Sequence record: NC_005859.1
Origin: Escherichia phage T5
Length of the DNA: 64,000 nucleotides
Direction: 5' to 3' (one strand)
In this document: positions 1-64,000 of the stretch, in pieces
How positions within the stretch are numbered: the stretch's first letter is position 1
How the letters are laid out: every line of letters begins with the position of its first letter
Program-made: the position numbers and the translations under genes
The notes under the pieces: generated by a model
What the model saw: the letters and a program-made list of their open reading frames with translations, nothing else
What the model was told of the DNA's origin: nothing
Database searches by the model: none

Positions 1-72
1 TGTCCACTGCCTCCGGCGAAAATACTTAGTCTGCTAACCGCCACCCCCGTTACTATTACCATGCTAACTGTT

Positions 73-103
73 TCACCCTGCAACCATTTTAATTGCAGGG
101 TGA
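73..103. other. perfect hairpin downstream of dmp
   Basis: inverted repeat TCACCCTGCAA...TTGCAGGGTGA; no clear U-tract on either strand. Confidence 0.5.
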
Positions 104-123
104 AACAATTTCAACTTTAATTA

Positions 124-858
124 TTACGCAACTTTTAATTTCTCAATATATTGTTGCGGGCTGCAACTATATTCTGCGCGTTCTTCTTCGGTCATACCTT
201 CCCAACATAATTGCAGGCGGTCGGCTAGGAACTGATAATCATTATCATCCTCAAGAGATTCATCAATAAAGGTTTCACCTATCAATGTCACGCCGATTGA
301 TAGAATATCATTAACGGCTTGTGCGTCCAGCGTTTTAAATCCGTATGACGCTGCCGCTGATAGCACGCCTTTATGATCATCAATCATTGTAAAATCAGCG
401 TTCGGATATAATTGTTTGAATAGCCCAAAATAGTAACTTTTATAAACTGCGTCTTTGCTGTGGTATATCTCGCTAACTTTATCAGCCTCAAAATATTTGT
501 GTAGTGTATCGCGGGAAAATACACGGATATTACTATCACCACGACCGCGCAACCCTTGTTTACGCAAATAATAATAGTCCGACTTGCTCATTAGTCGAGC
601 GGTGCAAATAATGTTTAAAGTATTTGCGTCATTCATGCACTGGCGCATATATGTAACAAGGGGCAATAGTGTATCTTGCATTATTAAATCATGTTTGCAG
701 GCTTCATTTTTATACTTATTTAAATCTAAATTGCCCTCGCTATCAAAGCAAGGCGCTACACGATGAAACGAATTAATGATAGTGCCGTCCAGATCCCAAA
801 TCATGACGCGGGAAATATGCGGGAAATTACGGGTAATATTCGTTTTAACTTGATTCAT
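124..858 (-). CDS. dmp: 5'-deoxyribonucleotidase, HAD-superfamily (Dmp-like)
   Basis: 244 aa; N-terminal DxDGT motif (VMIWDLDGTII) typical of HAD phosphatases; position as last gene of leftward pre-early operon. Confidence 0.75.
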   Translation of the reverse strand: MNQVKTNITRNFPHISRVMIWDLDGTIINSFHRVAPCFDSEGNLDLNKYKNEACKHDLIMQDTLLPLVTYMRQCMNDANTLNIICTARLMSKSDYYYLRKQGLRGRGDSNIRVFSRDTLHKYFEADKVSEIYHSKDAVYKSYYFGLFKQLYPNADFTMIDDHKGVLSAAASYGFKTLDAQAVNDILSIGVTLIGETFIDESLEDDNDYQFLADRLQLCWEGMTEEERAEYSCSPQQYIEKLKVA

Positions 859-938
859 TTTGTTACGTTCTCCATTTGAGGGATTAGATTAATTCAGCAT
901 TACCCGCTATTAAATAGCGGGTAATAATAAATTAACTA

Positions 939-1334
939 TTAAAGGCCATACGCTAGCGCATCAGCGATAAAACTAACATCCTCGCCCGATACGCTGGAAC
1001 GAATGCCAGCGCATGTATACACCTTTGCGCTCATTAGCTGATCATCAAGGCAAGCGGGGCAAGGTGCGACTACTGCGAAAGCTAAACCGGATTTTACCGC
1101 GTCAATAATGATTGTTTCCTGTTTCATAGTGTCAACATAAACACCTTTTGCTTTAATATGGCTTGTTAGTTTGCCCTGCATATATGCAAACGTTGTAACT
1201 TGCATCGCGTCATTGAAATCTAATAGCTCATCAATAACGTGACCGGCCTCGACGTGATAACGCTGACCATTAGAATAAACCAGAACAATAGAAGACTGAG
1301 CGCGATCGAATGGGATACGGTTAGATTTAGCCAT
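939..1334 (-). CDS. hypothetical pre-early protein
   Basis: 131-aa ORF co-oriented with pre-early block; no recognisable motif. Confidence 0.5.
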   Translation of the reverse strand: MAKSNRIPFDRAQSSIVLVYSNGQRYHVEAGHVIDELLDFNDAMQVTTFAYMQGKLTSHIKAKGVYVDTMKQETIIIDAVKSGLAFAVVAPCPACLDDQLMSAKVYTCAGIRSSVSGEDVSFIADALAYGL

Positions 1335-1370
1335 GTTTATAACTCCAATTAGTTTAATAAGGGATTTAAT

Positions 1371-1649
1371 TTATTTGCTAGCTTCAAGACTTACAACAAA
1401 AGCGAGATTTGTTTCTTTCCATACGTCAGGAATATCATTTTCCTGTAAATGGTCTTTCGCTTCATACTCATTTTCAAAAGAATAAAAATCGCCGGACTCA
1501 ATTATATAAATATGCCCGTTTAGTTCATTTTGATAAATATAACAATTATTATCTTTTAAATTGCGGTATACAGTACCATGCCGTAAAACATCAAGCGACC
1601 ATGTATCAGCGGTGTTTTTCATGCTGGGAAGATTAATTTTAATAGCCAT
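1371..1649 (-). CDS. hypothetical protein
   Basis: 92-aa ORF, tightly spaced in operon. Confidence 0.45.
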   Translation of the reverse strand: MAIKINLPSMKNTADTWSLDVLRHGTVYRNLKDNNCYIYQNELNGHIYIIESGDFYSFENEYEAKDHLQENDIPDVWKETNLAFVVSLEASK

Positions 1650-1705
1650 TTAATTTAGCTCCTGTAATAGCGGCTATATCTCAAGCCGCTAGGGGAATAA
1701 TTTAA

Positions 1706-3376
1706 TTACGCAAAGAATTTACCATTCTTAAAGTCAATCAAAGTGCGTTGACCGTTTGCATAGGTAATAATATGCGTTTGAGTCCAGCTAGACGCGCCAA
1801 CGTTGTAACCCATGTCCAGACTACCAGTCACGCCAGCGGTATAAACGCCGCCGTAAATGCTGGCGGTGTGGGTGTGTCCGGTGTTTAATTTGCCCAATTT
1901 CTTAAACTGTTTCGGGTTGCCACGGCTCCCGTTAATGCCGTTGTGACCGTGTACGCCGCATTCAATGCCTGCAATCTTGAAAGATTGGTCAGTGGTCAGG
2001 AAAATGGCGTTAAATTCACAGCCTGCAACCTTGCGCAGCGCATAATCAAGCACGTTAAAAGTATCGTCTTTTTCTGCAATAGCTCCATAAATCGCAGCAT
2101 TCAGGCGGTGATATAGTTCCGCGTTTGCTGGGTCGTCTTTAATGTTAGCATTACGATCATCTAACCAGCGGGATAGCGCCAGATCATGATTAGATTCAAC
2201 AATGATTGTTTGAGAAAAATCACGCTCCATTGATTCCAGTACGCGCCCCGTATCGATAAGATCATCTAATACCTTATCACGTCCGGCGGCATATTGTTTC
2301 GCTAGGAATACGCCAGATGCGCGGTTGTGATGGTTGCGTGATGTAAAATCATGCACGTCGTGTACAAACTGATATTTTGGTTTAAGAATATCAACAAGCC
2401 CGTAGGTGTCACCATGCCCCCAAGACGCAGCGGCGCACTCCTCATCTAATTTTTCAGCGTGAATGTCGCCATATTGTAAACCTAAAACGTGCCCCGTTGT
2501 TTCATAACATCCGGCAGGAGTGGCGCAAGTATTCAAATCATAAAACACGCCGCTCTCGTCCATCGTTTCAAGCTGGCGCACAAAAAACTCACCGTCCTCG
2601 TCAAACTCAACAATAAGCGCACCGAAGTTATGCAGCGCCTCGGCCTTTTGTCCTGCTTTCTGCTGGATGTAATTTTTTAGCGTTGCCGTTCCGGTTGAAT
2701 ACATACGGCGCACAATTTCACCTTTTAAAGCTGGCACGCTTTCGGCGGTGATTTTAGCCGCTCCAATTGCTAGACCTTCAAGATTCAGCGCGGTTGCAGT
2801 TTCAGCGAATCCAGAAAGCGGATAATCTGCGGTGGGTAAAACGTTAATTTCAGCCATGAAAGCAAATCGGCGATTATTTAAAAACACGTTTTTATTGCAG
2901 ATATATTTGTCAAATGCGGAATCGTATCTGATACCGTCGGCGCCCTCGCCATTTTGAAAACCGTTTTTGTTATAGATAAACTTGCTAACCAGCAAATCAG
3001 CGCCGATAAATTGGGCGTATTGTTCAAGTGAGGCTAAAAAGTTTTTATGCGGGAACGTATTATTCTGAATCGATGTAATAATAAAGCGTTTACCTTGTTT
3101 TACTTCCCATTGCTCAACCGTGCTAGAAACAATCCCCGCCGCTTCTGGGCGCTCATCGTTTTTAATGGCTTTTGCTACTTTCGCCGCTTTCGGTTTCGCT
3201 GGTTTATTTGCTTCCAGCCAGTCACAAATTGCGGTAGAGTGTTTTGTTGTATCGTAAACCATTTTTGAAATATCGTCGCAAACTTCCAATTTAGTAGCGC
3301 GCAGACGTTTACCGTAGAAATTAAAGTCAGCGGCCATTTTCAGGATAACGGTTTGTTTTTCTGCGGAAATAACCAT
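1706..3376 (-). CDS. A1: A1-like pre-early protein, calcineurin-like metallophosphoesterase/nuclease
   Basis: 556 aa; metallophosphoesterase motifs GDIHAE, ESNHD, GHTHT; size and position match T5 A1. Confidence 0.8.
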   Translation of the reverse strand: MVISAEKQTVILKMAADFNFYGKRLRATKLEVCDDISKMVYDTTKHSTAICDWLEANKPAKPKAAKVAKAIKNDERPEAAGIVSSTVEQWEVKQGKRFIITSIQNNTFPHKNFLASLEQYAQFIGADLLVSKFIYNKNGFQNGEGADGIRYDSAFDKYICNKNVFLNNRRFAFMAEINVLPTADYPLSGFAETATALNLEGLAIGAAKITAESVPALKGEIVRRMYSTGTATLKNYIQQKAGQKAEALHNFGALIVEFDEDGEFFVRQLETMDESGVFYDLNTCATPAGCYETTGHVLGLQYGDIHAEKLDEECAAASWGHGDTYGLVDILKPKYQFVHDVHDFTSRNHHNRASGVFLAKQYAAGRDKVLDDLIDTGRVLESMERDFSQTIIVESNHDLALSRWLDDRNANIKDDPANAELYHRLNAAIYGAIAEKDDTFNVLDYALRKVAGCEFNAIFLTTDQSFKIAGIECGVHGHNGINGSRGNPKQFKKLGKLNTGHTHTASIYGGVYTAGVTGSLDMGYNVGASSWTQTHIITYANGQRTLIDFKNGKFFA

Positions 3377-3472
3377 AATAATAAAACTCCATTAAAGGGA
3401 TTAAAAAACGTTTGTTATTGGCAATATTGCCAAATATAACGCCTTGAATAATAGGCGTTATAATTTGCAACA

Positions 3473-3670
3473 TTAATTTAAAGGCATAAGGCTAGAACTA
3501 ACACCACAAGCAACGGCGGCAATAAAACAAATCAGACCTAAACGCTTTGCTAACTTAGATTTACGTTTAAAATAATACGAATCTAAATCATTTTGAAAAT
3601 AAGCGAACAATAACGAGGCCGCCATAATAAACAAGCCTAGAATGAGGGATTCAGTAGGGTAAAAGATCAT
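3473..3670 (-). CDS. small membrane protein
   Basis: 65 aa, two hydrophobic segments. Confidence 0.4.
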   Translation of the reverse strand: MIFYPTESLILGLFIMAASLLFAYFQNDLDSYYFKRKSKLAKRLGLICFIAAVACGVSSSLMPLN

Positions 3671-3726
3671 TTTAAAACTCCAGTCAAAGGGAAATTATAG
3701 TGGGGAATATTCCCCACTAATTAAAT

Positions 3727-4134
3727 TTATTCGCCTGCGGCTTGTTTTACTTCATCGGCAACGCCTAACAGTTGCGCCACGGCGTCCAGCGTTTCCAATT
3801 TTGCACTTTCCAGTGATGCCAGATCGTCAGCGTCTTTGATAATACCGGAATCGATGGCATGTTTTGCAATCACACGCACGTAGTGCGCTTTGCGGATAGA
3901 ACTGCCGCCGCCAACCTTGCGAGGTTTATCGCTTTTCTGATACGCTTTCGCGCTGGTCAATTTTGAGCGAACAGACACGGGAGAAGCCGCGCCAACTGCT
4001 TTTGCAATCTCTTTTAAACCGTCGCTATTTGCGAAATCTAAACCGTTTTCATTAATTAACTGCTGGTACATGGAAACAGCTTTCTGAGTGTTTTCTTCAT
4101 TCCAAGCGAATTTTGCGGTTTTAGCGTTAGTCAT
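3727..4134 (-). CDS. basic DNA-binding-like protein (possible A2)
   Basis: 135 aa (~14 kDa), basic patch KPRKVGGGSSIRKAHYVR; located directly upstream of A1 in the leftward operon; A2 assignment is inference. Confidence 0.45.
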   Translation of the reverse strand: MTNAKTAKFAWNEENTQKAVSMYQQLINENGLDFANSDGLKEIAKAVGAASPVSVRSKLTSAKAYQKSDKPRKVGGGSSIRKAHYVRVIAKHAIDSGIIKDADDLASLESAKLETLDAVAQLLGVADEVKQAAGE

Positions 4135-4229
4135 GATGTAACTCCTGTTTATTTAATTTAAGGGATAAGATTAACATAATGTTAATCGTTATATCCCCCG
4201 AACTACTGGGGGATATAAAAGTAACACTA

Positions 4230-4481
4230 TTACGCTACGGCTTCCCATTTTTCGTTACGCTGGGCAACCTTTACAACGTCGCCGGATTTAACCCGAACGT
4301 TGTAAACAGTTTTTCCGTTGTTACTCCGTTCCGTTTCAGCGTATACCGCATCAATTACATCAAACGGCATAAGCGCCGCGCCTTTAATGCGTTCGGTTTT
4401 TCCGGTTACCTCATCCGTTTTAGTAACGAAAGGGATAAAAACGGATTGACCAATTTTTGGCGCAGTAGTAACGTTTTGCAT
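4230..4481 (-). CDS. hypothetical protein
   Basis: 83-aa ORF with GGAG ~9 nt upstream of ATG. Confidence 0.5.
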   Translation of the reverse strand: MQNVTTAPKIGQSVFIPFVTKTDEVTGKTERIKGAALMPFDVIDAVYAETERSNNGKTVYNVRVKSGDVVKVAQRNEKWEAVA

Positions 4482-4683
4482 AATATAAACTCCAGTTTAT
4501 TAAGGGGGATTGTTCCGCATTACCTGCTGTAAAAGTAGTGGCAGGTAATAAGCAACAATCCGCTCGCCAATATAATCAATTTAAAGAACTCCACTCAGGC
4601 CGCTATATCCCAGTTAGGGGGCGGGACACATTATGGTAAGTGCCGACCGTCATATTTTATCAAGTTATCGCTCTCATCGAACT

Positions 4684-4974
4684 GGGTACATCTTAAAGCC
4701 TATCGGCTAGGGTGTCAAACTATTTTTTGCAGTTTTTTATGATTTTCTTTCAAGTCAATCATAATGTTTCGCCAGATCATTTCCAGACCTTGCTGGCGGC
4801 CTTTCTTGTACTGCCTAAATCGATATTTTACCGATTGCTGGGCTATTGTCAACAATTTTTTAGTAGTACCATCTAATTTTTTAGCTGGTTTACCAGTGAT
4901 CAATAAAGTTTGTTTCATATCGTCGATTCCTTATAATATATAAGTTTACCGCCGATAGACTTTAAGATGTACCC
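4684..4974. repeat. 24-bp inverted repeat pair flanking a small basic ORF
   Basis: GGGTACATCTTAAAGCCTATCGGC (4684-4707) and its reverse complement (4951-4974), 23/24 identity. Confidence 0.7.
4715..4918 (-). CDS. small basic protein
   Basis: 67 aa Lys/Arg-rich ORF lying between a 24-bp inverted repeat pair. Confidence 0.35.
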   Translation of the reverse strand: MKQTLLITGKPAKKLDGTTKKLLTIAQQSVKYRFRQYKKGRQQGLEMIWRNIMIDLKENHKKLQKIV

Positions 4975-5410
4975 AATTTTTAAAGAGCGTGGCGGTAAAC
5001 TTCCCGCCGTGTAGTTCGTCATTGCCGCCCTACGAGATAAATAATAGGGGATACCCAAAAATGGCGCAACCTTATTTTTGTAAAGAAACGTAAAGAAGGC
5101 AACACGTCCGGCGCTCACCTAAGTTTAAAGGAAACGGGCGCGCGAATACCATAAAACCTAGCAGGTTGGCAAGTAATTTTTTCCTTTATATTTGCCTTGC
5201 CCTAGTTGACAAATCTTAGAAAGCTCGTGGTGACGATAAACGGGTTATCCCCTTATGATGGGATGCCTGAAAAATTTACCGCGTCAGAAAGCGTTTTAGG
5301 CGGCTTATTTTCGATTTAACAAATATTTAACAAAAGCAAAATTGAAAAATAGTTGGAAAAGATATTGACTTTTAAAAATCAAGACTAAACGAGTTATTTT
5401 ATAAAATTAA

Positions 5411-5929
5411 TTAATTGACAATTCCAAATTCAGCTTTTTTAGTTTCTACCCATAATAATAACTCTTGTAAATCATAACCTGATTTACTAACACTTTTGTT
5501 ACTAGTAGGATCTTTAACTATAGCGCGCAAATAGTTTCTTCCGTTATTATCAACTCTAGAACCATTATAATAGATATGCTTAGGCAACTTATTAGCACGC
5601 TTATAATCTTTCTTGTTATTCATATTCTGCTTATGGTCTACTAAGCGAAGATTATTAATGTTATTATTAGCACGGTTACGATCATTATGATCGATTGTTA
5701 GATTGCTATCAATCTCACCATTAAATAATACCCATATTATTCTATGCACTGCGTATTGTTCGCCTGCTAACTTTACTCGATAGTAACCTGTGTTACTATA
5801 ATGCCCTGCAATATCACCCACCTTACTATTACCTTTCTGTACTTTCCATCTTAGAAATGATGGGGATGTTTCATCATAATAAAAGTTATCATTAGCAAGC
5901 GAATAATCTATATCTTTAAATAGACCCAT
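5411..5929 (-). CDS. HNH homing endonuclease
   Basis: 172 aa; HNH core IDHNDRNRANNNINNLRLVDHKQN. Confidence 0.8.
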   Translation of the reverse strand: MGLFKDIDYSLANDNFYYDETSPSFLRWKVQKGNSKVGDIAGHYSNTGYYRVKLAGEQYAVHRIIWVLFNGEIDSNLTIDHNDRNRANNNINNLRLVDHKQNMNNKKDYKRANKLPKHIYYNGSRVDNNGRNYLRAIVKDPTSNKSVSKSGYDLQELLLWVETKKAEFGIVN

Positions 5930-6186
5930 TGTTATAGTTTCCTTATGTTATTAATTTAATCTCTATTATATTATATCAAAACCATTAGCAAACTACCTAA
6001 TGAGTTTTTCAGGTTTAATTAGCAGACTCATAATCACTTTAAAATCCTATTAGCCAACTAACTATATTTTGTTATATAATAACTGCATAAATTAGTTAGT
6101 GAGAAACACTATCATTTAAGTTATCCACAGCCTTATACATTTTGTAAATTAACTTGACACAATAGGAAGGCTTTATAGCACTTTTA

Positions 6187-6238
6187 CACAGACTTATCCA
6201 CAGGTTATTCCACTGTATAAATATACAGGGTAAATGGA
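6187..6238. repeat. left arm of ~40-bp inverted repeat with DnaA-box-like site
   Basis: contains TTATCCACA (6194-6202) and palindrome CTGTATAAATATACAG; reverse complement matches 9420-9460. Confidence 0.65.
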
Positions 6239-6433
6239 AAACATATTATAATGATGCCCAAAATAAGCGGCCTAAAACGCTTTCTAACGAGCAAAACGCT
6301 ATAGGGTAATATTAAAGTAAAGCCTCAACGCGTCGCCCTGGTGGCTTCGCCGTGTTTTGCTCTTTACTATACCGCTGCGCGGTTAGCATAAAACTAGGCG
6401 CTAGGCAAGGAAAATAAAAAGGTAAAATAATAT

Positions 6434-6462
6434 TTGCCTATGCTAGAAAATTACCTTTATCA
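6434..6462 (+). promoter_or_regulatory. sigma70-like promoter for 6495..7505
   Basis: -35 TTGCCT, 17-bp spacer, -10 TTATCA/TATCAT. Confidence 0.45.
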
Positions 6463-6494
6463 TTCACTCACCGATTAACGAGGGAGGCCAACAA

Positions 6495-7505
6495 ATGCGG
6501 CTATATAAACCAGATAACGCAACCGTCTTAAAGGGCGCCTTGCGCAACCTGCTGGATGGTAGCAGGACAACCAGCATTAAACATTTTATTAACAAGGCTG
6601 AAACTATTCACCAAAACTTTTTTAATGATTATGATGCCTATGATATGGATAGTTTTCTACCCCTATATAAGCAGGGGGCAACGATTATCTTATATAATCG
6701 TGATTGCCATATCTTTACGGGCAGGGGAGCGGGGCCGGATACTGATTTTATTGTTGCGCAGGGTAATAATATCGTTGCGTATCATAGCAATTCAGGCCGT
6801 CAATCATTTAATATAAATAATTTTGAGCTTGTTGGGCTTGAATTAATAAACGGACTTTCTAGCCTTGAGGGATTTTTAGATGTTATCTGGAAGTATTTAT
6901 CTGCTGGATGGCATAGACCTGATAGTGATGGATCTCAATATACGGCTGTAATGGCTTTTGATGGCGACGGTAATTTTTTATTACCATCGGAATTATATCC
7001 GTATGTATATAATGAGCTAGTACAAGAAGCGGGTTTTATTTTCTGGAAAGATGAGAATCAGATCATTGACAACACGGAAAAACATGCTGTAAATTCTAAC
7101 ACTCAAAGCGTTAACACTCAAATCACTGAAAACAAAGGAAAAAATGCCATGACCAAGATCGCTAATATCGTTGCCGCTAATAAATCCGCCGTTGTAAATG
7201 CTGCAAAACTGGAAGCGGGCAAAATTGCATTAACTCAAATCACGAAAGTAGCGGCTAAAAAAGCACCATTTATGATTAAAGGTTATATTGATACGCCTAT
7301 TGGTCGGGTAGTTATTGCTAACCTGCTGAGCGTAGCGGTTGACCAGTACGCCCCTAGCAACCAAAAGGCGAAAGCGGTAGCGGGTGCAGCTATGGAAGCG
7401 GCTATGCTAGAAATGGTGCAAAGTTTTAACATCGCTGAAATGATTGATGAAATGGTGAAAGGTATTGATATTTCTACTTTTACCGTTAACACCGAAAGCG
7501 AGTAA
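6495..7505 (+). CDS. hypothetical protein (IR-flanked cassette)
   Basis: 336-aa ORF; SD GGGAGG 7 nt upstream; candidate promoter and downstream terminator. Confidence 0.65.
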   Translation: MRLYKPDNATVLKGALRNLLDGSRTTSIKHFINKAETIHQNFFNDYDAYDMDSFLPLYKQGATIILYNRDCHIFTGRGAGPDTDFIVAQGNNIVAYHSNSGRQSFNINNFELVGLELINGLSSLEGFLDVIWKYLSAGWHRPDSDGSQYTAVMAFDGDGNFLLPSELYPYVYNELVQEAGFIFWKDENQIIDNTEKHAVNSNTQSVNTQITENKGKNAMTKIANIVAANKSAVVNAAKLEAGKIALTQITKVAAKKAPFMIKGYIDTPIGRVVIANLLSVAVDQYAPSNQKAKAVAGAAMEAAMLEMVQSFNIAEMIDEMVKGIDISTFTVNTESE

Positions 7506-7532
7506 TAATTAACCTAATGTAAAGTTTTGTAA

Positions 7533-7559
7533 AGGTCGCCATAATCGGCGGCCTTTTTT
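7533..7559 (+). terminator. intrinsic terminator
   Basis: stem AGGTCGCC/GGCGGCCT (one mismatch) followed by TTTTTT. Confidence 0.55.
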
Positions 7560-7623
7560 GTTATAATGCCTTTACACCGTTTGAGGACGGTTGAAAATTT
7601 TCCCAAAATTTTGGAGGCTTAAA

Positions 7624-7854
7624 ATGGTTGCTTATTCTTCTTCTGACGCTCTTTTCACTGGAAAAGGCTGGGTATCAAATCGCTGGATCATTCAAGAAAT
7701 GGTGCAGGAGTTCGGCATTGCTAAAACTTACACTACCATTCAGGCGCTTTATGATAATGATCAAATCGATCAGCAAACGGCGGGCTTTTTGCTGGATACC
7801 CTGAAAGCGGAACACTGTACTAAAAAACAAGCCGCCAAAATTGTTTTAATGTAA
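7624..7854 (+). CDS. hypothetical protein
   Basis: ATG with TGGAGG SD; 77 aa. Confidence 0.45.
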   Translation: MVAYSSSDALFTGKGWVSNRWIIQEMVQEFGIAKTYTTIQALYDNDQIDQQTAGFLLDTLKAEHCTKKQAAKIVLM

Positions 7855-7903
7855 TTAATAACGGGGCGTTACTTTCGCCCCACTAACTAGGGGAGTATTA
7901 CAA

Positions 7904-8083
7904 ATGGTTATTTTTCGAGCTATTCTGGCAGGTATCTTGGGCGCTATTCTGACCCTTTTTGCTACCGCTTACGGTATTCAAGATTCTTATTGTGGTTTAG
8001 TAAATACTAAACCTATGGTTATTATTGGCGCGGGTATCGCTGTATTTTCTTATCTGCTGGGCTGCATGAATAAAGGAGAATAA
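7904..8083 (+). CDS. small membrane protein
   Basis: 59 aa, two predicted TM helices; GGGGAG SD upstream; below the 60-aa ORF-track cutoff. Confidence 0.4.
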   Translation: MVIFRAILAGILGAILTLFATAYGIQDSYCGLVNTKPMVIIGAGIAVFSYLLGCMNKGE

Positions 8084-8085
8084 AA

Positions 8086-8298
8086 ATGATCCGCAACGTT
8101 TCTCTTGCTCGTTCAAAGGGTTTTAAGCTGGTGGATGTTAACACATTCGAGCGGGAAGATTGTAAAATCGAATATGTAGCACGTAATAAAAACGCCTTTC
8201 GTGTTACAGAAAAGAAATTTGATAAGCGCGGCAACGTGATAGCTGAAACGGTTAAACATTTTGCCACCTTTTACGCGGCTTTTCGTGGAGTGTTATAA
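8086..8298 (+). CDS. hypothetical protein
   Basis: 70-aa ORF with AAGGAG SD. Confidence 0.45.
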   Translation: MIRNVSLARSKGFKLVDVNTFEREDCKIEYVARNKNAFRVTEKKFDKRGNVIAETVKHFATFYAAFRGVL

Positions 8299-8299
8299 A

Positions 8300-8644
8300 A
8301 TGGTAATTTATGAAGGCAATCGCTTTGTTGCTATTTGCCGACCGGGATTATTAGCAAACTACTTAAATCAGGTGTCACCTGAATATAAAGGCGTCATTAA
8401 TATTTATGAGGGCAAGGCGCATTATAAGATTAATGCGGTCGTTGCCCGTGAATTAGCATTTCAATTTTTGACTTTCGCATCTTGTGATATTCAGGTCATG
8501 GGTGAAGCGTTAATTGCAGAAAATGAAGATGATTTTATTAATATCTTCCGCAAGGTATACACCGAGCGCCTGATAATGAAAGGCGCATATATTCAGTCAA
8601 CTGCGGAAAGTATTGAAACAGCTTTCAGAAAGGTGGCGCAATGA
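8300..8644 (+). CDS. hypothetical protein
   Basis: 114 aa from internal ATG (MVIYEGN) preceded by GTGGAG. Confidence 0.5.
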   Translation: MVIYEGNRFVAICRPGLLANYLNQVSPEYKGVINIYEGKAHYKINAVVARELAFQFLTFASCDIQVMGEALIAENEDDFINIFRKVYTERLIMKGAYIQSTAESIETAFRKVAQ

Positions 8645-8659
8645 AGCTATATATTTTCG

Positions 8660-8938
8660 TTGGTAATGTTGAGGCTGCGAATGATTCCGCTGGTGGCGAT
8701 AACGTTCGCCACTATTGGCAAAAATATATTTACTAGGGTTATTATGATTACACTGATTTGCGTTAAAGCCGAAGGCGACACGATAGCGCGAGAAGGGCAA
8801 AAATATAAAGCCCAAAAAGATCAATTACTCAAAACAATTGAGCGTTACAAAATACCCGATCTCAAGTATTCCGTAGTAGGACGCGATGGGATTCTAAGGG
8901 CGACACTTGAGAACGCTATCTTTGAGATAGTCAACTAA
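8660..8938 (+). CDS. hypothetical protein
   Basis: 92-aa ORF, start uncertain. Confidence 0.35.
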   Translation: MVMLRLRMIPLVAITFATIGKNIFTRVIMITLICVKAEGDTIAREGQKYKAQKDQLLKTIERYKIPDLKYSVVGRDGILRATLENAIFEIVN

Positions 8939-8953
8939 TAACGGGGCGTTATT

Positions 8954-9157
8954 ATGAGCAATAAAATTATTGTGACCAAAACTACCACAATGGTAGACGT
9001 TTTTTATGTGCCCGATACGCCGGAGAATCGGGGAGCGGTCGAGCGGGGCGAGTATGATAGCGTTATTTATGATGCCGATGGTTATTATCAGCATTTGGTC
9101 GATTCCTACGGGGAAGAGGAGAAGATCACGCATCGATTACCCGAGGGGGATTTATGA
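8954..9157 (+). CDS. hypothetical acidic protein
   Basis: 67-aa ORF. Confidence 0.4.
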   Translation: MSNKIIVTKTTTMVDVFYVPDTPENRGAVERGEYDSVIYDADGYYQHLVDSYGEEEKITHRLPEGDL

Positions 9158-9405
9158 AACGATGGTTTAATCACTGGTATAAACGGTTTTTAGTACGGCA
9201 TCGCAAGTCTAGACAGCAAGATGATTGGCGGGAAATGGCAAAGCGTAACAATTGCCCACTTCTCTGATAACCGACGGGGATCAGCTCCCCGTTTTTCACG
9301 CCTCCAGTTAAATCCCCCTTTGTTTTAGTATCCCCATCAAAATTAAACGCGTTAGAATGCGATCTAGGACGTTTTAGGCATATATTAGAATTATTCACTG
9401 CGTAG

Positions 9406-9460
9406 GAATACTGTATAAATATACAGTAGGATAACCTGGGGATAAGTCTGTTGATAACGC
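9406..9460. repeat. right arm of ~40-bp inverted repeat
   Basis: CTGTATAAATATACAG then GGATAACCTGGGGATAAGTCTG, inverted relative to 6187-6238. Confidence 0.65.
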
Positions 9461-9509
9461 TTCAAAATGGCTAGGATTTTGTCAAGGCGAATCGTGCTGT
9501 TGATAAGTC

Positions 9510-9518
9510 TGTGGATAA
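9510..9518. promoter_or_regulatory. DnaA-box-like site
   Basis: TGTGGATAA, reverse complement of consensus TTATCCACA; further copies at 6121-6129 and 6194-6202. Confidence 0.5.
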
Positions 9519-9545
9519 CTTAAATAACAGTGTTTCTCACTTCCG

Positions 9546-9720
9546 TTTTTAAATACGAATCATTATCATTCGTATTCCGCTTTTTAAATGAGAATCATTC
9601 CGCTTTTTAAATGAGAATCATTTCACTTCCTGAATAGTTCTCATTCCCTTTCTTAAATGAGAATCATTATCATTTGCATTTCACTTTTTAAATGAGATTG
9701 ATTCTCATTATCATTCGCAT
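9546..9720. repeat. direct repeats with palindromic core AATGAGAATCATT
   Basis: about 5 tandem imperfect copies of CGCTTTTTAAATGAGAATCATT-like units. Confidence 0.7.
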
Positions 9721-9728
9721 TCAGGCGA

Positions 9729-9755
9729 GCAGGGCAATTGCCCTGCGCTTTTGTG
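9729..9755 (+). terminator. hairpin with T-tract
   Basis: palindrome CAGGGCAATTGCCCTG followed by CGCTTTTG. Confidence 0.45.
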
Positions 9756-10490
9756 CAAATCCGACATTTGCCCCCATGGATTACGCGTGGGCGTGTATGT
9801 GCAAATCCGACAATTTTTGGTAGTGTGCGAATCCGACCCGAAAAATTTTTATAGTGTGCAAATCCGACAATGAATTTTCCCAAAAACTCCAGCAATCACG
9901 AACTGCGTTCGAATCCTGTGGAATTAGCTAGAGTATGTGCAAATCCGACATGTGTTGAGATGTGCGAATCCGACAAGATTTTTGTGACTTCGATGGGAGG
10001 GTGTGTGATTGTATGGGTTTGAGGGGAAGATGAGAGAGCGAGAGAAATTTGGGAGGCTAGAAGGATATGGGCGCAGGATTGGTGCGGAGCACCTGATTTG
10101 CGGGGATTTTGGGGAAGAGTTGAGATAATTTGGGAAGATTTGAGATAGGTGCAGAAAAAGTAAAATTTTATTAGCTAAAGGGGGCAAAATAGCTTGACAA
10201 GTGAAAATTTCTGTGGCTCTAAAAACTCAGGCAATCATGGGCCTTCGGCCCGAAATAATGCTGCTATTTTCAGGAGAGTAAGAGTTCCTAAAAACTTAGG
10301 CGTTTGTGCAAATCCGACCATAAATTTCTAGAAACACAATGTGCAAATCCGACAGTAATTTCTGGAAATGTGTTTTCAAAAAATGTCTTCTAGAAATAAC
10401 CGCCCTCCCTATAACCGCCCTGTATTAAACCGCCTATTGCTGGAGTTTCTAGGAACATGAAAACTGCCCTAGAGTATGTGCAAATCCGAT
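9753..10490. repeat. dispersed 14-bp repeat family GTGCRAATCCGAC(A)
   Basis: 9 copies at ~9753, 9799, 9825, 9856, 9937, 9963, 10306, 10341, 10478; one more inside a CDS at 12164. Confidence 0.8.
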
Positions 10491-10560
10491 GAATATTTTT
10501 GTGTGATCCCTAGAATTTATACTTATCAATTTCCTAGAAACTCAGGAGTCTAGAAGAAAG
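10325..10560. repeat. cluster of TTCTAGAA-type palindromes
   Basis: at least 6 TTCTAGAAA/TTCTGGAAA/TTCTAGGAA/TCTAGAAG sites within ~240 bp. Confidence 0.6.
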
Positions 10561-10935
10561 TGTTGTGCCATCCTAGCAGATGAGCGGCAACAGGTGTATC
10601 ATCTTGAATGTAAATTATATGGTCAAAAGTTTTACTTTTATTTTAAATATAAGATCCCCCAGGGTTCTCATATAGAGCTTTGCCCCCGCCAGAAGGTCTC
10701 GTGATGTTTCTAGTAATTTATATTAAATTACTTATTAACTTGTCCTATCGCTCCGTATCCTCCGCTACAAGTTAGTAATTTTAAATTACTGAACCACCAC
10801 ACCTTCTGTGTGGCAACTCTAAATGGTTAATTCTATTAACTCATAGAGTTATGATAACATACATTTAGCTATCTGTCAACGAAAGTTTGTATTTGAGTCT
10901 CGGTACAGGTATTGTGCACCGAGATATGCAGAGTA

Positions 10936-11820
10936 TTATAATAATTCTTGGTATGCTTTTTGATACGCCTCAGTATCTGTAGGTGTATCTTTTGCTAACG
11001 CAATTAGTTCATCTGTTATCTGAACATTCGTACTATAACGTTGGTGGAACTCTTCTGGGATTTCTAGGTATCTATTTATGAACGCTGCAGCAAGCGGTGT
11101 AACTAACCCAATTTCTAGGGATAACTTAACTTGTTTCTCATAAATTAAATACTGAGAATCAGATGGGATTGGTGGGGTTACATCAACTTTTTCTGGTTCT
11201 TTTTCTGGAAGCAATGGATTGTTATACAATGCTTCATCTGGAAGCACAGATTTACGCTCTTTAAATATATAAGTTTCTAGATCCGATGCTTTAGATCCTG
11301 AGTAAACAGCGAAGATGCTAGCTTTACCTTGTGATGCCCTAACTGGTAAATAGTTAGTTGGGTAACTCCTTAATGCATCATGGAATGGACTTCCTGAGTA
11401 TTTGTATGTATCCCCATAGAGATCATCAATATTCATTCGTTCATCTTCAAAGATATGGAAAGAGCTAAATGATGGGATGGTGAAGTATTCCATCTGTAAC
11501 CCATAAACTAAGAAACGATGTGCATATGCGCTAATCTTTAAGACTGTGAATGCTTTCTCACCTTCTTTATAAGAATTGCCCTTTGAAGTAACTTGATAAC
11601 GCTTACAAAACATCTCTACTAAACGTTTCTCATTAATATTGAGTGAGGAATATAAACGTCCATTTAGCCCTAGAAGGGCATCAAACATAAATGCTAACTT
11701 ATCTTTTTCTTCTTGAGACAGTTCTGGAAATGGTAATACTTTGGCATTAGGAACATTATTGTTCTCTTTAGGTTTTGTTTTACCAGCATTTTGTCTTAGT
11801 TTATCTTTAAAGTTATACAT
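10936..11820 (-). CDS. hypothetical protein
   Basis: 294-aa ORF, first gene of minus-strand early block. Confidence 0.6.
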   Translation of the reverse strand: MYNFKDKLRQNAGKTKPKENNNVPNAKVLPFPELSQEEKDKLAFMFDALLGLNGRLYSSLNINEKRLVEMFCKRYQVTSKGNSYKEGEKAFTVLKISAYAHRFLVYGLQMEYFTIPSFSSFHIFEDERMNIDDLYGDTYKYSGSPFHDALRSYPTNYLPVRASQGKASIFAVYSGSKASDLETYIFKERKSVLPDEALYNNPLLPEKEPEKVDVTPPIPSDSQYLIYEKQVKLSLEIGLVTPLAAAFINRYLEIPEEFHQRYSTNVQITDELIALAKDTPTDTEAYQKAYQELL

Positions 11821-11901
11821 TATTTATCTCTCATTTTTTAAGGTCTGGATGACCTTCTTTTTATTTTAGAGCCTCCGTAGAGGCTCATGTATTAGGAATT
11901 A

Positions 11902-12510
11902 TTAATCCTTTTTATTCTCATTAATAACAGCTCCTAGTGCTTCAAGGATAGTATCATTTATACTCCCAGGCCTAAGATTATTAAAGTGAGTAACATAGAT
12001 GGGACTTTTAAAACCTTCAGTATCCACAGGTGCTACGCTTTTCATGTCAGATTCAAAAGCTTCTTGAGTATGTTTCAATTGTGCAGAAGGTCCATAATCT
12101 TCACCAACTCGATATGAGGAATTATTTTCTATAACGCCACCGCATGGAACATTGTGCAAATCCGACGTTATTTTAGGACTGTTCCACATTGTAATTGGCC
12201 CCGATTGCCACGGATCTCGAATAGTCACAGGAGTACTAGGACGGTTAACCTCAGTCTTCACAAGCTTATAACCAGCATCGATTAGTGTATTAATTAGATT
12301 ATCAGCGGGAATACGAGCCTTGCCAAAAATCTTACGAGCGTTGTTGAGCCTACCTTCAAAATCTTTACATGCTTTAATATTAGTGTGTGCAAAGGTTAGC
12401 TTCATAGATTTGAACTGTACGGTAGCAGTTAAATCTTTAAAAGCATAATCCCACGTATTCAGTTCATGATCTGGTACTACTTGAATAGATTGCTGTGCAT
12501 ATAAAGTCAT
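11902..12510 (-). CDS. hypothetical protein
   Basis: 202-aa ORF; contains one copy of the GTGCAAATCCGAC repeat motif at 12164-12176. Confidence 0.6.
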   Translation of the reverse strand: MTLYAQQSIQVVPDHELNTWDYAFKDLTATVQFKSMKLTFAHTNIKACKDFEGRLNNARKIFGKARIPADNLINTLIDAGYKLVKTEVNRPSTPVTIRDPWQSGPITMWNSPKITSDLHNVPCGGVIENNSSYRVGEDYGPSAQLKHTQEAFESDMKSVAPVDTEGFKSPIYVTHFNNLRPGSINDTILEALGAVINENKKD

Positions 12511-12695
12511 TATTTATTCTCCAGTTTGTCTAACATCTTATGAGCTGCTAGGTTATATTGTTTAAGTTCACGATTAAGGATTTGGTTCTCACATTTTAGT
12601 TCTAGGTTCTCCTTGTTAAGGAGATGGCAGATTAGTAGAAGTGCTAGTATAACTAGCAGAGAACCTACGAGCATTAAAAGAAAAAGAGTTTCCAT
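12510..12695 (-). CDS. small membrane protein
   Basis: 61 aa, hydrophobic N-terminus. Confidence 0.45.
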   Translation of the reverse strand: METLFLLMLVGSLLVILALLLICHLLNKENLELKCENQILNRELKQYNLAAHKMLDKLENK

Positions 12696-12928
12696 TATTT
12701 AATTCCCATGTAACGTTTGAGATACGTGATGAAGTCTTCTGTTGTATGTTCTACGCTACCCTGAACCACAAACAACTTTAAAGCCTCACGCTGTAATTTA
12801 AGAGCAGCTAACTCACCACGTAATTTTATTATATCTTCCGCTAGTTCTCTAGCTCTGCGCATAATAGCAAATGATACAAATGTTACAATAAATAACATAA
12901 CTGCTAAAATAATTACTATGATCTCCAT
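12695..12928 (-). CDS. small membrane protein
   Basis: 77 aa, hydrophobic N-terminus plus coiled-coil. Confidence 0.45.
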   Translation of the reverse strand: MEIIVIILAVMLFIVTFVSFAIMRRARELAEDIIKLRGELAALKLQREALKLFVVQGSVEHTTEDFITYLKRYMGIK

Positions 12929-13206
12929 ATTAACATCCAGCTCTTATCGTATATTTGGGCATGTTCTACTAATTCATTTATCGATGTAGAATTATCGTAG
13001 ATACCCTCTAGTAAACGTTTTCTGTCAAATTTATCAACCAAATACTCCGCGCCATTTATCACTACCCTATACAGCTCTGGAACTAAAGGATGTTTGTTTG
13101 GTATTGGGCGACTACCTAAGTCTATTTCGTTTTTACCCCACTCTGTTTTAAACAGTCTGTTGCTAAGTGCTGCTAGTGGGTTTGACCATACAATATAGCT
13201 ACTCAC
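12916..13206 (-). CDS. hypothetical protein
   Basis: 96-aa ORF. Confidence 0.5.
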   Translation of the reverse strand: MSSYIVWSNPLAALSNRLFKTEWGKNEIDLGSRPIPNKHPLVPELYRVVINGAEYLVDKFDRKRLLEGIYDNSTSINELVEHAQIYDKSWMLIWRS

Positions 13207-13747
13207 TATTTATCTCCATTCTTAGCTTTGAAAACTTATTATACCAAACTATATGATTATCGTCAATTACAAATTTATGGTAACATGCTGGTACGGTATA
13301 AGTTCCATAATCCGTGACACGCTGCACAACCTTGTGTGCGCACAGTCGACATCCATGACCCTCTAAATGAGATCTAGCAGTTTGCCAGTAATAACCCTCA
13401 TGGTCTGGACAATAAATCTCTACTTGTTGCTGCATTGTTTTATAGTTTACACGCTCATACCCAAAGAAAGCCCCGTGAGCTGCAATAGCTTTCTTGATAA
13501 ATATAAGGTTTAGCGCTTCTTGTTGAAAGTCGGGGTGTAGTTGCTTAATCTTAGTTCTATTAATAGATCCATCCGATTTGATGAACCTATTTATTGGAAA
13601 GTTGTTAGCTTCCTCGATTAATAGTTCATTTACTTTCTCTCTCATATTAGATACTCTCACAGTTAAGGTAGAAACATTCGTAAACATCTCCAGTAAACTC
13701 TTTATCTTGTAGTAAACACTTAGCTTGGTCTTCCGGTACTCCAGCAT
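13199..13747 (-). CDS. hypothetical Cys/His-containing protein
   Basis: 182-aa ORF (true start may be internal, e.g. 13645); HGCRLCAH motif. Confidence 0.5.
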   Translation of the reverse strand: MLEYRKTKLSVYYKIKSLLEMFTNVSTLTVRVSNMREKVNELLIEEANNFPINRFIKSDGSINRTKIKQLHPDFQQEALNLIFIKKAIAAHGAFFGYERVNYKTMQQQVEIYCPDHEGYYWQTARSHLEGHGCRLCAHKVVQRVTDYGTYTVPACYHKFVIDDNHIVWYNKFSKLRMEINSE

Positions 13748-13850
13748 CTAATAATTGTTGTTTACTTGGCTTTTCAGCGAATACTTTTACAAAATACTCA
13801 CCATCCTGATTATACTCATTTATATCTCTGGTAAGGACATATACTTGCAT
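13647..13850 (-). CDS. hypothetical protein
   Basis: 67-aa ORF. Confidence 0.4.
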   Translation of the reverse strand: MQVYVLTRDINEYNQDGEYFVKVFAEKPSKQQLLDAGVPEDQAKCLLQDKEFTGDVYECFYLNCESI

Positions 13851-13870
13851 TTGAAGTTCCTTGAAAACAT

Positions 13871-13900
13871 AAAAGGCCAGAACAATTAAGTCCTGGCCTC
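13871..13900 (-). terminator. intrinsic terminator
   Basis: stem GGCCAG...CTGGCC with U-tract on minus strand (plus AAAA at 13871-13874). Confidence 0.55.
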
Positions 13901-13906
13901 CTAAAA

Positions 13907-14344
13907 TTAATGAAGTTGTTTACCACTTCGTAACATAGTGGCCGTTTCCATAAGACCTAGCGTAGTATCACGCTTATTGATCTGTTTACCAAGTTCATCG
14001 GTACGTTTACCAATGTAAGCGTTAATAGCCATATTCATAGCTGTAGCGAGATCTTCTTTGGTTATCTCTTCATCATCTAAAGCTAATTTAGCCAAAGAAT
14101 CAAATGTGCTAGAGAGTCCTATAAGATCTGAGGTTTCTCCAGCCAAAATAGGATTAATATTATCTACTGTTACTTCTAGCATGGAGTTGACAATATCTTC
14201 ACCATCTATTAGACCAGTTTCAATATTACTCTCCCACTCCTTCATCTGCTCCAATAATGGATTTTTCTTTTCTGTCATGGTAGAGGTTTCCTGTGTCAGT
14301 CGGTAAGAAGGATGATTGCGTTTTAGGTGGATGTTGCTTAGCAA
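13907..14344 (-). CDS. hypothetical acidic protein
   Basis: 145-aa ORF; start may be internal. Confidence 0.5.
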   Translation of the reverse strand: MLSNIHLKRNHPSYRLTQETSTMTEKKNPLLEQMKEWESNIETGLIDGEDIVNSMLEVTVDNINPILAGETSDLIGLSSTFDSLAKLALDDEEITKEDLATAMNMAINAYIGKRTDELGKQINKRDTTLGLMETATMLRSGKQLH

Positions 14345-14687
14345 TCCAGTTAAGAATCAGCACGCGACTAGGAACAATATCGGTGTTATACCAAAAATCG
14401 TGAACCCATTGACGAGCATCTTCAAACTTACCAAATTTATATGCTTTCTTAAACAATTCAAATCCAAAACAATCTGGTGTAAAGTCTACTTCGCGATATT
14501 GAATTACTTTAGAACCAGTTAGGTCTTGGATCGCTGCATTAATTTCTGTATGCGAGAATTTTGTTTCATGAAACTTATTAAAGAATCGGTAGTTGAAGCG
14601 TCCGTTCGTTTCGACAAATAACTGGATGAAGAGATCGTTAAATTGGTTATCAAACCAGTAATTTTGTAGTTGTTGTAGTGCTGTCAT
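14226..14687 (-). CDS. hypothetical protein
   Basis: 153-aa ORF. Confidence 0.5.
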   Translation of the reverse strand: MTALQQLQNYWFDNQFNDLFIQLFVETNGRFNYRFFNKFHETKFSHTEINAAIQDLTGSKVIQYREVDFTPDCFGFELFKKAYKFGKFEDARQWVHDFWYNTDIVPSRVLILNWIAKQHPPKTQSSFLPTDTGNLYHDRKEKSIIGADEGVGE

Positions 14688-14884
14688 TTACGAACCCCGT
14701 TAATTGCCATAATGATGCCTTCGTACATAAAAGGAAGTAACCCAGAAGTATAGAATATATTTTCCGTTATTCCTAGATGCCGAAAAAGTATATTAAACAA
14801 TGCTGTTAGAAATACAATCTGAGGCAGTAATACAAAATACTCAGTTACAATCTTTGGTGCCTGATAAACAAGACGTTTTACCAT
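14684..14884 (-). CDS. small membrane protein
   Basis: 66 aa hydrophobic. Confidence 0.4.
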   Translation of the reverse strand: MVKRLVYQAPKIVTEYFVLLPQIVFLTALFNILFRHLGITENIFYTSGLLPFMYEGIIMAINGVRK

Positions 14885-14983
14885 TGTTTTTAAGTCTCCT
14901 TATTACTTTGGCCTGCTCCACAATAATGAAAACTGCGAGTACTAATAGTGCTATTAGTCCCGCAGTAATTGGTACTAGATCAA

Positions 14984-15361
14984 TCATGGGAGACGCCATA
15001 CGTAATTAGCTGTCTGTAGGACTTCGGAAACATCATCATGTTGCATCACTACAGACGTTGGAGAGTAACTATTCGCCAGTTCTGTACGAACCATCTCACG
15101 TTCTTCTCCAGTTTCAATATTTTTAACAACCACCTTCATTTTGAGAGGTGTCAGTTCAGAGAGCGGTTTCCAAGAGTCCTCAATTGCAATTCCTACCTTT
15201 TTCTCGATTACCATGAGAACTTCTAGTGTGTCATCTGGAATACTAATATTATTATTTACAAACTGTAACAGCTCATGCAAAGTATTTAATTCGTTAAAAT
15301 TAAGTTTCATCTTTAAGAATATCCTCAACCATATCACAGGACTGTTGTAATTCGTCAGCAA
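14984..15361 (-). CDS. hypothetical protein
   Basis: 125-aa ORF. Confidence 0.5.
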   Translation of the reverse strand: MLTNYNSPVIWLRIFLKMKLNFNELNTLHELLQFVNNNISIPDDTLEVLMVIEKKVGIAIEDSWKPLSELTPLKMKVVVKNIETGEEREMVRTELANSYSPTSVVMQHDDVSEVLQTANYVWRLP

Positions 15362-15545
15362 TGCGCTTAATATCGGTCTTCGTCACTTTACCGATTAACA
15401 TCACCAGTAACATAGAAAGTATAATAAGTGGGACTGGAATAACAAATAATGCTACCTTAGCTATATTCTTTGGTGTCCATGTGTGATACTTAGTAACTAG
15501 AACTCCTACCACGATTAGGTAAAATGCTAGAATAAACATCATCAT
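15300..15545 (-). CDS. small membrane protein
   Basis: 81 aa, two TM segments. Confidence 0.4.
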   Translation of the reverse strand: MMMFILAFYLIVVGVLVTKYHTWTPKNIAKVALFVIPVPLIILSMLLVMLIGKVTKTDIKRIADELQQSCDMVEDILKDET

Positions 15546-15823
15546 TTTTTAATCTCCGTGATTATCTGTGTACGCATTACTTTAGCAGGTAATTTACTAT
15601 TCCCAACTATTGCTTCTATATTATTTAATTTTTCCTTAAGAATATCCGAGCGTCTTTGTGCTAATTCAATATCTTGCTCTTGCTCTAGTAACCGGTGATG
15701 TAGCCCATCATTAGTAATGAGCATACTTTCCATGTTTTTTCGTGCGTTTACAATCCCAATAACTCCACCAATCGCTACTAGCGTAGTAAGAATTAGTAAT
15801 CCAATAAGAATTTCAACCAACAT
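15542..15823 (-). CDS. small membrane protein
   Basis: 93 aa, N-terminal TM then coiled-coil. Confidence 0.4.
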   Translation of the reverse strand: MLVEILIGLLILTTLVAIGGVIGIVNARKNMESMLITNDGLHHRLLEQEQDIELAQRRSDILKEKLNNIEAIVGNSKLPAKVMRTQIITEIKK

Positions 15824-15986
15824 TAAATATCCTTACATTTTTCATTGTTTGGAACTAGTTTACACATCTCCACATTTAACTCGTGGATAGAATTGTCTAG
15901 TTCTGCTAAACGTGTGTGAAGAGAAACTATACTATATATTAATACCCCTAAAAGGAATGATAGCATAAAAATGGATATTCTTTCCA

Positions 15987-16256
15987 TTATTTCTTACCTT
16001 TCAGTTGCTTAACTTCACGCTCAAAAGATGCTGCACGACGTTCGGCAGTCGCTTGATGCTCTTTAGCAAAACGTGCTTCTTGTTTCGCTAAGTTAAAGGC
16101 CATAGCGTTCTTGTTTAGAGAATCATACATCTTTTTCATTGCCGGAATAGACATCTTCATGAGCTGGCCCTCAAAACCCTGCATGTCGAGGAGAATTGCC
16201 AGAACGTTAGCCATTTCATTTTTAGTCATGTTTTCCATTAGAATTTCCTCTCTCAT
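15987..16256 (-). CDS. hypothetical coiled-coil protein
   Basis: 89-aa ORF downstream of canonical early promoter. Confidence 0.45.
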   Translation of the reverse strand: MREEILMENMTKNEMANVLAILLDMQGFEGQLMKMSIPAMKKMYDSLNKNAMAFNLAKQEARFAKEHQATAERRAASFEREVKQLKGKK

Positions 16257-16270
16257 TAATTTATGAACTT

Positions 16271-16299
16271 ATTATACAGAATTTTAAGGCTTAAAGCAA
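16271..16299 (-). promoter_or_regulatory. T5-type early promoter
   Basis: minus-strand TTGCTT-N17-TATAAT with A/T-rich upstream tract. Confidence 0.7.
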
Positions 16300-16316
16300 C
16301 TGAATTTTTTAATTAC

Positions 16317-16748
16317 TTACCAATCGTTAACAACACCAGAGAACTCAGAAGCAAAAACTTTCTCAAATTTTTCTGCAATTTCAGGATGATCTTTACAGAT
16401 TAACTCAATACATGCTTCTGGAGTCATTCCTTCGTCTTCAGGATCACCGTAATATTTGTCCCAAAGATCATCAGGGATGATGTGCTCTGCCAAATCTTGG
16501 AAAGAAATTAACTGATAACGTTCTGCCTCCTCGGGGATAAGGATTTCACAAAGATCTTTATCTATATCACTACGGTAATCAGCAATTAGCAAGGCATTGC
16601 AAGCATGGCACTCCCAGACCATCAAGCGTTCAGAAATAGGATTAGACTTATCCTGAACGTAGGACTGAAACAGGGTTCGGAAAGTAGCTTTAACTTGTTC
16701 AAACTTATCTGCTGCTGCGAAAACTAGAGCTTTATCAACTTTGTTCAT
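16317..16748 (-). CDS. hypothetical protein
   Basis: 143-aa ORF downstream of canonical early promoter. Confidence 0.55.
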   Translation of the reverse strand: MNKVDKALVFAAADKFEQVKATFRTLFQSYVQDKSNPISERLMVWECHACNALLIADYRSDIDKDLCEILIPEEAERYQLISFQDLAEHIIPDDLWDKYYGDPEDEGMTPEACIELICKDHPEIAEKFEKVFASEFSGVVNDW

Positions 16749-16778
16749 TTTGTTTCCTTCTCATCAATTTATAAAGTA

Positions 16779-16807
16779 ATTATACAGAAACTTAAGCATT
16801 TTAGCAA
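16779..16807 (-). promoter_or_regulatory. T5-type early promoter
   Basis: minus-strand TTGCTA-N17-TATAAT. Confidence 0.7.
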
Positions 16808-16915
16808 ATAAAACTTTTAATTAAAATACCTAGTCCTGTACCAATAGCAATACAAATGATTATAAGTATTGCTACTGCTTGTATGACTCGTTTAATAATA
16901 GCCTCAGCTATATAC

Positions 16916-17437
16916 TTAGACATTTAACATCCAGCTAGTTTTATCATGAGAAGTATACTTACCACTCATAATGTCTTCCAGTCGTACTGGTGATTTTGCA
17001 TACTCTACACAAACGTTAATATAGCGAGAGTCTCCCATTAACTCAAAATGAGTATGCCCGTGTAAGTTCTTCTTGCCCCTTAACTCTTCTGGATGTACTG
17101 GAGCATGGGAAAGCCAAAAGTTTTTATACTTAACTAGGGATTGTACATTATCTACTACTCCTACTAAGTCTTTGAAAGATAACCTTTCTCGTTCTAAGTC
17201 GTGGTTCCCCAAAACTAACGTAGTTCTAACATTACTAAAGAGTTTTTCGAATTTCTCCAAACCATCCCTAGATACAAATGCATCCCCTAAAATATAGAAT
17301 ACTGTACGCTTATCTTTCATGGATATAATAGTATCCATAATAAATTCATCATGCTCTTCCATAGTAGAGAAGATTGGCCTGAATTTAGTAATATTTGCAT
17401 GCCCTAAGTGGAGATCGCTCCAAAAGCAGACTTTCAT
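16916..17437 (-). CDS. metallophosphoesterase
   Basis: 173 aa; motifs DLHLGH, GDAF..RDG, GNHD, HGHTH. Confidence 0.65.
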   Translation of the reverse strand: MKVCFWSDLHLGHANITKFRPIFSTMEEHDEFIMDTIISMKDKRTVFYILGDAFVSRDGLEKFEKLFSNVRTTLVLGNHDLERERLSFKDLVGVVDNVQSLVKYKNFWLSHAPVHPEELRGKKNLHGHTHFELMGDSRYINVCVEYAKSPVRLEDIMSGKYTSHDKTSWMLNV

Positions 17438-18312
17438 TAAAGAATCCTCTGTATGCCACAGCTATCTTCTCGAAGCGTGGTAAATGTTGTGATTTTCCCA
17501 GTTTCATCATTAACTTGCGCAACCGTCAACTGCCCGTTGAAAACACCGCCAGTATCTAGGTAAACACGATTCTGGTATAAAATAGGGTAAGGTACTCCGG
17601 TATGTCCATGAAATACAAAGTCTACTCCATTAACTGGAGGTACTTCTACCATGTATTTTTCTTTAAACTCAGAATAACGCTGGAAATACGGGTGTTCCTC
17701 ACCATTTTTAGACAAATGGAGGCCTATTTCTTGGATTACATCTCGATCCCATAAGTATGGTTCCACATGGTACCCAGGATGGTCATGTGGGTCTTCCTTA
17801 GCTGCTTCTACTTGTGCAATAAGGTTATCCCATACTGGGGTTTCTACTTCGTTACCACATTCTTTGTACGTAAAAGGTACACCACCATGAACAACACCAT
17901 ACTTCTTGCCACGATGTTTAACAGTTAGGAATACTGGAAGTTTTTCAGCCATGTCTTCGGCAATATTTTTAATGGTATCTGCATCTAGTTCATTCATAGC
18001 CCATATACCACCGTTATACATCCAGTTAGCCCAATCTCCTACAATCATAAACTGGTCATGATTTCCACGAACGCTACAGAAACGTGGATTATATAAGAAT
18101 TTAGCTAGAACTTGTAGATTCTGCGTGCCTCGGTCAATTAAATCCCCTACACATACAACGCAATCTTTCTTACCGTTATAGCCAGCTAATTGTAGAGCAT
18201 CTTCTAGCAAATCGTTGCACCCATGAATATCTCCAACAAAGAATAAGTTAACATCATCAGGTACTACTAGTGTTTTATGTACATTAAATTCTTTTTTCAT
18301 AATTATTCCCAA
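17437..18312 (-). CDS. serine/threonine protein phosphatase (PPP family, lambda-PPase-like)
   Basis: 291 aa; GDIHGC, GDLIDRG, GNHD, HGG motifs. Confidence 0.8.
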   Translation of the reverse strand: MGIIMKKEFNVHKTLVVPDDVNLFFVGDIHGCNDLLEDALQLAGYNGKKDCVVCVGDLIDRGTQNLQVLAKFLYNPRFCSVRGNHDQFMIVGDWANWMYNGGIWAMNELDADTIKNIAEDMAEKLPVFLTVKHRGKKYGVVHGGVPFTYKECGNEVETPVWDNLIAQVEAAKEDPHDHPGYHVEPYLWDRDVIQEIGLHLSKNGEEHPYFQRYSEFKEKYMVEVPPVNGVDFVFHGHTGVPYPILYQNRVYLDTGGVFNGQLTVAQVNDETGKITTFTTLREDSCGIQRIL

Positions 18313-18548
18313 ATAACATTTAAAATAGTTGTACCATAATTATTTGATAGTTTTAGAGTATAACCCTCTTTATTGAGGGCTTTTATAGCTTCATAACTAA
18401 TTTCGTCACGATTAAGCTGTACAAAAGAACCTCCAATCTCTACAGAAGATACTATCCTCCGCTTAACCCATCTATACGTTTTCTTTCTGCTCTTGAGAAG
18501 AGCAGCTCTATTAACTCTAGATAAACGTTTTGCTTGCTCTGCTAACAT
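18303..18548 (-). CDS. hypothetical protein
   Basis: 81-aa ORF. Confidence 0.4.
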   Translation of the reverse strand: MLAEQAKRLSRVNRAALLKSRKKTYRWVKRRIVSSVEIGGSFVQLNRDEISYEAIKALNKEGYTLKLSNNYGTTILNVIWE

Positions 18549-18575
18549 TTAATCCTCCTATCAATCTATACAAAT

Positions 18576-18604
18576 ATTATACCAAAATTTTTAGCTGAAA
18601 GCAA
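18576..18604 (-). promoter_or_regulatory. T5-type early promoter
   Basis: minus-strand TTGCTT-N17-TATAAT immediately after a terminator hairpin. Confidence 0.7.
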
Positions 18605-18610
18605 GTAAAA

Positions 18611-18640
18611 TAAAAGCCTGATCCGCTAAGATCAGGCTTG
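18611..18640 (-). terminator. intrinsic terminator
   Basis: stem AGCCTGATC/GATCAGGCT; minus-strand U-tract; followed by promoter. Confidence 0.6.
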
Positions 18641-18645
18641 GTTTA

Positions 18646-18936
18646 TTAATCCTCTGGATTATCATCCAGGAAATTTTTAATGGCTTCGTGCATAGTTTCT
18701 TTACGAAGCTGACGTCCAATCAAAATATGATTAGCTTCTACTCGACCATTAGGTAATCGATCTGCCAGAACTACTACAGGAACTTGGCGTACACCAAATT
18801 TCTGCATTAATTCTGTATTATCAGTCTCTTTATGGATTTCCAAATTATAGTCATTGACTACTTTATCAAATACTGGCTCAAACATTTTGCAAGGATTGCA
18901 AGTGGAACCTTTTAATAGGTATACTAATTTACTCAT
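18646..18936 (-). CDS. thioredoxin/glutaredoxin-like redoxin
   Basis: 96 aa with CxxC (CNPC) near N-terminus. Confidence 0.55.
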   Translation of the reverse strand: MSKLVYLLKGSTCNPCKMFEPVFDKVVNDYNLEIHKETDNTELMQKFGVRQVPVVVLADRLPNGRVEANHILIGRQLRKETMHEAIKNFLDDNPED

Positions 18937-19360
18937 AGTTATTAATGGCCTCTAAGAAGTTTTTCATAGTTTTTACGGTTGCGGTGCTCAGATCAAGATT
19001 TACACCCAAACACTCGGTTAATGCTTCCTGATAAGGAGCCTTTAATCTGCCTTCTGGGACTTCTACCTTCTTATATTCTTTATTTTTGACCTTTTTAATC
19101 ATAGTCTCTAGTACAAGAAGCGGTAATTTAGCACCTTCAATATCAGTACCCAAAAGTTCAGTTAAAATTTTATTAAGATCAAGACGAGTTAACTTTTTGC
19201 CCTTAGACATAGATGCACCTACCTTTGTATCAATAGATTTTTCCGCTTTCTTTTCGAGCTTTTTGTACTCAGGAGAGTCATGATCACGGAGTGCAATGTT
19301 TAGCTCGTAATGTGGTATACGAAAATGTTCCGCCATTTGAGTGTAGAAACGATCAGACAT
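18929..19360 (-). CDS. hypothetical protein
   Basis: 143-aa ORF. Confidence 0.5.
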   Translation of the reverse strand: MSDRFYTQMAEHFRIPHYELNIALRDHDSPEYKKLEKKAEKSIDTKVGASMSKGKKLTRLDLNKILTELLGTDIEGAKLPLLVLETMIKKVKNKEYKKVEVPEGRLKAPYQEALTECLGVNLDLSTATVKTMKNFLEAINNYE

Positions 19361-19393
19361 AATATATACCTCTCTTAACTAATTTATGTATAT

Positions 19394-19422
19394 ATTATAT
19401 AATAACTAGGGCTAAAAGTCAA
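19394..19422 (-). promoter_or_regulatory. sigma70 promoter
   Basis: minus-strand TTGACT-N17-TATAAT upstream of 18929..19360. Confidence 0.65.
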
Positions 19423-19435
19423 CTACTTTTTTATC

Positions 19436-19852
19436 TTAATCTACTACATGTATAAATCTTTTCCTAACTAGATACATAGTTATTGGATAAATTGAGTACA
19501 TAAGTATCGGGGAGAAAAGGGTGAAATACGCTGTAACTCCCCCAGCTAACATCAAAGGTATTAATGCTAGAGTAAGGGCCATAAGAACCATACCGAATGA
19601 AACAGCCAAAGCTATGGATATAGGATTCTCTAGTTCCATCCATAACCAACAATATTTCGTATCTCTATGGCAATTGCATTTACAAACACCGAATGAACCC
19701 ATAATTATATACTCTAGTACGTGAATAACCTTTATTAATAAGCTATTTCTAGTAGTTAATGCAAGGATAGTAAAGACTATCATTAAAACGAATACCACTA
19801 GACTTATTTTCCAGATACCTAGCAGCATCATAGTGAATAGTTCTGCAAACAT
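19436..19852 (-). CDS. multi-pass membrane protein
   Basis: 138 aa, 3-4 hydrophobic helices. Confidence 0.45.
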   Translation of the reverse strand: MFAELFTMMLLGIWKISLVVFVLMIVFTILALTTRNSLLIKVIHVLEYIIMGSFGVCKCNCHRDTKYCWLWMELENPISIALAVSFGMVLMALTLALIPLMLAGGVTAYFTLFSPILMYSIYPITMYLVRKRFIHVVD

Positions 19853-19895
19853 GGCTTTCTCCTATCTTCAAAAAATTATTAAAGCCCCCTTTGCC

Positions 19896-19918
19896 TAAAA
19901 AGGCGGGAGTACTCCCGC
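19896..19918 (-). terminator. intrinsic terminator after endolysin
   Basis: perfect palindrome GGCGGGAGTACTCCCGCC followed on minus strand by TTTTT. Confidence 0.7.
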
Positions 19919-19930
19919 CTAAGTTATTAA

Positions 19931-20344
19931 TTAAACTAGTTCGACATGACCGCCATCATAGGTACCACGTTTTATTTCATCGTGATAGTCTCCCGAAGCA
20001 TTCCAATCAGCACCAAAACGAAGTTTAATGCCTAGTTCTTTACCAGCTTGTTCAAAAGCCTTTTTAACTGCCCAAAATGCTTCCAAGTCATTCCAATCAA
20101 TTTTGCCATTAATATACGGAGCAAAATCAATAGCATCCCCAGTAATATGTTTGCTTTTACTAGGATCTTTTAGAAATGAAGTGCCATTAGCAATGTTCTG
20201 GGCACTTTGTGCTACTGTACGAATACCTTGCACGATTGTGAAATCATACGGAGATAATTCTAAAGCCCTACGAGCTACTTTTTGTAGTTCGGGCTTAACG
20301 GTGGCTAATTGTTTTTCGCTATTTTTACCAAATTTAAAACTCAT
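19931..20344 (-). CDS. lys: endolysin, M15-family L-alanyl-D-glutamate peptidase
   Basis: 137 aa; H..D..H metal-site pattern (HITGDAIDF ... GGHVE); size matches T5 endolysin. Confidence 0.8.
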   Translation of the reverse strand: MSFKFGKNSEKQLATVKPELQKVARRALELSPYDFTIVQGIRTVAQSAQNIANGTSFLKDPSKSKHITGDAIDFAPYINGKIDWNDLEAFWAVKKAFEQAGKELGIKLRFGADWNASGDYHDEIKRGTYDGGHVELV

Positions 20345-21051
20345 ATTGACCTACCTAAAGATCTCTGTTGTGGGGAACAGAGCTTTGTTAAGTATTCCTT
20401 AAATTGTTCTGAATCGGCAATATCTACTGGTTTATCTCTCCAAGCAATACCAATATACCCAGCATAGATATTGTTTAGATTGAAATACGGACACGTGTAA
20501 ATATAATTAAATATTACGTTTTTAAACGAAGGGATATTTTTCCCCATATATTTATTAACCTTTACAGTTAAATCCGAAGCATAGTTAAAGCCTTCTAGGT
20601 GACGTCTGTATAATTCAGACGTTTTATTTACTGCTTTATCGGCCAAGTCAGCCCTATCTAATTGCGCATTGCTTTCCCATGCAATAATGTTAGAGTAATC
20701 ATTAATGGCATCGGGTTTATACTTGACGACAAAAACAGCATCCGCACCCGTTTGAGAAAAGAGTACCATGCTCTTTTCTCTAGCTACATTAGGAAAGTTA
20801 TCTATCCTTTGAGTTTGAACATCCTGTAGAACCGCAGACGTGGAGAAAGTCTTTAAGAATGACATCACCTCACTAGTATTACTAACAAATAAGAAAATAA
20901 TGACAGCAACTAAGATAGTTAGCAGACGTTTAAGAAGCGATGCTGGGTCTTTCGCTTCTTGGAGCAGTACTGTTAATAATTGTAAGAACTTTTCCAATTT
21001 GTAACCTCCTCTAACCAGTACCATTATACTAATTTTGGAGGAAAATTTCAA
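20341..21051 (-). CDS. holin candidate (membrane protein upstream of endolysin)
   Basis: 236 aa with one strong TM segment (LLTILVAVIIFLFV); immediately upstream of and overlapping endolysin. Confidence 0.45.
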   Translation of the reverse strand: MKFSSKISIMVLVRGGYKLEKFLQLLTVLLQEAKDPASLLKRLLTILVAVIIFLFVSNTSEVMSFLKTFSTSAVLQDVQTQRIDNFPNVAREKSMVLFSQTGADAVFVVKYKPDAINDYSNIIAWESNAQLDRADLADKAVNKTSELYRRHLEGFNYASDLTVKVNKYMGKNIPSFKNVIFNYIYTCPYFNLNNIYAGYIGIAWRDKPVDIADSEQFKEYLTKLCSPQQRSLGRSI

Positions 21052-21153
21052 TGGGTTTTTAAATGTTACACTTGGAGCATAAAATTATGTCGTTGTCAAG
21101 AAGAATTTTAGATAAAAGAAAAGCCAGGGTACTTAACCCTGGCTTAAAATTAC

Positions 21154-21753
21154 TTACTCTTCATTGTGCTCCCCGGATTGAGGTAACTGCGCTTTATTGT
21201 ATTGCTCAGATCGATATTTTGCCAAGATTTCGATACGCTTATGAATTTCCTTGCTATCTAGATAGATATTTTTGTTGTCTTTTACCATCTCGTCGATTTC
21301 ATCTATTGAGAAGAACGGATAGTAGACATCTAGCATCATATCTTCTACGAACTTGTTGTAAGATTCATAGGCTTTCTTGATTTCTTGACCTTTCTCACAG
21401 AACCCGCCAGAGAACGTGTGTCCCATTAACGTAGCATGTGGATGTACTACCCATCCATGACAAGATAGGAAAATTGTGCAGTAAGCAGAAGCACTAGGAC
21501 CAATCAGGTGTCCTATAACTGTTCCACGGCAATTAGCAATTAAGTTAGATAACTGTGCAGCAGTATCAACATAACCACCGGGGCCATTAATCATCAGATT
21601 AATTTCGTCGTCCTCATTTGCCTGCATAAGTACCATTGATAAATCACGGTATTCATCCGGCGGACCAAGTTCTTCATCAAAGAAAAAGGTATACTCATTA
21701 GATTGGCGAATGGAGTGGAACAGGTTAGTCTTTTCTTCTTTTTTATTAGTCAT
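21154..21753 (-). CDS. ClpP-like serine protease
   Basis: 199 aa; INGPGGYVDTAAQL resembles the ClpP active-site region. Confidence 0.55.
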   Translation of the reverse strand: MTNKKEEKTNLFHSIRQSNEYTFFFDEELGPPDEYRDLSMVLMQANEDDEINLMINGPGGYVDTAAQLSNLIANCRGTVIGHLIGPSASAYCTIFLSCHGWVVHPHATLMGHTFSGGFCEKGQEIKKAYESYNKFVEDMMLDVYYPFFSIDEIDEMVKDNKNIYLDSKEIHKRIEILAKYRSEQYNKAQLPQSGEHNEE

Positions 21754-21765
21754 AGCGATCCTTGA

Positions 21766-22518
21766 TTATCCAACTAGTGGTTCTAGCTCTAAGTCACAGA
21801 AGTTATACACTTCTAGTTTAAGGTTATTGATACCATCGAATTTATTAACTAATTCGTGAGTGATATATTTTGCAGGAATACCACTTTCAGATGGATGATC
21901 TGATTTAATAGTGAACTTCTGCTCAGCGGGCACTACATTTACTAGTAAAGAATCCATATCTAAATGGTTCGTCTCTCTGAGTAACTCTCCTTCATTGGGG
22001 AATCTCACATCTGTTATTACGGCGACATCTGGGTCGTCTTTAGCGATGGATTGCTCCAGAATTATGAGCCAAATGCGTTCATGTACCAGCTGCCTTCCTA
22101 GCTCCGTTCCTACGAGCTGTAACATTTTTCTCGGAGAAATAAATAAACTATAAAGTCCGTCTTCTTTATTCTCTGAGATAAGTTGTTGAGGATTAAGATA
22201 TTTTTCCTCAAAAATCGGCCAAACGTACGAGAAGTCTTCAAACTTATCGATACCGTATTTAAACCATACGTCTCTAGCTCGCTCCAATTGAGATTGTGTG
22301 ACCGTAAACCATTGGTCAATCTCTTTCCCCCTGCGCTCTCCTAGAAACTCTGGAGTTACGCCGAGGATTACGGATGCAAGTTCATAAACGGGCTTAGCAA
22401 AACTGTAACGACGGGATAAACACGTTGGATACGTGTCATTACACCAATCGATAATTAATTTTGCAACGGTATCTTTTCCCGAACCAGCTTCACCATGTAA
22501 ACCGACTAATACTGACAT
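21766..22518 (-). CDS. deoxynucleoside monophosphate kinase (P-loop)
   Basis: 250 aa; Walker A GEAGSGKDT. Confidence 0.55.
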   Translation of the reverse strand: MSVLVGLHGEAGSGKDTVAKLIIDWCNDTYPTCLSRRYSFAKPVYELASVILGVTPEFLGERRGKEIDQWFTVTQSQLERARDVWFKYGIDKFEDFSYVWPIFEEKYLNPQQLISENKEDGLYSLFISPRKMLQLVGTELGRQLVHERIWLIILEQSIAKDDPDVAVITDVRFPNEGELLRETNHLDMDSLLVNVVPAEQKFTIKSDHPSESGIPAKYITHELVNKFDGINNLKLEVYNFCDLELEPLVG

Positions 22519-22871
22519 TAATCTTTCCTATTGTTAATTGGTGGATAATATACTAAACAACGTTTTTCTTGCAAATCTTGGCGGTAGAAGCAAACCATAC
22601 TTGTCAGTCGTGAGATATAAGAATATTCTGCCTCACGGCATTTTGCCAACATATTCCAATCTTTATATGGTACAACAACTACTACGCCATCTTCCCCATT
22701 TGTAGCTAATTTCTTTTCAAACTTAAAGTCAAAGCTACAAGGTTGAAGCCCTTTAGGCCAATCTACGTGAGCTGTTGGTAGCTCATGTGTAGGTTCTGGC
22801 TTTATTTCTTGTGCACAGCCTGTGATTGTGATTGCGGCTGCGAGCAGTATTCCAAGTTTCCAGTTAAACAT
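22518..22871 (-). CDS. lipoprotein (o-spanin-like candidate)
   Basis: 117 aa; signal peptide with lipobox ITGC; overlaps upstream TM/coiled-coil gene. Confidence 0.4.
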   Translation of the reverse strand: MFNWKLGILLAAAITITGCAQEIKPEPTHELPTAHVDWPKGLQPCSFDFKFEKKLATNGEDGVVVVVPYKDWNMLAKCREAEYSYISRLTSMVCFYRQDLQEKRCLVYYPPINNRKD

Positions 22872-23245
22872 GCTAATCTTTCCTCGAACTCCTTACTCTG
22901 CTTTTTAGCAATTAATGTAACCAATCCAGGCTTTGCAGCTATAATATCTTGACGACTAAGTGCCTTATCAAGCTGATTAATTTTCTTGTCTAGATCTGCT
23001 TGCGAAACATTATTCATTGTGAAATACTGATTCATTCGAGTCTCACGAAGTTCACTCTCAGCCCTCACATTATTAAGGGAGGTTTCTAGAGAAGAGATCT
23101 TTTTAGTAGCTACTGCAAGATCGCCTGCTAGAGTCTCAACCTTATTAACTAAGTGATAAGCACCGAATCCTATGCCTATCGCTAGACCTGCTCCCAGGAT
23201 ATACATCTTGTTATTCCAAACTAAGTCTACAAACCATTTCCGCAT
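22802..23245 (-). CDS. TM + coiled-coil protein (i-spanin-like candidate)
   Basis: 147 aa; N-terminal TM helix then coiled-coil; 70-nt overlap with lipoprotein gene. Confidence 0.4.
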   Translation of the reverse strand: MRKWFVDLVWNNKMYILGAGLAIGIGFGAYHLVNKVETLAGDLAVATKKISSLETSLNNVRAESELRETRMNQYFTMNNVSQADLDKKINQLDKALSRQDIIAAKPGLVTLIAKKQSKEFEERLACLTGNLEYCSQPQSQSQAVHKK

Positions 23246-23742
23246 TAGCCTGTACTCGCAAACTCACCGTGGAGTTCTTTGAGTTTGGTATCCCGCCATT
23301 TTATAGCCTCTTCCAAACTCTTAAGTGTTTTCGAAACTTGCTTACCATGTTTGGTAATTCTTACTTGGTAAGTCCCATTTGTTTTTCTATGGATATTTTT
23401 AACGCCTAAATGGTTATCGCTTCTTACTTTTTGGTTACAAGCGTTATCAGATCTTGTAGCAGGCCTTAGATTCTCAAATCTATCATTAGTTGAGTCTTTG
23501 TCCTTGTGATCAACTATTTCAGGCCATTCTCCAGTATGCCATGCATAGATTAATCTATGTGCCCCTATAGCTAGGGAACCATTATATAGTTCAACTACTC
23601 TATGCCCTGTACTTTGTCTAGATCCTGCTACTGTTCCGGCGAATATCTTATTAAAATGTTCGTCCCCTTCCCTGGGTTTCCAGATAAGATTACCATCTTC
23701 TTGGTAATCGAACATTCTTCTTAGCTCTTCCTTACTGATCAT
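23245..23742 (-). CDS. HNH homing endonuclease
   Basis: 165 aa; HNH core VDHKDKDSTNDRFENLR..N. Confidence 0.75.
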   Translation of the reverse strand: MISKEELRRMFDYQEDGNLIWKPREGDEHFNKIFAGTVAGSRQSTGHRVVELYNGSLAIGAHRLIYAWHTGEWPEIVDHKDKDSTNDRFENLRPATRSDNACNQKVRSDNHLGVKNIHRKTNGTYQVRITKHGKQVSKTLKSLEEAIKWRDTKLKELHGEFASTG

Positions 23743-24437
23743 CTTTTCATATTCCTAAAAGAAGTAACAGTATCAAATCCATGTGCAGCTAAGCGATCCT
23801 TATCGGAAATCGTAATAGTATTTGGTTCACCGGTTCCTAACACGCCCCAGATATATTGCTCGATCATCTGGTGCAAACGGTATAAGTTACTTTCAATTTC
23901 TTGCCACGGAATACCTGACTGATGGAAACGAATGTTAGTCTGAATCACGAAGTTACGAACATCATCGTTATCGTTCTTCTTGATACCTTTCACATACGCA
24001 ATCGGTACACGCAGTTCGGACAAGATACGTTCTGCTTTAGGTTTTGCTTCAACGAGCAAATCACGCATTGTTTCACGAACATCTCCACGACTCTTATCCA
24101 TTAAGTAGGAGCGAGCATGCAACCCCATCTCTTCCATTTTATCGAACATAGTGTCGAGGTCGAACGTTTTGAAGCTAAATGCTGGATGCCAGCAGTACAG
24201 CTCGTGCAGCCAGTAAACTTCACCTGCAACAAACAGTGGGTTTACAAAGTATTCGAAGTCGCCACGGAAAGATAGTGAACCCTCACGAAATACTTGGCGA
24301 GTATGCACAATGTTCTTTTCTGCATCATCAGTTACCTTAACCAGTAACTCTTCAGTTTTACGCTCCCAAACACGATCGGGGTCAAACAAACTGTTCTGCA
24401 AATCATACACATCTGCAAATTTAGAAATGATTCTCAT
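23739..24437 (-). CDS. hypothetical protein
   Basis: 232-aa ORF downstream of canonical promoter. Confidence 0.55.
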   Translation of the reverse strand: MRIISKFADVYDLQNSLFDPDRVWERKTEELLVKVTDDAEKNIVHTRQVFREGSLSFRGDFEYFVNPLFVAGEVYWLHELYCWHPAFSFKTFDLDTMFDKMEEMGLHARSYLMDKSRGDVRETMRDLLVEAKPKAERILSELRVPIAYVKGIKKNDNDDVRNFVIQTNIRFHQSGIPWQEIESNLYRLHQMIEQYIWGVLGTGEPNTITISDKDRLAAHGFDTVTSFRNMKR

Positions 24438-24468
24438 ATTTAATCCTCTTGCCTCAATCTATGAATAT

Positions 24469-24497
24469 ATTATACAAAAGTTTGGGCATCTATGCAA
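24469..24497 (-). promoter_or_regulatory. sigma70 promoter
   Basis: minus-strand TTGCAT-N17-TATAAT upstream of 23739..24437. Confidence 0.65.
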
Positions 24498-24512
24498 CTA
24501 AAATTTTATTAC

Positions 24513-24547
24513 AAAAATAGCCCAGTCGCAAAAGTGCAGGCTGGGCT
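24513..24547 (-). terminator. candidate terminator
   Basis: stem AGCCCAG...CTGGGCT with minus-strand T-tract; large loop. Confidence 0.4.
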
Positions 24548-24591
24548 TTGTCATTATTTGCTTTTGCTAGTAAGTTGACTTAGTGTCAATC

Positions 24592-24972
24592 TTATGTAAT
24601 ATTAGTTTCTCTAGCTTTGCGTAGTACCCCTGCATTTCTCCATAGCTTAATATCGTCCACTGTTTCTTTATAAGGAGCTATGGTAAAACCTAGCGGGCCA
24701 GCACTAAATAATCCTAAGAATCCTATTGCACGCATATAGAATAAACATTCTTCACCTGTCATTTCTTCAACTGCTTTTCTTTGTTTTTCGTTTTCAAACT
24801 CGTGCTCCTTGTTGTCTATACGAAGGTGTTTAATGAACCATTCAGCAGAATATTCATCTAAGTGTCTAAGTATAGCTACTGCATACCCGGCGCCAATTAA
24901 AAACCAAGTGGTAACAAGAATTAGTACTATGGTCATATCATCTCCAGTTAAGGTCAGCGACCAACTCACCAC
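24592..24972 (-). CDS. membrane protein
   Basis: 126 aa, hydrophobic segments. Confidence 0.45.
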   Translation of the reverse strand: MVSWSLTLTGDDMTIVLILVTTWFLIGAGYAVAILRHLDEYSAEWFIKHLRIDNKEHEFENEKQRKAVEEMTGEECLFYMRAIGFLGLFSAGPLGFTIAPYKETVDDIKLWRNAGVLRKARETNIT

Positions 24973-25046
24973 TTACCGCACTAAGGGGCACGACTCCCTT
25001 ATCCGTAACAGTTGCAGGTGACGCAACTCGGTCCTACGCGAGTTCT

Positions 25047-25331
25047 TTAGTTATTCTGCATTTCTGCTTTAAATTTTTTCATATTACGAGTTTTTCTGTA
25101 ATAGAAAAATACAGATGCTGGTCCTAGCAGAATATCCATAATAAATATTGCAGCTCTAGCACATCTTAGCAGCGTTTTATCGTCAAGAGGTGGCAGGTCT
25201 GATGGACGTGTTTTATGCGCAACATACAAGAGCACATCTTTATTCTTAGAGATGAATAAATCATCTATTAGGCTGTAGATAGCAACTACAGACCCGATAA
25301 CAAACCAAAGAGCAAATGGAGAGATAATCAT
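25047..25331 (-). CDS. membrane protein
   Basis: 94 aa, 2 TM. Confidence 0.4.
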   Translation of the reverse strand: MIISPFALWFVIGSVVAIYSLIDDLFISKNKDVLLYVAHKTRPSDLPPLDDKTLLRCARAAIFIMDILLGPASVFFYYRKTRNMKKFKAEMQNN

Positions 25332-25657
25332 TTCAGATCCTTTTCACTAATTAAAATATTTGTAAATAGTGGAGTATTTCCTAAACTCATGGCTGGTCCA
25401 AATGTATTCATGGCTACCCATAACTGCACGGTTATCATACCGTCTTTAATCGCCGGATCTTTATACTCCTCGATACGTTTCTTGGCAAAAGCAACTATGT
25501 CTGGATTATTTTTATTTTCCTGAATATAGTCATGCCAAAACTGGGTATTCTCACTACGTAGGAATGTTAAAATATCCTTAGTTGCTGGAATCTGCACTGT
25601 GCTGTTGATGTTTAGTCTTTTCACGTTCTTCTCTCTGTTATTCTTTAGGAAACCCAT
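25328..25657 (-). CDS. hypothetical protein
   Basis: 109-aa ORF. Confidence 0.45.
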   Translation of the reverse strand: MGFLKNNREKNVKRLNINSTVQIPATKDILTFLRSENTQFWHDYIQENKNNPDIVAFAKKRIEEYKDPAIKDGMITVQLWVAMNTFGPAMSLGNTPLFTNILISEKDLK

Positions 25658-26150
25658 TAAACTCTTCGATGACTGCTAGAGTTCCGTGCAATTCTAATCG
25701 TAATCCATTAGCTTTGTATACTGCAGATTCTAAGTCTTCATAGTTAAAATAACCACCAAATATATTATTTCCCGTGGAATTTCGCACCATTACTTGCCAT
25801 TTCTGTGCCTTTGTACTCCAAGACACACCTAAGTATCCAGAGTTACTAGTGGATTTACGATTTCTACTATTTTCTTGTCTGTTAGATTCTCTAAGATTAA
25901 CCCATCTGTTATCCGACCTAATCCTATTAATGTGATCAACTTCCTCTGGAAGTTTACCTGTCATATATAGGAAAGCTAGTTGTTGTGCATAATATGCTTT
26001 TTTATCAAGCCTTATTTGGATATACCCATCAGACCTTAACGTGCCTGCAAATGCACCTACCTTTAGTCTACCTCTTAGGATTTTATTAGTAAATTGTCCT
26101 GTCTCAGGATTATATTCTAGCAGTTCTTTTAACCTTTCTTGAGTAATCAT
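25638..26150 (-). CDS. HNH homing endonuclease
   Basis: 170 aa; VDHINRIRSDNRWVNLRESNRQEN. Confidence 0.75.
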   Translation of the reverse strand: MITQERLKELLEYNPETGQFTNKILRGRLKVGAFAGTLRSDGYIQIRLDKKAYYAQQLAFLYMTGKLPEEVDHINRIRSDNRWVNLRESNRQENSRNRKSTSNSGYLGVSWSTKAQKWQVMVRNSTGNNIFGGYFNYEDLESAVYKANGLRLELHGTLAVIEEFNGFPKE

Positions 26151-26554
26151 TCTTCTACTTCCACATCACAATCATAACGACAAGTAAACGAGTCAGAATT
26201 GTTGGAACGTTGGGTAGTAATATTACCGTTACGCTGAATGGTAATAGCTGGAGTAGAGAAGTTTTTATTGGTCATAATTTCTATATTACCATTACGCTCC
26301 CTTACTAATCTGACTTTACCATATTCAGTAATGATGCCATTTTGTTGGACTTTAACATTACCGTTTTTCATAAAAACTTTGGTAGATGCTAGAGAACCGA
26401 AACTAACTGCCGAAACCATCAGTGCAACAATAAACTTATTCATCATGGTCTTCCTCACTACAGTCACGGCATACATCATAATCGTTGAAGGAATGTTCGT
26501 GAGCTTCACACCACCAAGAACAAGAATCACAGAGGAATATTTCGGTTTTCTCAA
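26147..26554 (-). CDS. secreted protein (signal peptide)
   Basis: 135-aa ORF; internal Met followed by signal-peptide-like segment; start uncertain. Confidence 0.4.
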   Translation of the reverse strand: MRKPKYSSVILVLGGVKLTNIPSTIMMYAVTVVRKTMMNKFIVALMVSAVSFGSLASTKVFMKNGNVKVQQNGIITEYGKVRLVRERNGNIEIMTNKNFSTPAITIQRNGNITTQRSNNSDSFTCRYDCDVEVEE

Positions 26555-26717
26555 GTGCTTGGCCTAAAAGATCATCAGCTTCCCCAGCAGTAATCTTCAA
26601 TCCACATACATCTGCCACACGTTCTTTAATTAAGCGACCTGCCCCATGATAAGACATGCAGGTTCCAACAACACTATGCTCGACAACGTGAATGGCACAG
26701 TCTAGACGAGTTTTCAT
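26436..26717 (-). CDS. Cys-rich small protein
   Basis: 93 aa; strong SD GAGGGAGG; downstream of canonical promoter. Confidence 0.45.
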   Translation of the reverse strand: MKTRLDCAIHVVEHSVVGTCMSYHGAGRLIKERVADVCGLKITAGEADDLLGQALEKTEIFLCDSCSWWCEAHEHSFNDYDVCRDCSEEDHDE

Positions 26718-26747
26718 TTCAAACCTCCCTCATCAATTTATATAAAT

Positions 26748-26776
26748 ATTATAACAAGAAAAGAGAGGTTTAGCAA
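26748..26776 (-). promoter_or_regulatory. T5-type early promoter
   Basis: minus-strand TTGCTA-N17-TATAAT; stereotyped 5'UTR with strong SD. Confidence 0.7.
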
Positions 26777-26793
26777 ATGAATTATTTCAGAAA

Positions 26794-27141
26794 TTAGTCG
26801 TAGCACCACCATAACCCACGCTTACGCATGTCATGATCGCGATTATAGTCGTAATTTTCTGGATCTTTCATCACGCGGTGGAGTTCTTGACGATTACCTT
26901 GACGAACCATTTTATTAGAATGCCACTTAACACTCTTACTAACAGAACTCCAGCTATAACCATCCTTTTTCTCATTACGAATGGTTGCTTCTTCCATTTC
27001 TTGTTCTACCTTATCCCAGGATTTAGCATAAGTAACACGAATCCAGTAGCCACCCGCTTTGAGGAAAGTATATTCCTGGGTGTAATTAGCTTTAGACTTC
27101 CACCACTGATCACCAGATTGTTTACGATAAGTACGGCTCAT
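26794..27141 (-). CDS. hypothetical Trp-rich protein
   Basis: 115-aa ORF. Confidence 0.5.
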   Translation of the reverse strand: MSRTYRKQSGDQWWKSKANYTQEYTFLKAGGYWIRVTYAKSWDKVEQEMEEATIRNEKKDGYSWSSVSKSVKWHSNKMVRQGNRQELHRVMKDPENYDYNRDHDMRKRGLWWCYD

Positions 27142-27218
27142 ATTACCTCCATTAAGTCTTTTAAATTAACCTAATGTGGATGAATTTTATTATACATAAA
27201 TTATTTACCTATATACAG

Positions 27219-27251
27219 AAAAACCCCAGACTACTTATTCAATAGCTGGGG
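27219..27251 (-). terminator. candidate terminator
   Basis: stem CCCCAG...CTGGGG flanked by A-tract and T-tract. Confidence 0.45.
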
Positions 27252-27262
27252 TTTGTTATTAA

Positions 27263-27574
27263 TCACAGATCGGGGTGCTTATCTTCTAAACAGTCCGAGC
27301 TAATATATTCTCCGGATCCTACGAAGCCATCAAATTCATCATTTGAAATATCCGTAATCATTGCTTCCATTTTCCTAATCTCCGAGGTTTTCATCCCTGC
27401 TTTACTATTCTTAAAGTGTTTGCGAGGATTCCCGCACATCCAACAAGAACAGATACAAGGAGTAGTAGTGATAATACCTAACCGTTTAGGGCCTTCATGT
27501 GGGAAGACTGTCCAGTATTTCTTGCGGTTGTTCTTCACACGTTGCCGGTGATGACGTCTTAATGCTCGATCCAC
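27263..27574 (-). CDS. zinc-finger-like protein
   Basis: 103 aa; CICSCWMCGNPRKH cluster. Confidence 0.45.
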   Translation of the reverse strand: MDRALRRHHRQRVKNNRKKYWTVFPHEGPKRLGIITTTPCICSCWMCGNPRKHFKNSKAGMKTSEIRKMEAMITDISNDEFDGFVGSGEYISSDCLEDKHPDL

Positions 27575-27655
27575 ACATTTCTCCTAAAACTTGGGAGATA
27601 AATGGAGTTTGCTCGACTACCTTACGTAGTTCGTAGAAACTGTATCCAAGCCCCA

Positions 27656-28099
27656 TTACATCGCCTGAGTAAATGTACGACTAATAACGTCGTTCTGCTG
27701 TTCACGCGTCAGTGCGTTAAAACGCACAGCGTACCCTGAAACACGGATAGTTAATTGAGGGTATTTTTCAGGATGTTTCTGTGCATCCAAAAGCTGATCA
27801 CGACTTAACACATTGACATTTAGGTGTTGACCACCTTCAATTTGAGGGGCGACTTCCACTTTGACTTCACGAAAGGATTCGGGGTCAAAATGAGGTGTAA
27901 TACCTTCTAGATCTTCAACTAGAACTTTTTGTTTAAGTTCACCATCTTTAGAATATAATTGAATAATCTGATTATTATGAACAATATTAATTACGCCAGA
28001 TTTAAGATTTTGATACGCTTTCATTAGATCTCCTGGTTGGTAGTTAGTAGTGGATTTGAACCACTGTAGTCGCTCCGTATGAAGGAGGTGCATAACCAC
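27656..28099 (-). CDS. grcA: autonomous glycyl-radical cofactor (GrcA/YfiD-like)
   Basis: C-terminal ~70 aa near-identical in pattern to GrcA: GGQHLNVNV ... [19 protein letters not shown] ... RTFT. Confidence 0.85.
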
Positions 28100-28209
28100 T
28101 CTGCCAACTAACTATTATGTTTTACTAGGCTAAGTAAGTATTCTTTGTACTCCTTAGACCAACTAGCTTTTTTAAACTTTCCTGGACGCATAGTCTTAAT
28201 TCCTAGATT

Positions 28210-28286
28210 TGGTACTCCGGGAGGGATTTAAACCCCCGATCTCTCGGTTATCAGCCGAGTGCTTTAGATCGCTAAGCTACCGAAGT
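28210..28286 (-). tRNA. tRNA-Ile (anticodon GAU)
   Basis: hand-folded cloverleaf, CCA encoded; anticodon loop CTGATAA; T-arm GGGGG/TTTAAAT/CCCTC. Confidence 0.7.
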
Positions 28287-28301
28287 ATTAAAATATTTAC
28301 A

Positions 28302-28592
28302 TCACACACTGTCTAAGTAAGAAGTATAATGGAACTTAGTTTCTCCAGCCTTATCTACTTCTACCTCAGTTCGAGGTACTTGACGAACCACACCATAAAT
28401 CATCTTATATCGGATGCCTCTAGCTGGTTCATGATCTTTTGGAAATACTTGTTTGACCGTTACTACTTTATACCCTTCACGCGGTGTTAACACAACTACT
28501 TGATCACCCTCTTTGATTTTCCAAGAAGATGGAAATTCATAGGTGTATCTTTGGCCACCAGTTTGGAATACTACAGAAAGATAACGTTTCAT
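28302..28592 (-). CDS. hypothetical protein
   Basis: 96-aa ORF between tRNAs, downstream of canonical promoter. Confidence 0.5.
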   Translation of the reverse strand: MKRYLSVVFQTGGQRYTYEFPSSWKIKEGDQVVVLTPREGYKVVTVKQVFPKDHEPARGIRYKMIYGVVRQVPRTEVEVDKAGETKFHYTSYLDSV

Positions 28593-28622
28593 TTGGTTTC
28601 CCTCTCATTAACTTATATAAAT

Positions 28623-28651
28623 ATTATAGCAATAAATAAGAGAGAAAGCAA
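28623..28651 (-). promoter_or_regulatory. T5-type early promoter
   Basis: minus-strand TTGCTT-N17-TATAAT between tRNA-Thr and ORF 28302..28592. Confidence 0.7.
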
Positions 28652-28666
28652 ATGAATTTTTAAGTT

Positions 28667-28741
28667 TGGTGCTCCCACTAGGAATCGAACCCGGTTCAGA
28701 TGCTTACAAGGCAACTGCATCACCAACAATGCTTTAGGAGC
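28667..28741 (-). tRNA. tRNA-Thr (anticodon UGU)
   Basis: CCA encoded; anticodon loop CTTGTAA; one mismatch in each of anticodon and T stems. Confidence 0.6.
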
Positions 28742-28908
28742 GATGATCCCGTTATTTCAACGGGATTTCTTTTTCAAATACAGGGGATTTATCTGACATT
28801 ACTGTCATTGCCAACTGCTGAAGAAACTCGAAAGTTAGCTTTAAACGTTCTTCGCCTAATTCAATCTCAACGTATTTCTTTTGTTTGTCAACCTTTAATT
28901 TTAGGTTA

Positions 28909-29160
28909 TCAGCCATTAGAGAGTACAGTACTGGTAGTTGGCAATACTACAGATGAAGCAACAGTGTTTAAATGCTTTCTCCAGTCTAGGTTAAATTGTT
29001 TTCGAAACTCTTCATAAGGTTCTTCTGGATAAAAGCTAAAACCTCCTTTCTCATCATTCAGGATAACAGAGCCGTCAGTTTGTTCATATGCTCGATATGT
29101 TTCTCCAATAATGATAACTCGCTTATCAGTACTTTTATTACGAAACTCAAAAACGTGCAT
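28909..29160 (-). CDS. hypothetical protein
   Basis: 83-aa ORF. Confidence 0.45.
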   Translation of the reverse strand: MHVFEFRNKSTDKRVIIIGETYRAYEQTDGSVILNDEKGGFSFYPEEPYEEFRKQFNLDWRKHLNTVASSVVLPTTSTVLSNG

Positions 29161-29176
29161 AGTGTTTCCTTAAAGT

Positions 29177-29252
29177 TGGAGCGGCTAGAGGGAATCGAAC
29201 CCTACTCAGCGAGGCTTGGAAGGCCTGCGACACAACCCGTGTGCTTAACCGC
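29177..29252 (-). tRNA. tRNA-Gly (anticodon UCC)
   Basis: CCA encoded; anticodon loop CTTCCAA; acceptor stem 7 bp with one GU. Confidence 0.65.
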
Positions 29253-29259
29253 GATTATT

Positions 29260-29337
29260 TGGCAGGGGATATTGGATTTGAACCAATGATCTCGACTTCA
29301 AAGGCCGAAGCTTTAGGCCAAGCTAAGCTAATCCCCA
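29260..29337 (-). tRNA. tRNA-Gln (anticodon UUG)
   Basis: CCA encoded; anticodon loop CTTTGAA; perfect T-stem. Confidence 0.6.
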
Positions 29338-29343
29338 ATTGTT

Positions 29344-29419
29344 TGGCAGAAGGTAGTGGGTTCGAACCACGATCAGTGGTTTCAGAGATCCCAGCCTTAA
29401 CCGACTTGGCTAACCTTCT
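29344..29419 (-). tRNA. tRNA, anticodon arm atypical (possibly Gln-CUG)
   Basis: perfect acceptor stem AGAAGGT/ACCTTCT, D-stem AGCC/GGCT, T-loop TTCGAAC, CCA encoded; only 3/5 pairs in best anticodon stem. Confidence 0.4.
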
Positions 29420-29978
29420 TCTTAATACTTTTTGGATCTTTACCTGTTAAGGATTTATAACGTTTACGTAGTCCGTTATCAGATAATCCTAACTCTTTTG
29501 ATGCTTTAACCCATGAATAGTTTATTACCCAATATTCTATTTGCTCTGCTGTAATATCAGGGCTACTCTTAGGTTTACAATCAAAACAAGTTTTAGATGA
29601 AGAATTTATTTGTTTATTACAGTAAGGGCATTTATTACCACCTATTGTATGTCCTCTTTCAACTGTAGTTTTTATTCTATGATCTTGCTTGGTCATGACT
29701 ACTAGATTATCTAAGGAAAAATTCAATTTATTCCTATCTTTGTGATCCACTTCTAGCTCAGATTCTAGTGAAGGTAAATCTTTAAATACTCTAGCTAGTA
29801 ATCTATGTAATACGATAGAGACATTCTTGCCCTGTTCATAGAATGTTACAAACGGATATCCTGCACTACCTAAATGATGTGTGAGTAATTTATTACTCTT
29901 GGTAGAGTAAACTTCTCCATATGGAGAGATTAAGTATTCGGGATATTCCGGAATTACTTTGAAATTTTCTAATTTCAT
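29397..29978 (-). CDS. HNH homing endonuclease
   Basis: 193 aa; HNH core EVDHKDRNKLNFSLDNLVVMTKQDH plus C-terminal Zn-ribbon/HTH tail; 3' end overlaps adjacent tRNA. Confidence 0.8.
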   Translation of the reverse strand: MKLENFKVIPEYPEYLISPYGEVYSTKSNKLLTHHLGSAGYPFVTFYEQGKNVSIVLHRLLARVFKDLPSLESELEVDHKDRNKLNFSLDNLVVMTKQDHRIKTTVERGHTIGGNKCPYCNKQINSSSKTCFDCKPKSSPDITAEQIEYWVINYSWVKASKELGLSDNGLRKRYKSLTGKDPKSIKKKVSQVG

Positions 29979-29979
29979 C

Positions 29980-30180
29980 TTATTCTACAGGAACCGTGGC
30001 GATTGGCTCAGGTTCTTCAAGGCGCTTACCTTCATGATCTACTCGAATGACTCCGCATCCTTCGCAAACCACAACTGCACCATAACCTTCTTTGACTTCG
30101 GCTTCTGTAATCAGACCAGATAAGTCACCAGTATCTCTGCCCCACATATCAATGGAGCATTGTTTGCAGAAATCAGCCAT
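29980..30180 (-). CDS. zinc-ribbon small protein
   Basis: 66 aa; CxxC...CxxC. Confidence 0.45.
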   Translation of the reverse strand: MADFCKQCSIDMWGRDTGDLSGLITEAEVKEGYGAVVVCEGCGVIRVDHEGKRLEEPEPIATVPVE

Positions 30181-30205
30181 ATTTTATTTCCTATTTAAGT
30201 TAATT

Positions 30206-30282
30206 TGGGGTGGCTAGTGGAATTCGAATCCACATAGGCCTGATTCACAATCAGGATCATTAACCAATTATGATATAGCCAC
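30206..30282 (-). tRNA. tRNA-His (anticodon GUG)
   Basis: CCA encoded; discriminator C; anticodon loop TTGTGAA; perfect anticodon and T stems. Confidence 0.75.
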
Positions 30283-30511
30283 AATTGAAAACTCGCAGGG
30301 TTAGCGAAACCATCCTCAATTAGCATGTTCTAGAATACTAATCAAGTTATCTCCTATTGCACGCAGCTCAAGACGAGTACGAATTTTCAATTGTGGCGGC
30401 TCTCAGAAACTCTTCTATTCTAGCCCCAGAAGCTTACCCCCGAACGCATGTCGGGAAAGTCTTTCCAAGCGCATCAAATAGCACCGTTACACTTTGAGCC
30501 ATTGATATATC

Positions 30512-30596
30512 AAGGAACAGAAGGAGTTGAACCTTCACGAGATAGACCATTTATCTCAACCGCTTTTAAGGTATATTTCTAGGAGCGGATGTTCCT
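30512..30596 (-). ncRNA. tRNA-like structured RNA (non-canonical)
   Basis: perfect acceptor-like helix AGGAACA/TGTTCCT and T-arm GAAGG/TTCAACT/CCTTC, but internal region folds as two hairpins instead of D and anticodon arms; no CCA. Confidence 0.3.
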
Positions 30597-30844
30597 AGTA
30601 AACCTATTCGGCAGTCCCGTCTACCAATTCCGGCATATTCCAAGAATTTTTTATAAACCAGCAGAAGCCTCATTTAAAGCATCAACAATAGCTTCACGCT
30701 GGGTCATTCCATACCCAGTGGAGTCTAGGTGAGGCAAATAGGCTGCCCATCCATTATCTGTTTCATGAAGGCATGCTTTAAATTTTTTACCGTCCTTCAT
30801 TGTTACAGTAACTGTTTTGCTCATAAGGATTCCTTATAGTTAAT

Positions 30845-30934
30845 TGGAGGAAGGTAATGGAGTCGAACCATCACCGTATCACTACAGCGGGCTAGTTTTC
30901 AAGACTAGTTGCGTACCACTACGCCCTACCTTCC
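30845..30934 (-). tRNA. tRNA-Ser (anticodon UGA), class II
   Basis: 90 nt with long variable arm; anticodon stem-loop ACTAG/CTTGAAA/CTAGT; CCA encoded. Confidence 0.65.
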
Positions 30935-30941
30935 ATTTGTT

Positions 30942-31035
30942 TGGCGGAAAAGATGGGAGTTGAACCCATAAGGCAATATTGCTATTACTCAACCGATTTC
31001 CAATCGGGTTTAGTCGCCAGTCTATTTGCTTTTCC
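30942..31035 (-). tRNA. tRNA-Ser (anticodon GGA), class II
   Basis: ~94 nt; anticodon loop TTGGAAA; CCA encoded; 5' end overlaps stop of HNH gene 31022..31606. Confidence 0.55.
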
Positions 31036-31606
31036 GTTGTTCTGTTAATACTTTTGGGCTTAATCCAGTTAGTTTAGTATACCTCCTGCGCAAAGTGGAC
31101 TCTGATACTTCTAACTCTTTAGCTGCCTTAACCCACCCCATTAATAAAACCTTTTCAGTTATGTCGTCTAAAGACAATTCTGGTTTTATCAACCTTCCTG
31201 TAGGTTTTGGCTTACAATTTGTACATGTTACAGATCTCTGAAGCATTAGACTCCCACATAGGGGGCAAGGTACTCTACTGTCAGACCACCCATTATCTTT
31301 ATTAGTTTTCCTCTGATGTTCTATTTTTGATAGGACTTGAAGATTATCTTTAGATAGATTCAGTCTATCTCTATCCTTATGATCTACCTCTAATTCAGGG
31401 TCAAATAGATTATATAAGTCCCCAAATACATGAGAAATAATTCGGTGTATAAGTACAGAGGTTTGTTTACCATTTATCTGTAATTTTACAGCAGGGTATC
31501 CATCAACTATATATCTTGATAAAACTTTATTAGTAAATGTAGAGAACACATCCCCCGCCTCATTTACTAAATACCCTGGTGCATCTTTTATTGGTACAAA
31601 CTGCAT
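31022..31606 (-). CDS. HNH homing endonuclease
   Basis: 194 aa; paralog of 29397..29978 (same HNH core and C-terminal tail); 3' end overlaps tRNA-Ser. Confidence 0.8.
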   Translation of the reverse strand: MQFVPIKDAPGYLVNEAGDVFSTFTNKVLSRYIVDGYPAVKLQINGKQTSVLIHRIISHVFGDLYNLFDPELEVDHKDRDRLNLSKDNLQVLSKIEHQRKTNKDNGWSDSRVPCPLCGSLMLQRSVTCTNCKPKPTGRLIKPELSLDDITEKVLLMGWVKAAKELEVSESTLRRRYTKLTGLSPKVLTEQRKSK

Positions 31607-31623
31607 ACATAAATCCTATGAGT

Positions 31624-31708
31624 TGGTGGGGCTAGGGAGACTCGAACTCCCACGCATTTAAGCTACGGAATCTAAGGCCGTATTGTCTACCAGTTCCAGC
31701 ATAGCCCC
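31624..31708 (-). tRNA. tRNA-Leu (anticodon UAG), class II
   Basis: 85 nt; perfect T-stem; anticodon loop CTTAGAT; CCA encoded. Confidence 0.6.
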
Positions 31709-31713
31709 GAATT

Positions 31714-31789
31714 TGGTGGACAAAGAGGGACTCGAACCCTCCCTACCAGATTGCAAGTCTGGTGTGCTCCCGCTGACACTATTCGCCCA
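31714..31789 (-). tRNA. tRNA-Ala (anticodon UGC)
   Basis: anticodon loop CTTGCAA with perfect stem; acceptor stem carries the G3:U70 Ala identity pair; CCA encoded. Confidence 0.75.
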
Positions 31790-32026
31790 AATTATTTAGT
31801 TTACTAAGGCTATTAGCTCGGCGTAACTACAGCACCTTCGCTTCAAGCGGAAGGAACCGCGTCATCTCGCAAACCCAATACACTATTCAGTTGCCGCTGA
31901 ATCTAGTGGACTAATCTAGAACTTCTCCCAAATCGTAGGGATCGTGCTTTTTGGCAGCCAGTCCTAGGTCGAGCTAATACCTTAGTGAACTATGATGGGG
32001 ATTTCTCCTCATCAATTTATATAAAT

Positions 32027-32055
32027 ATTATAACAAGAAATTAAGCATTAAGCAA
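32027..32055 (-). promoter_or_regulatory. T5-type early promoter
   Basis: minus-strand TTGCTT-N17-TATAAT; no ORF for ~230 nt downstream (31800-32020). Confidence 0.65.
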
Positions 32056-32080
32056 CTGCGTTTTTGAAATTTCTTGGACT

Positions 32081-32154
32081 TGGTACTCGGTGATAGAATC
32101 GAACTATCACAACCGCCGTGTAAAGGCGGGGTTCTCCCATTATACTAACCGAGC
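32081..32154 (-). tRNA. tRNA-Val (anticodon UAC)
   Basis: anticodon stem-loop CCGCC/TTTACAC/GGCGG perfect; CCA encoded. Confidence 0.7.
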
Positions 32155-32161
32155 AAAAATT

Positions 32162-32239
32162 TGGTGGGTTGCACAGGACTCGAACCTGTAACCTATGGTT
32201 TAAAAGACCAGTGCTCTAAACCAGTTGAGCTAGCAACCC
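32162..32239 (-). tRNA. tRNA-Lys (anticodon UUU)
   Basis: anticodon loop CTTTTAA; perfect acceptor and T stems; CCA encoded. Confidence 0.65.
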
Positions 32240-32427
32240 TTAGTAACCATTATATACTTCTTTAATAGTATGGACTTTCAAATAAAGGTGATTAGTACTA
32301 AACTCCGCCATTACTTCTTTTTCATTTTTTCCATAATGTGCAAGTAAGGATTTTGATGTATTCTTACCTAAACGTTTGTCACTTACTACTAATCGAAATA
32401 CTTTCATTTCGAAATCCTCTATTAAAA

Positions 32428-32505
32428 TGGAAGCGGGTGCAGGAATCGAACCTACCTCTTTCTAGCTTATGAGACTAGCGATCTCTACCAGAGATCTAAC
32501 CCGCA
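32428..32505 (-). tRNA. tRNA-Met (anticodon CAU)
   Basis: anticodon loop CTCATAA; 1:72 position unpaired (U/U); CCA encoded. Confidence 0.6.
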
Positions 32506-32511
32506 ATTGTT

Positions 32512-32588
32512 TGGTCTCCAATGAAGGACTCGAACCTTCAACCCCACCGCCCCAAACGGTGTACTCTAGCCAATTGAGCTAATCGGAG
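32512..32588 (-). tRNA. tRNA-Pro (anticodon UGG)
   Basis: anticodon stem-loop CACCG/TTTGGGG/CGGTG perfect; G37; CCA encoded. Confidence 0.7.
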
Positions 32589-32783
32589 AAAATTATTTCT
32601 TCAGCCACAACATGCTTAATCCTAGCATTGTAAAGCCTGTACTTAATCCTATTACCTTTTCTATCATAGAAAAGTTATCTATGTTAAATCCTACTATTAC
32701 TATAGGGATAACCCAAGTACACATGAATACTGATGCAATTTTATACTTCACTTAGCTTTCCTTCTCTTCACTTTATAAGATAT

Positions 32784-32812
32784 ATTATACAGAGAATTAA
32801 GCATAATAGCAA
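32784..32812 (-). promoter_or_regulatory. T5-type early promoter
   Basis: minus-strand TTGCTA-N17-TATAAT. Confidence 0.65.
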
Positions 32813-33204
32813 CTACATTTTTCATAAATTTACTTATTGTGTAGGCCACCTGGAGGCTACCAACCCCACGGCTGACAAAGAAGTTTGCGAGACTTCTCTT
32901 AAAAGCCAGAATAGACCCGCCGATCTATCGGAACCTACATAATAAGTAAACTTTATAGTGTCATCCTAGACAGGATTCGAACCTGCTATCACTTGTGCGG
33001 ACTTACGAGAACCATTCTTTCACTCGAATCGAACGAGCTTCTGCCCTCGCCAAGTTGGTTTCCCCATCAACCACGCTAGAATGTTAGATTGTTTTCAGTG
33101 CAAGAGTCCGAGTCTTGGACACGACCGCTTCGCAAGTACATAGGCAGCTTATCATGAGTCAGCACTTCCGAATTGCTAGCTCCGTGTTCTGCACTGAAAT
33201 TTTA

Positions 33205-33552
33205 TTAGTTTAACCGTAAAGTATTATCTACTTCACCATTAATTGTTCGGCACTCCTCTGGGATTGCCGGAGTGGCCTTGTATTCCCACCACTCAGCACC
33301 ATCATATTCCCCACGTTCTAGCCAAGTTCCGTCGGCAAACCATACATTACCATAAAGTAATTGTCCACCGTATCCAGAATCATATTCAAAGTCTAGGTTA
33401 TCAAGAAAATCCTCAATATCTTCTTCTGTATAACCTAAAGGTAATACCCAAACTTTTTTATCCCCATAATACCCGAATTCTATTTTAATACACTTAACTT
33501 CAGAATTAGTATTTTTTAAGGCAAGTAACAGCTCTTCTTTGGCATTACGCAT
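33205..33552 (-). CDS. hypothetical acidic protein
   Basis: ORF-track start 33639 lies inside tRNA-Asp; internal ATG at 33552 (MRNAKE) used. Confidence 0.45.
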   Translation of the reverse strand: MRNAKEELLLALKNTNSEVKCIKIEFGYYGDKKVWVLPLGYTEEDIEDFLDNLDFEYDSGYGGQLLYGNVWFADGTWLERGEYDGAEWWEYKATPAIPEECRTINGEVDNTLRLN

Positions 33553-33577
33553 AGTATATTCCCATACTGAATTAATT

Positions 33578-33654
33578 TGGCGCGACCGATGGGATTTGAA
33601 CCCACATTCTCTCCCGTGACAGGGGAGTACCATTACCAAGCCAGCCCCGGTCGC
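33578..33654 (-). tRNA. tRNA-Asp (anticodon GUC)
   Basis: anticodon stem-loop CTCCC/CTGTCAC/GGGAG perfect; perfect acceptor stem; CCA encoded. Confidence 0.75.
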
Positions 33655-33663
33655 ATAATTTAT

Positions 33664-33849
33664 TTACTCAGCTTTGAGTTTTTCAATAGCTGCATTAAGT
33701 TCTTTAAGAAACTCTTTTCGTACATTAAGACGATTGAGACTTACTAGTATATCATGTTTAAGCTCTTCGATGTATTTCTTCTCAACTTCAATATTGTTGA
33801 TAGTGCTATCACGATGAACTTCTAGCTGCGCAATCACATTCTTGGACAT
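33664..33849 (-). CDS. small coiled-coil protein
   Basis: 61-aa ORF. Confidence 0.4.
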   Translation of the reverse strand: MSKNVIAQLEVHRDSTINNIEVEKKYIEELKHDILVSLNRLNVRKEFLKELNAAIEKLKAE

Positions 33850-33951
33850 GCTTGTTTCCTCAGTTATTAATGAAAATGGTATCTGTGGCTGAATTCGATG
33901 TCAGCAATGATAGCTGGTTGGCTACCGGTTTACTTAACTCTACACAGAATT

Positions 33952-34029
33952 TGGCGGTTCCTGCTGGATTCGAACCAGCAACCCTCAACTTAACAAGATG
34001 CCGCTCTAACCAATTAGAGCTAAGGAACC
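33952..34029 (-). tRNA. tRNA-Asn (anticodon GUU)
   Basis: canonical loop TTGTTAA but anticodon stem has two mismatches; perfect acceptor and T stems; CCA encoded. Confidence 0.5.
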
Positions 34030-34524
34030 ATATAAGTCAGAACTAGAGTTAATACGTTCTAGATATTTACTAAGATCTCTAGAATTTATACTAAACCACT
34101 CATGTTCTTTTAAATCTTTGAAATACTGGTGAATTAGTTTTTCACCTTTTCGTTTGTCAAACCAAAAAGACCAATGCTCTAACTTATAATCCCTATAAGG
34201 GGAATAAGTCTGATATTGAGCTAATCTCTCCTTTGGATTTTGACTCATACCTATTTTATACTGATTTTTCCATGCAGGATTACTAATACAGTATACAAAA
34301 CCTTCAGAAATAGGAAGTTTATTTTCCTGCTTAAACTTTATAAAGGAAAGTGCAGCAAGTTTTCTCGAATACATAGTATTTGTATTCTTTTTGGTATTAC
34401 CATTGGTTCCTGAAAGATTTATATATACTTCCATAAATCTTTGGATTAGTTCTGCGGTTATATAGAAGGGCTCATTAGTAACAACGCCTTTCTTTACCAA
34501 ACTATCAAAAACTTTTGTATGCAC
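34006..34524 (-). CDS. T5orf172-domain protein (GIY-YIG-related)
   Basis: 172 aa; YCISNPAW..YKIGMS..P..R pattern recognised from memory as the T5orf172 domain; 3' end overlaps tRNA-Asn. Confidence 0.7.
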   Translation of the reverse strand: MHTKVFDSLVKKGVVTNEPFYITAELIQRFMEVYINLSGTNGNTKKNTNTMYSRKLAALSFIKFKQENKLPISEGFVYCISNPAWKNQYKIGMSQNPKERLAQYQTYSPYRDYKLEHWSFWFDKRKGEKLIHQYFKDLKEHEWFSINSRDLSKYLERINSSSDLYGSLALIG

Positions 34525-34545
34525 TACTTCTTTCCTTTAGTAATT

Positions 34546-34621
34546 TGGACGACCGCATGAGATTTGAACTCACATAAAAAGGATTTGCAATCCTTCGCCT
34601 AAGCCATTCAGCCAACGGTCG
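34546..34621 (-). tRNA. tRNA-Cys (anticodon GCA)
   Basis: anticodon stem-loop AAGGA/TTGCAAA/TCCTT perfect; CCA encoded. Confidence 0.7.
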
Positions 34622-34784
34622 ATTTATTATCTTTCATAATATGTAGCTACATGGTCGGAACCACAATTACCACACACTTTCTTACCTGTTTTAGAGTAGT
34701 AATCTTGATCACCACATTCATAACAGATACATAATTCTTTTTCTTGTTCTGTCATATTGCTTCTCCAGTTCAATTTATGTAATT

Positions 34785-34813
34785 ATTATATAGAACTTTT
34801 GGAAACTAAGCAA
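34785..34813 (-). promoter_or_regulatory. T5-type early promoter
   Basis: minus-strand TTGCTT-N17-TATAAT. Confidence 0.65.
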
Positions 34814-35093
34814 CTACATTTTTTAAGAATTTGATGCCTTTCTTTTTCTTCTTATATTTCCACGTTAATGGATTCTGTCGATTATAAACGCTTGAGATCT
34901 TTGTCTCGTCAAAGTTCTTCAATATCATGTAATCACAGGATAATTGTTCTAGTGGAATGTGGTCACCGCCAAAAGCGTATATATAAGGCCGTTGACTAAC
35001 ACGATAATGATAGACTTTGTTAATTCTACGTTTCAGCGATTTATCCGCACAGTAAATAAAGAAGTTTTCAGGATGCATCAGCATCTCCTTCAA
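34806..35093 (-). CDS. hypothetical protein
   Basis: 95-aa ORF. Confidence 0.45.
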   Translation of the reverse strand: MKEMLMHPENFFIYCADKSLKRRINKVYHYRVSQRPYIYAFGGDHIPLEQLSCDYMILKNFDETKISSVYNRQNPLTWKYKKKKKGIKFLKNVVA

Positions 35094-35095
35094 TT

Positions 35096-35170
35096 TGGTG
35101 CACCCTGTTCGAATTGAACGAACCTCTCAAGCTCTTCAGGCAAGCGCTAATCCATCTCAGCTAAAGGTGC
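35096..35170 (-). tRNA. tRNA-Phe (anticodon GAA)
   Basis: perfect T-stem and D-stem; anticodon loop CTGAAGA; anticodon stem has two U:U mismatches; CCA encoded. Confidence 0.5.
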
Positions 35171-35256
35171 AAATTTTGGCAGAGGTAAAGGTATTCGAAA
35201 CCTTTTCATGGGTTTTGGAGGCCCATTTGCAACCTATGCGTACCCCAATTGTTAAT

Positions 35257-35333
35257 TGGCGTCCTGTGTGGGGATCGAACCCGCAAACCCTACCTTGAAA
35301 GGGTAGTGACTTTACCAGTTTGTCTAACAGGAC
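35257..35333 (-). tRNA. tRNA-Glu (anticodon UUC)
   Basis: anticodon stem-loop CTACC/CTTTCAA/GGTAG perfect; perfect acceptor stem; CCA encoded. Confidence 0.75.
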
Positions 35334-35339
35334 TTAAAT

Positions 35340-35427
35340 TGGTAGGGGAGGATGGAGTCGAACCACCCGAGTCGCAATGACAACTAATTTACAGTCAGCT
35401 CTGCTACCACTTACAGAATACTCCCCC
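35340..35427 (-). tRNA. tRNA-Tyr (anticodon GUA), class II
   Basis: 88 nt; anticodon arm GCTGA/CTGTAAA/TTAGT; long variable arm; CCA encoded. Confidence 0.55.
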
Positions 35428-35551
35428 ATATTTGAATGAAAAGTAAGTCGGTTAAACTCAAGGTGGAATATTTCAGGATTTCCTGACTTTACCCCTCAAA
35501 GTAACTCGCTTAGTTACTTCTCATTCAGATATGTTTCCAAATTAGATAACT

Positions 35552-35580
35552 ATTATACCAAGTTTTAAGGCACTGAGCAA
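35552..35580 (-). promoter_or_regulatory. sigma70 promoter
   Basis: minus-strand TTGCTC-N17-TATAAT upstream of tRNA-Tyr/Glu/Phe group. Confidence 0.55.
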
Positions 35581-35616
35581 GTCAAATTTTGAAGAACTTG
35601 CTCAGTGCTGTATTAG

Positions 35617-35892
35617 TTAGTCGAACTTAGGAGTGACAGATAAGGAGAACGGAAGTTCAAAAACTTCTTCACCCTCATTACTAACAGTAACTACACGACC
35701 TTTAAGTTCAGACATTGAAATATCAATATCAGCTTTTGCATCTGGAGCCATGCCAGCTTCAACACATTTAGCTTTAACTTCCGGCAAGAGTTCTACATCG
35801 TAGAAATAAAGCCATTCAATCTCACCTTCCCAGCCTTCCCAGGATTTACAGATTGCACTTTCAATACCAGTTGCTACAACACTATTTTGCAT
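35617..35892 (-). CDS. hypothetical protein
   Basis: 91-aa ORF downstream of canonical promoter. Confidence 0.45.
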   Translation of the reverse strand: MQNSVVATGIESAICKSWEGWEGEIEWLYFYDVELLPEVKAKCVEAGMAPDAKADIDISMSELKGRVVTVSNEGEEVFELPFSLSVTPKFD

Positions 35893-35982
35893 TCGTTAAC
35901 TCCTTCATCAATTTATACAACTATTATATCAGAAATTTAAAGCAAAAGGCAAGTACATTTTTAAAAATTCTATTCGGAGGAG

Positions 35983-36189
35983 CTAAACTCCAGATTCTTC
36001 TGCCAAGTCTAGGCTAATAAGAGTTATAGCCATAATTGCTGCACCGTGTTCTTTTTCTCCGGTGTTTTTAGCAGAGTCTATAATATCCTTAATCTGTTCG
36101 TAATAACTTTTTACTTCTTGTTCAATGCCTGCCTCGGCTATCATGCCTTTAGCCATGAATCGTTGCATGGTAATTTCAGGATTAGCCAT
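35983..36189 (-). CDS. hypothetical protein
   Basis: 68-aa ORF. Confidence 0.4.
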   Translation of the reverse strand: MANPEITMQRFMAKGMIAEAGIEQEVKSYYEQIKDIIDSAKNTGEKEHGAAIMAITLISLDLAEESGV

Positions 36190-36378
36190 GTTGTTTCTCC
36201 AGTTTCATTTTTAATAGTTTACAGATGAAATCAACGTCTTCATCCGTGCCTAAGTCTCTATCCTCAAGGGTCGCCTTGAAGTTTTTCGTCAATTCCATGA
36301 GGATGACTTCCCTAGAACGACGTGTTGGGGGCGGAGGAGGTCTATACATCTTAATTCCTTAATTTGGTAGGAACTATA

Positions 36379-37062
36379 TCATCTATTTTTCTTAATACTT
36401 TTAGGATCTTTCCCCGTCAGGGACTTATACCTTTTCCTTAATCCAGTATCAGACAATCCTAGTTCTTTAGAGGCACGAATCCAGGAATATTTAGATACCC
36501 AGTACTCTATTTGCTCCACAGTAATATCTGGATTTATAGTTATCCCTTTAGGAGTACATGATTTACAGTGTGTTGCTCTTGAGCTAATTTCGCAGTGACA
36601 AATAGCACACGTATTTACAGTCCTTTCTGTATACCTGCCAATATTTTTGCCTGCATGAGTAGGCGTTAGTGCATGGCAATTTGGACATAGGAGGGCTAAG
36701 TTATCCCATTCATTATTATAGTGGTTTCCATCCTTGTGTTCGAGTTCTAAAGGAATTGGTTTGTCTAACCAACTTTCTAAGCCGCAACTCTCACACTTAT
36801 GTGGTTTTAGCCCCTCGTTAAGAATTTTATTCTTTAGTTTATAGGAAGAAATAGGGCTGCCGTTATATAAATATTCTGTTGCAGACTTATATTTATTATC
36901 ATACTGCCTATTCGTAGGAATAACTACTATTCCTAGTTTTCCTAAATATGCTTCCAAAGTGTTCGAGGAGCAGGATAGCATTCTTGCTATCTCTGCCTTA
37001 GATTTTCCCTGAGCTATCCACTGAGCTATTTCTTCCTTTCTATCTAGTATATCAGTTCTCAT
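36379..37062 (-). CDS. HNH endonuclease with N-terminal HTH
   Basis: 227 aa; LELEHKDGNHYNNEWDNLALLCPNCH HNH core, extra Cys clusters, C-terminal tail shared with other HNH paralogs. Confidence 0.75.
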   Translation of the reverse strand: MRTDILDRKEEIAQWIAQGKSKAEIARMLSCSSNTLEAYLGKLGIVVIPTNRQYDNKYKSATEYLYNGSPISSYKLKNKILNEGLKPHKCESCGLESWLDKPIPLELEHKDGNHYNNEWDNLALLCPNCHALTPTHAGKNIGRYTERTVNTCAICHCEISSRATHCKSCTPKGITINPDITVEQIEYWVSKYSWIRASKELGLSDTGLRKRYKSLTGKDPKSIKKNR

Positions 37063-37085
37063 AATTTATGACTTTCTACTTAAGT

Positions 37086-37163
37086 TGGTGGCTCCCCGAG
37101 GATTCGAACCTACGTACCTTCCAGTTATGAGCTGGGTGCTCATACCATATGAGCTTGAGAACC
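37086..37163 (-). tRNA. tRNA-Met (anticodon CAU), second copy
   Basis: anticodon loop CTCATAA; D-stem GCTC/GAGC; acceptor stem with two GU pairs; weak T-stem; CCA encoded. Confidence 0.55.
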
Positions 37164-37169
37164 AGAATT

Positions 37170-37258
37170 TGGCGGAAGAAGTGGGAATCGAACCCACAAG
37201 GCTATATTTCAAACCGACAGATTAGCAATCTGCTGCAATACCGTTATGCTATTCTTCC
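37170..37258 (-). tRNA. tRNA-Ser (anticodon GCU), class II
   Basis: 89 nt; perfect acceptor and T stems; anticodon loop TTGCTAA; CCA encoded. Confidence 0.65.
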
Positions 37259-37272
37259 GAATTTATAAATAT

Positions 37273-37301
37273 ATTATATTAGAAATTTAGCTTCATAGCA
37301 A
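37273..37301 (-). promoter_or_regulatory. T5-type early promoter
   Basis: minus-strand TTGCTA-N17-TATAAT upstream of tRNA-Ser/Met pair. Confidence 0.65.
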
Positions 37302-45457: not shown

Positions 45458-45973
45458 TTACTTCGCTTTACGCTTGCGAGCTGGTTTAGCAGATTTACGA
45501 GCAGAATCGCCCGTGAATTTAATCCCTACACCGTAGCACAGAGCACGAACGTTATCTTTGCTATACTCTACACCGAAGATATTTGGCTTAACAGAACCAA
45601 ACTGTCCACGAGCATCACGCAGTACATCTGCCGTTGGTTTACGCTTCTGGTTAACTGCTTTCTCATAATCTTTCATGGCCATGCCATTACGAGAGAACAA
45701 TTCAGCTCCAGCATTGAAACTCAGTGTTACTGGAACAGATTTGTGACCATAACCCTGTACATAGGTCACAAGGCGGGCTACAGAACGAGTAGCATTCTTA
45801 GCCTTCGGCTTTTGACGAATCGGAGCCGGACGATTCAGTGCCTGTGCAGCTTGAGCATCAGTAGGATGCTTGCGCAGGTGGCGTTCCAGACGAGCTTTGC
45901 GGTTAGCCTCAGTCTGCGGGAAAGTTTTAACTGTAGTAGCTGCTTGAGTTTTTGCGTTTTTCTGCTTAGCCAT
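45458..45973 (-). CDS. basic (nucleic-acid-binding-like) protein
   Basis: 171 aa, Lys/Arg-rich termini. Confidence 0.5.
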   Translation of the reverse strand: MAKQKNAKTQAATTVKTFPQTEANRKARLERHLRKHPTDAQAAQALNRPAPIRQKPKAKNATRSVARLVTYVQGYGHKSVPVTLSFNAGAELFSRNGMAMKDYEKAVNQKRKPTADVLRDARGQFGSVKPNIFGVEYSKDNVRALCYGVGIKFTGDSARKSAKPARKRKAK

Positions 45974-46011
45974 TATTTGTTTTCCTTTTTGTTTATCAAT
46001 TTATGAAGTAT

Positions 46012-46040
46012 ATTATACGAGAATTTGAAGCGTTTAGCAA
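46012..46040 (-). promoter_or_regulatory. T5-type early promoter
   Basis: minus-strand TTGCTA-N17-TATAAT. Confidence 0.65.
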
Positions 46041-46056
46041 ATGAATTTTTTAAAAA

Positions 46057-46335
46057 TTATCGGCCGACCATCTTAGCTTGTTCTTCATCAGAAACGTATT
46101 GATATGCACCCTTGTTATACGCCGGAGCAGTGCACATCTTCTTACGCTCAATTTCTTCTTGAGCTTTACGTTCACGTTCTGCCAATTCCTCATCCAGATA
46201 AACTAAACGTTGTTCTGGAGGAGGTGGAAGACGTGTTTCTGGCTCACCAATATTAGCCTTTCTTATTTGACGAGGTGATTGTGCACGTTTTCTCAACGGT
46301 TTAAATCCTAATGAATTTGAGTTATAAATTCGCAT
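46057..46335 (-). CDS. hypothetical protein
   Basis: 92-aa ORF. Confidence 0.45.
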   Translation of the reverse strand: MRIYNSNSLGFKPLRKRAQSPRQIRKANIGEPETRLPPPPEQRLVYLDEELAERERKAQEEIERKKMCTAPAYNKGAYQYVSDEEQAKMVGR

Positions 46336-46362
46336 AAAGCCCTCCTCACTTTCAATACGAAT

Positions 46363-46391
46363 ATTATACTAAATTAGAGGGCTTTAAGCAA
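46363..46391 (-). promoter_or_regulatory. T5-type early promoter
   Basis: minus-strand TTGCTT-N17-TATAAT. Confidence 0.65.
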
Positions 46392-46411
46392 GAAGATTTT
46401 TAATTTATTTA

Positions 46412-46900
46412 TCACATCTCGGCCATTTCAGCTTCAGTAATAACTGTGTTACACAATGCATCTACAGCTTCATTACCACTAATACCAGAATGTCCTTTAA
46501 CCTTAATAAAGGTAGGATTAGTATTGTGGAAGTTAATGTATTGCTGGGTTAATTTAAATGCTTCTTGCCAAAGTTCTAGATTAAGAGGAACTTCACCATC
46601 TGCTTTCTTCCAGCCTTTCCTTTGCCAAGAGAACATCCAGCTTTCCATACCATTTTTGCAATAAGCAGAATCAGTATAGATAACAATTGGTCTATTATCT
46701 TTTTTAACTGACCAACGTAGAGCTTCTACAATAGCTGTGAGTTCCATCTCATTATTTGTAGTTTTAGGACTATAACCAGATTTAGAGCCTAAACGATCGT
46801 CGTTATCATCATAGACAATAAAACCCCAAGCACCCGGGCCAGGGTTGGACTTACAAGCGCCATCTGTATAAACATGGAAAACTGACATTATTTGCTCCAA
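46412..46900 (-). CDS. rnhA: ribonuclease H (RNase HI)
   Basis: 162 aa; VYTDGACKSNPGPGAWG and C-terminal KGHSG..GNE..D motifs. Confidence 0.85.
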   Translation of the reverse strand: MEQIMSVFHVYTDGACKSNPGPGAWGFIVYDDNDDRLGSKSGYSPKTTNNEMELTAIVEALRWSVKKDNRPIVIYTDSAYCKNGMESWMFSWQRKGWKKADGEVPLNLELWQEAFKLTQQYINFHNTNPTFIKVKGHSGISGNEAVDALCNTVITEAEMAEM

Positions 46901-47021
46901 TTAATAGTTACCCAATAGCCTTCACGCTAATTATGATCAAGTAAAATATATTATATTTGAAATTATACCTAATAAGCAAGTACAATTTCAAATATAATAG
47001 CCCCCGAAAGGGCTATTTGAG

Positions 47022-47861
47022 TTAAGAAGACATCTTAGCTTTAAGAGCTGGGTGAGGATCGTACCCCTCTAAATGGAATGACCAAGCTGCCGTATTATTT
47101 TCTAGTAAGTCGTAAAGATCTACAAATTCTGGCATTACTAGAGTCGGTAGAGGGCGTGGCTTGCGTTTTACCTGTTCTTCTACCTGTTCCATGTGGTCAT
47201 TATAGATATGAGTATCACCGCCACTAAAGATAAGATAACGAGGTTTTAATCCTGTCAGTTTTGCTAATATATGCGTTAGCAAAGCATAGCTAGCAATATT
47301 GAAAGGTAAACCGAGGAAACAATCCACAGAGCGTTGTGTCCATTTAAGATCTAGGTATCCATCGTTACTTACATAGCACTGGAAGCCGTAGTGGCAAGGG
47401 GGTAATGCCATTTTATCAAGTTCAGCTACGTTCCATGCAGAAACTAGATGTCTGCGGCCATGAGGATTATTCTTGAGTCCTTCAATAAGTTCTAGAATCT
47501 GATCTCGCCCACCAAAGTTACGCCACTGTTTACCATATACTGGTCCTAGATTACCCTTATCATACCCCATACTTATAGCTTGGTCTTCATAATTTGGAGT
47601 CCAGATGGTCCACTGTCCTTCGTCACGACCAAATGTGAATACACGTAGATCATGAAGATTTGTGGAACCAGACAAGAACCATAAAAGTTCTCCTACTACT
47701 GATTTCCAGGCTAGGCGTTTAGTAGTTACAGCCGGGAACCCTTCACGTAGGTCAAACTTAGCATAGGAATCAAAAATTGAAACTGTGCCCGTTCCTGTAC
47801 GGTCATTACGGGGTTCACCTAGTAAAATTACATCTGTCAAAATTTTTAAGTATTGTTGCAT
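47022..47861 (-). CDS. thyA: thymidylate synthase
   Basis: 279 aa; active-site LPPCHYGFQCYV and DxGxPFN motifs. Confidence 0.9.
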   Translation of the reverse strand: MQQYLKILTDVILLGEPRNDRTGTGTVSIFDSYAKFDLREGFPAVTTKRLAWKSVVGELLWFLSGSTNLHDLRVFTFGRDEGQWTIWTPNYEDQAISMGYDKGNLGPVYGKQWRNFGGRDQILELIEGLKNNPHGRRHLVSAWNVAELDKMALPPCHYGFQCYVSNDGYLDLKWTQRSVDCFLGLPFNIASYALLTHILAKLTGLKPRYLIFSGGDTHIYNDHMEQVEEQVKRKPRPLPTLVMPEFVDLYDLLENNTAAWSFHLEGYDPHPALKAKMSS

Positions 47862-48394
47862 TAATAAGTAACCAATTCCTGTACAAATCGCAGGCTGTTA
47901 TCACTGTTTGCGCCAACTGCATAGACTAATCGAGTGGATTCATAGTTATAATCCAGTATCATACTATCTAGGTGTGTATCTGCCTCTAGTTTCTGCTCGC
48001 TAAAGATTGTAGATACAAAAGCACTTTCAATATGCCCATGTTGGTACATTTCTAGAAGAAGATTAGCTCCACCTAGAACTACTGTTTGCTGATCTTTTAG
48101 AAAAGTAGGTAATGTATCACCTATCATTGATATGGGAGTGTAAATATCGTGTGTAATATCATCTGGCAGTGGACGATCAGCACGAATAAATAGGTCAGAA
48201 GCCCCAATCATACGTTCCCTAACGGCATATGGAAGAGCTAAATAAGTACCTGCCCCAATAATAATATTATCAGGATTTAGTACATCTAATTGTGAATAAA
48301 AAGCATCTAGTTCTTCTTTAAAAGAACCCCAGGGAAGCTTACCTCGGAGGCCGAACTCCCCATTCGGCCCAACTGCATACATTGCTGTAATCAT
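47861..48394 (-). CDS. frd: dihydrofolate reductase
   Basis: 177 aa; LPW and VLGGANLL motifs; adjacent to thyA. Confidence 0.65.
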   Translation of the reverse strand: MITAMYAVGPNGEFGLRGKLPWGSFKEELDAFYSQLDVLNPDNIIIGAGTYLALPYAVRERMIGASDLFIRADRPLPDDITHDIYTPISMIGDTLPTFLKDQQTVVLGGANLLLEMYQHGHIESAFVSTIFSEQKLEADTHLDSMILDYNYESTRLVYAVGANSDNSLRFVQELVTY

Positions 48395-49536
48395 AGGAAA
48401 TCTCCAAATTCATTGCCCAGATCTTTCAGAGTATCAGTAGAGGTCTCAGTTACCTGACCTACACGGTAGGCTGCACCAATCTGGATTTCTTGTGGAGCAG
48501 GCTGTAGAGAAGTAGTATCCAACCAGTTCATGATCCACGGAATAGGGTTTTTAGTGATTACTGGTAAGTGACTAGGCCATTCTACACCAATGTGCATAAA
48601 TGCATTACGCCCCACAAAGTACAAGTATTCTTCTAGAAGTTCTGCATTCAAACCAATCAGACTACGACCTTTGAAGATGAAATGACCCCATTCAATTTCA
48701 GTTTTCAGAGTTTTCAGGAGCTGTGCTGGTGCTTTAGCCACTGCTTCGTCTACCAGATCTTTGTCAAACTGCTGGAACATAATCTGGATGATTGCTTTAG
48801 ACATCTGGGTGTGCAGAGCCTCATCTTTAGCAATTAATTGCAGATTTTTAGCAATACCTTGCAGAATATCGTTCTCTGCTAGAGCAAAAGTACATGCAAA
48901 GGATGCGTAGAACTGCATTGCTTCCAGACCGTAGATTGCAAAATAAGCGTCTAATAACTTAGCCTGAGTTTCACGTTTAACTTCAGGGAACTCAGTTTCT
49001 GGATATGTATTGTCACCACGATGATCACGTACTGCGATGAAATACTGACCTAATTGGTACAGTTCATCGAACAGTTCAACAGAATCTGCGATACGTGCAA
49101 ATGCTTCTTGGTTTTTAGTTACAGAATCAATAAATTCTGCTGGATCAGTCAGCACATTACGAATAATATTACTATAAGCACGACTATGCAGGTCTTCAAA
49201 ATAGCTCCACTGCTTGAGCATACCTTCCAATTCTGGACGGCTTACAAGCGGCATAATAGCTGCTTCAGGCGCGCGACTAATGAAAGAATCTGTTTGAGTC
49301 TGCCATGCTAAGTTCAGGAGTGTGATTTCCTGGATTTCACGTGGGAGATTGGGCCATTGTTTCTTATCTGCTTCCAGACTGATTTCAGTTTCAGTCCAAA
49401 ATTGAGAGCGAGCTAATAACGCCAGCCTTTCTAGCTCTGGATGGGCTACTCGTACATAATCTGCAATACCAAGAGAATCACCGAGAAATAGATCTTTATT
49501 GGTATGATCCCAGTTTAAGTTAAGTAAAGTTGTCAT
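48391..49536 (-). CDS. nrdB: ribonucleotide reductase class Ia small subunit
   Basis: 381 aa; di-iron ligand motifs and C-terminal interaction tail. Confidence 0.9.
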   Translation of the reverse strand: MTTLLNLNWDHTNKDLFLGDSLGIADYVRVAHPELERLALLARSQFWTETEISLEADKKQWPNLPREIQEITLLNLAWQTQTDSFISRAPEAAIMPLVSRPELEGMLKQWSYFEDLHSRAYSNIIRNVLTDPAEFIDSVTKNQEAFARIADSVELFDELYQLGQYFIAVRDHRGDNTYPETEFPEVKRETQAKLLDAYFAIYGLEAMQFYASFACTFALAENDILQGIAKNLQLIAKDEALHTQMSKAIIQIMFQQFDKDLVDEAVAKAPAQLLKTLKTEIEWGHFIFKGRSLIGLNAELLEEYLYFVGRNAFMHIGVEWPSHLPVITKNPIPWIMNWLDTTSLQPAPQEIQIGAAYRVGQVTETSTDTLKDLGNEFGDFL

Positions 49537-50060
49537 TAGTTCTCCTGTTTATCTGTGTTTCTAAGTAGTGTTGGGTCTTTGGTTATAGAGAGAATTAAAG
49601 AATCTCGATACTCTATCGCCTCTTCTAGAGTTGGGAGAGTTTTCACATATTCTTTTCCGTTAATGGATTTTCTAACTTGAAATCCAGACCCTTTCTTCCG
49701 AATATTCTTAGTACCCAATATATTGTTTTTACTGGTTTTTCTATTTTGACTATTTAACTGCCAGTCCGCTTCTCTTAGATTAGTCCACTTATAGTTTAGT
49801 GAATCTCCATCTATATGGTCAACCATAACTTTAGGTAAGTTTCCTGTCATGTACAGGAAAGCAATATTTTGTGCGGGATACTTCTTACCCTTGATTTGTA
49901 TTACTAAGTCTTTTCGGTTAGGATCTACTGAGTGGGGTTTTAAACAGCCAGCAGGTAGTCCTCTTACTTTATTGTGTACTTCCTGGTTATTTAACCAAGT
50001 AAATGTTCCTTCATCTGGATTATACTCCAGAATCCTTTTTAATTCATCTTGTGTTATCAA
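49536..50060 (-). CDS. HNH homing endonuclease
   Basis: 174 aa; VDHIDGDSLNYKWTNLREADWQLNSQN; inserted between nrdA and nrdB. Confidence 0.75.
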   Translation of the reverse strand: MITQDELKRILEYNPDEGTFTWLNNQEVHNKVRGLPAGCLKPHSVDPNRKDLVIQIKGKKYPAQNIAFLYMTGNLPKVMVDHIDGDSLNYKWTNLREADWQLNSQNRKTSKNNILGTKNIRKKGSGFQVRKSINGKEYVKTLPTLEEAIEYRDSLILSITKDPTLLRNTDKQEN

Positions 50061-50086
50061 AACTAATCTCCTTAACTAATGGAGAT

Positions 50087-50115
50087 ATTATAGCAAATCA
50101 GGTAGCGATTAGCAA
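50087..50115 (-). promoter_or_regulatory. T5-type early promoter (HNH/nrdB)
   Basis: minus-strand TTGCTA-N17-TATAAT. Confidence 0.65.
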
Positions 50116-50162
50116 GTAAAATTTCAAAGAAAAAGGAGACCCGAAGATCTCCTTGTTTTTTA

Positions 50163-52493
50163 TTATAACTGGCAACCACCAGAAGCACAACCCGCTGCTT
50201 CTTCACCAGCTCCTCCACCATTCGCAGTGTTGAAGTTTGCGTAGTACCAAGTCTTCCAACCATATTTAACAGCAGTCATGAAATCACGAACTACTACCGG
50301 GCCAGGAATGATTTCATTCTCAAACTTGGTGTAGTCATAGTACATATTAGTACTGATAGACTGGCTGAAGAATTTCTGCATAGTTGCTACCCATTTGATC
50401 CATTCAATACGATCTACATCATAAGCCAGTTTATAGCTCATTAACGTTTCCCAGTCGGTTGCACCTGGAGCAATTGCAATTACTTTATTCACTGCACTAC
50501 CCTTGATAGATACAATCTTACGGGGTGGTTCAATAGAGTTAGTAACCCCTAACAGAACGGAAGAACTTTCTCCCGGCATCTGCGCAGTCAGAACAGAATT
50601 ACGCATACCGTACTTCAGAATGTCTGCACGCAGAGATTCCCAATCCATTTCTAGACCTACGGATACCAACTCATCAACAGTTTTCTTATACGTGTCGATT
50701 ACCAGGATTCCTTTGGATGGTTTAGTACGATTAAACCATTCACATGCACCTTGCTCTTTGGCTAGACGTACAGAGGCTTTATGCAGGAAGTAGGACAATT
50801 TTTCAGCTTCACGATGAATCCAGTTACGAGCCTCAATACCTTCATAAGCCAGACCTTCTGCTGCCATTGCACCTGCTGCGTTCATAAGGCCAATACCAAC
50901 GTTACGACGTTTCTTAGCTGTATATTCCATGGTCGGGAACGGATAGTCCTGAATTTCAATAATTGTATCAACGAATTTCAGGAGGATGTAGCAAGTTTTT
51001 TCCCACTCAGCCAGAGATTCCATGCGTCCAAGTACAACACCACCTAAGTTACACAGAGATACTTCACCAATATCCTCCGGCTTCATTTGATCAAGTTGTT
51101 CTTTTGTTTTATACAGTTCCGTGATATGATGGAACGGGCGTGTAGGTTGAGTAATTTCAACACAAAGGTTTGTCATACGGATCGGATCAAGGAAGTTACC
51201 GTGACGATTAGATTCCCCGATGTGGTGAGCATACATACGTCCTGTTTCCATTCGGATACGTAGCCAAGTATCTAGGATTTCTTTTGCAGAGACTTTAGGA
51301 GCTGCTGGAACTGTTTTTCCTTCGTGGTCGATCTTTGTAAGAGATGCCACACGTTTCTCCGCTGCCACATAGATTTCTTCAAATTTAGCCTCGTCATCAC
51401 TATAAAACGCTTCATGAACTTCTGGAGCATAGAAGTATGACATTAGCGTAATATCTTCATTTTTCAGATAACGTTTTAACAAAAGATTGTTGAAGCTCAG
51501 GGAATAATCCATCTTATCGATTTTATTCTCATCTGTAGCACGTTGTTGCTTAACCTGCATCAATTGAATGATTTCAGGGTCAAAGTATGGATAAGATACT
51601 GTAGCAGAACCACCACGAGTTTGCTGAGTATTAGCCTTTACTGATCGGTCAATGTGTCGATAATATGGCAGTTTTCCGGAATGCGGGAATGCCCCATTTC
51701 GCACCGGATCAGCAATTGATCGGCTTTCAAGATGATACCCGATTCCCGCTCTGGCTGCGACCATTTTGAAAACGATGTGCTCGGCTGTGTCGATTGAATC
51801 CAATGTGTCAGTGGAATCCACGAGGCAGCAACTAGCAAATCCACGGTCACTAGAGCGCAAGCCAACCAATGGCGGCGTAGGAACGTTGATTTTGTGGAGC
51901 GACATTGCATTGTAGAGATCGATTGCATCTAGAATTGTCCAGTTGGGTTGAGATAACATCGCCATTGCCATACCCATATAGGCAAATTGCGGAGTTTCGT
52001 AAATTTCGCCAGTTGCGATATTACGACGGGAATACTTATCAAAGAATTGTTTCAATCCTCCGCTAGTGAAAAGACGGTCACGATCATGGTCAATAACCTG
52101 ATTCAAAGCCTCAAACTGCTCATCGGTAATCCATGCACTCATGTCTTCCCATGCACCTACACTAACCATATGATCGTGGAAGAAGCGTAGAGAAGGTGGT
52201 TCGAAGGAATCATAAAGACGTTTACGCATCTGCGCAAGACGTAATTCCTTTGCTGGCACGTCGTATGCTGGATTATCTTTAATAAGACTTTCAGCAGCCT
52301 TAATTAAAGCATCCATCAGAGTATCGGAATCTACAACCCCTTTAGGCAGAGTTTTTTGAGCAGCCATAGTAATGGCAGACCAACTTACATCAACTGTTTT
52401 ACAACCATACTCTGCCCAACCATTGAGTTTTTCAGGAGCAAAGTCTTCTACAGTACCGTCACGTTTAATTACTTTTTCAATGCGATGGCTCAT
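50163..52493 (-). CDS. nrdA: ribonucleotide reductase class Ia large subunit
   Basis: 777 aa from ATG 52493 (SD AAGGAAAA); ATP-cone N-terminus, catalytic core, C-terminal CxxC redox tail. Confidence 0.9.
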   Translation of the reverse strand: MSHRIEKVIKRDGTVEDFAPEKLNGWAEYGCKTVDVSWSAITMAAQKTLPKGVVDSDTLMDALIKAAESLIKDNPAYDVPAKELRLAQMRKRLYDSFEPPSLRFFHDHMVSVGAWEDMSAWITDEQFEALNQVIDHDRDRLFTSGGLKQFFDKYSRRNIATGEIYETPQFAYMGMAMAMLSQPNWTILDAIDLYNAMSLHKINVPTPPLVGLRSSDRGFASCCLVDSTDTLDSIDTAEHIVFKMVAARAGIGYHLESRSIADPVRNGAFPHSGKLPYYRHIDRSVKANTQQTRGGSATVSYPYFDPEIIQLMQVKQQRATDENKIDKMDYSLSFNNLLLKRYLKNEDITLMSYFYAPEVHEAFYSDDEAKFEEIYVAAEKRVASLTKIDHEGKTVPAAPKVSAKEILDTWLRIRMETGRMYAHHIGESNRHGNFLDPIRMTNLCVEITQPTRPFHHITELYKTKEQLDQMKPEDIGEVSLCNLGGVVLGRMESLAEWEKTCYILLKFVDTIIEIQDYPFPTMEYTAKKRRNVGIGLMNAAGAMAAEGLAYEGIEARNWIHREAEKLSYFLHKASVRLAKEQGACEWFNRTKPSKGILVIDTYKKTVDELVSVGLEMDWESLRADILKYGMRNSVLTAQMPGESSSVLLGVTNSIEPPRKIVSIKGSAVNKVIAIAPGATDWETLMSYKLAYDVDRIEWIKWVATMQKFFSQSISTNMYYDYTKFENEIIPGPVVVRDFMTAVKYGWKTWYYANFNTANGGGAGEEAAGCASGGCQL

Positions 52494-52531
52494 TTGGTTT
52501 TCCTTTTTATAGTTATCAAGATTTAGGAAAT

Positions 52532-52560
52532 AGTTTACTTTATTCTCAGTCATTTGGCAA
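52532..52560 (-). promoter_or_regulatory. candidate promoter for nrdA
   Basis: minus-strand TTGCCA-N17-TAAACT; weaker -10. Confidence 0.4.
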
Positions 52561-52837
52561 ATAAAATTTTCTGATAGAAAAGGCCCGAGTATTTTCATAC
52601 CCAGGCCTTCTGTGTTGTCAGTCTAGTTTTTGGCCACTTAAGTTCTCAGCAGAATATCTATTGAGGTACTTAGTTCATTATAATTGAAGGGCCGATTTGG
52701 ATTTGAGGGTTACAATTTTCCACGCTAGGGTAGTCTTAGGACTTTCTTCCCCTTCCTTACGTGTAATCATATTAGCAGCACTCAATGAGGTACGGTGAAT
52801 TTTAGTTTTTCGGTGTAGATGTACAACGTTTCCCATA

Positions 52838-53599
52838 TTACACCTTCCCCATGTCTTTAAAAATATCGTAGAATGCTTTAGACTCAGCAGAACGAACGTT
52901 ATCAATTAATTCGATCATTGAGAATGGAGCATTTTCATATTTCTCATAAACTTCCATAAGAAGTGCTAGACCTGAGTCACCTTTAATGTCTTTCTGAGCT
53001 ATATCTCCGCAGATAATTAAACGGCAGTCTTGTCCTACACGAGTTAGTAGACAAACCATTGCCTCAACGGAAATATTCTGAGCTTCATCGACAATTACAT
53101 AGGAGTTGTTGAAAGTTCTGCCACGAGCATGTTCTATAGCCAAAAATTTAATTTTCTGACGTTCGACATATCCCTTATAGGCATGATCACCGATGGCCCA
53201 TTTCATACCATCAGCTATTGGCTCCAACCAAGGCTCTAGCTTTTCTGCTAGATCACCAGGAAGCATACCAAGAGACTTACCTAGAGGTTCATTAGGACGT
53301 ACGAGAATCACTTGCTCAATATCTGAGTGAATGTCTACGAGTTCCTGAGCTGCAAGAACAGACGGGATAAAGGTTTTACCAGTACCCGGCTCACCAATAC
53401 CCACAGTCACTGTATTGTTCTTGATCATATTGATATATGATTTTTGCTCTCGGTTTTTACCTACTAGGGATTTAGCAACTGGATTAGCGTAATCATTAGA
53501 AAAATCAGCCTGAATTACGTTATTCTCATATTTGTTGCCACGCTTTCTTGAACCATTACGGTTCTCTCTTTTTTGACGTGCTTTTCCCATAAATAACAC
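52838..53599 (-). CDS. phoH: PhoH-like ATPase
   Basis: 253 aa; Walker A GEPGTGKTF, Walker B VIVDEAQN. Confidence 0.85.
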   Translation of the reverse strand: MLFMGKARQKRENRNGSRKRGNKYENNVIQADFSNDYANPVAKSLVGKNREQKSYINMIKNNTVTVGIGEPGTGKTFIPSVLAAQELVDIHSDIEQVILVRPNEPLGKSLGMLPGDLAEKLEPWLEPIADGMKWAIGDHAYKGYVERQKIKFLAIEHARGRTFNNSYVIVDEAQNISVEAMVCLLTRVGQDCRLIICGDIAQKDIKGDSGLALLMEVYEKYENAPFSMIELIDNVRSAESKAFYDIFKDMGKV

Positions 53600-53663
53600 T
53601 CCTATAGTGTACTTCGCTAACAGAGGATCAACAAAAAGATCTTGTTTATCAACTTACAAATAT

Positions 53664-53692
53664 ATTATACCAATATATACAGTAAAAAGCAA
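53664..53692 (-). promoter_or_regulatory. T5-type early promoter (phoH)
   Basis: minus-strand TTGCTT-N17-TATAAT. Confidence 0.7.
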
Positions 53693-53902
53693 CTACAATT
53701 TTAAATAAGCCTATGATATTGCATTTAAATAAAAAATTTGCTTGCTTTTAATGGGAAATGTGTGGTATTAGATAATCATTTTATACCGCGTACATAGGCG
53801 CAGGATTATACTATTTTAAGTACAAAATAGCAAATAAATTTTTTAACAATTTGCTAACCTTTTAGCACAGATCAAAATACAACATCTAAGAGAAAAATTA
53901 TA

Positions 53903-53931
53903 TTGACATCTGCCCTTGAATAAGCTATAAT
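53903..53931 (+). promoter_or_regulatory. consensus sigma70 promoter (nrdD)
   Basis: TTGACA (53903-53908), 17 bp spacer, TATAAT (53926-53931); A/T-rich upstream. Confidence 0.8.
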
Positions 53932-53960
53932 AGTAGTCTTAGTTAGAGAAGGAGGGTATA

Positions 53961-55685
53961 ATGAATCGCAATGATGAACTAAAATACAAGGAAATGCAGT
54001 CCTTGATTAGAAACTGCAAAGAAATTATTGAGGGTTCTGCTGATGAAGAGCTTCTCTTTAATAATGCGAATAAACCCTCTGAGCGTTTCCCTACACAAAG
54101 GGATATGCTTGCAGGGGAATTGAGTAAATATCTGATTCTAGAAGAAATGCCAGTTCAGATTCGAAATGCTCATATGATTGGAGATATTCATTTCCATGAT
54201 GCTGACTACGCTGCATTAGGCATGACTAACTGTTGCCTAGTAGCTCTAGAAGATATGTTGAAAAATGGTATGAAAGTTGGTAATGCTGAAATTAGTACAC
54301 CAAATTCTATTACTACTGCGGCGGCTATTACAGCTCAAATTATCACACAGGTTAGCTCCCATCAGTATGGTGGTACTTCTGTAGACCGATTAGATGAAGT
54401 ATTGGCCCCTTATGTTCGTAAGTCTTATGATAAGAATCATGCGTTTGCAAAACGTTGGACTAAGGATGAAGCCAAAGCATCAGTAATGGCTACGGAGATG
54501 ACTGAAAAAGAAGTCTATGATGCTTGTCAGGGTCTAGAGTATGAGATCAATACGATGTTCAACTCTAATGGTCAGAGTCCATTTATTACTTTTGGTTTTG
54601 GTCTAGGAACTTCTTGGGAAGCACGTCTAATACAGAAAGCAATACTGAAAGTACGTATGGATGGCTTAGGCATCAATAAACGTACAGCTATCTTTCCGAA
54701 ACTGGTGTTTGTTCTGCGTGATGGCGTAAATATGAAGCCTGGAGATGTTAATTATGACATCAAGAAGTTAGCTATGAAATGTACTGCTGAACGTATGTAT
54801 CCAGACTATATCAGCTATGATAAGGTTGTGGAAGTTACTGGTGACTATAAAGTTTCTATGGGCTGCCGTTCATTCTTAGCTGCTACAGAAGATGGTGAAA
54901 CTGCCGGTCGTAATAACTTGGGTGTTGTTTCTGTAAACTTGCCTAGAATTGCTATCGAAGCTGAAGGGAATATTGATCTATTCTTTGATTTGCTTGAGCT
55001 ACGTGTGGATACAGCGTTAAAAGCATTGGAGTGGAGAGTTGATCGCTTAAAATACATTCAAGCTAAAGCCGCACCCATCCTCTATATGTCAGGGGCCTTT
55101 GGATTACGCTTAGGGCCTGATGAATATGTATTCGATCAGAAGAAGGAAGAGACTAAGTTAGGTTATAGCCTGTATGCTACACCATCAGAGTCCCTATGTG
55201 ATCGCTTCTGTCGTCTAGACCGTGAATATTTTCCGGAGCATGAAGATATTCTGTCCAAAGGATACTACACTAACTCTCACCACCTTGATGTGGAACGTAA
55301 AGTTGCTCCTAACGTGAAATTTGATTACGAATCTAACTTTACTCCGATTGCTTCTGGTGGGTGTATCTCTTATGTAGAACTACCAGATATGAAACGATTC
55401 CCAGATGCACTGGAATGGGTTATTAATTATGCTGCTAGTAAGGTTCATTACTTCGGTATTAATACTCCAGTGGATTCCTGTGGTAAATGTGGATTCTTAG
55501 GTGAAACAGTAGCATCCGAAGATGGATTTAAGTGCCCTATCTGTGGTAATCATGACCCTGAAACTCTTGAAGTAACTCGTCGAGTTTGTGGGTATCTTGG
55601 AAATCCAGGTGCTCGTCCGTTTAACCCAGGAAAACAACATGAGGTTATGGGCAGGGTGAAACATCAGGATATTCGAGCTAAATAA
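53961..55685 (+). CDS. nrdD: anaerobic ribonucleotide reductase (class III, glycyl-radical)
   Basis: 574 aa; C-terminal CxxC...CxxC Zn ribbon and glycyl-radical motif RRVCGY; consensus promoter and GAAGGAGG SD. Confidence 0.85.
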   Translation: MNRNDELKYKEMQSLIRNCKEIIEGSADEELLFNNANKPSERFPTQRDMLAGELSKYLILEEMPVQIRNAHMIGDIHFHDADYAALGMTNCCLVALEDMLKNGMKVGNAEISTPNSITTAAAITAQIITQVSSHQYGGTSVDRLDEVLAPYVRKSYDKNHAFAKRWTKDEAKASVMATEMTEKEVYDACQGLEYEINTMFNSNGQSPFITFGFGLGTSWEARLIQKAILKVRMDGLGINKRTAIFPKLVFVLRDGVNMKPGDVNYDIKKLAMKCTAERMYPDYISYDKVVEVTGDYKVSMGCRSFLAATEDGETAGRNNLGVVSVNLPRIAIEAEGNIDLFFDLLELRVDTALKALEWRVDRLKYIQAKAAPILYMSGAFGLRLGPDEYVFDQKKEETKLGYSLYATPSESLCDRFCRLDREYFPEHEDILSKGYYTNSHHLDVERKVAPNVKFDYESNFTPIASGGCISYVELPDMKRFPDALEWVINYAASKVHYFGINTPVDSCGKCGFLGETVASEDGFKCPICGNHDPETLEVTRRVCGYLGNPGARPFNPGKQHEVMGRVKHQDIRAK

Positions 55686-55692
55686 GCTAATC

Positions 55693-55725
55693 AGCCAGGT
55701 TGCTAGTCGACCTGGCTTTTATTTT
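55693..55725 (+). terminator. intrinsic terminator after nrdD
   Basis: stem AGCCAGGT / ACCTGGCT followed by TTTTATTTTATTT. Confidence 0.8.
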
Positions 55726-55727
55726 AT

Positions 55728-55756
55728 TTGCTTTCAGCTAAAAATATATGTATAAT
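55728..55756 (+). promoter_or_regulatory. T5-type early promoter
   Basis: TTGCTT-N17-TATAAT directly after nrdD terminator. Confidence 0.75.
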
Positions 55757-55785
55757 AGATTTATAAATTTGAGGAGGTAGGAATT

Positions 55786-56166
55786 ATGACTTTAAAACCG
55801 TATATAGTGGAGTCTACGTGTGGTGGTTTCCACCTGGGTGTGGATGATATTGCTGAGGCTGTCTTTGCTGCCACAGGTGATTACTCTCATATAGAGGGTG
55901 CTGGATACCCCACCGTTATTGGTGATTGGGTGGAAACAAATCTAGATGTATCGCCTTATAACCCGTATTGCTTGTTTGATGAAGATAGAGATGAGGTAAA
56001 GTGTAATCTTGAATTTGTGTATAATAGAGTATTAAAAGTATACCAACGTAGTCCCGATGGGTACGAAGATATTACTTGTAGTATTAAACAGTATCTTAAA
56101 GATGTATACTCTAGTTTTTCTGACGAAGACCTAGAAACAGTTGCAGTGGAGTTTAATAATGACTAA
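55786..56166 (+). CDS. hypothetical acidic protein
   Basis: 126-aa ORF with GAGGAGG SD behind promoter at 55728. Confidence 0.5.
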   Translation: MTLKPYIVESTCGGFHLGVDDIAEAVFAATGDYSHIEGAGYPTVIGDWVETNLDVSPYNPYCLFDEDRDEVKCNLEFVYNRVLKVYQRSPDGYEDITCSIKQYLKDVYSSFSDEDLETVAVEFNND

Positions 56167-56392
56167 GAATGTGAAACACCTTAAATATCGCTTAATCTAT
56201 AACGGACGTATGGAAACGGAAGAGCTAGCTCAATTAGCTATTAATTCTAATGAGGTTATGGTGCGTGCGCTAGCAATTGAAAAGTTGCGGGCTTCTTATG
56301 AAAGTCGTATTATGGAATTAGAGGAGAAACTTTATGGACTTCTTGAATCAGAAGCTAAAAGTAGTCCAGAGGGCGAGACTTCTAATCAGTAG
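56159..56392 (+). CDS. hypothetical protein
   Basis: 77 aa from internal ATG overlapping upstream stop. Confidence 0.4.
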   Translation: MTKNVKHLKYRLIYNGRMETEELAQLAINSNEVMVRALAIEKLRASYESRIMELEEKLYGLLESEAKSSPEGETSNQ

Positions 56393-56446
56393 TGGAGTAA
56401 TTTTACTCCAAAATATTATCTAGGGGTTCAAGAGAGGAATCATATA

Positions 56447-57265
56447 ATGCGTAGGCTAATTATTATTAGTGGTGCAGGTTTGAGTGTTGAAAGTGGTGTA
56501 CGAGCCTTCCGTACGGATACTGCTAGTGGTAAAGCATTGTGGGATGATTATGATCTAGAAGAGGTATGTAATATTCATGCCTTTCGTGGTAACTTTTATC
56601 ATAAAACCCATATGTTTTACAACAAGCGACGTGAAGAGCTAAAAACTGTTGAACCTAATCTTGCGCATCTTCGTATTGGTGAATGGTATAAGAAATATCC
56701 GGGTCAAGTAGTAAATTTGACTACTAACGTTGATGACCTTATTGAGCGTGCTGGTGTTCCGCATAGTGACATTCTGCATATTCATGGGTATTTAAAAGAG
56801 GTTGTTGTAGCTGACAGCTACAATAGTAGCAATAAACGAGTTATTGATGTAGGGTACAATTCTATTGACCCAGATGATTATAAATGGGTTAAACCTAATG
56901 TAATCTTCTTTGGTGAGCATGCTCCAGCGTACACAGAAATGTATAATATTTTTGATGGTATTACCAGTCAAGATATGATCGTTGTAGTTGGTTGCTCTAA
57001 CCAAGTAATTAACTTCTACTGGGAATTATTCCCTATTCTTAACCGTACTGCTGCGAAACTTATGGTAGTTAACTACTATGATAGTGCCCTAGCATCGAAA
57101 CCAGGCTATCAAGGTATGACTCGTAGTGATATGTACCAACTGGAAGATCGTGGTATTCCTTACTGGAGTAAAGGTGCGGTAGATGCTTTCAGTGATCCTG
57201 GTTTTATTGCTCGTGTAGAAGCTCATCTAGAGGGTAGACCTTATGTGTCAGGAAGTAAGAAATAA
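56447..57265 (+). CDS. Sir2-family (sirtuin-like) NAD-dependent protein
   Basis: 272 aa; N-terminal Rossmann motif ISGAGLSVESGVRAFR. Confidence 0.75.
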   Translation: MRRLIIISGAGLSVESGVRAFRTDTASGKALWDDYDLEEVCNIHAFRGNFYHKTHMFYNKRREELKTVEPNLAHLRIGEWYKKYPGQVVNLTTNVDDLIERAGVPHSDILHIHGYLKEVVVADSYNSSNKRVIDVGYNSIDPDDYKWVKPNVIFFGEHAPAYTEMYNIFDGITSQDMIVVVGCSNQVINFYWELFPILNRTAAKLMVVNYYDSALASKPGYQGMTRSDMYQLEDRGIPYWSKGAVDAFSDPGFIARVEAHLEGRPYVSGSKK

Positions 57266-57428
57266 TGAATGGGATATTTTCATAACTGAGTCTGGCACTT
57301 GGTGCTATAGATTTGCCTATAGGTTTCCTAGTGTAAGAAAACGGCTGGGATACACATATAAAATTATCTACACTACAGATAATATATGGTTATCCTCTGG
57401 AGATGAGGGGAAACAGATATGTCCATAG
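57243..57428 (+). CDS. small protein with W-x-(S/E)-G-(S/T)-WCYR motif
   Basis: 61-aa ORF; shares motif with next ORF; start uncertain. Confidence 0.3.
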   Translation: MCQEVRNNEWDIFITESGTWCYRFAYRFPSVRKRLGYTYKIIYTTDNIWLSSGDEGKQICP

Positions 57429-57601
57429 TTAAATCTGTGTATACACATCCCGATGATATATTTGTATGGGCGGATGGTAGTTGGTGCTATCGATGTGAGC
57501 TATGGGAAATGGACTATAAATCCGATGACTATGGTGTCATATATGTTGATACAGTTGAGTATGATACGTTCTTAGAAAGGGACAAAAATGGAAATAAGTA
57601 A
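57419..57601 (+). CDS. small protein with W-x-DGSWCYR motif (paralog)
   Basis: 60-aa ORF; ADGSWCYRCELW. Confidence 0.35.
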   Translation: MSIVKSVYTHPDDIFVWADGSWCYRCELWEMDYKSDDYGVIYVDTVEYDTFLERDKNGNK

Positions 57602-58094
57602 TACTCCAATTATTTTTCTAGACATTGATGGGGTGCTCAATTCGAGCATCTCCCACCATCATGCACCTGATGATGAAAAGATTTTCTTTGGAAGTGACTG
57701 GGTTTTTAAACCGCTTCTCAAGGCTTTTCAGGACTTTATTCGTCCTTCTCCAATAATGATTGTTGGGGTATCTTCATGGTTCTCTGTCAGGAATGAGATG
57801 GAGAACGTTCAGATTATGACCGGGTTAGGTCTTATAGACCGTTTTCTTGGTACAACGGATTTTACTGGTGGTGGGCTATCTAGGGGTAATTCTGTTCTTC
57901 GCTTCGTTGAAAAGCATAAGCTCAAACATTGGTGTGTGCTGGATGATGCTGGTGCTATGATGTATCAGTATCCAACGGTTATAGTCAATGGTAGAACTGG
58001 AATAAATCTTCAAGATTTAAGAGCTGTTAGCTATATGTTAGAATTTAGTCCAGATCTTGAAATGTGTAAAGCCCTACAACAATTTAAGGTGTAA
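57588..58094 (+). CDS. HAD-like hydrolase
   Basis: 168 aa; N-terminal FLDIDGVLN (DxDG) motif. Confidence 0.55.
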   Translation: MEISNTPIIFLDIDGVLNSSISHHHAPDDEKIFFGSDWVFKPLLKAFQDFIRPSPIMIVGVSSWFSVRNEMENVQIMTGLGLIDRFLGTTDFTGGGLSRGNSVLRFVEKHKLKHWCVLDDAGAMMYQYPTVIVNGRTGINLQDLRAVSYMLEFSPDLEMCKALQQFKV

Positions 58095-58096
58095 AT

Positions 58097-58525
58097 ATGT
58101 TTAATAATGTATTCTCTAAAGAAGCTAATCCAATATTGGTTAATTTTTGGCGTACTCTTCCAGCCAACCTGTACAATGAGGCTATTAATGCTCTAAAAAT
58201 ATGGTGTGAGAATAATGAAATCTCCTTTGCTTTTAAAGGCGAGATTGAAGAAGCTCCCTGTATTGGTTTAATTGTGCAGGTAGAGGATGGTCTTGAAGAG
58301 ATTGTCGGCTGGAAAGAGTTAGATGAAATGGGCTTGGTTTTTGCATTAAACTATAAGCTGTTTATGCCTAATAAACACCGTATTGTTGTTAACTATAAAA
58401 CCAGTGAATCTCCTGGCTTTCAAGTTAATGAACATTACGGTTGGTCTTACTCACCGGAAGAAGTAAATGATGGTATCCAAAAACTTCGTCGTTTTGGTTA
58501 TCAAATTCCGGGTTTAACTGCCTAA
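58097..58525 (+). CDS. hypothetical protein (tandem paralog A)
   Basis: 142 aa; shares PCIG...W.EL.EMGL..ALN..LF.P...GY..PGL pattern with next ORF. Confidence 0.5.
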   Translation: MFNNVFSKEANPILVNFWRTLPANLYNEAINALKIWCENNEISFAFKGEIEEAPCIGLIVQVEDGLEEIVGWKELDEMGLVFALNYKLFMPNKHRIVVNYKTSESPGFQVNEHYGWSYSPEEVNDGIQKLRRFGYQIPGLTA

Positions 58526-58534
58526 GGAGGCACA

Positions 58535-58927
58535 ATGGAACAAATATATTGGCGTCAGATTGATCCTAGTTTGGTGAAGTGTGCAGAGAAGCTGCTACAA
58601 CGTTGGTTGGGGGTAAGACAAGCCTCCTTCACTTTTCCGGAGCAGCAAATAGACGATCCCTGTATTGGTGTTTTCCTATCAGGCTACGCTGGGGAATGGG
58701 AATTGGATTGGAATGAATTGTCTGCTATGGGTTTAATTGTTGCACTAAATTTCTCTTTGTTCCATCCACGTGGTTTGGCTATATGTCGTGTGCCTGATGA
58801 TGGTTGTTCGCCCCATCTTTTACGGGTGGAAGATGATATTTGGGAGTACACTCCAGATACTCTCAAAGAAGCTAAAGAACAGTTAAACCGTGTTGGGATC
58901 TATGTTCCAGGCCTGAATGATGAATGA
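58535..58927 (+). CDS. hypothetical protein (tandem paralog B)
   Basis: 130 aa; paralog of 58097..58525; AAGGAGG SD. Confidence 0.5.
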   Translation: MEQIYWRQIDPSLVKCAEKLLQRWLGVRQASFTFPEQQIDDPCIGVFLSGYAGEWELDWNELSAMGLIVALNFSLFHPRGLAICRVPDDGCSPHLLRVEDDIWEYTPDTLKEAKEQLNRVGIYVPGLNDE

Positions 58928-59019
58928 TTTTTATTAGCTGAACTCTGATTACCGAGTCATTTTGGCTCGGTTTTCTCTGTACTCAAAGACACTGATAGCA
59001 CCATCCGGAAAATTTTACT

Positions 59020-59048
59020 TGCAGGATGCCCAAAATCTTGATATAATA
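59020..59048 (+). promoter_or_regulatory. sigma70 promoter heading a ~500-nt ORF-free region
   Basis: TTGCAG-N17-TATAAT; next ORF starts at 59545. Confidence 0.55.
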
Positions 59049-59544
59049 TTTATATTGAATTGAGAGACATTAGTAAAAATTGATTTTGCTAATTTTTCTT
59101 GTTTACAATCCGCGATACGGAACAGTTAGGCTGCCCCATTAAGGGTTGTTTTAACTGTTACTAGTGTTTATATTGCATTAGTTAATATTCAATTAAGTGA
59201 TCTGTGTACCCTGAATTCGGAAAGGTAAATCCAAACCGTGCATATTTAGCTCGTTATATAGGCAGAGTTTTATATGGGGGTGCGAACGAAAAGAGCAGCG
59301 AATGGCGGCACGTACAGTAGTCACCTACCAATAGGATAGTGAGGACAAATAGAATCGGCTTAGCGGCCAATGACCTAGGTTCTATTCTGTATATGAGCGA
59401 AGAGAGCACAGCACTGAGATATGATAACTTATTCATATTGTTTGATGATAATTGATGTTTACGTAAATAGTAGTAATAGTTGTTCTATTCTTTCTGAATA
59501 GTCCTAAAGAAAAGATTTCGATTAACCAACACAGGAGTATTGTT

Positions 59545-62331
59545 GTGTTTTCTATCCTCCAAGGTCACGCCGGATTTTCTCGTGATTTAGCAACAGGTAT
59601 TTGGCGAGAAATCAAAGCGGAAGATTATACCTTTGCCAAGCGATTCTCGAAAGAGCATCCAGAAGGTAAACCAGCTTCTATGCCCTTCAAATTTGATGTA
59701 ATAGAAGAGCACGACCCACAAAGCCTTGCCGAAATGTTACCCCTCATGAGACGTTTAACGTCTGACCCTCATATCGTTGCGGTGCGAGGTCGATGTCTCG
59801 CACCTAAAAATAATGTGCGACGTAAGAAAGGTAACTTTAATGTATCTAATCCTAGTAATATTATTGCTATGGACGTGGATGGTATCCTAGATACCGGTGG
59901 GTATGACAAATTTAATCTTGTTGGTATGGCCCGCCACATTATTAAGATGTTGAATAGTATTAGTGAGGATATGTTTCCTCTTGATGCAGGGTTTATTGCT
60001 CATGCATCGTCTTCGGCTGGGCTAAAACCAGGTATCCGAATGCACTTAATGCTAGAATCTAACGTCAAGGTAACTCAGGGTCAGCTAAAGTTCTTATTTA
60101 CATCTATCAACGATAGTAGTAAGCAAAAATTTGGTTTTGATATTGCCGACCTAGCTTATTATTCATCTGTCCAGCTCCACTATTTTGCCGACCCCTTATT
60201 TAGCGATGGTATTGTTGATCCGTTTAAAGCGGAGAGTAAGCCACGTCTGGTGTATGTTAAAGGTTCGAAAGTAAATTTGCCCAATAATCTGGTTGACTAT
60301 GAAACAACTAGAGGGGAGTTTAAGGAAGAGTTTTATTCTTTACTTGATCAAATTAAAGGCAAAAAGATTGCTTCTGATAAAGTAGAAGAAACCATCAGCG
60401 AGTTAGAAGAGGCTGATGATGGAGTGTATTTGCGTATTATCCCCAAACTATACCATAGAGCATTAGAGGATGGTGTTGATTTTGCATGGCTAGAACGTGA
60501 GATTAAACCAGCTTTATCTGAATATATTGCAACTAAAGATAACAGTCGTAATATTCAAGATTACTTTAATAACGGTCGTAAGCAGGCTCTCAAAGCGTTT
60601 GTTAATAATTCTAAACGTGAGATTCCATTAAATCTGAAAGGTGTTCCACTTAAGAAATTAGAAGTGGATTCTCCACCAGAAGTTCCATACCTGAAGATTA
60701 ACATTGTGCCCCCAAAAGGCCATATAACATTTGTTAAGGCAAGTCTTGGTACTGGTAAAACTACGGCAGTAACTAAATGGCTGGACGCAGGTGTTCTTCC
60801 AGGCAACTTTTTAGCAGTTACAAATACTAGAGCACTGGTATCTTCAAATGCCAAGAAATTTAGTGCAGGACAATACGATAAGTCTGTAGATATGCTCAAC
60901 TTTAAACGTGGAGCTATCGATCGTATGTCCACAACTATTCACTCTTTGCATAAGTTCAAAAGTTTTATTGGGCAAATAGACACCATTTTTATTGATGAAT
61001 GTGACGCTGTAATGAATGACCTATTATTCGCCCCTGTTGTTAAACAACGTCGCGAGTGTATTCAAGTTCTACGTGACATCCTTATGACAGCTAAGACTGT
61101 AATCTTATCCGATGGTGATATTAGTGCTGAGACGATTGAAGCATATGGTTCTCTAATTGATTTTGATAAACCAGTAGCATTTTATAATCATCACCGTAAA
61201 ATGCTGTCAAAAGCACACGCTTATGAGTTTCCTGATGAATCCAGTATTTGGGTTGCACTTCAGACTTCTCTAGAGATGGGTGAGAAATCTATTCTAGTAT
61301 CTGATTGTGGCCCGGATGAGCTGAATGAGAAGGGTATGGCACTGCGTCGTAATACGGGTGCGTTAGTTAAGGAAATCCATTCAAACTCCACCTCAGATGT
61401 GGATATTCGACGTATTCTGGATTATACAACTAATGAGCTAATTGATCAACAAATTGATTGCTTATTATGTAGTCCATCCGTAACGAGTGGCGTTGACTTT
61501 AACTATTTCGATAATGTGTTTGTTATTACTAGAACCAGTAATCAAGCGCCAAACATGCGTTTCCAAGCAATCAGGCGCGACCGTGGTGCCCAGAACATCT
61601 ATTATTTTATTGATAAATCTACGAGTGGATTCTCTGCAGGTTCTGAGCAATATAATATTGATGAAGGTTGGCTGGAGTTAGCACAGCAATTATACGCACG
61701 TCGTAGAGAGCTGGAATCTAGAAACTATACTAGTACCTTACGTTATTATTTGCTTGATCAGGGTGCAACTATTGATATTTTCAGCGAAAGCTGGGGAACT
61801 ATTGAAGGTGCTGGTAAAGAATATACAGAAGAGCGAATCAAAGCTATTCTGCATTCAACTCCAGATTATTGTGCCCCACGTCATGCAGATGCATATGAAG
61901 CTAAACTACTTCTTGTTCGCTATTATCATCTTGAGTCTATTAAAGATGTAACAGTTGAGCATGTCGAACAATATATCAAAGATAAACCGAATGATCGAGC
62001 TGCATTCTTCCATAAGATGCACGAGATGTTCTGGGAAGATATTAAGAAGTGTTCAAATGTGACCATTAAACCATTCATAGAGGCTCTGAAAGGTAAGAAG
62101 AAAGACTTCTTCCTTAAAACAGGTCAGAGTGCCAACCCAAAATATGCTAGAATGTATCTTGGTATGATGGGTATTGGTAAGGATATGAACACTGAAAATA
62201 TTGTAGACTGGTACAGAACCTATTGTAAAATCGAGTGTATGCCAATTCCTTTCAAATTCATGACAGAGGAAGAGAGGGCTATGGCAGAAGAAGTAATGTC
62301 CGAACTTGGAGCAACTAATGAAGATGCATAA
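59545..62331 (+). CDS. P-loop NTPase, helicase-like (putative replication origin-binding protein)
   Basis: 928 aa; GTG start with ACAGGAG SD; Walker A SLGTGKTT, Walker B IFIDECD. Confidence 0.65.
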   Translation: MFSILQGHAGFSRDLATGIWREIKAEDYTFAKRFSKEHPEGKPASMPFKFDVIEEHDPQSLAEMLPLMRRLTSDPHIVAVRGRCLAPKNNVRRKKGNFNVSNPSNIIAMDVDGILDTGGYDKFNLVGMARHIIKMLNSISEDMFPLDAGFIAHASSSAGLKPGIRMHLMLESNVKVTQGQLKFLFTSINDSSKQKFGFDIADLAYYSSVQLHYFADPLFSDGIVDPFKAESKPRLVYVKGSKVNLPNNLVDYETTRGEFKEEFYSLLDQIKGKKIASDKVEETISELEEADDGVYLRIIPKLYHRALEDGVDFAWLEREIKPALSEYIATKDNSRNIQDYFNNGRKQALKAFVNNSKREIPLNLKGVPLKKLEVDSPPEVPYLKINIVPPKGHITFVKASLGTGKTTAVTKWLDAGVLPGNFLAVTNTRALVSSNAKKFSAGQYDKSVDMLNFKRGAIDRMSTTIHSLHKFKSFIGQIDTIFIDECDAVMNDLLFAPVVKQRRECIQVLRDILMTAKTVILSDGDISAETIEAYGSLIDFDKPVAFYNHHRKMLSKAHAYEFPDESSIWVALQTSLEMGEKSILVSDCGPDELNEKGMALRRNTGALVKEIHSNSTSDVDIRRILDYTTNELIDQQIDCLLCSPSVTSGVDFNYFDNVFVITRTSNQAPNMRFQAIRRDRGAQNIYYFIDKSTSGFSAGSEQYNIDEGWLELAQQLYARRRELESRNYTSTLRYYLLDQGATIDIFSESWGTIEGAGKEYTEERIKAILHSTPDYCAPRHADAYEAKLLLVRYYHLESIKDVTVEHVEQYIKDKPNDRAAFFHKMHEMFWEDIKKCSNVTIKPFIEALKGKKKDFFLKTGQSANPKYARMYLGMMGIGKDMNTENIVDWYRTYCKIECMPIPFKFMTEEERAMAEEVMSELGATNEDA

Positions 62332-62836
62332 ACCAATGCCTCCTATGGCATTTATCCTAGAAAAGCTTAGGTATGACGAAAGTACCGGGGACTTAATTTG
62401 GTTATCTGGCCCAAGGAAGGGAAAGGTGGCGGGCTCCAAAATGAAAACTGGAAGACAGTTAGAGTTTACGATAAATGGGGAGCGGACAGCTTACTTAGCC
62501 CATAGAATAATCTGGTTTATAAAGACAGGCGAAGATCCTGGGGATAAAACTATCGACCACAAAGACGGTGATAGTTTAAACAACTTGTGGGATAATTTAC
62601 GTAAGGCTACCTATTCCGAAAATGGAAAGAATAAGAAGTGTTCTACTAATTCTACCGGATTCACTGGAGTTGTAAAACGAGGTAATAGATATATGGCCTA
62701 CGCTTACTGCGAGGGAAAGCAGCATATTTTTGGTAGACGAGATACCCCGGAAGAAGCCCATCAGCTATACCTTAGGGGAGTTAAAGAACTGTTTGGTGAA
62801 TTTAATCCCTCGGAGAGATATGACAGTGAAGAATAA
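62306..62836 (+). CDS. HNH homing endonuclease
   Basis: 176 aa; IDHKDGDSLNNLWDNLRKATYSENGKN; start overlaps 3' end of helicase-like gene. Confidence 0.75.
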   Translation: MEQLMKMHKPMPPMAFILEKLRYDESTGDLIWLSGPRKGKVAGSKMKTGRQLEFTINGERTAYLAHRIIWFIKTGEDPGDKTIDHKDGDSLNNLWDNLRKATYSENGKNKKCSTNSTGFTGVVKRGNRYMAYAYCEGKQHIFGRRDTPEEAHQLYLRGVKELFGEFNPSERYDSEE

Positions 62837-63062
62837 AAAATGGGAAACAAGGAAGTTTCCAGTAAAAGAACGTAAAGTTCCTGTTTATGATACTTCGGAG
62901 AAGCTATGTAGGGTGGTACCGCACAGATTAGCTGGCATCCCTAACATATCCGAATGGTTACTTAAACAACGGAGGACTAGCGTATCCCTTCGCATAGGGT
63001 TTGAGTTAGATAAAGTATATGCTGAACTTTCTTCTTTGCTCAAAGAATCATAAAAAATTTAT

Positions 63063-63091
63063 TTGCTTTCAGGAAAATTTTTCTGTATAAT
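63063..63091 (+). promoter_or_regulatory. T5-type early promoter
   Basis: TTGCTT (63063-63068), 17 bp, TATAAT (63086-63091), then SD and ATG 63122. Confidence 0.75.
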
Positions 63092-63121
63092 AGATTCATA
63101 AATTTGAGAGAGGAGTTAAAT

Positions 63122-63826
63122 ATGGCTGGTTCTCGCAGAAAGAAACATATCCATGAAATCCCGGATGAAGTCTTTAAAAAAGTTATAGAGCATCTGGAAA
63201 ACGGTGGTACTAAGAAAGCAGCATGTGAAATGCTCGGCGTATCATCCAATCCAACTATGGAAAGGATGATTGAAGAGTGGCAAGACCGCCAGATTCAAGT
63301 TGCCGAAATGAAGAAAAAGAAACGTGGTACACTCATTGAAGGTATTGAGTTGGCCAACGTTATTGAACAGTATCTATCTGGCGATTCTTTCGAAGAGATT
63401 GCCGATCGTAATTACCGCTCTGTAGCAATGGTTAAATCTGTTCTGGAACGCTATGGTGCTCTGCTTCGTTTGAACGATATTGTAGATCCATTGAATCCAC
63501 CAATTATTCCTGATGATGCTGTAGCAGAAGAATTTGAGGTAGGTGAGCTTGTTTGGGTTCCTGGATACCAGTGTATTGGTGAAATCAAAAAAGCAATGGA
63601 TAACCCTGTTGGTTGTTACCGTGTTTGGCTTCTATCAGAAGGCAAACAACAGAACGTTCATTATATGAATTATGAGCTGGCCTCTGTTAAACACCTGGAA
63701 AAGTTAGGGGTTGATGTAAAATCTCTGGGGTATAAATGGACTCGGGAAGAAGTCATTACGTTGATTAACGAAGCTGTTAAGGCCGCCTTGAAACTTGATA
63801 AAGAAAAAGGAAAACGCCGTGAGTAG
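63122..63826 (+). CDS. HTH DNA-binding protein (putative regulator)
   Basis: 234 aa from ATG 63122 behind consensus promoter and GAGAGGAG SD; N-terminal HTH-like GGTKKAACEMLGVS. Confidence 0.6.
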   Translation: MAGSRRKKHIHEIPDEVFKKVIEHLENGGTKKAACEMLGVSSNPTMERMIEEWQDRQIQVAEMKKKKRGTLIEGIELANVIEQYLSGDSFEEIADRNYRSVAMVKSVLERYGALLRLNDIVDPLNPPIIPDDAVAEEFEVGELVWVPGYQCIGEIKKAMDNPVGCYRVWLLSEGKQQNVHYMNYELASVKHLEKLGVDVKSLGYKWTREEVITLINEAVKAALKLDKEKGKRRE

Positions 63827-64000
63827 ACTAACTGATTTACTTAAAGATGGGGAAGTAAAAACACTATATCGTAGAAGCTGGGATAACGATAATAACGGCT
63901 TAGTGTTACTAACTTTAGATGCTGACTCGGATGTAGCTACTCAGCATACCTGGGTAGCCGGTAATTATCCATATAGCGAGGTTGTTTCATTAACAGTATG
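63819..64000 (+). CDS. hypothetical protein (3'-truncated at window edge)
   Basis: open frame from GTG 63819 to window end. Confidence 0.3.
   Translation, partial: MSRLTDLLKDGEVKTLYRRSWDNDNNGLVLLTLDADSDVATQHTWVAGNYPYSEVVSLTV

Follow-up and report, generated by a model that had tools for sequence, protein, structure and literature searches.

A lineage-specific, probably impaired allele of the tRNA-Gln(CUG) gene tRNAQ2 in Escherichia phage T5

We analysed a 64,000-nt stretch of the Escherichia phage T5 genome (NC_005859.1; hereafter the window), in which each coordinate equals the AY692264 coordinate minus 3. The tRNA gene under study occupies 29344–29419 on the minus strand, is 76 nt long with an encoded CCA, and is the annotated T5 gene tRNAQ2 (tRNA-Gln, "codon recognized: CAG"; GenBank AY692264 and AY587007); as a gene it is already known. 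The 601 bases around it were 100% identical to T5 in both records, and the same form of the tRNA was present in three separately deposited T5 assemblies (AY692264, strain st0; AY587007, ATCC 11303-B5; and a 121,750-bp record in IMG/VR). The original prediction had placed a tRNA at these coordinates, which is right, and left the minus strand unstated. ARAGORN called tRNA-Gln(ctg) at 29344–29419, and the Rfam tRNA model RF00005 scored 39.1 bits (local; gathering score 29, E = 3.4e-7). Its likeness to a tRNA is far above chance and its score passes the threshold, yet the score is among the lowest of the tRNAs in the window. The minus-strand cluster housing tRNAQ2 (Q2 below) comprised 23 tRNAs by ARAGORN and 21 by Rfam at the gathering score. 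Positions within the gene are given as index p, which corresponds to window coordinate 29420 − p.

The HNH homing-endonuclease coding sequence T5p059 (29397–29978, minus strand; GenBank, with Pfam HNH_3 and NUMOD4 domains) runs into the tRNA, its last 23 nt overlapping index 1–23 and its stop codon being index 21–23. This HNH gene sits within the 3′ end of the ORF60/T5p060 homologue, whose last 13 codons, DPKSIKKKVSQVG-stop, it reuses and which run into the tRNA. An RNase P cut at the tRNAQ2 5′ end would leave the endonuclease mRNA with no stop codon. The overlap between coding sequence and tRNA also exists in phages lacking the HNH gene, and the tRNA is intact in ten other HNH-carrying phages, so that homing of the HNH gene does not account for the lesion described below. 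Six nucleotides downstream of Q2 lies tRNAQ1, tRNA-Gln(UUG) (29260–29337, minus strand), which is canonical (54.5 bits), has no T5-private change and is likely the functional Gln tRNA of T5. Promoter and terminator scans around tRNAQ2 returned no more sites than expected by chance.

Several other RNAs of the cluster were recorded in passing. The tRNA-Gly(UCC) gene (29177–29252, minus strand) is present in the T5 GenBank records and received no call from ARAGORN or the Rfam tRNA model, matching the tRNA-Sec model only, below threshold (26.7 bits). This T5-type Gly(UCC) appears to be a conserved non-canonical tRNA: the odd allele is kept in FFH1, VAH1, Elw, SA001, KookSpook, C13 and an Epseptimavirus (26–31 bits), and a canonical Gly(UCC) of 57–65 bits occurs in Es2, DaisyDussoix, DT57C, DT571/2, Gostya9 and Bas32. 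A tRNA at 37089–37163 (minus strand), adjoining tRNA-Ser(GCU), was detected by Rfam (38.2 bits) and left uncalled by ARAGORN in T5; the tRNA that relatives have at this site carries a CAU anticodon and is annotated as Met or Ile. The ARAGORN call "tRNA-Ser(act)" at 41431–41504 (minus strand) has weak acceptor and anticodon stems and is without Rfam support at the gathering score; similar sequence occurs in DT57C, where the area is annotated as a stable "RNAX", and in Bas32. At about 30284–30644 (minus strand), between tRNA-His and the tRNA-Ser pair, the T5 record lists the stable RNAs RNA1, RNAI and RNAIII, and the DT57C annotation lists the further stable RNAs RNA2H, RNA3 and RNAX.

The tRNAQ2 transcript reads, from the minus strand, AGAAGGU-UA-GCCA-AGUCGGUUA-AGGC-U-GGGAU-CUCUGAA-ACCAC-UGAU-CGUGG-UUCGAAC-CCACU-ACCUUCU-G-CCA. 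Its pairings were taken from the Rfam alignment and the ARAGORN structure, which agreed. The acceptor strands AGAAGGU and ACCUUCU pair at 7/7 positions and CCA is encoded, as had been predicted; the discriminator is G73. The anticodon CUG (29383–29385, index 35–37) lies in the predicted 7-nt loop CUCUGAA (29381–29387), which is canonical with U33 and a purine at position 37, whereas the stem falls short of the usual 5 bp. Its 5′ strand GGGAU (29388–29392) and 3′ strand ACCAC (29376–29380) form G27-C43, G28.A42, G29-C41, A30.C40 and U31-A39, confirming the count of 3/5 pairs; other registers and loop sizes, read from the sequence, also gave at most 3/5. The remaining arms were judged too favourably in the original prediction. 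The T arm (29355–29371), described as well formed, has a canonical loop, UUCGAAC, but a closing C49.U65 mismatch leaves its stem CGUGG/CCACU with only 4/5 pairs. The D stem, described as 4/4, has three Watson–Crick pairs plus A13.A22 in the canonical register, and reaches 4/4 only in a shifted register (AGCC/GGCU). Because A13.A22 was found in 13/13 distinct alleles and in E. coli tRNA-Gln(CUG), which has the same D arm (GCCA...AGGC), it is a family trait and not a sign of decay.

A blastn search with the 76-nt gene retrieved 30 phage records representing about 20 distinct Tequintavirus phages. The neighbouring Q1/Gly region is common to about 310 records, so that most T5-like phages are without the Q2 allele. 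We compared all 19 distinct homologues retrieved plus one metagenome contig. These orthologous tRNA-Gln(CUG) genes (FFH1, fp01, Cit2, WP85, VAH1, Bas32/IrisVonRoten and others) occupy the same position as in T5, between the ORF60/HNH gene and tRNA-Gln(UUG), share 85.7–96.1% identity with tRNAQ2 by blastn, and are identical to it in the acceptor stem, D arm, anticodon loop, T loop and 23-nt overlap with the upstream coding sequence. They differ in the stems that are defective in T5. The anticodon stem is 5/5 in 19 relatives and in the metagenome contig, which carries the same allele (an exception, Gostya9, is treated below); it combines GGGGU with ACCCC, ACCCU, AUCCU or ACCUU, the sole variation being G-C to G.U. 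The T stem is AGUGG/CCACU, 5/5, in all relatives and the contig. Among the alleles compared, GGGAU/ACCAC and CGUGG/CCACU occurred only in the three T5 assemblies. Rfam scores were 52.1–58.0 bits for the intact relatives' alleles against 39.1 for T5.

The T5-specific form was found in no other phage among the blastn homologues, in IMG/VR or in the metagenome scan: the IMG/VR scan returned known isolates only, and the metagenome scan one contig with an intact allele. No double compensatory changes supporting the cloverleaf by covariation were seen within the Q2 family, which is 96% identical and hence uninformative in this respect. Epseptimavirus phages have at the syntenic site a canonical tRNA-Gln(CUG) that is unrelated to the T5 allele (Rfam, 60.0 bits; about 45 records match at 99% or more), in agreement with the paper on BF23, which credits that phage with a tRNA-Gln-CUG "of its own" (PMC10644984).

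Ungapped alignment revealed seven T5-private positions in tRNAQ2, spanning index 31 to 49. One is a G-to-A transition at index 31 (window 29389; standard position 30), which creates A30.C40. The others lie in an 8-nt patch, ACTGATCG, at index 43–50 (29370–29377, minus strand), which an exhaustive inversion test identified as the reverse complement of the relatives' index 44–51 (CGATCAGT). In that test the FFH1 allele with the 8-nt replacement and G31A gave the T5 allele exactly. The A placed at index 43 creates G28.A42, and the private inversion explains this mismatch, the C49.U65 mismatch in the T stem and the shift of the variable loop; together with the G-to-A change it accounts for the stem and score deficit of the T5 allele. 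In the ancestral DNA the region is a quasi-palindrome, AACCCC-GATCA-GTGGTT, with one arm mismatch. In T5 it is a perfect 17-nt palindrome, AACCAC-TGATC-GTGGTT (index 39–55; 29365–29381).

Templated strand-switch mutation characteristically corrects one arm and inverts the loop, as seen here, and quasi-palindrome templated mutations of this kind were reportedly described in phage T4 and E. coli by Ripley and colleagues. The T5 change resembles them in that an imperfect repeat was made perfect, one arm changed as if the other had served as its template, and the loop was inverted; unlike in the published cases, the mechanism in T5 is deduced from the end product alone. By this analogy we infer a templated strand-switch origin, although one substitution plus a 1-nt insertion and a 1-nt deletion could yield the same product. 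Clustering of the T5 differences relative to the flanks was not significant (P about 0.1–0.4), because the flanks are fast-evolving and 10–15% divergent; the case for a single event is the exactness of the reverse-complement match. On comparative grounds, the odd anticodon stem is a lesion of the T5 lineage and not a designed feature.

To place these mismatches in context, whole tRNA clusters of T5, FFH1, DT57C, Epseptimavirus chee130_1 and Bas32 were compared. A 3/5 stem is insufficient to diagnose a pseudogene: in the ARAGORN structures of other T5 tRNAs, Phe and Asn also have 3/5 anticodon-stem pairs, and Thr, Lys, Met and Leu have 4/5. Experiments have shown activity against PARIS for the Asn, Thr and Lys tRNAs of T5 (PMC12409363), and since tRNA-Asn is active despite its 3/5 stem, such a stem on its own proves nothing. 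The anticodon-stem mismatches of T5 Phe, Thr and Met were identical in every relative carrying the allele, and the T5 Asn allele was identical in Epseptimavirus; the Phe, Asn, Thr and Met mismatches are therefore maintained traits. For tRNA-Phe(GAA) (35096–35170, minus strand) these are U28.U42 and U29.U41, and for tRNA-Asn(GUU) (33952–34029, minus strand) G27.A43 and U30.U40, both the same in relatives from two genera. Their maintenance is possibly linked to evasion of nucleases that cut anticodon stems.

Q2 shares with the Phe(GAA), Asn(GUU) and Thr(UGU) tRNAs of the T5 family its cluster and its non-Watson–Crick oppositions in the anticodon stem, but relatives from two genera have the very mismatches of these tRNAs, whereas those of Q2 occur in T5 alone, alongside a broken T stem and a hairpin that competes with the cloverleaf. 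Ten other T5 tRNAs had no T5-private changes. tRNA-Ser(UGA) (30845–30934, minus strand) had nine, eight of which form four compensated pairs; against the chee130_1 and Bas32 alleles these are 1/86, 6/81, 11/24 and 29/41. Such compensated pairs are textbook covariation, a signature of structural selection. Q2, with seven private positions, three broken pairs and no compensation, was an outlier among the T5 tRNAs. In two other genes a T5-private G-to-A change breaks a T-stem pair: tRNA-Thr(UGU) (28667–28741, minus strand; CCGGG/CCUAG, relatives' CCUGG) and tRNA-Glu(UUC) (35257–35333, minus strand; GCGGG/CCCAC, relatives' CCCGC). A 2026 preprint reported that T5 tRNA-Thr(UGU) gave partial rescue from the OLD tRNase, and that the Thr tRNAs of Bas32, Bas33, T4 and HK446 gave strong rescue; the private T-stem mismatch offers an alternative explanation to "intrinsic resistance" for this partial effect.

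The changes in Q2 also alter its predicted folding. In computed models that omit tertiary contacts, modifications and protein chaperoning, and for which the intact relatives serve as internal control, the gap between the cloverleaf and the minimum-free-energy fold was 9.9 kcal/mol for the T5 allele versus 2.5 kcal/mol for that of FFH1. Introduced singly, the inversion gave a gap of 7.0 kcal/mol and the G-to-A change one of 2.9 kcal/mol. Computed pairing probabilities for the anticodon stem and T stem were about 0 in T5 versus 0.98 and 0.94 in FFH1. As RNA, the T5 palindrome forms a 6-bp hairpin in which the 3′ anticodon-stem strand pairs with the 5′ T-stem strand. In isolation (index 39–55) it was calculated at −5.9 kcal/mol versus −1.9 for the ancestral sequence, and its ensemble probability was 0.60–0.70 versus 0.004 for the intact FFH1 allele. 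Relative to the intact alleles, the T5 mismatches cost about 19 bits and about 8 kcal/mol of cloverleaf stability. The new hairpin is thus predicted to compete with the tRNAQ2 cloverleaf and the transcript to misfold.

The identity set of E. coli GlnRS comprises U35, G36, the discriminator base, the 10-25 pair and the acceptor pairs 1-72 and 3-70 (PMC9976931). Q2 and its intact relatives have U35, G36, G73, G10-C25 and G2-C71, with A1-U72 and A3-U70. The relatives' Q2 would be read as a canonical cloverleaf with most GlnRS identity elements. E. coli tRNA-Gln(CUG) (glnV/glnX type) shares with Q2 the CUG anticodon, G73, G10-C25, G2-C71, A13.A22, A37, the D arm and a weak first pair. It differs at that pair (U1-A72 versus A1-U72 in Q2), at the third pair (G3-C70 versus A3-U70) and at position 38 (U versus A), and its anticodon stem CCGGA/UCCGG is perfect, unlike that of T5 Q2. 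The two have no nucleotide homology detectable by blastn, and the phage allele had no blastn match in 5,426 E. coli genomes, so that a host origin of tRNAQ2 is not supported. Our literature search found no published expression, processing or aminoacylation data specific to T5 tRNA-Gln(CUG). A study of retron Eco2 lists a T5 "tRNA-Gln" among the RNAs cut during infection and leaves unstated which tRNA-Gln it is.

Selection on the gene seems weak. In the Gln(CUG) alleles of DT571/2, DT57C and Gostya9 the acceptor stem is broken at C5.C68 and C6.C67 and G8 replaces U8, and these alleles scored 44.3, 39.8 and 33.5 bits, respectively; Gostya9 has an additional A28.C42, and the anticodon stems of DT571/2 and DT57C are intact. 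In these three sequences (L019, L020 and L021) the tRNA lies at positions 701–776 and the upstream coding sequence overlaps it by 46 nt. The C13 allele has a 6-67 mismatch. The damage in DT571/2, DT57C, Gostya9 and C13 is independent of the T5 lesion, and this independent damage, together with the absence of the gene from most T5-like phages, fits weak selection. The deletion mutant T5_123, which lacks 29191–32442 including the Q2 region, is viable. CAG accounts for about 47% of Gln codons in the open reading frames of the window, and E. coli genomes each matched host tRNA-Gln(CUG) at a median of four places, including near-identical Gln isoacceptor genes. Decoding of CAG in T5 presumably relies on the host tRNA-Gln(CUG), and possibly on Q1 as well.

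We conclude, with a probability of about 0.72, that T5 Q2 is a lineage-specific impaired allele, hypomorphic or dead, that is, an incipient tRNA pseudogene. Intact homologues exist, three pairs are broken by lineage-private and uncompensated changes, and the score is lower by about 19 bits. Of the possibilities raised in the original prediction, a decaying pseudo-tRNA is the one that the comparative data back. A tRNA that needs modification to fold is unlikely, because the relatives fold without such help on the same backbone, and a tRNA-derived regulatory RNA found no support, the T5 form having turned up in none of the other phages or metagenome contigs sampled. The locus is the T5 copy of an accessory tRNA-Gln(CUG) gene, present in a subset of Tequintavirus phages and canonical in relatives of T5. 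A strand-switch-type templated inversion of 8 nt at index 43–50 probably perfected the quasi-palindrome, and a G-to-A transition at standard position 30 was the second event. Between them, the two changes cost the anticodon stem two pairs and the T stem its closing pair and create the 6-bp hairpin, so that the transcript is predicted to misfold and Q2 is most likely hypomorphic or dead. T5 could tolerate the lesion because the host supplies tRNA-Gln(CUG), T5 itself encodes an intact tRNA-Gln(UUG) 6 nt further downstream, and laboratory growth does not depend on any of this region.

Against an impaired allele, both ARAGORN and Rfam accept Q2, and the lesion spares its acceptor stem, D arm, anticodon loop and T loop. 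Q2 might still work as a tRNA-Gln(CUG) and read CAG with an efficiency that is normal or somewhat lowered, for example if G.A formed an imino pair and A+.C a protonated wobble, aided by modifications and tertiary contacts. In keeping with this, Q2 passes the Rfam gathering score, retains the acceptor stem, G73, G10-C25, U35 and G36, and would serve a codon that is common in T5; its 3/5 stem is matched by those of T5 tRNA-Phe and of tRNA-Asn, which is functional. We nevertheless consider a working tRNA unlikely. Unlike those of Phe and Asn, the Q2 mismatches are private to T5, at pairs kept in every relative; a third mismatch disrupts the T stem, the lesion creates a stable competing hairpin, the predicted cloverleaf population collapses, and the Rfam score drops by about 19 bits.

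It is very unlikely, in our view, that T5 Q2 has acquired a new role, either as a nuclease decoy or through a change in RNase P processing at the overlapping 3′ end of the HNH mRNA. In the former case, a misfolded tRNA-like RNA combining an intact acceptor/T minihelix with the new hairpin would bait a host nuclease that targets tRNAs; in the latter, expression of the homing endonuclease would be tuned, its stop codon being inside the tRNA. Highly improbable, too, is an adaptive change by which Q2 resists, or decoys, a host defence nuclease that targets tRNAs. The cluster does contain a nuclease-resistant tRNA, tRNA-Lys(UUU), and some of its tRNAs are proven anti-defence substitutes (PMC12409363). 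T5 tRNA-Lys provides the precedent: it acts against AriB of PARIS, a nuclease whose cut falls between anticodon-stem positions 40 and 41, and T5 tRNAs are nuclease-resistant substitutes in which anticodon-stem substitutions give resistance (PMC12409363). Conserved anticodon-stem mismatches are common in T5-family tRNAs, and the substrates of retron Eco2 include host and T5 tRNA-Gln. Against such a gain, the variant occurs in T5 only, in no other phage or metagenome contig, and the relatives and the metagenome contig keep a paired stem, so that it is not a conserved trait. A broken T stem and favoured misfolding would harm a substitute tRNA, Eco2 nicks acceptor stems and not anticodon stems, and our literature search identified no nuclease aimed at the tRNA-Gln anticodon stem. 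An artefact in the T5 reference, conceivable because the change is local and palindromic and old Sanger reads were liable to compression in such sequence, can be dismissed as extremely improbable, the sequence being identical in AY692264, AY587007 and the IMG/VR record.

The importance of the impaired Q2 allele is mainly practical, and the lesion opens no new biology. It may also serve as a neat case from nature in which a templated inversion at a quasi-palindrome inactivated the gene of a structured RNA. Studies of counter-defence tRNAs use T5 as their reference phage, and its tRNA set is usually accepted as "23-24 tRNAs". The lesion in Gln-CUG, with the T-stem mismatches in Thr-UGU and Glu-UUC, matters for the cloning of T5 tRNAs, for counts of decoding capacity and for comparisons of T5 with phages of the Bas collection. 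More speculatively, reference T5 may carry several private structural tRNA lesions, in Gln-CUG, Thr-UGU and Glu-UUC, and if so, these could explain why its tRNAs sometimes perform more poorly in counter-defence than those of its relatives.

What the first reader, a model, noticed from the sequence alone, without database searches (positions are those of the whole stretch)
30290..30650. ORF-free stretch containing a non-canonical tRNA-like RNA
Within ~360 bp lacking ORFs, positions 30512-30596 form a perfect 7-bp acceptor-type helix and a perfect T-arm, but the interior folds as two hairpins (5-bp stem with 19-nt loop; 6-bp stem with 7-nt loop) instead of D and anticodon arms, and no CCA is encoded. 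Candidate structured ncRNA or tRNA-derived element.
Basis: seen in the sequence. Interest (0 to 1): 0.5.

Follow-up and report, generated by a model that had tools for sequence, protein, structure and literature searches.

The report
Phage T5 tRNA-like RNA1 cluster
The ORF-free gap holds three already-catalogued stable RNAs of phage T5 on the opposite strand, and the "odd tRNA" is part of RNA1, a leucine-tRNA-shaped RNA whose anticodon has been replaced by a long conserved hairpin and whose function is still unknown.

Summary
The window is phage T5. The gap 30290-30650 lies inside the minus-strand tRNA operon. GenBank records AY692264 (T5) and AJ604530 (BF23) already annotate it as RNA1 ("tRNA-like RNA with unknown functions"), RNAI and RNAIII ("stable RNA with unknown functions").

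Its "acceptor" and its 5-bp stem are not conserved; the latter depends on one strain-specific G.

An alignment of 21 distinct copies from three phage genera supports a ~131-nt fold (30512-30642, minus strand):
- an outer 7-bp acceptor;
- a Leu-type D-arm;
- a 5-bp anticodon-type stem;
- a 47-nt extension of two further helices capped by an invariant 8-nt loop;
- a near-invariant long variable arm;
- a canonical T-arm.

No CCA is encoded, whereas 23 of 24 T5 tRNA genes encode one. No anticodon loop is conserved, so RNA1 cannot decode. It is present in 485 phage genomes, almost never annotated, and absent from Rfam. A viable T5 deletion mutant removes the whole region.

Verdict: real, conserved and structured, but already known. 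Function is open; a trans-acting tRNA mimic is my preferred guess.

The parts
30501..30644 (-). RNA1 as annotated in GenBank (144 nt), 'tRNA-like RNA with unknown functions'. The tRNA-like core is 30512-30642.
   Evidence: AY692264 rna1 30504-30647 (window = record - 3) and BF23 AJ604530 rna1. Rfam tRNA hit at 30512-30642 (-), 24.0 bits against a gathering score of 29. Own model R1 scores 165 bits.
30636..30642 (-). Acceptor stem, 5' strand (UGGAAUA). It pairs with 30513-30519 and has a U1.U72 mismatch.
   Evidence: Four of 7 pairs show changes on both sides across genera. RNAalifold predicts it independently.
30513..30519 (-). Acceptor stem, 3' strand (UGUUCCU). The discriminator U is at 30512. 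No CCA follows (UGA...).
30617..30633 (-). D-arm of tRNA-Leu type (CCGGAAUUGGUAGACGG, with G18G19 and a 3-bp stem).
   Evidence: cmscan alignment. 17 of 19 bases identical to T5 tRNA-Leu(UAG). Nearly invariant, so covariation cannot confirm it; RNAalifold prefers an alternative local hairpin.
30611..30615 (-). Anticodon-type stem, 5' strand (ACUGC). It pairs with 30559-30563 (GCGGU).
   Evidence: 100% paired. Two pairs change on both sides: A-U to G-C, and G-C to U-A.
30564..30610 (-). 47-nt extension that replaces the anticodon loop. It contains a mid stem (30602-30605 with 30569-30572) and an apical hairpin (30593-30598 with 30579-30584).
   Evidence: Mid stem: one pair with changes on both sides. 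Apical stem: three such pairs. T5 tRNA-Leu aligns to the RNA1 model with a single 41-nt gap here. The sequence next to the 3' stem strand (CUUAAAA in T5) is not conserved as an anticodon loop.
30585..30592 (-). Apical 8-nt loop ACAUCCGC. It reads ACAUCCAC in every other genome, and G30586 is specific to this T5 sequence version.
   Evidence: Invariant columns 58-63 and 65 over three genera, while the stem below co-varies.
30539..30557 (-). Class II long variable arm (GAGAUA-AAUGGUC-UAUCUC).
   Evidence: Almost invariant and 100% paired.
30520..30536 (-). T-arm (GAAGG-UUCAACU-CCUUC).
30501..30511 (-). Spacer between RNA1 and RNAI. Together with U30512 it forms a small palindromic hairpin (UUGAUAUAUCAA).
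   Evidence: The palindrome is kept despite indels in its centre in other phages. Not tested further.
30394..30500 (-). RNAI (107 nt), a stable RNA. It has a 5-bp terminal stem GGCUC/GAGCC followed by G and an encoded CCA.
   Evidence: Annotated in AY692264 and AJ604530. The termini are conserved while the interior exists in two unrelated versions of 100 and 107 nt.
30284..30389 (-). RNAIII (106 nt), a stable RNA. It is a variable cassette closed by a long terminal stem.
   Evidence: Annotated. At least four interior variants (68, 111, 126 and 138 nt) lie between the conserved CCACAAUUGA...UCAAUUGUGG inverted repeat.
30206..30283 (-). tRNA-His(GUG), the downstream neighbour in the same transcript (context).
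30651..30824 (-). ORF T5p061 (57 aa, hypothetical), the upstream neighbour. Its stop codon lies 6 nt before the annotated start of RNA1 (context).
   Evidence: No Pfam family.

Best explanation
The gap encodes, on the minus strand, the known phage T5 stable RNAs RNA1, RNAI and RNAIII. They lie between ORF T5p061 and tRNA-His in the long early tRNA operon.

RNA1 is a class II tRNA body of leucine type. It keeps a 7-bp acceptor, a Leu-like D-arm with G18G19, a 5-bp anticodon-type stem, a long variable arm and a canonical T-arm. Its anticodon loop has been replaced by a 47-nt extension: two more helices ending in an invariant 8-nt loop (ACAUCCAC). It has no conserved anticodon and no encoded CCA, so it cannot decode.

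How it most likely works:
- Shown: there is no local promoter or terminator, so RNA1 is made as part of a polycistronic transcript.
- Inferred: the tRNA-like top half lets the host tRNA-processing machinery excise it. RNase P would cut at the 5' side of RNA1 and of the following RNAI, and a 3' endonuclease or exonucleases would trim the rest. The same fold would make it metabolically stable.
- Inferred, about 35% likely: the long arm presents the invariant loop as a binding site, so RNA1 acts in trans as a non-decoding tRNA mimic, that is, a ligand or decoy for some tRNA-recognising factor. It would be an accessory function that matters only in some hosts.
For: Identity:
- 99.9% identity to T5. 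AY692264 and AJ604530 annotate rna1, rnaI and rnaIII at exactly these positions on this strand, with the notes quoted above.

Architecture:
- Rfam tRNA alignment over 30512-30642 (-).
- 21 distinct homologs: 94.8% of cells paired, 10 pairs with changes on both sides, covariation 0.285 against 0.09 or less for slid controls and 0 of 500 shuffles.
- RNAalifold recovers the same helices except the D-stem.

Leu-type ancestry:
- D-arm 17 of 19 bases identical to T5 tRNA-Leu.
- The RNA1 model's best non-self hits are T5 tRNA-Leu (40.3 bits, one 41-nt gap at the anticodon) and T4 tRNA-Leu (35.8 bits).

Non-decoding:
- The sequence flanking the 3' stem strand varies (CUUAAAA, CAUAAAG, CGAAAAC) and lacks U33.
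- No CCA in any genus, whereas 23 of 24 T5 tRNA genes and RNAI encode one.
- ARAGORN does not call it.

Selection:
- Full-length copies in 485 phage records of Tequintavirus, Epseptimavirus, Sugarlandvirus and others, down to 74% identity.
- Invariant apical loop over a co-varying stem.
- A 1-nt indel and compensatory substitutions argue against a coding role.

Context:
- No credible promoter or terminator in the gap.
- A second T5 RNA (RNA2) has the same design.
- The region is accessory: the viable T5-123 deletion 29191-32442 removes it (PMC11464382), and the del-1 region tolerates deletions of 200-15,000 bp (PMC12483538).
- T5 tRNAs have proven counter-defence roles (PMC11464382; PMC10644984).
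Against: - No expression, end-mapping or binding data were accessible. The primary papers from the 1980s are not in the searchable library, so 'stable RNA' rests on the GenBank notes.
- The terminal helix appears to continue beyond the tRNA-type acceptor. Pairs at columns 5-141 and 6-140 are kept with a compensatory change in Sugarlandvirus. That is unusual for an RNase P substrate and leaves the mature ends uncertain.
- Nothing identifies a partner for the loop. Complementary sites are not enriched in the window (17 against 12.7 expected), and E. coli genomes hold no related sequence.
- The cloned fragments of the T5-123 deletion other than the tRNA Pro/fMet/Lys/Val fragment did not relieve PARIS, so RNA1 is not the PARIS suppressor.
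- Anticodon nucleases read anticodon loops, which RNA1 lacks, so a simple decoy for that class is unlikely.
Confidence: 0.8

Rival explanations
1. RNA1 acts only in cis as a processing or 'punctuation' element. It is a tRNA-shaped handle that recruits RNase P and 3' tRNases to cut the polycistronic transcript between the T5p061 mRNA and the downstream stable RNAs and tRNA-His. It has no function as a free RNA.
For: It sits 6 nt after the T5p061 stop codon inside an operon of interleaved ORFs and tRNAs, with no local promoter or terminator. It keeps exactly the parts that RNase P recognises, the acceptor/T-arm stack and the elbow. It lacks CCA and an anticodon. It is dispensable. Comparable tRNA-like processing signals are known elsewhere, for example plant mitochondrial t-elements (PMC1920247, listed) and mascRNA (background knowledge).
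Against: A mere cleavage handle does not need a 47-nt extension with two co-varying helices, an invariant 8-nt apical loop, or a near-invariant variable arm kept over three genera. Genuine tRNAs flank the site on both sides and could serve the same purpose.
Confidence: 0.25
2. RNA1 is a decaying tRNA-Leu pseudogene. A tRNA gene was broken by an insertion into its anticodon, perhaps linked to the homing-endonuclease traffic in this region, and is carried along without function.
For: It has a Leu-type body with a 41-nt insertion exactly at the anticodon. HNH endonuclease genes sit beside and overlap tRNA genes here. The region is dispensable. It scores below Rfam's threshold and has lost CCA.
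Against: Ten base pairs are maintained by double substitutions, including pairs inside the 'insertion'. 94.8% pairing is kept at down to 74% sequence identity. The loop is invariant. It is retained in 485 genomes across at least three genera. A neutral pseudogene would not behave this way.
Confidence: 0.07
3. RNA1 is a functional intron-containing tRNA-Leu(UAA). The ~40-nt insert is spliced out to restore the CUUAAAA anticodon loop seen in T5.
For: In T5 the 7 nt before the 3' strand of the anticodon stem read CUUAAAA, a perfect Leu(UAA) loop. tRNA-Leu(UAA) is the classic host of bacterial group I introns (background knowledge). The D-arm and variable arm are of Leu type.
Against: The CUUAAAA motif is specific to the T5 clade. 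Other genera have CAUAAAG or CGAAAAC without U33. The insert is far too small for a group I intron and no intron family matched. No bulge-helix-bulge motif is present. The insertion would lie at position 31/32 or 32/33, not at a known intron site. The discriminator is U, not the A73 needed for Leu identity (background knowledge), and no CCA is encoded.
Confidence: 0.03
4. One reading: an 85-nt RNA at 30512-30596 with a 7-bp acceptor, a T-arm and two interior hairpins in place of the D and anticodon arms.
For: All four helices are perfect in this strain, and the isolated piece folds this way with z of -3.5 to -4.9.
Against: The inner acceptor and the 5-bp stem are not conserved, and one depends on a strain-specific base. 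In the full context the minimum-energy fold uses the outer acceptor. The plus strand scores 7 bits against the comparative model, against 165 bits for the minus strand.
Confidence: 0.02

Closest known systems
Phage T5 / BF23 RNA1 (GenBank AY692264 gene rna1; AJ604530 gene rna1, 'tRNA-like RNA with unknown functions')
   Same: It is this very locus: same position, strand and sequence (99.3-100% identity).
   Different: Nothing, except a single A-to-G difference in the apical loop of the window's T5 version (window 30586).
Class II tRNA-Leu (T5 tRNA-Leu(UAG), window 31624-31708; Rfam RF00005)
   Same: 7-bp acceptor, U8, A14, G18G19, 3-bp D-stem, 5-bp anticodon stem, long variable arm, GGUUCRANUCC T-loop. 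The D-arm is 17 of 19 bases identical.
   Different: A 47-nt two-helix extension instead of a 7-nt anticodon loop. No anticodon. No encoded CCA. U73 and a U1.U72 mismatch. Below Rfam's gathering score and not called by ARAGORN.
T5 RNA2 (window 32959-33083, minus strand; 'tRNA-like RNA with unknown functions')
   Same: Same design: acceptor stem, D-arm, canonical T-arm, a long irregular arm in place of the anticodon arm, no CCA. It is in the same operon family and is conserved in 434 phage records.
   Different: Not a sequence paralog; only the T-arm matches the RNA1 model (5.6 bits). It has no long variable arm, an 8-bp acceptor, and a different extended arm.
Phage T4 species 1 and 2 RNAs (rnaC, rnaD)
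   Same: Small stable RNAs of about 120-140 nt encoded at the end of a phage tRNA cluster and co-transcribed with tRNAs. rnaC has a tRNA-type T-arm and acceptor. Their roles are still unknown (PMC3014915).
   Different: No detectable homology: the RNA1 model scores 11 bits on rnaC. The phage family and the internal structure are different.
tRNA-like domains of tmRNA and bacterial Y RNA (YrlA)
   Same: Non-decoding RNAs that keep an acceptor/T-arm/D-loop 'elbow' and replace the anticodon region with something else.
   Different: ARAGORN finds no tmRNA and there is no tag reading frame. YrlA has its ends in the long stem and a closed acceptor, the opposite topology. No Rfam hit to either family.

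Membership tests
T5/BF23 RNA1 locus (GenBank misc_RNA rna1) | Same sequence, position and strand as the annotated rna1 between ORF T5p061 (trn 2.14) and rnaI | tested here: met
   99.9% over 751 nt. rna1 at record 30504-30647 equals window 30501-30644, minus strand.
Canonical tRNA (Rfam RF00005) | Score at or above the curated gathering threshold, or a call by a tRNA finder | tested here: not met
   24.0 bits against 29. Not called by ARAGORN.
Canonical tRNA (Rfam RF00005) | Acceptor stem, D-arm with G18G19, and T-arm with a GUUCRANYC loop | tested here: met
   cmscan alignment. Acceptor co-varies and the T-arm is invariant.
Canonical tRNA (Rfam RF00005) | 7-nt anticodon loop with U33 and a conserved anticodon | tested here: not met
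   The loop is 47-48 nt and forms two helices. The anticodon-loop-like CUUAAAA of T5 is not conserved.
Canonical tRNA (Rfam RF00005) | 3' CCA (encoded in T5 tRNA genes) and aminoacylation | tested here: not met
   23 of 24 T5 tRNA genes encode CCA; RNA1 does not in any genus. Post-transcriptional CCA addition and charging are not testable here.
Intron-containing tRNA (group I intron in tRNA-Leu(UAA); archaeal or eukaryal BHB intron) | Intron with a recognisable catalytic core or BHB motif, whose excision restores a conserved 7-nt anticodon loop | tested here: not met
   The insert is 41-47 nt. No intron family at E of 10 or less. No conserved anticodon loop can be restored in the other genera.
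tmRNA | tRNA-Ala-like ends plus an internal tag-peptide reading frame | tested here: not met
   ARAGORN (tRNA and tmRNA finder) finds nothing here. No Rfam tmRNA hit.
T4 rnaC/rnaD (species 1/2 RNA) | Sequence and structure homology to T4 rnaC | tested here: not met
   Model R1 scores 11.3 bits on T4 rnaC, against 134-165 bits on true RNA1 copies.
Bacterial Y RNA / YrlA | Ro-binding stem formed by the 5' and 3' ends, with a tRNA-like module closed at the acceptor | tested here: not met
   No Rfam hit. In RNA1 the ends lie in the acceptor and the long arm is closed.

The most novel reading that the evidence does not exclude
RNA1 and the similarly built RNA2 are founding members of an uncharacterised class of phage 'long-armed' tRNA mimics that is absent from Rfam. 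They keep the tRNA elbow, acceptor and variable arm so that host tRNA enzymes process and tolerate them, and they use an invariant loop at the tip of a ~15-bp arm to bind and neutralise a host tRNA-recognising factor in trans. That factor could be a defence nuclease or toxin, LeuRS, or a tRNA-processing enzyme. This would extend the recently discovered counter-defence role of T5 tRNAs to non-decoding RNAs.
Probability: 0.3. Interest if true: 0.6.

Novelty: already known. Interest (0 to 1): 0.3.

Why it matters
The element itself is not a discovery. It has been in GenBank since about 2004 as a tRNA-like RNA of unknown function.

What remains worthwhile:
- **An open question of roughly 40 years.** What do the non-tRNA stable RNAs of phage tRNA clusters do (T5 RNA1/2/3 and I/III/IV; T4 rnaC/rnaD)? 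T5 tRNAs have now been shown to defeat PARIS and retron Eco7, which makes the question timely.
- **A testable model.** RNA1 is strongly conserved and structurally constrained in 485 or more Demerecviridae genomes. Yet modern annotations leave it blank or cover it with spurious 'hypothetical proteins', and Rfam has no family for it. The covariation-supported fold and the invariant loop found here give a concrete target for mutagenesis and a seed alignment for an RNA family.

Tried and rejected
- **Plus-strand reading of the element.** Rejected: 7 bits against 165 bits on the comparative model, and the T-loop motif exists only on the minus strand.
Not conserved.
- **Intron-containing tRNA-Leu(UAA).** The T5 CUUAAAA motif looked promising but is clade-specific.
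- **Host origin.** No match to RNA1 in 5,426 complete E. coli genomes.
- **Known RNA family.** Nothing in Rfam 15 other than a sub-threshold tRNA hit.
- **Homology to T4 rnaC.** Not supported.
- **Base-pairing target for the apical loop within the window.** No enrichment.
- **Distant relatives, by a relaxed pattern scan of viral contigs screened with the covariance model.** Only Demerecviridae copies were found. One unrelated class II tRNA-like gene (L080) was picked up because of how the pattern was chosen.
- **Neighbouring small ORFs as a clue.** T5p061 and T5p060 have no Pfam family.
- **Literature.** Four full-text searches found no open-access paper describing T5 RNA1, RNAI or RNAIII. The supplement of PMC12483538 held no deletion table as text.
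- **D-stem register.** It cannot be settled by covariation because it never varies. I follow the tRNA homology, while RNAalifold prefers a local 5-bp hairpin.

Full report
**Where we are.** The window is bacteriophage T5. A 751-nt query around the finding matches T5 records at 99.9% and about 440 T5-like phages at 80-99%. The finding lies in the middle of a minus-strand array of 23 or more tRNA genes, between tRNA-His (30206-30282) and a 57-aa ORF (30651-30824) that follows two tRNA-Ser genes.

Two curated GenBank records from the laboratory that sequenced this region fill the gap with three minus-strand misc_RNA features. They are T5 strain st0 (AY692264) and the BF23 tRNA gene region (AJ604530). 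In window coordinates (record minus 3):

| Feature | Window coordinates | Length | GenBank note |
|---|---|---|---|
| RNA1 | 30501-30644 | 144 nt | "tRNA-like RNA with unknown functions" |
| RNAI | 30394-30500 | 107 nt | "stable RNA with unknown functions" |
| RNAIII | 30284-30389 | 106 nt | "stable RNA with unknown functions" |

. The same records list RNA2 and RNA3 as tRNA-like, and RNAIV, RNA2H and RNAX as stable RNAs. The third T5 record (AY587007) and nearly all modern T5-like genome records leave the gap empty, or place short 'hypothetical proteins' over it.

**Checking the observation.** The isolated 86-nt piece folds that way better than shuffled controls on either strand. No CCA is encoded, and no ORF of 60 aa or more is present.

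Three things are wrong:
1. **Strand.** The 'T-arm' has the tRNA T-loop sequence (GGUUCAACUCC) only on the minus strand. On the plus strand it would sit at the 5' side, where a D-arm belongs.
2. **Boundaries.** Rfam's tRNA model finds a sub-threshold match (24.0 bits against a gathering score of 29) over 30512-30642 on the minus strand. This match adds an upstream acceptor strand, a Leu-type D-arm (CCGGAAUUGGUAGACGG) and a 5-bp anticodon-type stem.

**Comparative test.** RNA1 is found at full length in 485 phage records at 74-99% identity, with the insertion always present. These include Tequintavirus, Epseptimavirus, Sugarlandvirus, and phages of Yersinia and Pectobacterium. I fetched 12 diverse annotated loci and 23 viral contigs and aligned 21 distinct copies (A1).

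For the full tRNA-like fold with an extended anticodon arm (7 helices, 36 pairs):
- 94.8% of cells are standard pairs.
- 10 pairs change on both sides.
- The covariation score is 0.285, against 0.04-0.09 when partners are slid by 1-3 columns and 0 of 500 column shuffles.

Compensatory changes fall in four helices:
- the outer acceptor (UGGAAUA/UGUUCCU to UGAAGUA/UGCUUCU to GAUGCCG/CGGGGUU);
- the anticodon-type stem (ACUGC/GCGGU to GCUGC/GCGGC to GCUUC/GAGGC);
- the mid stem;
- the apical hairpin (CUAGGA/UCCUAG to GGGGA/UCCUC to GCAGA/UCUGC).

RNAalifold, run without my structure, recovers the same helices except the D-stem. It adds two pairs beyond the acceptor that also co-vary.

The inner acceptor is paired in 76% of cells, with pair 58-134 unpaired in 17 of 21. 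The middle pair of the 5-bp stem forms in only 1 of 21 sequences. That one sequence is the window's own T5 version. It carries a G at 30586 where AY692264, AY587007 and every other phage have A.

**What RNA1 is.** It is a class II tRNA body of leucine type.
- Its D-arm is 17 of 19 bases identical to T5 tRNA-Leu(UAG).
- A covariance model built from A1 (R1) scores true RNA1 copies at 134-165 bits. Its next best hits are T5 tRNA-Leu (40.3 bits), T4 tRNA-Leu (35.8 bits) and T4 tRNA-Ser (33.6 bits).
- T5 tRNA-Leu aligns to the model with a single 41-nt gap exactly at the anticodon.
- The extension is not an intron. T5's CUUAAAA next to the 3' stem strand looks like a Leu(UAA) loop, but the other clades have CAUAAAG or CGAAAAC. 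No intron family matches.
- The 8-nt apical loop (ACAUCCAC) and the 19-nt variable arm are essentially invariant over three genera, while adjacent stems co-vary.
- RNA1 lacks an encoded CCA in every genus, whereas 23 of 24 T5 tRNA genes, and RNAI, encode CCA.
- It carries a U1.U72 mismatch and U73, as does T5's own tRNA-fMet.

It therefore cannot decode and probably is not charged. It is nevertheless under clear purifying selection at the RNA level. A 1-nt indel in the alignment and the substitution pattern exclude a conserved reading frame.

**The rest of the gap.**
- **RNAI.** It keeps its two ends (GGCUCAAAGWGUAACGGUGC ... GAGUUUCKGAGAGCC-G-CCA), which form a 5-bp terminal stem followed by an encoded CCA. 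Its interior exists in two unrelated versions of 100 and 107 nt.
- **RNAIII.** It is a variable cassette, with interiors giving 68, 111, 126 or 138 nt. It is closed by a conserved inverted repeat that links RNAI's CCA to the first bases of tRNA-His (CCACAAUUGA...UCAAUUGUGG).
- **Transcription signals.** No credible promoter or terminator lies in the gap. The two 'terminators' reported are the RNA1 T-arm and an RNAIII hairpin. The annotated promoter P13b lies about 1.4 kb upstream. All three RNAs must therefore be cut out of a long operon transcript.

**How it probably works.**
- **Shown:** minus-strand position in a polycistronic tRNA operon, a conserved tRNA top half, a conserved extended arm with an invariant loop, no anticodon and no CCA.
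- **Inferred from established tRNA biology:** the acceptor/T-arm stack and elbow make RNA1 a substrate for RNase P and 3' tRNases and give it tRNA-like stability. The annotated 3' end coincides with the 5' end of RNAI, which looks like an RNase P site.
- **My preferred functional reading (about 35%):** RNA1 is a trans-acting, non-decoding tRNA mimic whose invariant loop is the binding surface for an unknown partner.

The setting fits an accessory, host-dependent role:
- The del-1 tRNA region tolerates deletions (PMC12483538).
- The viable mutant T5-123 (deletion 29191-32442) removes the whole finding (PMC11464382). That paper's coordinates agree with the window, because its fragment 31885-32870 holds the tRNAs Pro, fMet, Lys and Val that the window has at 32081-32588.
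- T5 tRNAs are proven counter-defence factors against PARIS and retron Eco7.
- RNA1 is not the PARIS suppressor, since the other fragments of that deletion had no effect.

The main rival (about 25%) is a purely cis-acting processing handle, but this does not explain the invariant loop or the co-varying extension.

**Comparison with known systems.**
- The element is T5 RNA1 itself, so membership is met.
- It is not a canonical tRNA: three defining features were tested and not met.
- It is not a tmRNA, a Y RNA, or a homolog of T4 rnaC (11 bits). T4 rnaC/rnaD are its closest functional analogues, and their role is equally unknown (PMC3014915).
- T5 RNA2 (32959-33083, minus strand) shares the design: acceptor, D-arm, canonical T-arm, a ~55-nt arm in place of the anticodon arm, and no CCA. 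It shares no sequence with RNA1. It is conserved in 434 records, with a few compensatory changes. T5-like phages thus carry a small class of 'long-armed' tRNA-like RNAs.

**Limits.**
- I could not access the original papers from the 1980s or any T5 small-RNA data. Expression, mature ends, CCA addition and charging are therefore unverified here.
- The covariation statistics come from 21 related sequences, so the shuffle counts are not probabilities. The slid-partner control and the independent RNAalifold result are the stronger evidence.
- The D-stem register rests on homology only.

**Verdict.** This is a real, conserved, structured tRNA-derived RNA. It is of modest interest as an unsolved, now tractable, piece of phage tRNA-cluster biology.

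Noticed in passing
window 30394-30500 (-), RNAI; loci L007, L010, L012, L038, L042: RNAI keeps about 20 nt at each end (a 5-bp terminal stem followed by an encoded G-CCA), but its interior comes in two unrelated versions of 100 nt and 107 nt in different T5-like phages. It behaves like a modular RNA with a swappable core.
   Followed up: partly
window 30284-30393 (-), RNAIII and flanks: RNAIII is a variable cassette, with at least four interiors giving 68, 111, 126 or 138 nt. It sits between a conserved inverted repeat, CCACAAUUGA...UCAAUUGUGG, which pairs RNAI's 3' CCA with the 5' leader and first bases of tRNA-His.
   Followed up: partly
window 32959-33083 (-), RNA2: This is a second tRNA-like RNA with the same design as RNA1: an 8-bp acceptor, a D-arm, the T-arm CAGGUUCGAAUCCUG, a ~55-nt arm in place of the anticodon arm, and no CCA. 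It is conserved in 434 phage records, shows compensatory changes in the D- and T-stems, and is not a sequence paralog of RNA1.
   Followed up: partly
window 41431-41504 (-): ARAGORN calls a 'tRNA-Ser(ACU)' here. It is the only one of 24 tRNA calls without an encoded CCA, and it lies inside what the BF23 record annotates as the 784-nt 'RNAX, stable RNA with unknown functions'. It is probably another tRNA-like module rather than a decoding tRNA.
   Followed up: no
window 29177-29252 (-) and 37089-37163 (-): tRNA-Gly (annotated in AY692264 and BF23, with an encoded CCA) is missed by both ARAGORN and Rfam at gathering threshold. Conversely, Rfam finds a tRNA at 37089-37163 that ARAGORN misses; BF23 annotates it as tRNA-Ile2 with a CAU anticodon.
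   Followed up: no
window 30586: There is a single-base difference between T5 sequence versions in the otherwise invariant apical loop of RNA1. It is G here and in the 121,750-bp T5 contig L030, and A in AY692264, AY587007 and all other phages.
   Followed up: yes
window 32428-32505 (-), tRNA-fMet; RNA1 ends 30642/30513 and 30512: T5's initiator tRNA has a U1.U72 mismatch and U73, the same acceptor-end features as RNA1. In Sugarlandvirus copies of RNA1 the terminal helix instead continues for about 13 bp into the leader and trailer.
   Followed up: no
window 29397-29978 (-) and 31022-31606 (-): Two paralogous HNH homing-endonuclease ORFs (193 and 194 aa) overlap the ends of tRNA genes: tRNA-Gln at 29344-29419 and tRNA-Ser at 30942-31035. 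This is typical of the mosaic T5 tRNA region. The published T5Mos deletion (30661-38625) starts just upstream of RNA1.
   Followed up: no
L080 1307-1423 (-), IMG/VR contig 3300049491_000529 (28 kb): An unrelated viral contig carries a class II, Leu-type tRNA-like gene with a 6-bp anticodon stem, an 11-nt loop (CCUUUGAACAU) and a 10-bp variable arm with an 18-nt loop. Rfam's tRNA model scores it at 41 bits, and ARAGORN calls nothing.
   Followed up: partly

Follow-up and report, generated by a model that had tools for sequence, protein, structure and literature searches.

RNA 2H of bacteriophage T5: a non-coding RNA with a predicted double-pseudoknot fold kept across T5-like phages

What is encoded by the roughly 230 nt that separate a promoter from the gene for tRNA-Ala in the tRNA region of bacteriophage T5, and to which no gene call is attached? 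An earlier note on the window (the whole 64,000-nt stretch of T5 DNA analysed here) had offered two readings, a long leader of the tRNA precursor or a separate small RNA. Read 5′ to 3′ on the minus strand, the order is tRNA-Val (32081–32154), the promoter, the segment without a gene call, tRNA-Ala and tRNA-Leu (31624–31708). An HNH homing endonuclease ORF of 194 aa (31022–31606, minus strand) lies directly after tRNA-Leu, and its 3′ end overlaps tRNA-Ser(gga) (30942–31035) by 14 nt. Stable RNAs other than tRNAs have been known from the tRNA clusters of T4 and T5 for about four decades; to our knowledge none has been assigned a function.

The segment encodes T5 RNA 2H, a discrete non-coding RNA. 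When 661 nt surrounding the site are used as a query, the match to AY692264.1 (T5 st0), in which record coordinates are those of the window plus 3, is 100% identical. This record annotates a misc_RNA of 172 nt (gene rna2H, product "RNA2H") at 31811–31982, corresponding to 31808–31979 of the window. The tRNA-region record of phage BF23, NC_042564, carries equivalent promoter P13b and RNA 2H features. It labels RNA1, RNA2 and RNA3 "tRNA-like" but RNA 2H "stable RNA with unknown functions", a statement found in the annotation only. These T5 and BF23 entries, from the Ksenzenko laboratory, describe the present gene: the sequence is identical, the place (between P13b and tRNA-Ala) is the same and the length is 172 nt. 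The existence of the gene is therefore already known from annotation. What is added to these records, and appears to be new, is the fold with its pseudoknots, the breadth of conservation and the proposed processing with its possible RNase III signature. Between the two readings offered earlier, the separate small RNA is upheld by the rna2H annotation and by a covarying fold conserved well beyond the needs of a disposable leader; the long pre-tRNA leader is not favoured. A literature search on RNA2H, T5 stable RNAs and the Ksenzenko papers did not find the primary description, so that the ends given in the annotation may have been predicted, not mapped.

A T5-type sigma-70 promoter, P13b, is located directly upstream of RNA 2H (Table 1). 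The position proposed in the earlier note agrees both with the sequence as read and with the feature "promoter P13b" annotated in T5 and BF23; in the T5 record this feature extends over 31991–32075 of the window. P13b is absent from the list produced by a simple consensus scan because its −35 hexamer matches TTGACA at only 3 of 6 positions. Transcription is predicted from the promoter spacing to start near 32020. The same layout, T5-type with an extended −10, precedes every RNA 2H homologue. The promoter part alone also recurs, at about 89% identity, in other Demerecviridae, and promoter-only BLAST matches in Klebsiella phages were rejected as homologues since the same promoter type is found there before a DNA ligase gene. 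The segment downstream of P13b is indeed free of ORFs, as had been claimed: there is none of at least 20 aa in any frame of either strand within 31800–32047, which alone is weak evidence, the genome being A+T-rich.

In T5, about 30 nt including a small hairpin are inserted between the predicted start site and the RNA 2H core, and this hairpin is outside the annotated mature RNA. It is absent in three lineages (Klebsiella, Eos and Aeromonas). In Salmonella phage BD13 (locus L004, approximately 1543–1566) this small palindrome has been inverted in place, so that it and the T5 allele are exact reverse complements (TGATGGGGATTTCTCCTCATCA vs TGATGAGGAGAAATCCCCATCA). In seven loci (L008, 1535–1664; L009, L010, L026, L027, L053 and L057) an insert of about 95 nt has been substituted for its tip; this insert is found in both Tequintavirus and Epseptimavirus backgrounds, is predicted to form an extended branched hairpin (−28.9 kcal/mol) and has no other occurrence among the sequences examined. 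Since it can be absent, inverted or expanded, the leader hairpin is dispensable for the RNA 2H core. A scan of 31000–33000 for terminator-like sites (a G+C-rich hairpin followed by a U-run) revealed no intrinsic terminator on the transcribed strand; the sole site was the leader hairpin read on the opposite (plus) strand. On the RNA strand the hairpin is followed by AUAGUUCAC, which is not the arrangement of a terminator or attenuator leader.

Table 1. Features of the RNA 2H locus (coordinates of the window; nt, position in the RNA, where n = 31991 − window coordinate)
Feature	Window coordinates	Strand	RNA 2H nt	Remarks
Promoter P13b	32027–32055	−		−35 TTGCTT (32055–32050), 17-nt spacer, extended −10 TGTTATAAT (32035–32027)
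Optional 5′ leader hairpin	31993–32014	−		UGAUGAGGA-GAAA-UCCCCAUCA, between start site and core; predicted fold
RNA 2H core	31799–31990	−	1–192	192 nt; annotated mature RNA2H 31808–31979
P1, 5′ strand	31970–31990	−	1–21	annotated 5′ end U12 (31979)
P2, 5′ strand	31966–31969	−	22–25	ACCU; start of the 5′ "spine"
X1, spine segment	31960–31964	−	27–31	GGACU; pairs with P3a loop (pseudoknot PKa)
X2, spine segment	31953–31956	−	35–38	UGCC; pairs with P3 loop (pseudoknot PKb)
A-rich strand	31944–31952	−	39–47	AAAAAGCAC
P2b, peripheral hairpin	31926–31941	−	50–65	variable in length and sequence
P3a, hairpin	31902–31920	−	71–75/85–89	9-nt loop with Y1 AGUCC (nt 79–83, 31908–31912)
P3, hairpin	31886–31901	−	90–94/101–105	loop with Y2 GGCA (nt 96–99, 31892–31895)
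Joining strand	31867–31885	−	106–124	UAGUGUAUUGGGUUUGCGA; includes P2 3′ strand
P2, 3′ strand	31873–31876	−	115–118	GGGU
P4, long peripheral hairpin	31823–31866	−		two interchangeable sequence types; compensatory changes
P1, 3′ strand	31799–31820	−	171–192	bulged purine G181 (31810); annotated 3′ end C183 (31808)
Spacer and tRNA-Ala(UGC)	31714–31798	−		spacer 31789–31798 (10 nt), tRNA 31714–31788; next gene, same transcript

The earlier note had suggested secondary-structure prediction with covariation as a check, and both support a conserved, pseudoknotted fold. The transcribed strand folds with −82.6 kcal/mol against −56.2 ± 4.3 for dinucleotide shuffles (z = −6.2; none of 200 shuffles as good), figures which overstate significance because only about six independent lineages exist. 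A covariance model, R1, was built from an alignment (A1) of 26 distinct T5-like sequences and gives 228 bits for the T5 core and 27–89 bits for the distant lineages. On the reverse strand the score is 30 bits; this asymmetry and the G-U pairs identify the minus strand as the RNA strand. A further alignment obtained by model search (A3) was too ragged for pair counts and was left out of them.

The covariation points to an architecture kept in six Demerecviridae lineages, and the same ordered set of helices is found, with different sequences, in seven representatives. P1 consists of 21 pairs and one bulge in all lineages; 97% of cells are paired and 6 pairs have changed on both sides. In the Aeromonas lineage it is almost fully rewritten with pairing retained, and the bulge is an A. 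The bulge is placed at 181 because U12-A180 becomes A12-U180 in other lineages. The block UAAGG/GCCUUA around it is constant in the enterobacterial lineages, and AAGG/CCUU is retained in Aeromonas. In P2 (22–25/115–118) all cells are paired, against 11–54% in slid controls, and two of the four pairs covary: C23-G117 becomes U-A and C24-G116 becomes A-U, with single variants remaining paired via G-U. The two pseudoknot helices are short (4–6 bp). Five of the six pairs of PKa covary, with a series U-A, U-G, C-G within the Klebsiella clade, as do three of the five pairs of PKb, in which one metagenome variant (G97A) breaks a pair. Over P1, PKa and PKb combined, 92.9% of cells are paired and changes on both sides affect 14 of the 32 pairs; sliding the partners by 1–3 columns reduces pairing to 22–43%. 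A spine (nt 22–38) predicted to pair in turn with the distal strand (P2), the P3a loop (PKa) and the P3 loop (PKb) is thus supported.

The hairpins that present these loops differ in sequence from lineage to lineage and always retain complementarity. The P3a stems are UCUAG/CUAGA in T5, CGG/CCG in Klebsiella phages, GCGG/CCGC in Eos, ACGGA/UCCGU in the metagenome lineage and CUGG/CCAG in Aeromonas phages; those of P3 are, by lineage, UUCAG/CUGAA, ACGC/GCGU, AAGG/CCUU, AGGU/ACCU and CUCUG/CAGAG. Both loops carry U-N-R just 5′ of the paired bases, which we take to be a U-turn-like arrangement. The YUNR (U-turn) loops of antisense RNAs and anticodon loops similarly have a U followed by N-R. Because the RNA 2H loops covary with a partner inside the molecule, they do not serve to probe host RNAs by antisense pairing, and the core forms a tertiary fold complete in itself. 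In group II introns, too, two neighbouring strand segments are each bound by a separate hairpin loop (EBS1/EBS2 with IBS1/IBS2), as in the RNA 2H spine. The analogy is one of geometry only: RNA 2H has neither domain V/VI nor splice sites, and its loop partner is internal and covarying.

Several other pairings and motifs were considered and rejected. RNAalifold, run on T5-like sequences only, proposed a four-way junction with nested helices 24–31/68–75 and a "lower P3" 83–87/106–110, which are broken in all six non-T5 rows. As they hold only in T5-like rows, they were given up as the ancestral fold, for which PKa, P3a and the new P2 were preferred. Within the T5/Epseptimavirus lineage they are a possible alternative pairing, and A84G with U109C in phage JN-S202001 fits this alternative. 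A helix between CAC 45–47 and GUG 108–110 was dropped, one Aeromonas change supporting it and one variant contradicting it. The same applies to a K-turn at the base of P4, whose second strand is without a G-A pair, and to a mimic of a tRNA 3′ end in X2 (GCCA/ACCA), since Eos has AUCA.

The strands joining the core helices are nearly invariant. These are CAAAAARCAC, AGAAG and AGUGUA...UUUGYGA. The first has this form in the enterobacterial lineages and is AGAAAUUAC in Aeromonas; AGUGUA and UUUGYGA of the joining strand are invariant or nearly so in the enterobacterial lineages. The core stays invariant while the peripheral hairpins P2b and P4 vary in length and sequence and have been swapped between lineages. 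Epseptimavirus, Klebsiella and Aeromonas phages have longer hairpins in place of P2b, with the stem retained. Of the two P4 types, that of T5 is shared by Eos and that of Epseptimavirus by Klebsiella phages.

RNA 2H is present in a total of about 500 phage genomes. At least 80% of promoter plus RNA was recovered by blastn in 419 records of Tequintavirus and Epseptimavirus. To these are added 81 blastn records of Klebsiella Sugarlandvirus (65–68 bits with R1) and seven records from five phages of Aeromonas Shenzhenvirus (26.8 bits, E about 1e-6, filters off). Bacteriophage Eos (78 bits) and a metagenome lineage, L048 (89 bits), also carry homologues. L048 was the one new lineage from the metagenome scan, two further matches (L059 and L061) being chance hits, and pattern scans of IMG/VR returned only T5-like and Sugarland-like contigs. 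No blastn match was obtained in 5,426 complete E. coli genomes, so that no host RNA has been copied at the sequence level. Some annotators have placed "hypothetical protein" ORFs opposite the homologue (L042, 980–1168; L043, 1020–1196; L064, 281–415; all minus strand). Lineages do not share these ORFs, which are probably erroneous calls within the gene of a non-coding RNA.

Every homologue is immediately preceded by a T5-type promoter; P1 begins 2–4 nt after the predicted start site in the Klebsiella, Eos and Aeromonas lineages. With few exceptions, a tRNA gene follows directly, at 10 nt in T5 and at 4–5 nt in the other lineages. The identity of this neighbour varies: tRNA-Ala in T5, BF23, the Klebsiella phages and some Epseptimavirus loci, tRNA-Cys in JN-S202001, tRNA-Leu in L048 and tRNA-Tyr in the Aeromonas phages, of which AhSzq-1 has RNA 2H at the head of an 18-tRNA cluster. 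In fuchur and GEC_vB_N7 an ORF, not a tRNA gene, lies downstream. That the core is retained though its downstream neighbour differs (in fuchur, GEC_vB_N7, JN-S202001, the metagenome contig and the Aeromonas phages) speaks against the pre-tRNA leader proposed earlier.

RNA 2H belongs to no described RNA family. The covariance models of Rfam 15, applied to the 281-nt region at E ≤ 10, gave nothing but a 15-bit chance match to a snoRNA. No family was assigned to the RNA 2H segment in a search of the 15.5-kb tRNA region, and none matched three distant RNA 2H lineages. The models without a match include those for riboswitches, ribozymes, Y RNA/YrlA, 6S RNA, tmRNA, RNase P and GOLLD/ROOL. Neither ARAGORN nor the Rfam tRNA model finds a tRNA in 31795–32020, and RNA 2H is without a GTTCRANYC T-loop, whereas the small RNA rna2 has one. 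RNA 2H is no oddity of T5: it is a conserved, pseudoknotted RNA of phages infecting Escherichia, Salmonella, Klebsiella and Aeromonas which is absent from Rfam.

The closest parallels are likewise phage RNAs. Species 1 and 2 of T4 (rnaC and rnaD) are annotated as small stable RNAs and, like RNA 2H, are non-tRNA RNAs of a phage tRNA cluster; they adjoin a homing endonuclease gene. They are co-transcribed with the tRNAs, and we know of no function for them decades after their discovery. They lie at the end of their transcription unit, whereas RNA 2H is at the head, and they have tRNA-like 3′ domains, which RNA 2H does not. They were rejected as homologues: with filters off, the best R1 match in the T4 tRNA region is a short hairpin of 9.6 bits, located elsewhere than rnaC and rnaD. 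GOLLD and ROOL resemble RNA 2H in being phage-borne, close to tRNA genes and of elaborate conserved structure; we know of no function for these either. They are 500–800 nt long and included in Rfam, while RNA 2H is about 190 nt long and matches neither model.

How might the RNA be released from the transcript which it shares with tRNAs? The annotated ends, U12 and C183, are opposite each other, 11 bp into the 21-bp P1; next to the bulged G181, C182-C183 form a 3′ overhang of 2 nt. This looks like the geometry of an RNase III cut, and the length of P1 (21 bp with one bulge) is within the range of helices, of about 20 bp or more, that RNase III cleaves. RNase III would thus cut the polycistronic RNA 2H–tRNA transcript at the centre of P1 and excise RNA 2H. 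The 3′ side of RNA 2H would be freed with the help of RNase P, which cuts where the neighbouring tRNA begins. The product would owe its stability to a 5′ end that is fully paired and a 3′ end that is recessed. P13a lies upstream of RNA 2H with no annotated terminator between, so that RNA 2H would also be contained in longer read-through transcripts, for which an excision helix independent of context makes sense. In lineages where P1 begins almost at the start site, 5′ trimming is not strictly needed. P1 resembles known RNase III excision helices, such as the precursor stems of rRNA and the sites in T7 early mRNAs, in being a helix of about two turns formed by sequences that flank the product. 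It differs from them in that cleavage is predicted and that the invariant UAAGG/GCCUUA is more conservation than RNase III usually needs.

The gene can be lost under laboratory conditions. Two viable mutants, T5-123 (deletion 29191–32442) and T5Mos (deletion 30661–38625), whose deletions are described as non-essential (PMC11464382), both lack RNA 2H, which is therefore dispensable, or accessory. Both deletions also remove several other stable RNAs. The coordinates of that study match those of the window, since the tRNA content stated for its "Fragment 1" (31885–32870; tRNA-Pro, fMet, Lys and Val) agrees (PMC11464382). A fragment with tRNA-Lys(UUU), a gene located at 32162–32239 (minus strand) just upstream of P13b, is reported to rescue T5 deletion mutants from the PARIS defence (PMC11464382). 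No cloned fragment had an intact RNA 2H, so nothing follows from this about RNA 2H and PARIS.

On balance we lean towards RNA 2H being an excised, stable RNA which acts in trans. Once released and protected from exonucleases, it would act through its three-dimensional shape, most likely by binding tightly, as decoy or scaffold, either a protein of the host or the phage or a small ligand. Its function would be accessory, useful in nature and unneeded on laboratory E. coli. The invariant core, the free periphery and the changing neighbour argue for recognition of shape by a protein, by a ligand or, least likely, for catalysis. An accessory RNA that is almost universally kept in a hypervariable tRNA island would also have the profile of a host-interaction or counter-defence factor. 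What had been an ignored line of annotation is now a testable object, with specific helices, a predicted processing enzyme and existing viable deletion mutants.

The reading that competes best, though we judge it unlikely, is a cis-acting leader of the tRNA transcription unit which would work while attached to the transcript or to the polymerase, the stable species being a by-product. It might render RNA polymerase resistant to termination over the long untranslated tRNA cluster, as do put of HK022 and EAR of Bacillus, or it might be a processing platform that organises the cuts of RNase III and RNase P. A strictly promoter-proximal position in every lineage (the core starts 2–4 nt, or about 30 nt in T5, after the predicted start site), which put and EAR share, would suit the former, and the resemblance of P1 to a processing helix the latter. 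The place at the head of the 18-tRNA cluster of AhSzq-1 and the tRNA 4–10 nt downstream in most loci would suit a leader of either kind. However, the T5 tRNA region has many promoters and only P13b carries RNA 2H; two pseudoknots and invariant core strands are more than a processing signal would require; and RNA 2H is annotated as a stable species. No Rfam model matched, in a set which may or may not include put and EAR.

Returning to action in trans, a stronger form of it must be put more tentatively, and we consider it rather doubtful: that RNA 2H would be the first of a new class of phage RNAs, compact and with several pseudoknots, which serve as decoys or sponges against the host. Targets could be, for example, a nucleotide that signals in host immunity, or a nuclease or translation factor directed at tRNA or mRNA. 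If so, the tRNA islands of T5-like phages would contain an RNA-only anti-defence or host-takeover factor, and its mechanism would enlarge the means by which phages counter defences, beside the phage tRNAs known to neutralise PARIS and retron Eco7.

An RNA aptamer or sponge whose double-pseudoknot core sequesters a small molecule, such as a nucleotide second messenger of host immunity, is a special case of the trans-acting picture and shares in its probability; by itself we hold it to be improbable. The size, the pseudoknotted multi-helix core, the invariant joining strands and the variable peripheral hairpins do resemble large riboswitch aptamers, and the gene is accessory, as would suit such a role. 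Yet RNA 2H is similar to no Rfam riboswitch class and comes without an expression platform, a ligand candidate or a genetic link to a defence system.

All further readings are very improbable even when taken together. A self-cleaving ribozyme releasing RNA 2H from the tRNA precursor could account for a pseudoknotted core and for defined ends within a longer transcript, and the string UGAUGAG...GAAA in the 5′ hairpin superficially recalls a hammerhead core. The motif was dropped because GAAA is a hairpin loop, not a junction, and because the hairpin is optional, absent or different in other lineages. The hammerhead, twister, HDV-like, pistol and hatchet models give no match, and ends opposite each other in a duplex are the signature of a double-strand nuclease; we therefore see hardly any chance for this reading. 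There is just as little for a functionless spacer, a disposable pre-tRNA leader, a DNA-level element (palindrome or nuclease target) or a tiny peptide gene, since the long perfect inverted repeat comes with compensatory changes, G-U intermediates and loop-to-strand pairings that only selection on a minus-strand RNA explains, and the ORFs called over some homologues, on the opposite strand, are not conserved and have no counterpart of at least 20 aa in T5.

Other small RNAs and tRNA genes of the window also deserve mention. Five more small RNAs are annotated in T5 (RNA1, RNAI, RNAIII, RNAIV and rna2; window 30284–30644, 32838–32940 and 32959–33083, minus strand). The T-arm of rna2 is clear (CAGGTTCGAATCCTG). 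RNA1 gives a weak tRNA match (24 bits, 30512–30642), as might a tRNA carrying a long insert. RNAI has a GCCA end after a helix formed by its 5′ and 3′ termini, and RNAIII and RNAIV have terminal helices with 2-nt 3′ overhangs. Two tRNA genes were missed by ARAGORN. One is the annotated tRNA-Gly at 29180–29255 of the record (window 29177–29252, minus strand), for which Rfam gives only a 26.7-bit match to the tRNA-Sec model. The other, at 37089–37163 (minus strand), has a 38-bit Rfam tRNA match and adjoins tRNA-Ser(gct). Finally, in the BF23 record NC_042564 (L038), promoter P16-17 and tRNA-Arg enclose a 784-nt feature (13651–14434) annotated "RNAX, stable RNA with unknown functions". By synteny its equivalent is at about 40848–41631 of the window (minus strand), upstream of tRNA-Arg(tct) (40773–40847). 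ARAGORN calls a "tRNA-Ser anticodon act" at 41431–41504 (38 bits with the Rfam tRNA model), also upstream of tRNA-Arg(tct), and RNAX may thus embed a tRNA-like element.

Follow-up and report, generated by a model that had tools for sequence, protein, structure and literature searches.

Initiator, probable isoleucine and elongator identities for three CAU-anticodon tRNA genes of Escherichia phage T5

Which codons do tRNA genes with the same anticodon, CAU, serve in a phage that has several of them? The question is raised by two genes of Escherichia phage T5, at 32428-32505 and 37086-37163 of the window, by which we mean the whole 64,000-nucleotide stretch of DNA that was analysed (100% identical to the T5 record AY587007.1). 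An earlier note on this DNA had offered two alternatives: one of the genes may be an initiator tRNA-fMet-like species, or one may be a lysidine-modified tRNA-Ile rather than tRNA-Met. We conclude, with a probability of roughly 0.85, that T5 encodes a complete tRNA set for AUG and AUA, made up of an initiator (32428-32505), an Ile2 species (37086-37163) and an elongator tRNA-Met (28038-28113). The last of these lies outside the span covered by the earlier note, and the roles of the other two have to be read against it. The T5 initiator and Ile2 genes are already known.

Both genes lie on the minus strand within the known T5 tRNA cluster (Table 1); each is 78 nt long with an encoded CCA, and CAU occupies positions 34-36. 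ARAGORN calls the initiator gene as tRNA-Met(cat), and its Rfam tRNA match has E = 5.9e-6 over the whole window. The Ile2 gene is not called by ARAGORN; its rejection as a tRNA on that ground is overruled by an Rfam score of 38.2 bits (E = 1.7e-4; the gathering score is 29) and by covariation in its family, described below. Thus, there are indeed two CAU genes here, and they have different bodies, as had been claimed from their acceptor and D arms. The acceptor stems are UGCGGGU/ACCCGCU in the initiator gene and GGUUCUC/GGGAGCC in the Ile2 gene, the D stems are GAUC/GAUC and GCUC/GAGC, respectively, and the two genes agree at only 51 of 81 aligned positions.

Table 1. Positions in the window of the CAU tRNA genes, their neighbours and promoter-like sites
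Feature	Position	Strand	Basis
tRNA-fMet, phage-type initiator, CAU	32428..32505	-	ARAGORN; Rfam 43.6 bits; determinants; same as BF23 tRNAfM
tRNA-Ile2, CAU, presumed lysidine-34, would read AUA	37086..37163	-	Rfam 38.2 bits; same as BF23 tRNAI2
Elongator tRNA-Met, CAU	28038..28113	-	ARAGORN; Rfam 51.5 bits; same as BF23 tRNAM
tRNA-Ile(GAU), reads AUY	28210..28286	-	ARAGORN; Rfam 65.5 bits; BF23 tRNAI1
tRNA-Pro(UGG), 6 nt upstream of initiator gene	32512..32588	-	ARAGORN
tRNA-Ser(GCU), 6 nt upstream of Ile2 gene	37170..37258	-	ARAGORN
Sigma-70 promoter-like site TTGCTA-17-TATAAT, just upstream of Ser-Ile2 pair	37273..37301	-	Consensus match only, 10/12
Sigma-70 promoter-like site, ~195 nt upstream of Pro-fMet pair	32784..32812	-	10/12 matches

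Each of the two genes has a close tRNA neighbour, tRNA-Pro(UGG) for the initiator and tRNA-Ser(GCU) for Ile2, with which it probably forms a dimeric precursor. The Pro-fMet pairing also occurs in BF23, T5_ev212 and PRF-SP13, and the Ser-Ile2 pairing in BF23, Erwinia phage KEY and PRF-SP13. After an offset of +79, the promoter-like site upstream of the Pro-fMet pair coincides with T5P17, an early promoter annotated in AY587007.1; the BF23 site syntenic to the other, just upstream of tRNA-Ser(AGC), is annotated as promoter P15b. The tRNA-Ile(GAU) gene completes the AUN decoding set of the phage.

As the marks of an elongator tRNA-Met we take a paired 1:72, the pyrimidine 11:purine 24 pair of elongators, and U4:A69 with A5:U68, which are listed as MetRS determinants (PMC9976931). 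The gene at 28038-28113 has all three: A1:U72 is paired, 11:24 is C:G, and U4:A69, A5:U68 and also U29:A41 are as in E. coli metT. Because it carries these MetRS determinants, the elongator role is already filled, and this gene would serve as the elongator tRNA-Met. The initiator gene has none of the three.

In the covariance-model alignment of the initiator gene, the only non-standard pair is 1:72, a U·U, in agreement with the unpaired end described earlier. The other determinants are G2:C71, C3:G70, G4:C69, A11:U24, G30:C40, U31·G39 and U73, and the anticodon loop is CUCAUAA. An unpaired 1:72 is the major element of the formyltransferase identity set, with G2-C71, C3-G70 and G4-C69 as minor elements (PMC9976931), and A11:T24, present in 100% of bacterial fMet genes, sets these apart from both other kinds of CAU gene (Silva 2006, PMC1635315). 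The gene matches E. coli metY at 2:71, 3:70, 4:69, 5:68 and 11:24; with E. coli tRNA-fMet in general (metY, metZWV) it has in common CAU, the unpaired end, G2:C71, C3:G70, G4:C69, G5:C68, A11:U24, G30:C40, the anticodon loop and a U50·G64 wobble in the T stem. The differences lie in the acceptor (U1·U72 rather than C1·A72, the bases of bacterial initiators in PMC1635315, and U73 rather than A73), in the anticodon stem (A29:U41 and U31·G39 where the host has G:C) and in the D arm (U12:A23 rather than G12:C23, and U14 where A is usual and is found in the host). Overall identity to E. coli tRNA-fMet is ~59%, and a BLAST search of 5,426 E. coli genomes with the gene returns no match, so it has not been copied recently from the host.

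The unpaired end is largely kept in the relatives of the gene. Of the 16 sequences in the family, metY among them, 14 lack a pair at 1:72 and two have U:A there; G2:C71 and C3:G70 are invariant, and G4:C69 and A11:U24 are each present in 15. Paired cells make up 93.8% of the family alignment, 13 pairs show compensatory changes, and none of 500 shuffles reaches the observed percentage of pairing or covariation score. The discriminator used by MetRS and formyltransferase is A73. The T5 gene has U73 instead, as do Epseptimavirus and VAC51, and A73 is found in Erwinia KEY, Proteus PM135 and KVP40.

The anticodon stem is a different matter. The earlier note had looked to three consecutive G:C pairs (29:41, 30:40 and 31:39) as the mark of an initiator, and the bacterial consensus is R29G30G31/Y39C40Y41 (PMC1635315). 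The expectation fails for this gene, which has A29:U41, G30:C40 and U31·G39, so that G30:C40 alone is present. In the sets of relatives derived from search patterns, invariance of G30, U31, G39 and C40 is imposed by the patterns and thus is not evidence; for these positions the BLAST-derived set alone counts. Members of the lineage with both U1·U72 and U31·G39 are Demerecviridae, Vibrio phage KVP40, uncultivated viral contigs and four MAG contigs with dense tRNA arrays; in the searches run, this lineage is found only in phage-type tRNA arrays.

Such a distribution also fits a reading in which both genes act mainly against host defences and not in codon supply, as nuclease-resistant substitutes for host tRNA-fMet and tRNA-Ile2 depleted by tRNases. 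It is precisely in the anticodon stem that the phage initiator departs from that of the host (G39-C40-U41 versus C39-C40-C41), and the anticodon loop of initiator tRNA is where enteric VapC toxins cut (PMC5175351). Furthermore, the T5 tRNAs for Lys, Thr and Asn counter the PARIS nuclease AriB, and the effect of tRNA-Lys has been traced to two anticodon-stem substitutions (PMC12409363). However, no experiment ties either of the genes considered here to a defence system, drift in an AT-rich genome could account for the sequence differences, and an anti-defence role would supplement the decoding roles without replacing them; we consider it unlikely as the main function. Equally tentative is the proposal that, in a lineage confined to phage-type arrays, the altered anticodon stem was selected to escape nucleases such as VapC, and that a bulge in the T stem of the Ile2 tRNA is likewise a feature of evasion or recognition.

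The gene at 37086-37163 is most likely a tRNA-Ile2 that would read AUA after modification. The determinants of IleRS are C29:G41, U12:A23, A37, A38 and A73 (PMC9976931), and the gene has C29:G41, U12:A23 and A73, with A37 and A38 following CAU. CAU tRNAs of the T4 type are regarded as lysidine-type tRNA-Ile (PMC1524935), and experiments on a tRNA(CAU) of a vibriophage have revealed k2C34 (PMC13191261). In 37 long T5 ORFs, AUA occurs 8.7 times per 1000 codons and makes up 14% of Ile codons. The gene has CAU, the loop CUCAUAA, C29:G41, U12:A23 and A73 in common with both T4 tRNA-Ile (CAU) and E. coli ileX, from which it differs by U3·G70 and U4:A69 in place of C3:G70 and C4:G69 and by one additional, bulged T-stem nucleotide. 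It is ~55% identical to T4 tRNA-Ile. Whole-sequence identity to the E. coli references (0.64 to ileX and 0.65 to metT) does not separate Ile2 from Met, so the call rests on determinant positions and family context.

That context is informative. C29:G41 is present in all 30 members of the Ile2 family, at columns that the search pattern left free. The alignment has 93.8% of cells paired and compensatory changes at 12 pairs, values of pairing and covariation score that 0 of 500 shuffles reach; both this family and that of the initiator are real, selected cloverleaves. The extra T-stem nucleotide is conserved, with covariation: an unbulged T stem would pair 69.3% of cells, compared with 99.3% when the bulge is allowed. 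The anticodon arm of the Erwinia phage KEY ortholog (GUCCC-CUCAUAA-GGGAA, including a G27·A43 mismatch) is identical to the arm of T4 tRNA-Ile, and a Sugarlandvirus ortholog whose acceptor stem is likewise GGTTCTC is labelled tRNA-Ile. A separate, large group of Ile2-type sequences with the acceptor GGGCCGG, on viral contigs of ~47 kb, was considered as Stx-prophage ileZ; megablast against E. coli genomes gave no match, and this identification was dropped.

Could the gene instead encode another elongator tRNA-Met, or be a pseudogene in decay, rejected by TilS so that C34 is left as it is and AUG is read? Both C4:G69 and C5:G68 are reported as requirements of E. coli TilS (PMC1635315), and the gene has C5:G68 with U4:A69. 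Its paired 1:72, C11:G24 and U4:A69 fit an elongator tRNA-Met, and C5:G68 does not. In addition, the Rfam score is low and ARAGORN misses the gene, 27:43 is a C·A, the T stem is irregular, and tRNA-Met is the label in most records, the isotype-aware BASEL record among them. Decay is opposed by the strong purifying and compensatory evolution of the family, in which the T-stem irregularity is a conserved, covarying bulge. Against a Met identity stand the invariant C29:G41 and the presence of A38, both determinants of IleRS; the Met-type U4:A69, A5:U68 and U29:A41 belong to a different T5 gene. Other members of the family do have C4:G69 together with C5:G68, and G3:C70, a mark of Ile genes (PMC1635315), is found in some; the KEY ortholog has the anticodon arm of T4 tRNA-Ile, and the BF23 and phage Sealy records annotate Ile. 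We therefore judge this alternative to be improbable, and keep the identification as tRNA-Ile2.

The annotation of BF23 is in accord. In this expert annotation (AJ604530.1), the identical nucleotide sequences are named tRNAfM, tRNAI2 and tRNAM, and the first two occur in the same order as in T5 (Pro-fMet and Ser-Ile2), with no difference. The BF23 tRNAfM is annotated as ‘initiator tRNA-fMet’, and tRNA-fMet is also the label in two independent T5-like records. Given these names, both alternatives of the earlier note hold, each for a different gene. At 32428-32505, an initiator is indicated by the unpaired 1:72, by the acceptor pairs of fMet and A11:U24 and by the three records; the IleRS determinant set, BF23 tRNAI2 and the Sugarlandvirus label point to a lysidine-type tRNA-Ile at 37086-37163. 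The Ile2 call is the less secure of the two, because U4:A69 replaces C4:G69 and because the BASEL record, which distinguishes fMet, labels the counterpart of this gene tRNA-Met.

From these determinants we infer formylation, lysidine modification and ribosomal use of the T5 tRNAs. Host MetRS would charge the initiator tRNA with methionine, and the U1·U72 end with G2:C71, C3:G70 and G4:C69 would permit formylation by the host formyltransferase; the unpaired end should also disfavour use in elongation. G30:C40 would then be the minimal anticodon-stem signal for use in the P site. In Shetty 2017 (PMC5389676), G30:C40 alone sustains E. coli and is the single pair shown to be essential, and initiators of Mycoplasma and rhizobia, like engineered E. 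coli mutants, have lost the flanking G:C pairs and kept G30:C40, the minimal functional element. Those initiators have a purine at 31 and a pyrimidine at 39, whereas the T5 lineage is reversed (U31·G39), and the au/GC/ug combination is not known among the E. coli mutants tested. For the Ile2 tRNA, host TilS would convert C34 to lysidine, after which IleRS would charge the modified tRNA and AUA would be read.

Very unlikely, finally, is a reading in which the P site rejects the 32428-32505 tRNA in vivo, leaving it an odd elongator Met or with a role outside translation: it has one of three G:C pairs and U73, and Shetty 2017 (PMC5389676) describes flanking-pair mutants of E. coli tRNA-fMet that grow poorly in some conditions and some G30-containing contexts that do not function, but that study also finds G30:C40 sufficient for E. 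coli, an elongator would have no evident reason to keep an end that is unpaired in 14 of 16 relatives and a weak U:A in the other two, A11:U24 is conserved along with the acceptor pairs of fMet, and in T5 the elongator Met role is already taken by a conventional tRNA. Both Met- and fMet-specific T5 tRNAs are named in the title of Chen et al. 1975, as cited in PMC4810235.

The main relevance of the initiator, Ile2 and elongator identities is for annotation. Many T5-like records label all three CAU genes tRNA-Met, as does AY587007.1 for T5 itself; with such labels, and with ARAGORN missing the Ile2 gene, the capacity of the phage to decode AUA and to supply an initiator is routinely under-reported. 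If escape from nucleases were true, the phage would hold a private supply of initiator, and if the anticodon stem of this tRNA resists initiator-cleaving toxins, the view that phage tRNAs counter host defences would extend to the initiation of translation.

Window positions 31500-38000 are 100% identical along their whole length to Escherichia phage T5 (AY587007.1; megablast), and window coordinates equal those of the AY587007.1 record + 79. The two tRNA genes with a CAU anticodon singled out in the earlier note lie inside the well-known tRNA cluster of the T5 early region, where every tRNA gene is on the minus strand. Each is 78 nt long with an encoded CCA and the anticodon loop CUCAUAA, and their bodies do differ, with 51 of 81 aligned positions common to both. 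Both alternatives raised there, an initiator-like tRNA (here the initiator gene) and a lysidine-type Ile tRNA (the Ile2 gene), are supported, one for each gene, with greater certainty for the initiator. A third CAU gene, outside the earlier finding, is needed to interpret the other two.

Positions of the CAU tRNA genes and other features of the T5 tRNA cluster in the window
Feature	Position	Strand	Call
tRNA cluster	28038-41504	-	23 tRNA genes by ARAGORN; 21 by Rfam at gathering score
Third CAU gene	28038-28113	-	ARAGORN
tRNA-Ile(GAU)	28210-28286	-	AUN codon box member
tRNA-Gly(UCC)	29177-29252	-	not found by ARAGORN, nor by Rfam at gathering score
Initiator gene	32428-32505	-	ARAGORN tRNA-Met(cat); Rfam 43.6 bits
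D arm, initiator gene	32482-32496	-	
ORF directly downstream of Ile2 gene	36379-37062	-	
Ile2 gene	37086-37163	-	Rfam 38.2 bits (gathering score 29); no ARAGORN call
D arm, Ile2 gene	37141-37154	-	
tRNA-Ser with odd anticodon ACU	41431-41504	-	ARAGORN

In the covariance-model alignment of the initiator gene, position 1:72 is unpaired, as had been noticed: U1·U72 is the sole non-standard pair, and the cloverleaf also has G2:C71, C3:G70, G4:C69, G5:C68 and A11:U24. The E. coli initiator tRNA-fMet, metY, is the same at 2:71, 3:70, 4:69, 5:68 and 11:24 and differs at 1:72. In bacteria, A11:T24 is found in 100% of fMet genes and tells these apart from both other CAU types; C1, G2, C3, G70, C71 and A72 in the acceptor are nearly invariant, and C1·A72 occurs in 98.5% of initiators (Silva et al. 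2006, PMC1635315). The formyltransferase identity set is an unpaired 1:72 with the helpers A73, G2-C71, C3-G70 and G4-C69 (PMC9976931); the discriminator of the T5 gene is U73.

The three consecutive G:C pairs of initiator anticodon stems, suggested earlier as a check, are not present: the bacterial fMet consensus is R29G30G31/Y39C40Y41, whereas the T5 gene has A29:U41, G30:C40 and U31·G39. Only the middle pair, G30:C40, is essential to sustain E. coli, with the flanking pairs contributing fitness (Shetty et al. 2017, PMC5389676); the T5 gene has this pair and thus the minimum required. Both G30:C40 and U31·G39 are retained in all relatives found by BLAST (Erwinia phage KEY, Proteus phage PM135, Klebsiella phage VAC51 and Vibrio phage KVP40). 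When 16 sequences of the family, metY among them, are aligned, 93.8% of cells are paired, with compensatory changes at 13 pairs; all 16 have G2:C71 and C3:G70, 15 have A11:U24, and at 1:72 two have U:A and 14 have no pair. One T5-like variant has U1·C72, likewise unpaired. The KVP40 relative (NC_005083.2 177260-177335; U1·U72, A11:U24, U31·G39) is of the T5 initiator type; this tRNA(CAU) carries no annotation in KVP40 and sits between tRNA-Pseudo-2 and tRNA-Ile-1.

A pattern combining the acceptor/D-arm start with the GUCUCAUAAGC core was used to scan 100,044 bacterial and archaeal species, one genome per species, and gave only four matches. All are in MAG contigs that pack 14 to 33 tRNA genes into a few kilobases, as is typical of tRNA-rich phages, and the contigs are probably of phage origin and were binned with the MAGs; the bins are Bacteroidia, Ca. 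Solibacter, Ca. Pacearchaeota and Flavobacterium, one being labelled archaeal. Since a second scan, of viral sequences, returned many more initiator-like tRNAs with U1 (1:72 as U·U, U·C or U:A; G30-G31/C39-C40), a U1 start seems to be a common trait of phage initiators.

The Ile2 gene carries the bacterial IleRS determinants C29:G41, U12:A23, A37, A38 and A73 (determinant list in PMC9976931). Its acceptor pairs are U4:A69 and C5:G68, whereas E. coli tRNA-Ile2 (ileX) has C4:G69 and C5:G68, both reported to be necessary for TilS, the host lysidine enzyme (PMC1635315). A pattern scan of viral contigs yielded 30 distinct 78-nt family members; all of them have C29:G41, at columns unconstrained by the pattern, and 27:43 is unpaired in 28. 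Many members have C4:G69 with C5:G68, and some have G3:C70, regarded as a mark of Ile genes (Silva et al., PMC1635315). The anticodon arm of T4 tRNA-Ile is identical to that of the Erwinia phage KEY ortholog, G27·A43 mismatch included. The CAU tRNAs of T4-like phages are held to be lysidine-type Ile tRNAs (PMC1524935), and in a T4-like vibriophage lysidine has been shown experimentally on one of its two tRNA(CAU)s (PMC13191261).

ARAGORN makes no call at the Ile2 gene because the T stem there has 6 nt on the 5' side and 5 nt on the 3' side, with one nucleotide bulged. A conventional stem was rejected for the family, pairing 69.3% of cells versus 99.3% with one bulge, and compensatory changes occur at both outer pairs of the bulged stem; the T5 gene has C:G as the outer pair, and a conventional stem would therefore create a G·G clash. 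The extra nucleotide, on the 5' strand, is conserved in a phage Ile2-type family spanning Demerecviridae, Vequintavirinae and many ~47-kb viral contigs. In the D arms of the two genes, hairpins of 6-7 bp are possible versus the usual 4 bp (GAUCUC/GAGAUC in the initiator gene, GCUCAU/AUGAGC in the Ile2 gene); 14-15 of the 16 initiator-family sequences can form the two extra pairs, which hardly vary. Position 14 is U in place of A.

All three CAU genes are annotated as tRNA-Met in the T5 record (AY587007.1). The record of the tRNA region of the T5-like phage BF23 (AJ604530.1), whose detailed annotation includes promoters, stable RNAs and suppressor tests, names the homologs tRNAM, tRNAfM ('initiator tRNA-fMet') and tRNAI2; each is identical to its T5 counterpart, as the record states and sequence comparison verifies. 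The tRNA-fMet label also appears in the T5-like records LR597659.1 and BASEL phage DaisyDussoix. A Sugarlandvirus ortholog of the Ile2 gene with the same acceptor stem as T5, GGTTCTC, is annotated as tRNA-Ile, but in the BASEL record the Tequintavirus gene carries the name tRNA-Met, counter to our assignment. Literature and annotation on T5 and BF23 had already described the biology of both genes; T5 tRNAs specific for Met and fMet were reported in 1975 (Chen et al., cited in PMC4810235).

Over the cluster (AY587007.1 27500-42000), the tRNA features of the T5 record lie 68 nt away from where the genes actually are: a tRNA-Met annotated at 4782-4859 of the extracted region, for instance, is placed by ARAGORN at 4850-4927. 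The CDS coordinates are correct, and because of the shift tRNAs falsely seem to overlap CDSs. The tRNA-Gly(UCC) gene, whose D arm is unusual, is identical to BF23 tRNAG1. Several HNH endonuclease genes are scattered between the tRNA genes; the ORF following the Ile2 gene, which AY587007.1 calls 'LuxR family', corresponds to hegA of BF23, the H-N-H homing-type endonuclease F-TflIV. The tRNA-Ser(ACU) call is a pseudo-tRNA in AY587007.1; immediately beyond tRNA-Arg, the syntenic region of BF23 carries 'RNAX, stable RNA with unknown functions', and Salmonella phage PRF-SP13 has a tRNA-Sec annotated at the matching relative position.

Both genes follow another tRNA gene at a spacing of 6 nt (Pro-fMet and Ser-Ile2), which suggests that each pair is made as a dimeric precursor. 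A sigma-70-like site with 10/12 matches lies just upstream of Ser-Ile2, and a second, also 10/12, upstream of Pro-fMet coincides with the annotated promoter T5P17. From their sequences we infer that these tRNAs would be formylated or receive lysidine, respectively, and be used by the ribosome. T5 tRNA-Lys resists the PARIS nuclease through two anticodon-stem substitutions, tRNA-Thr and -Asn being likewise required to counter it (PMC12409363), and enteric VapC toxins cut initiator tRNA (PMC5175351); by analogy it is conceivable, if unlikely, that the altered anticodon stem of the T5 initiator is an evasion feature.

The third gene has a paired A1:U72 and C11:G24, and shares U4:A69, A5:U68 and U29:A41 with E. 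coli elongator tRNA-Met (metT); U4-A69 and A5-U68 are listed MetRS determinants (PMC9976931). It has C38 where IleRS uses A38. It is the elongator tRNA-Met. The phage elongator loop is UUCAUAC (U32, C38) whereas that of E. coli is CUCAUAA, and the phage form is shared by T5, Erwinia phage KEY, Klebsiella phage VAC51 and Vequintavirinae phage DP. Together with the initiator, Ile2 and tRNA-Ile(GAU) genes, T5 therefore has all four tRNAs for the AUN box. Among 37 long ORFs of the window, 14% of Ile codons are AUA, which occurs at 8.7 per 1000 codons. This is about double its usage in E. coli, and fits a codon-supply role.
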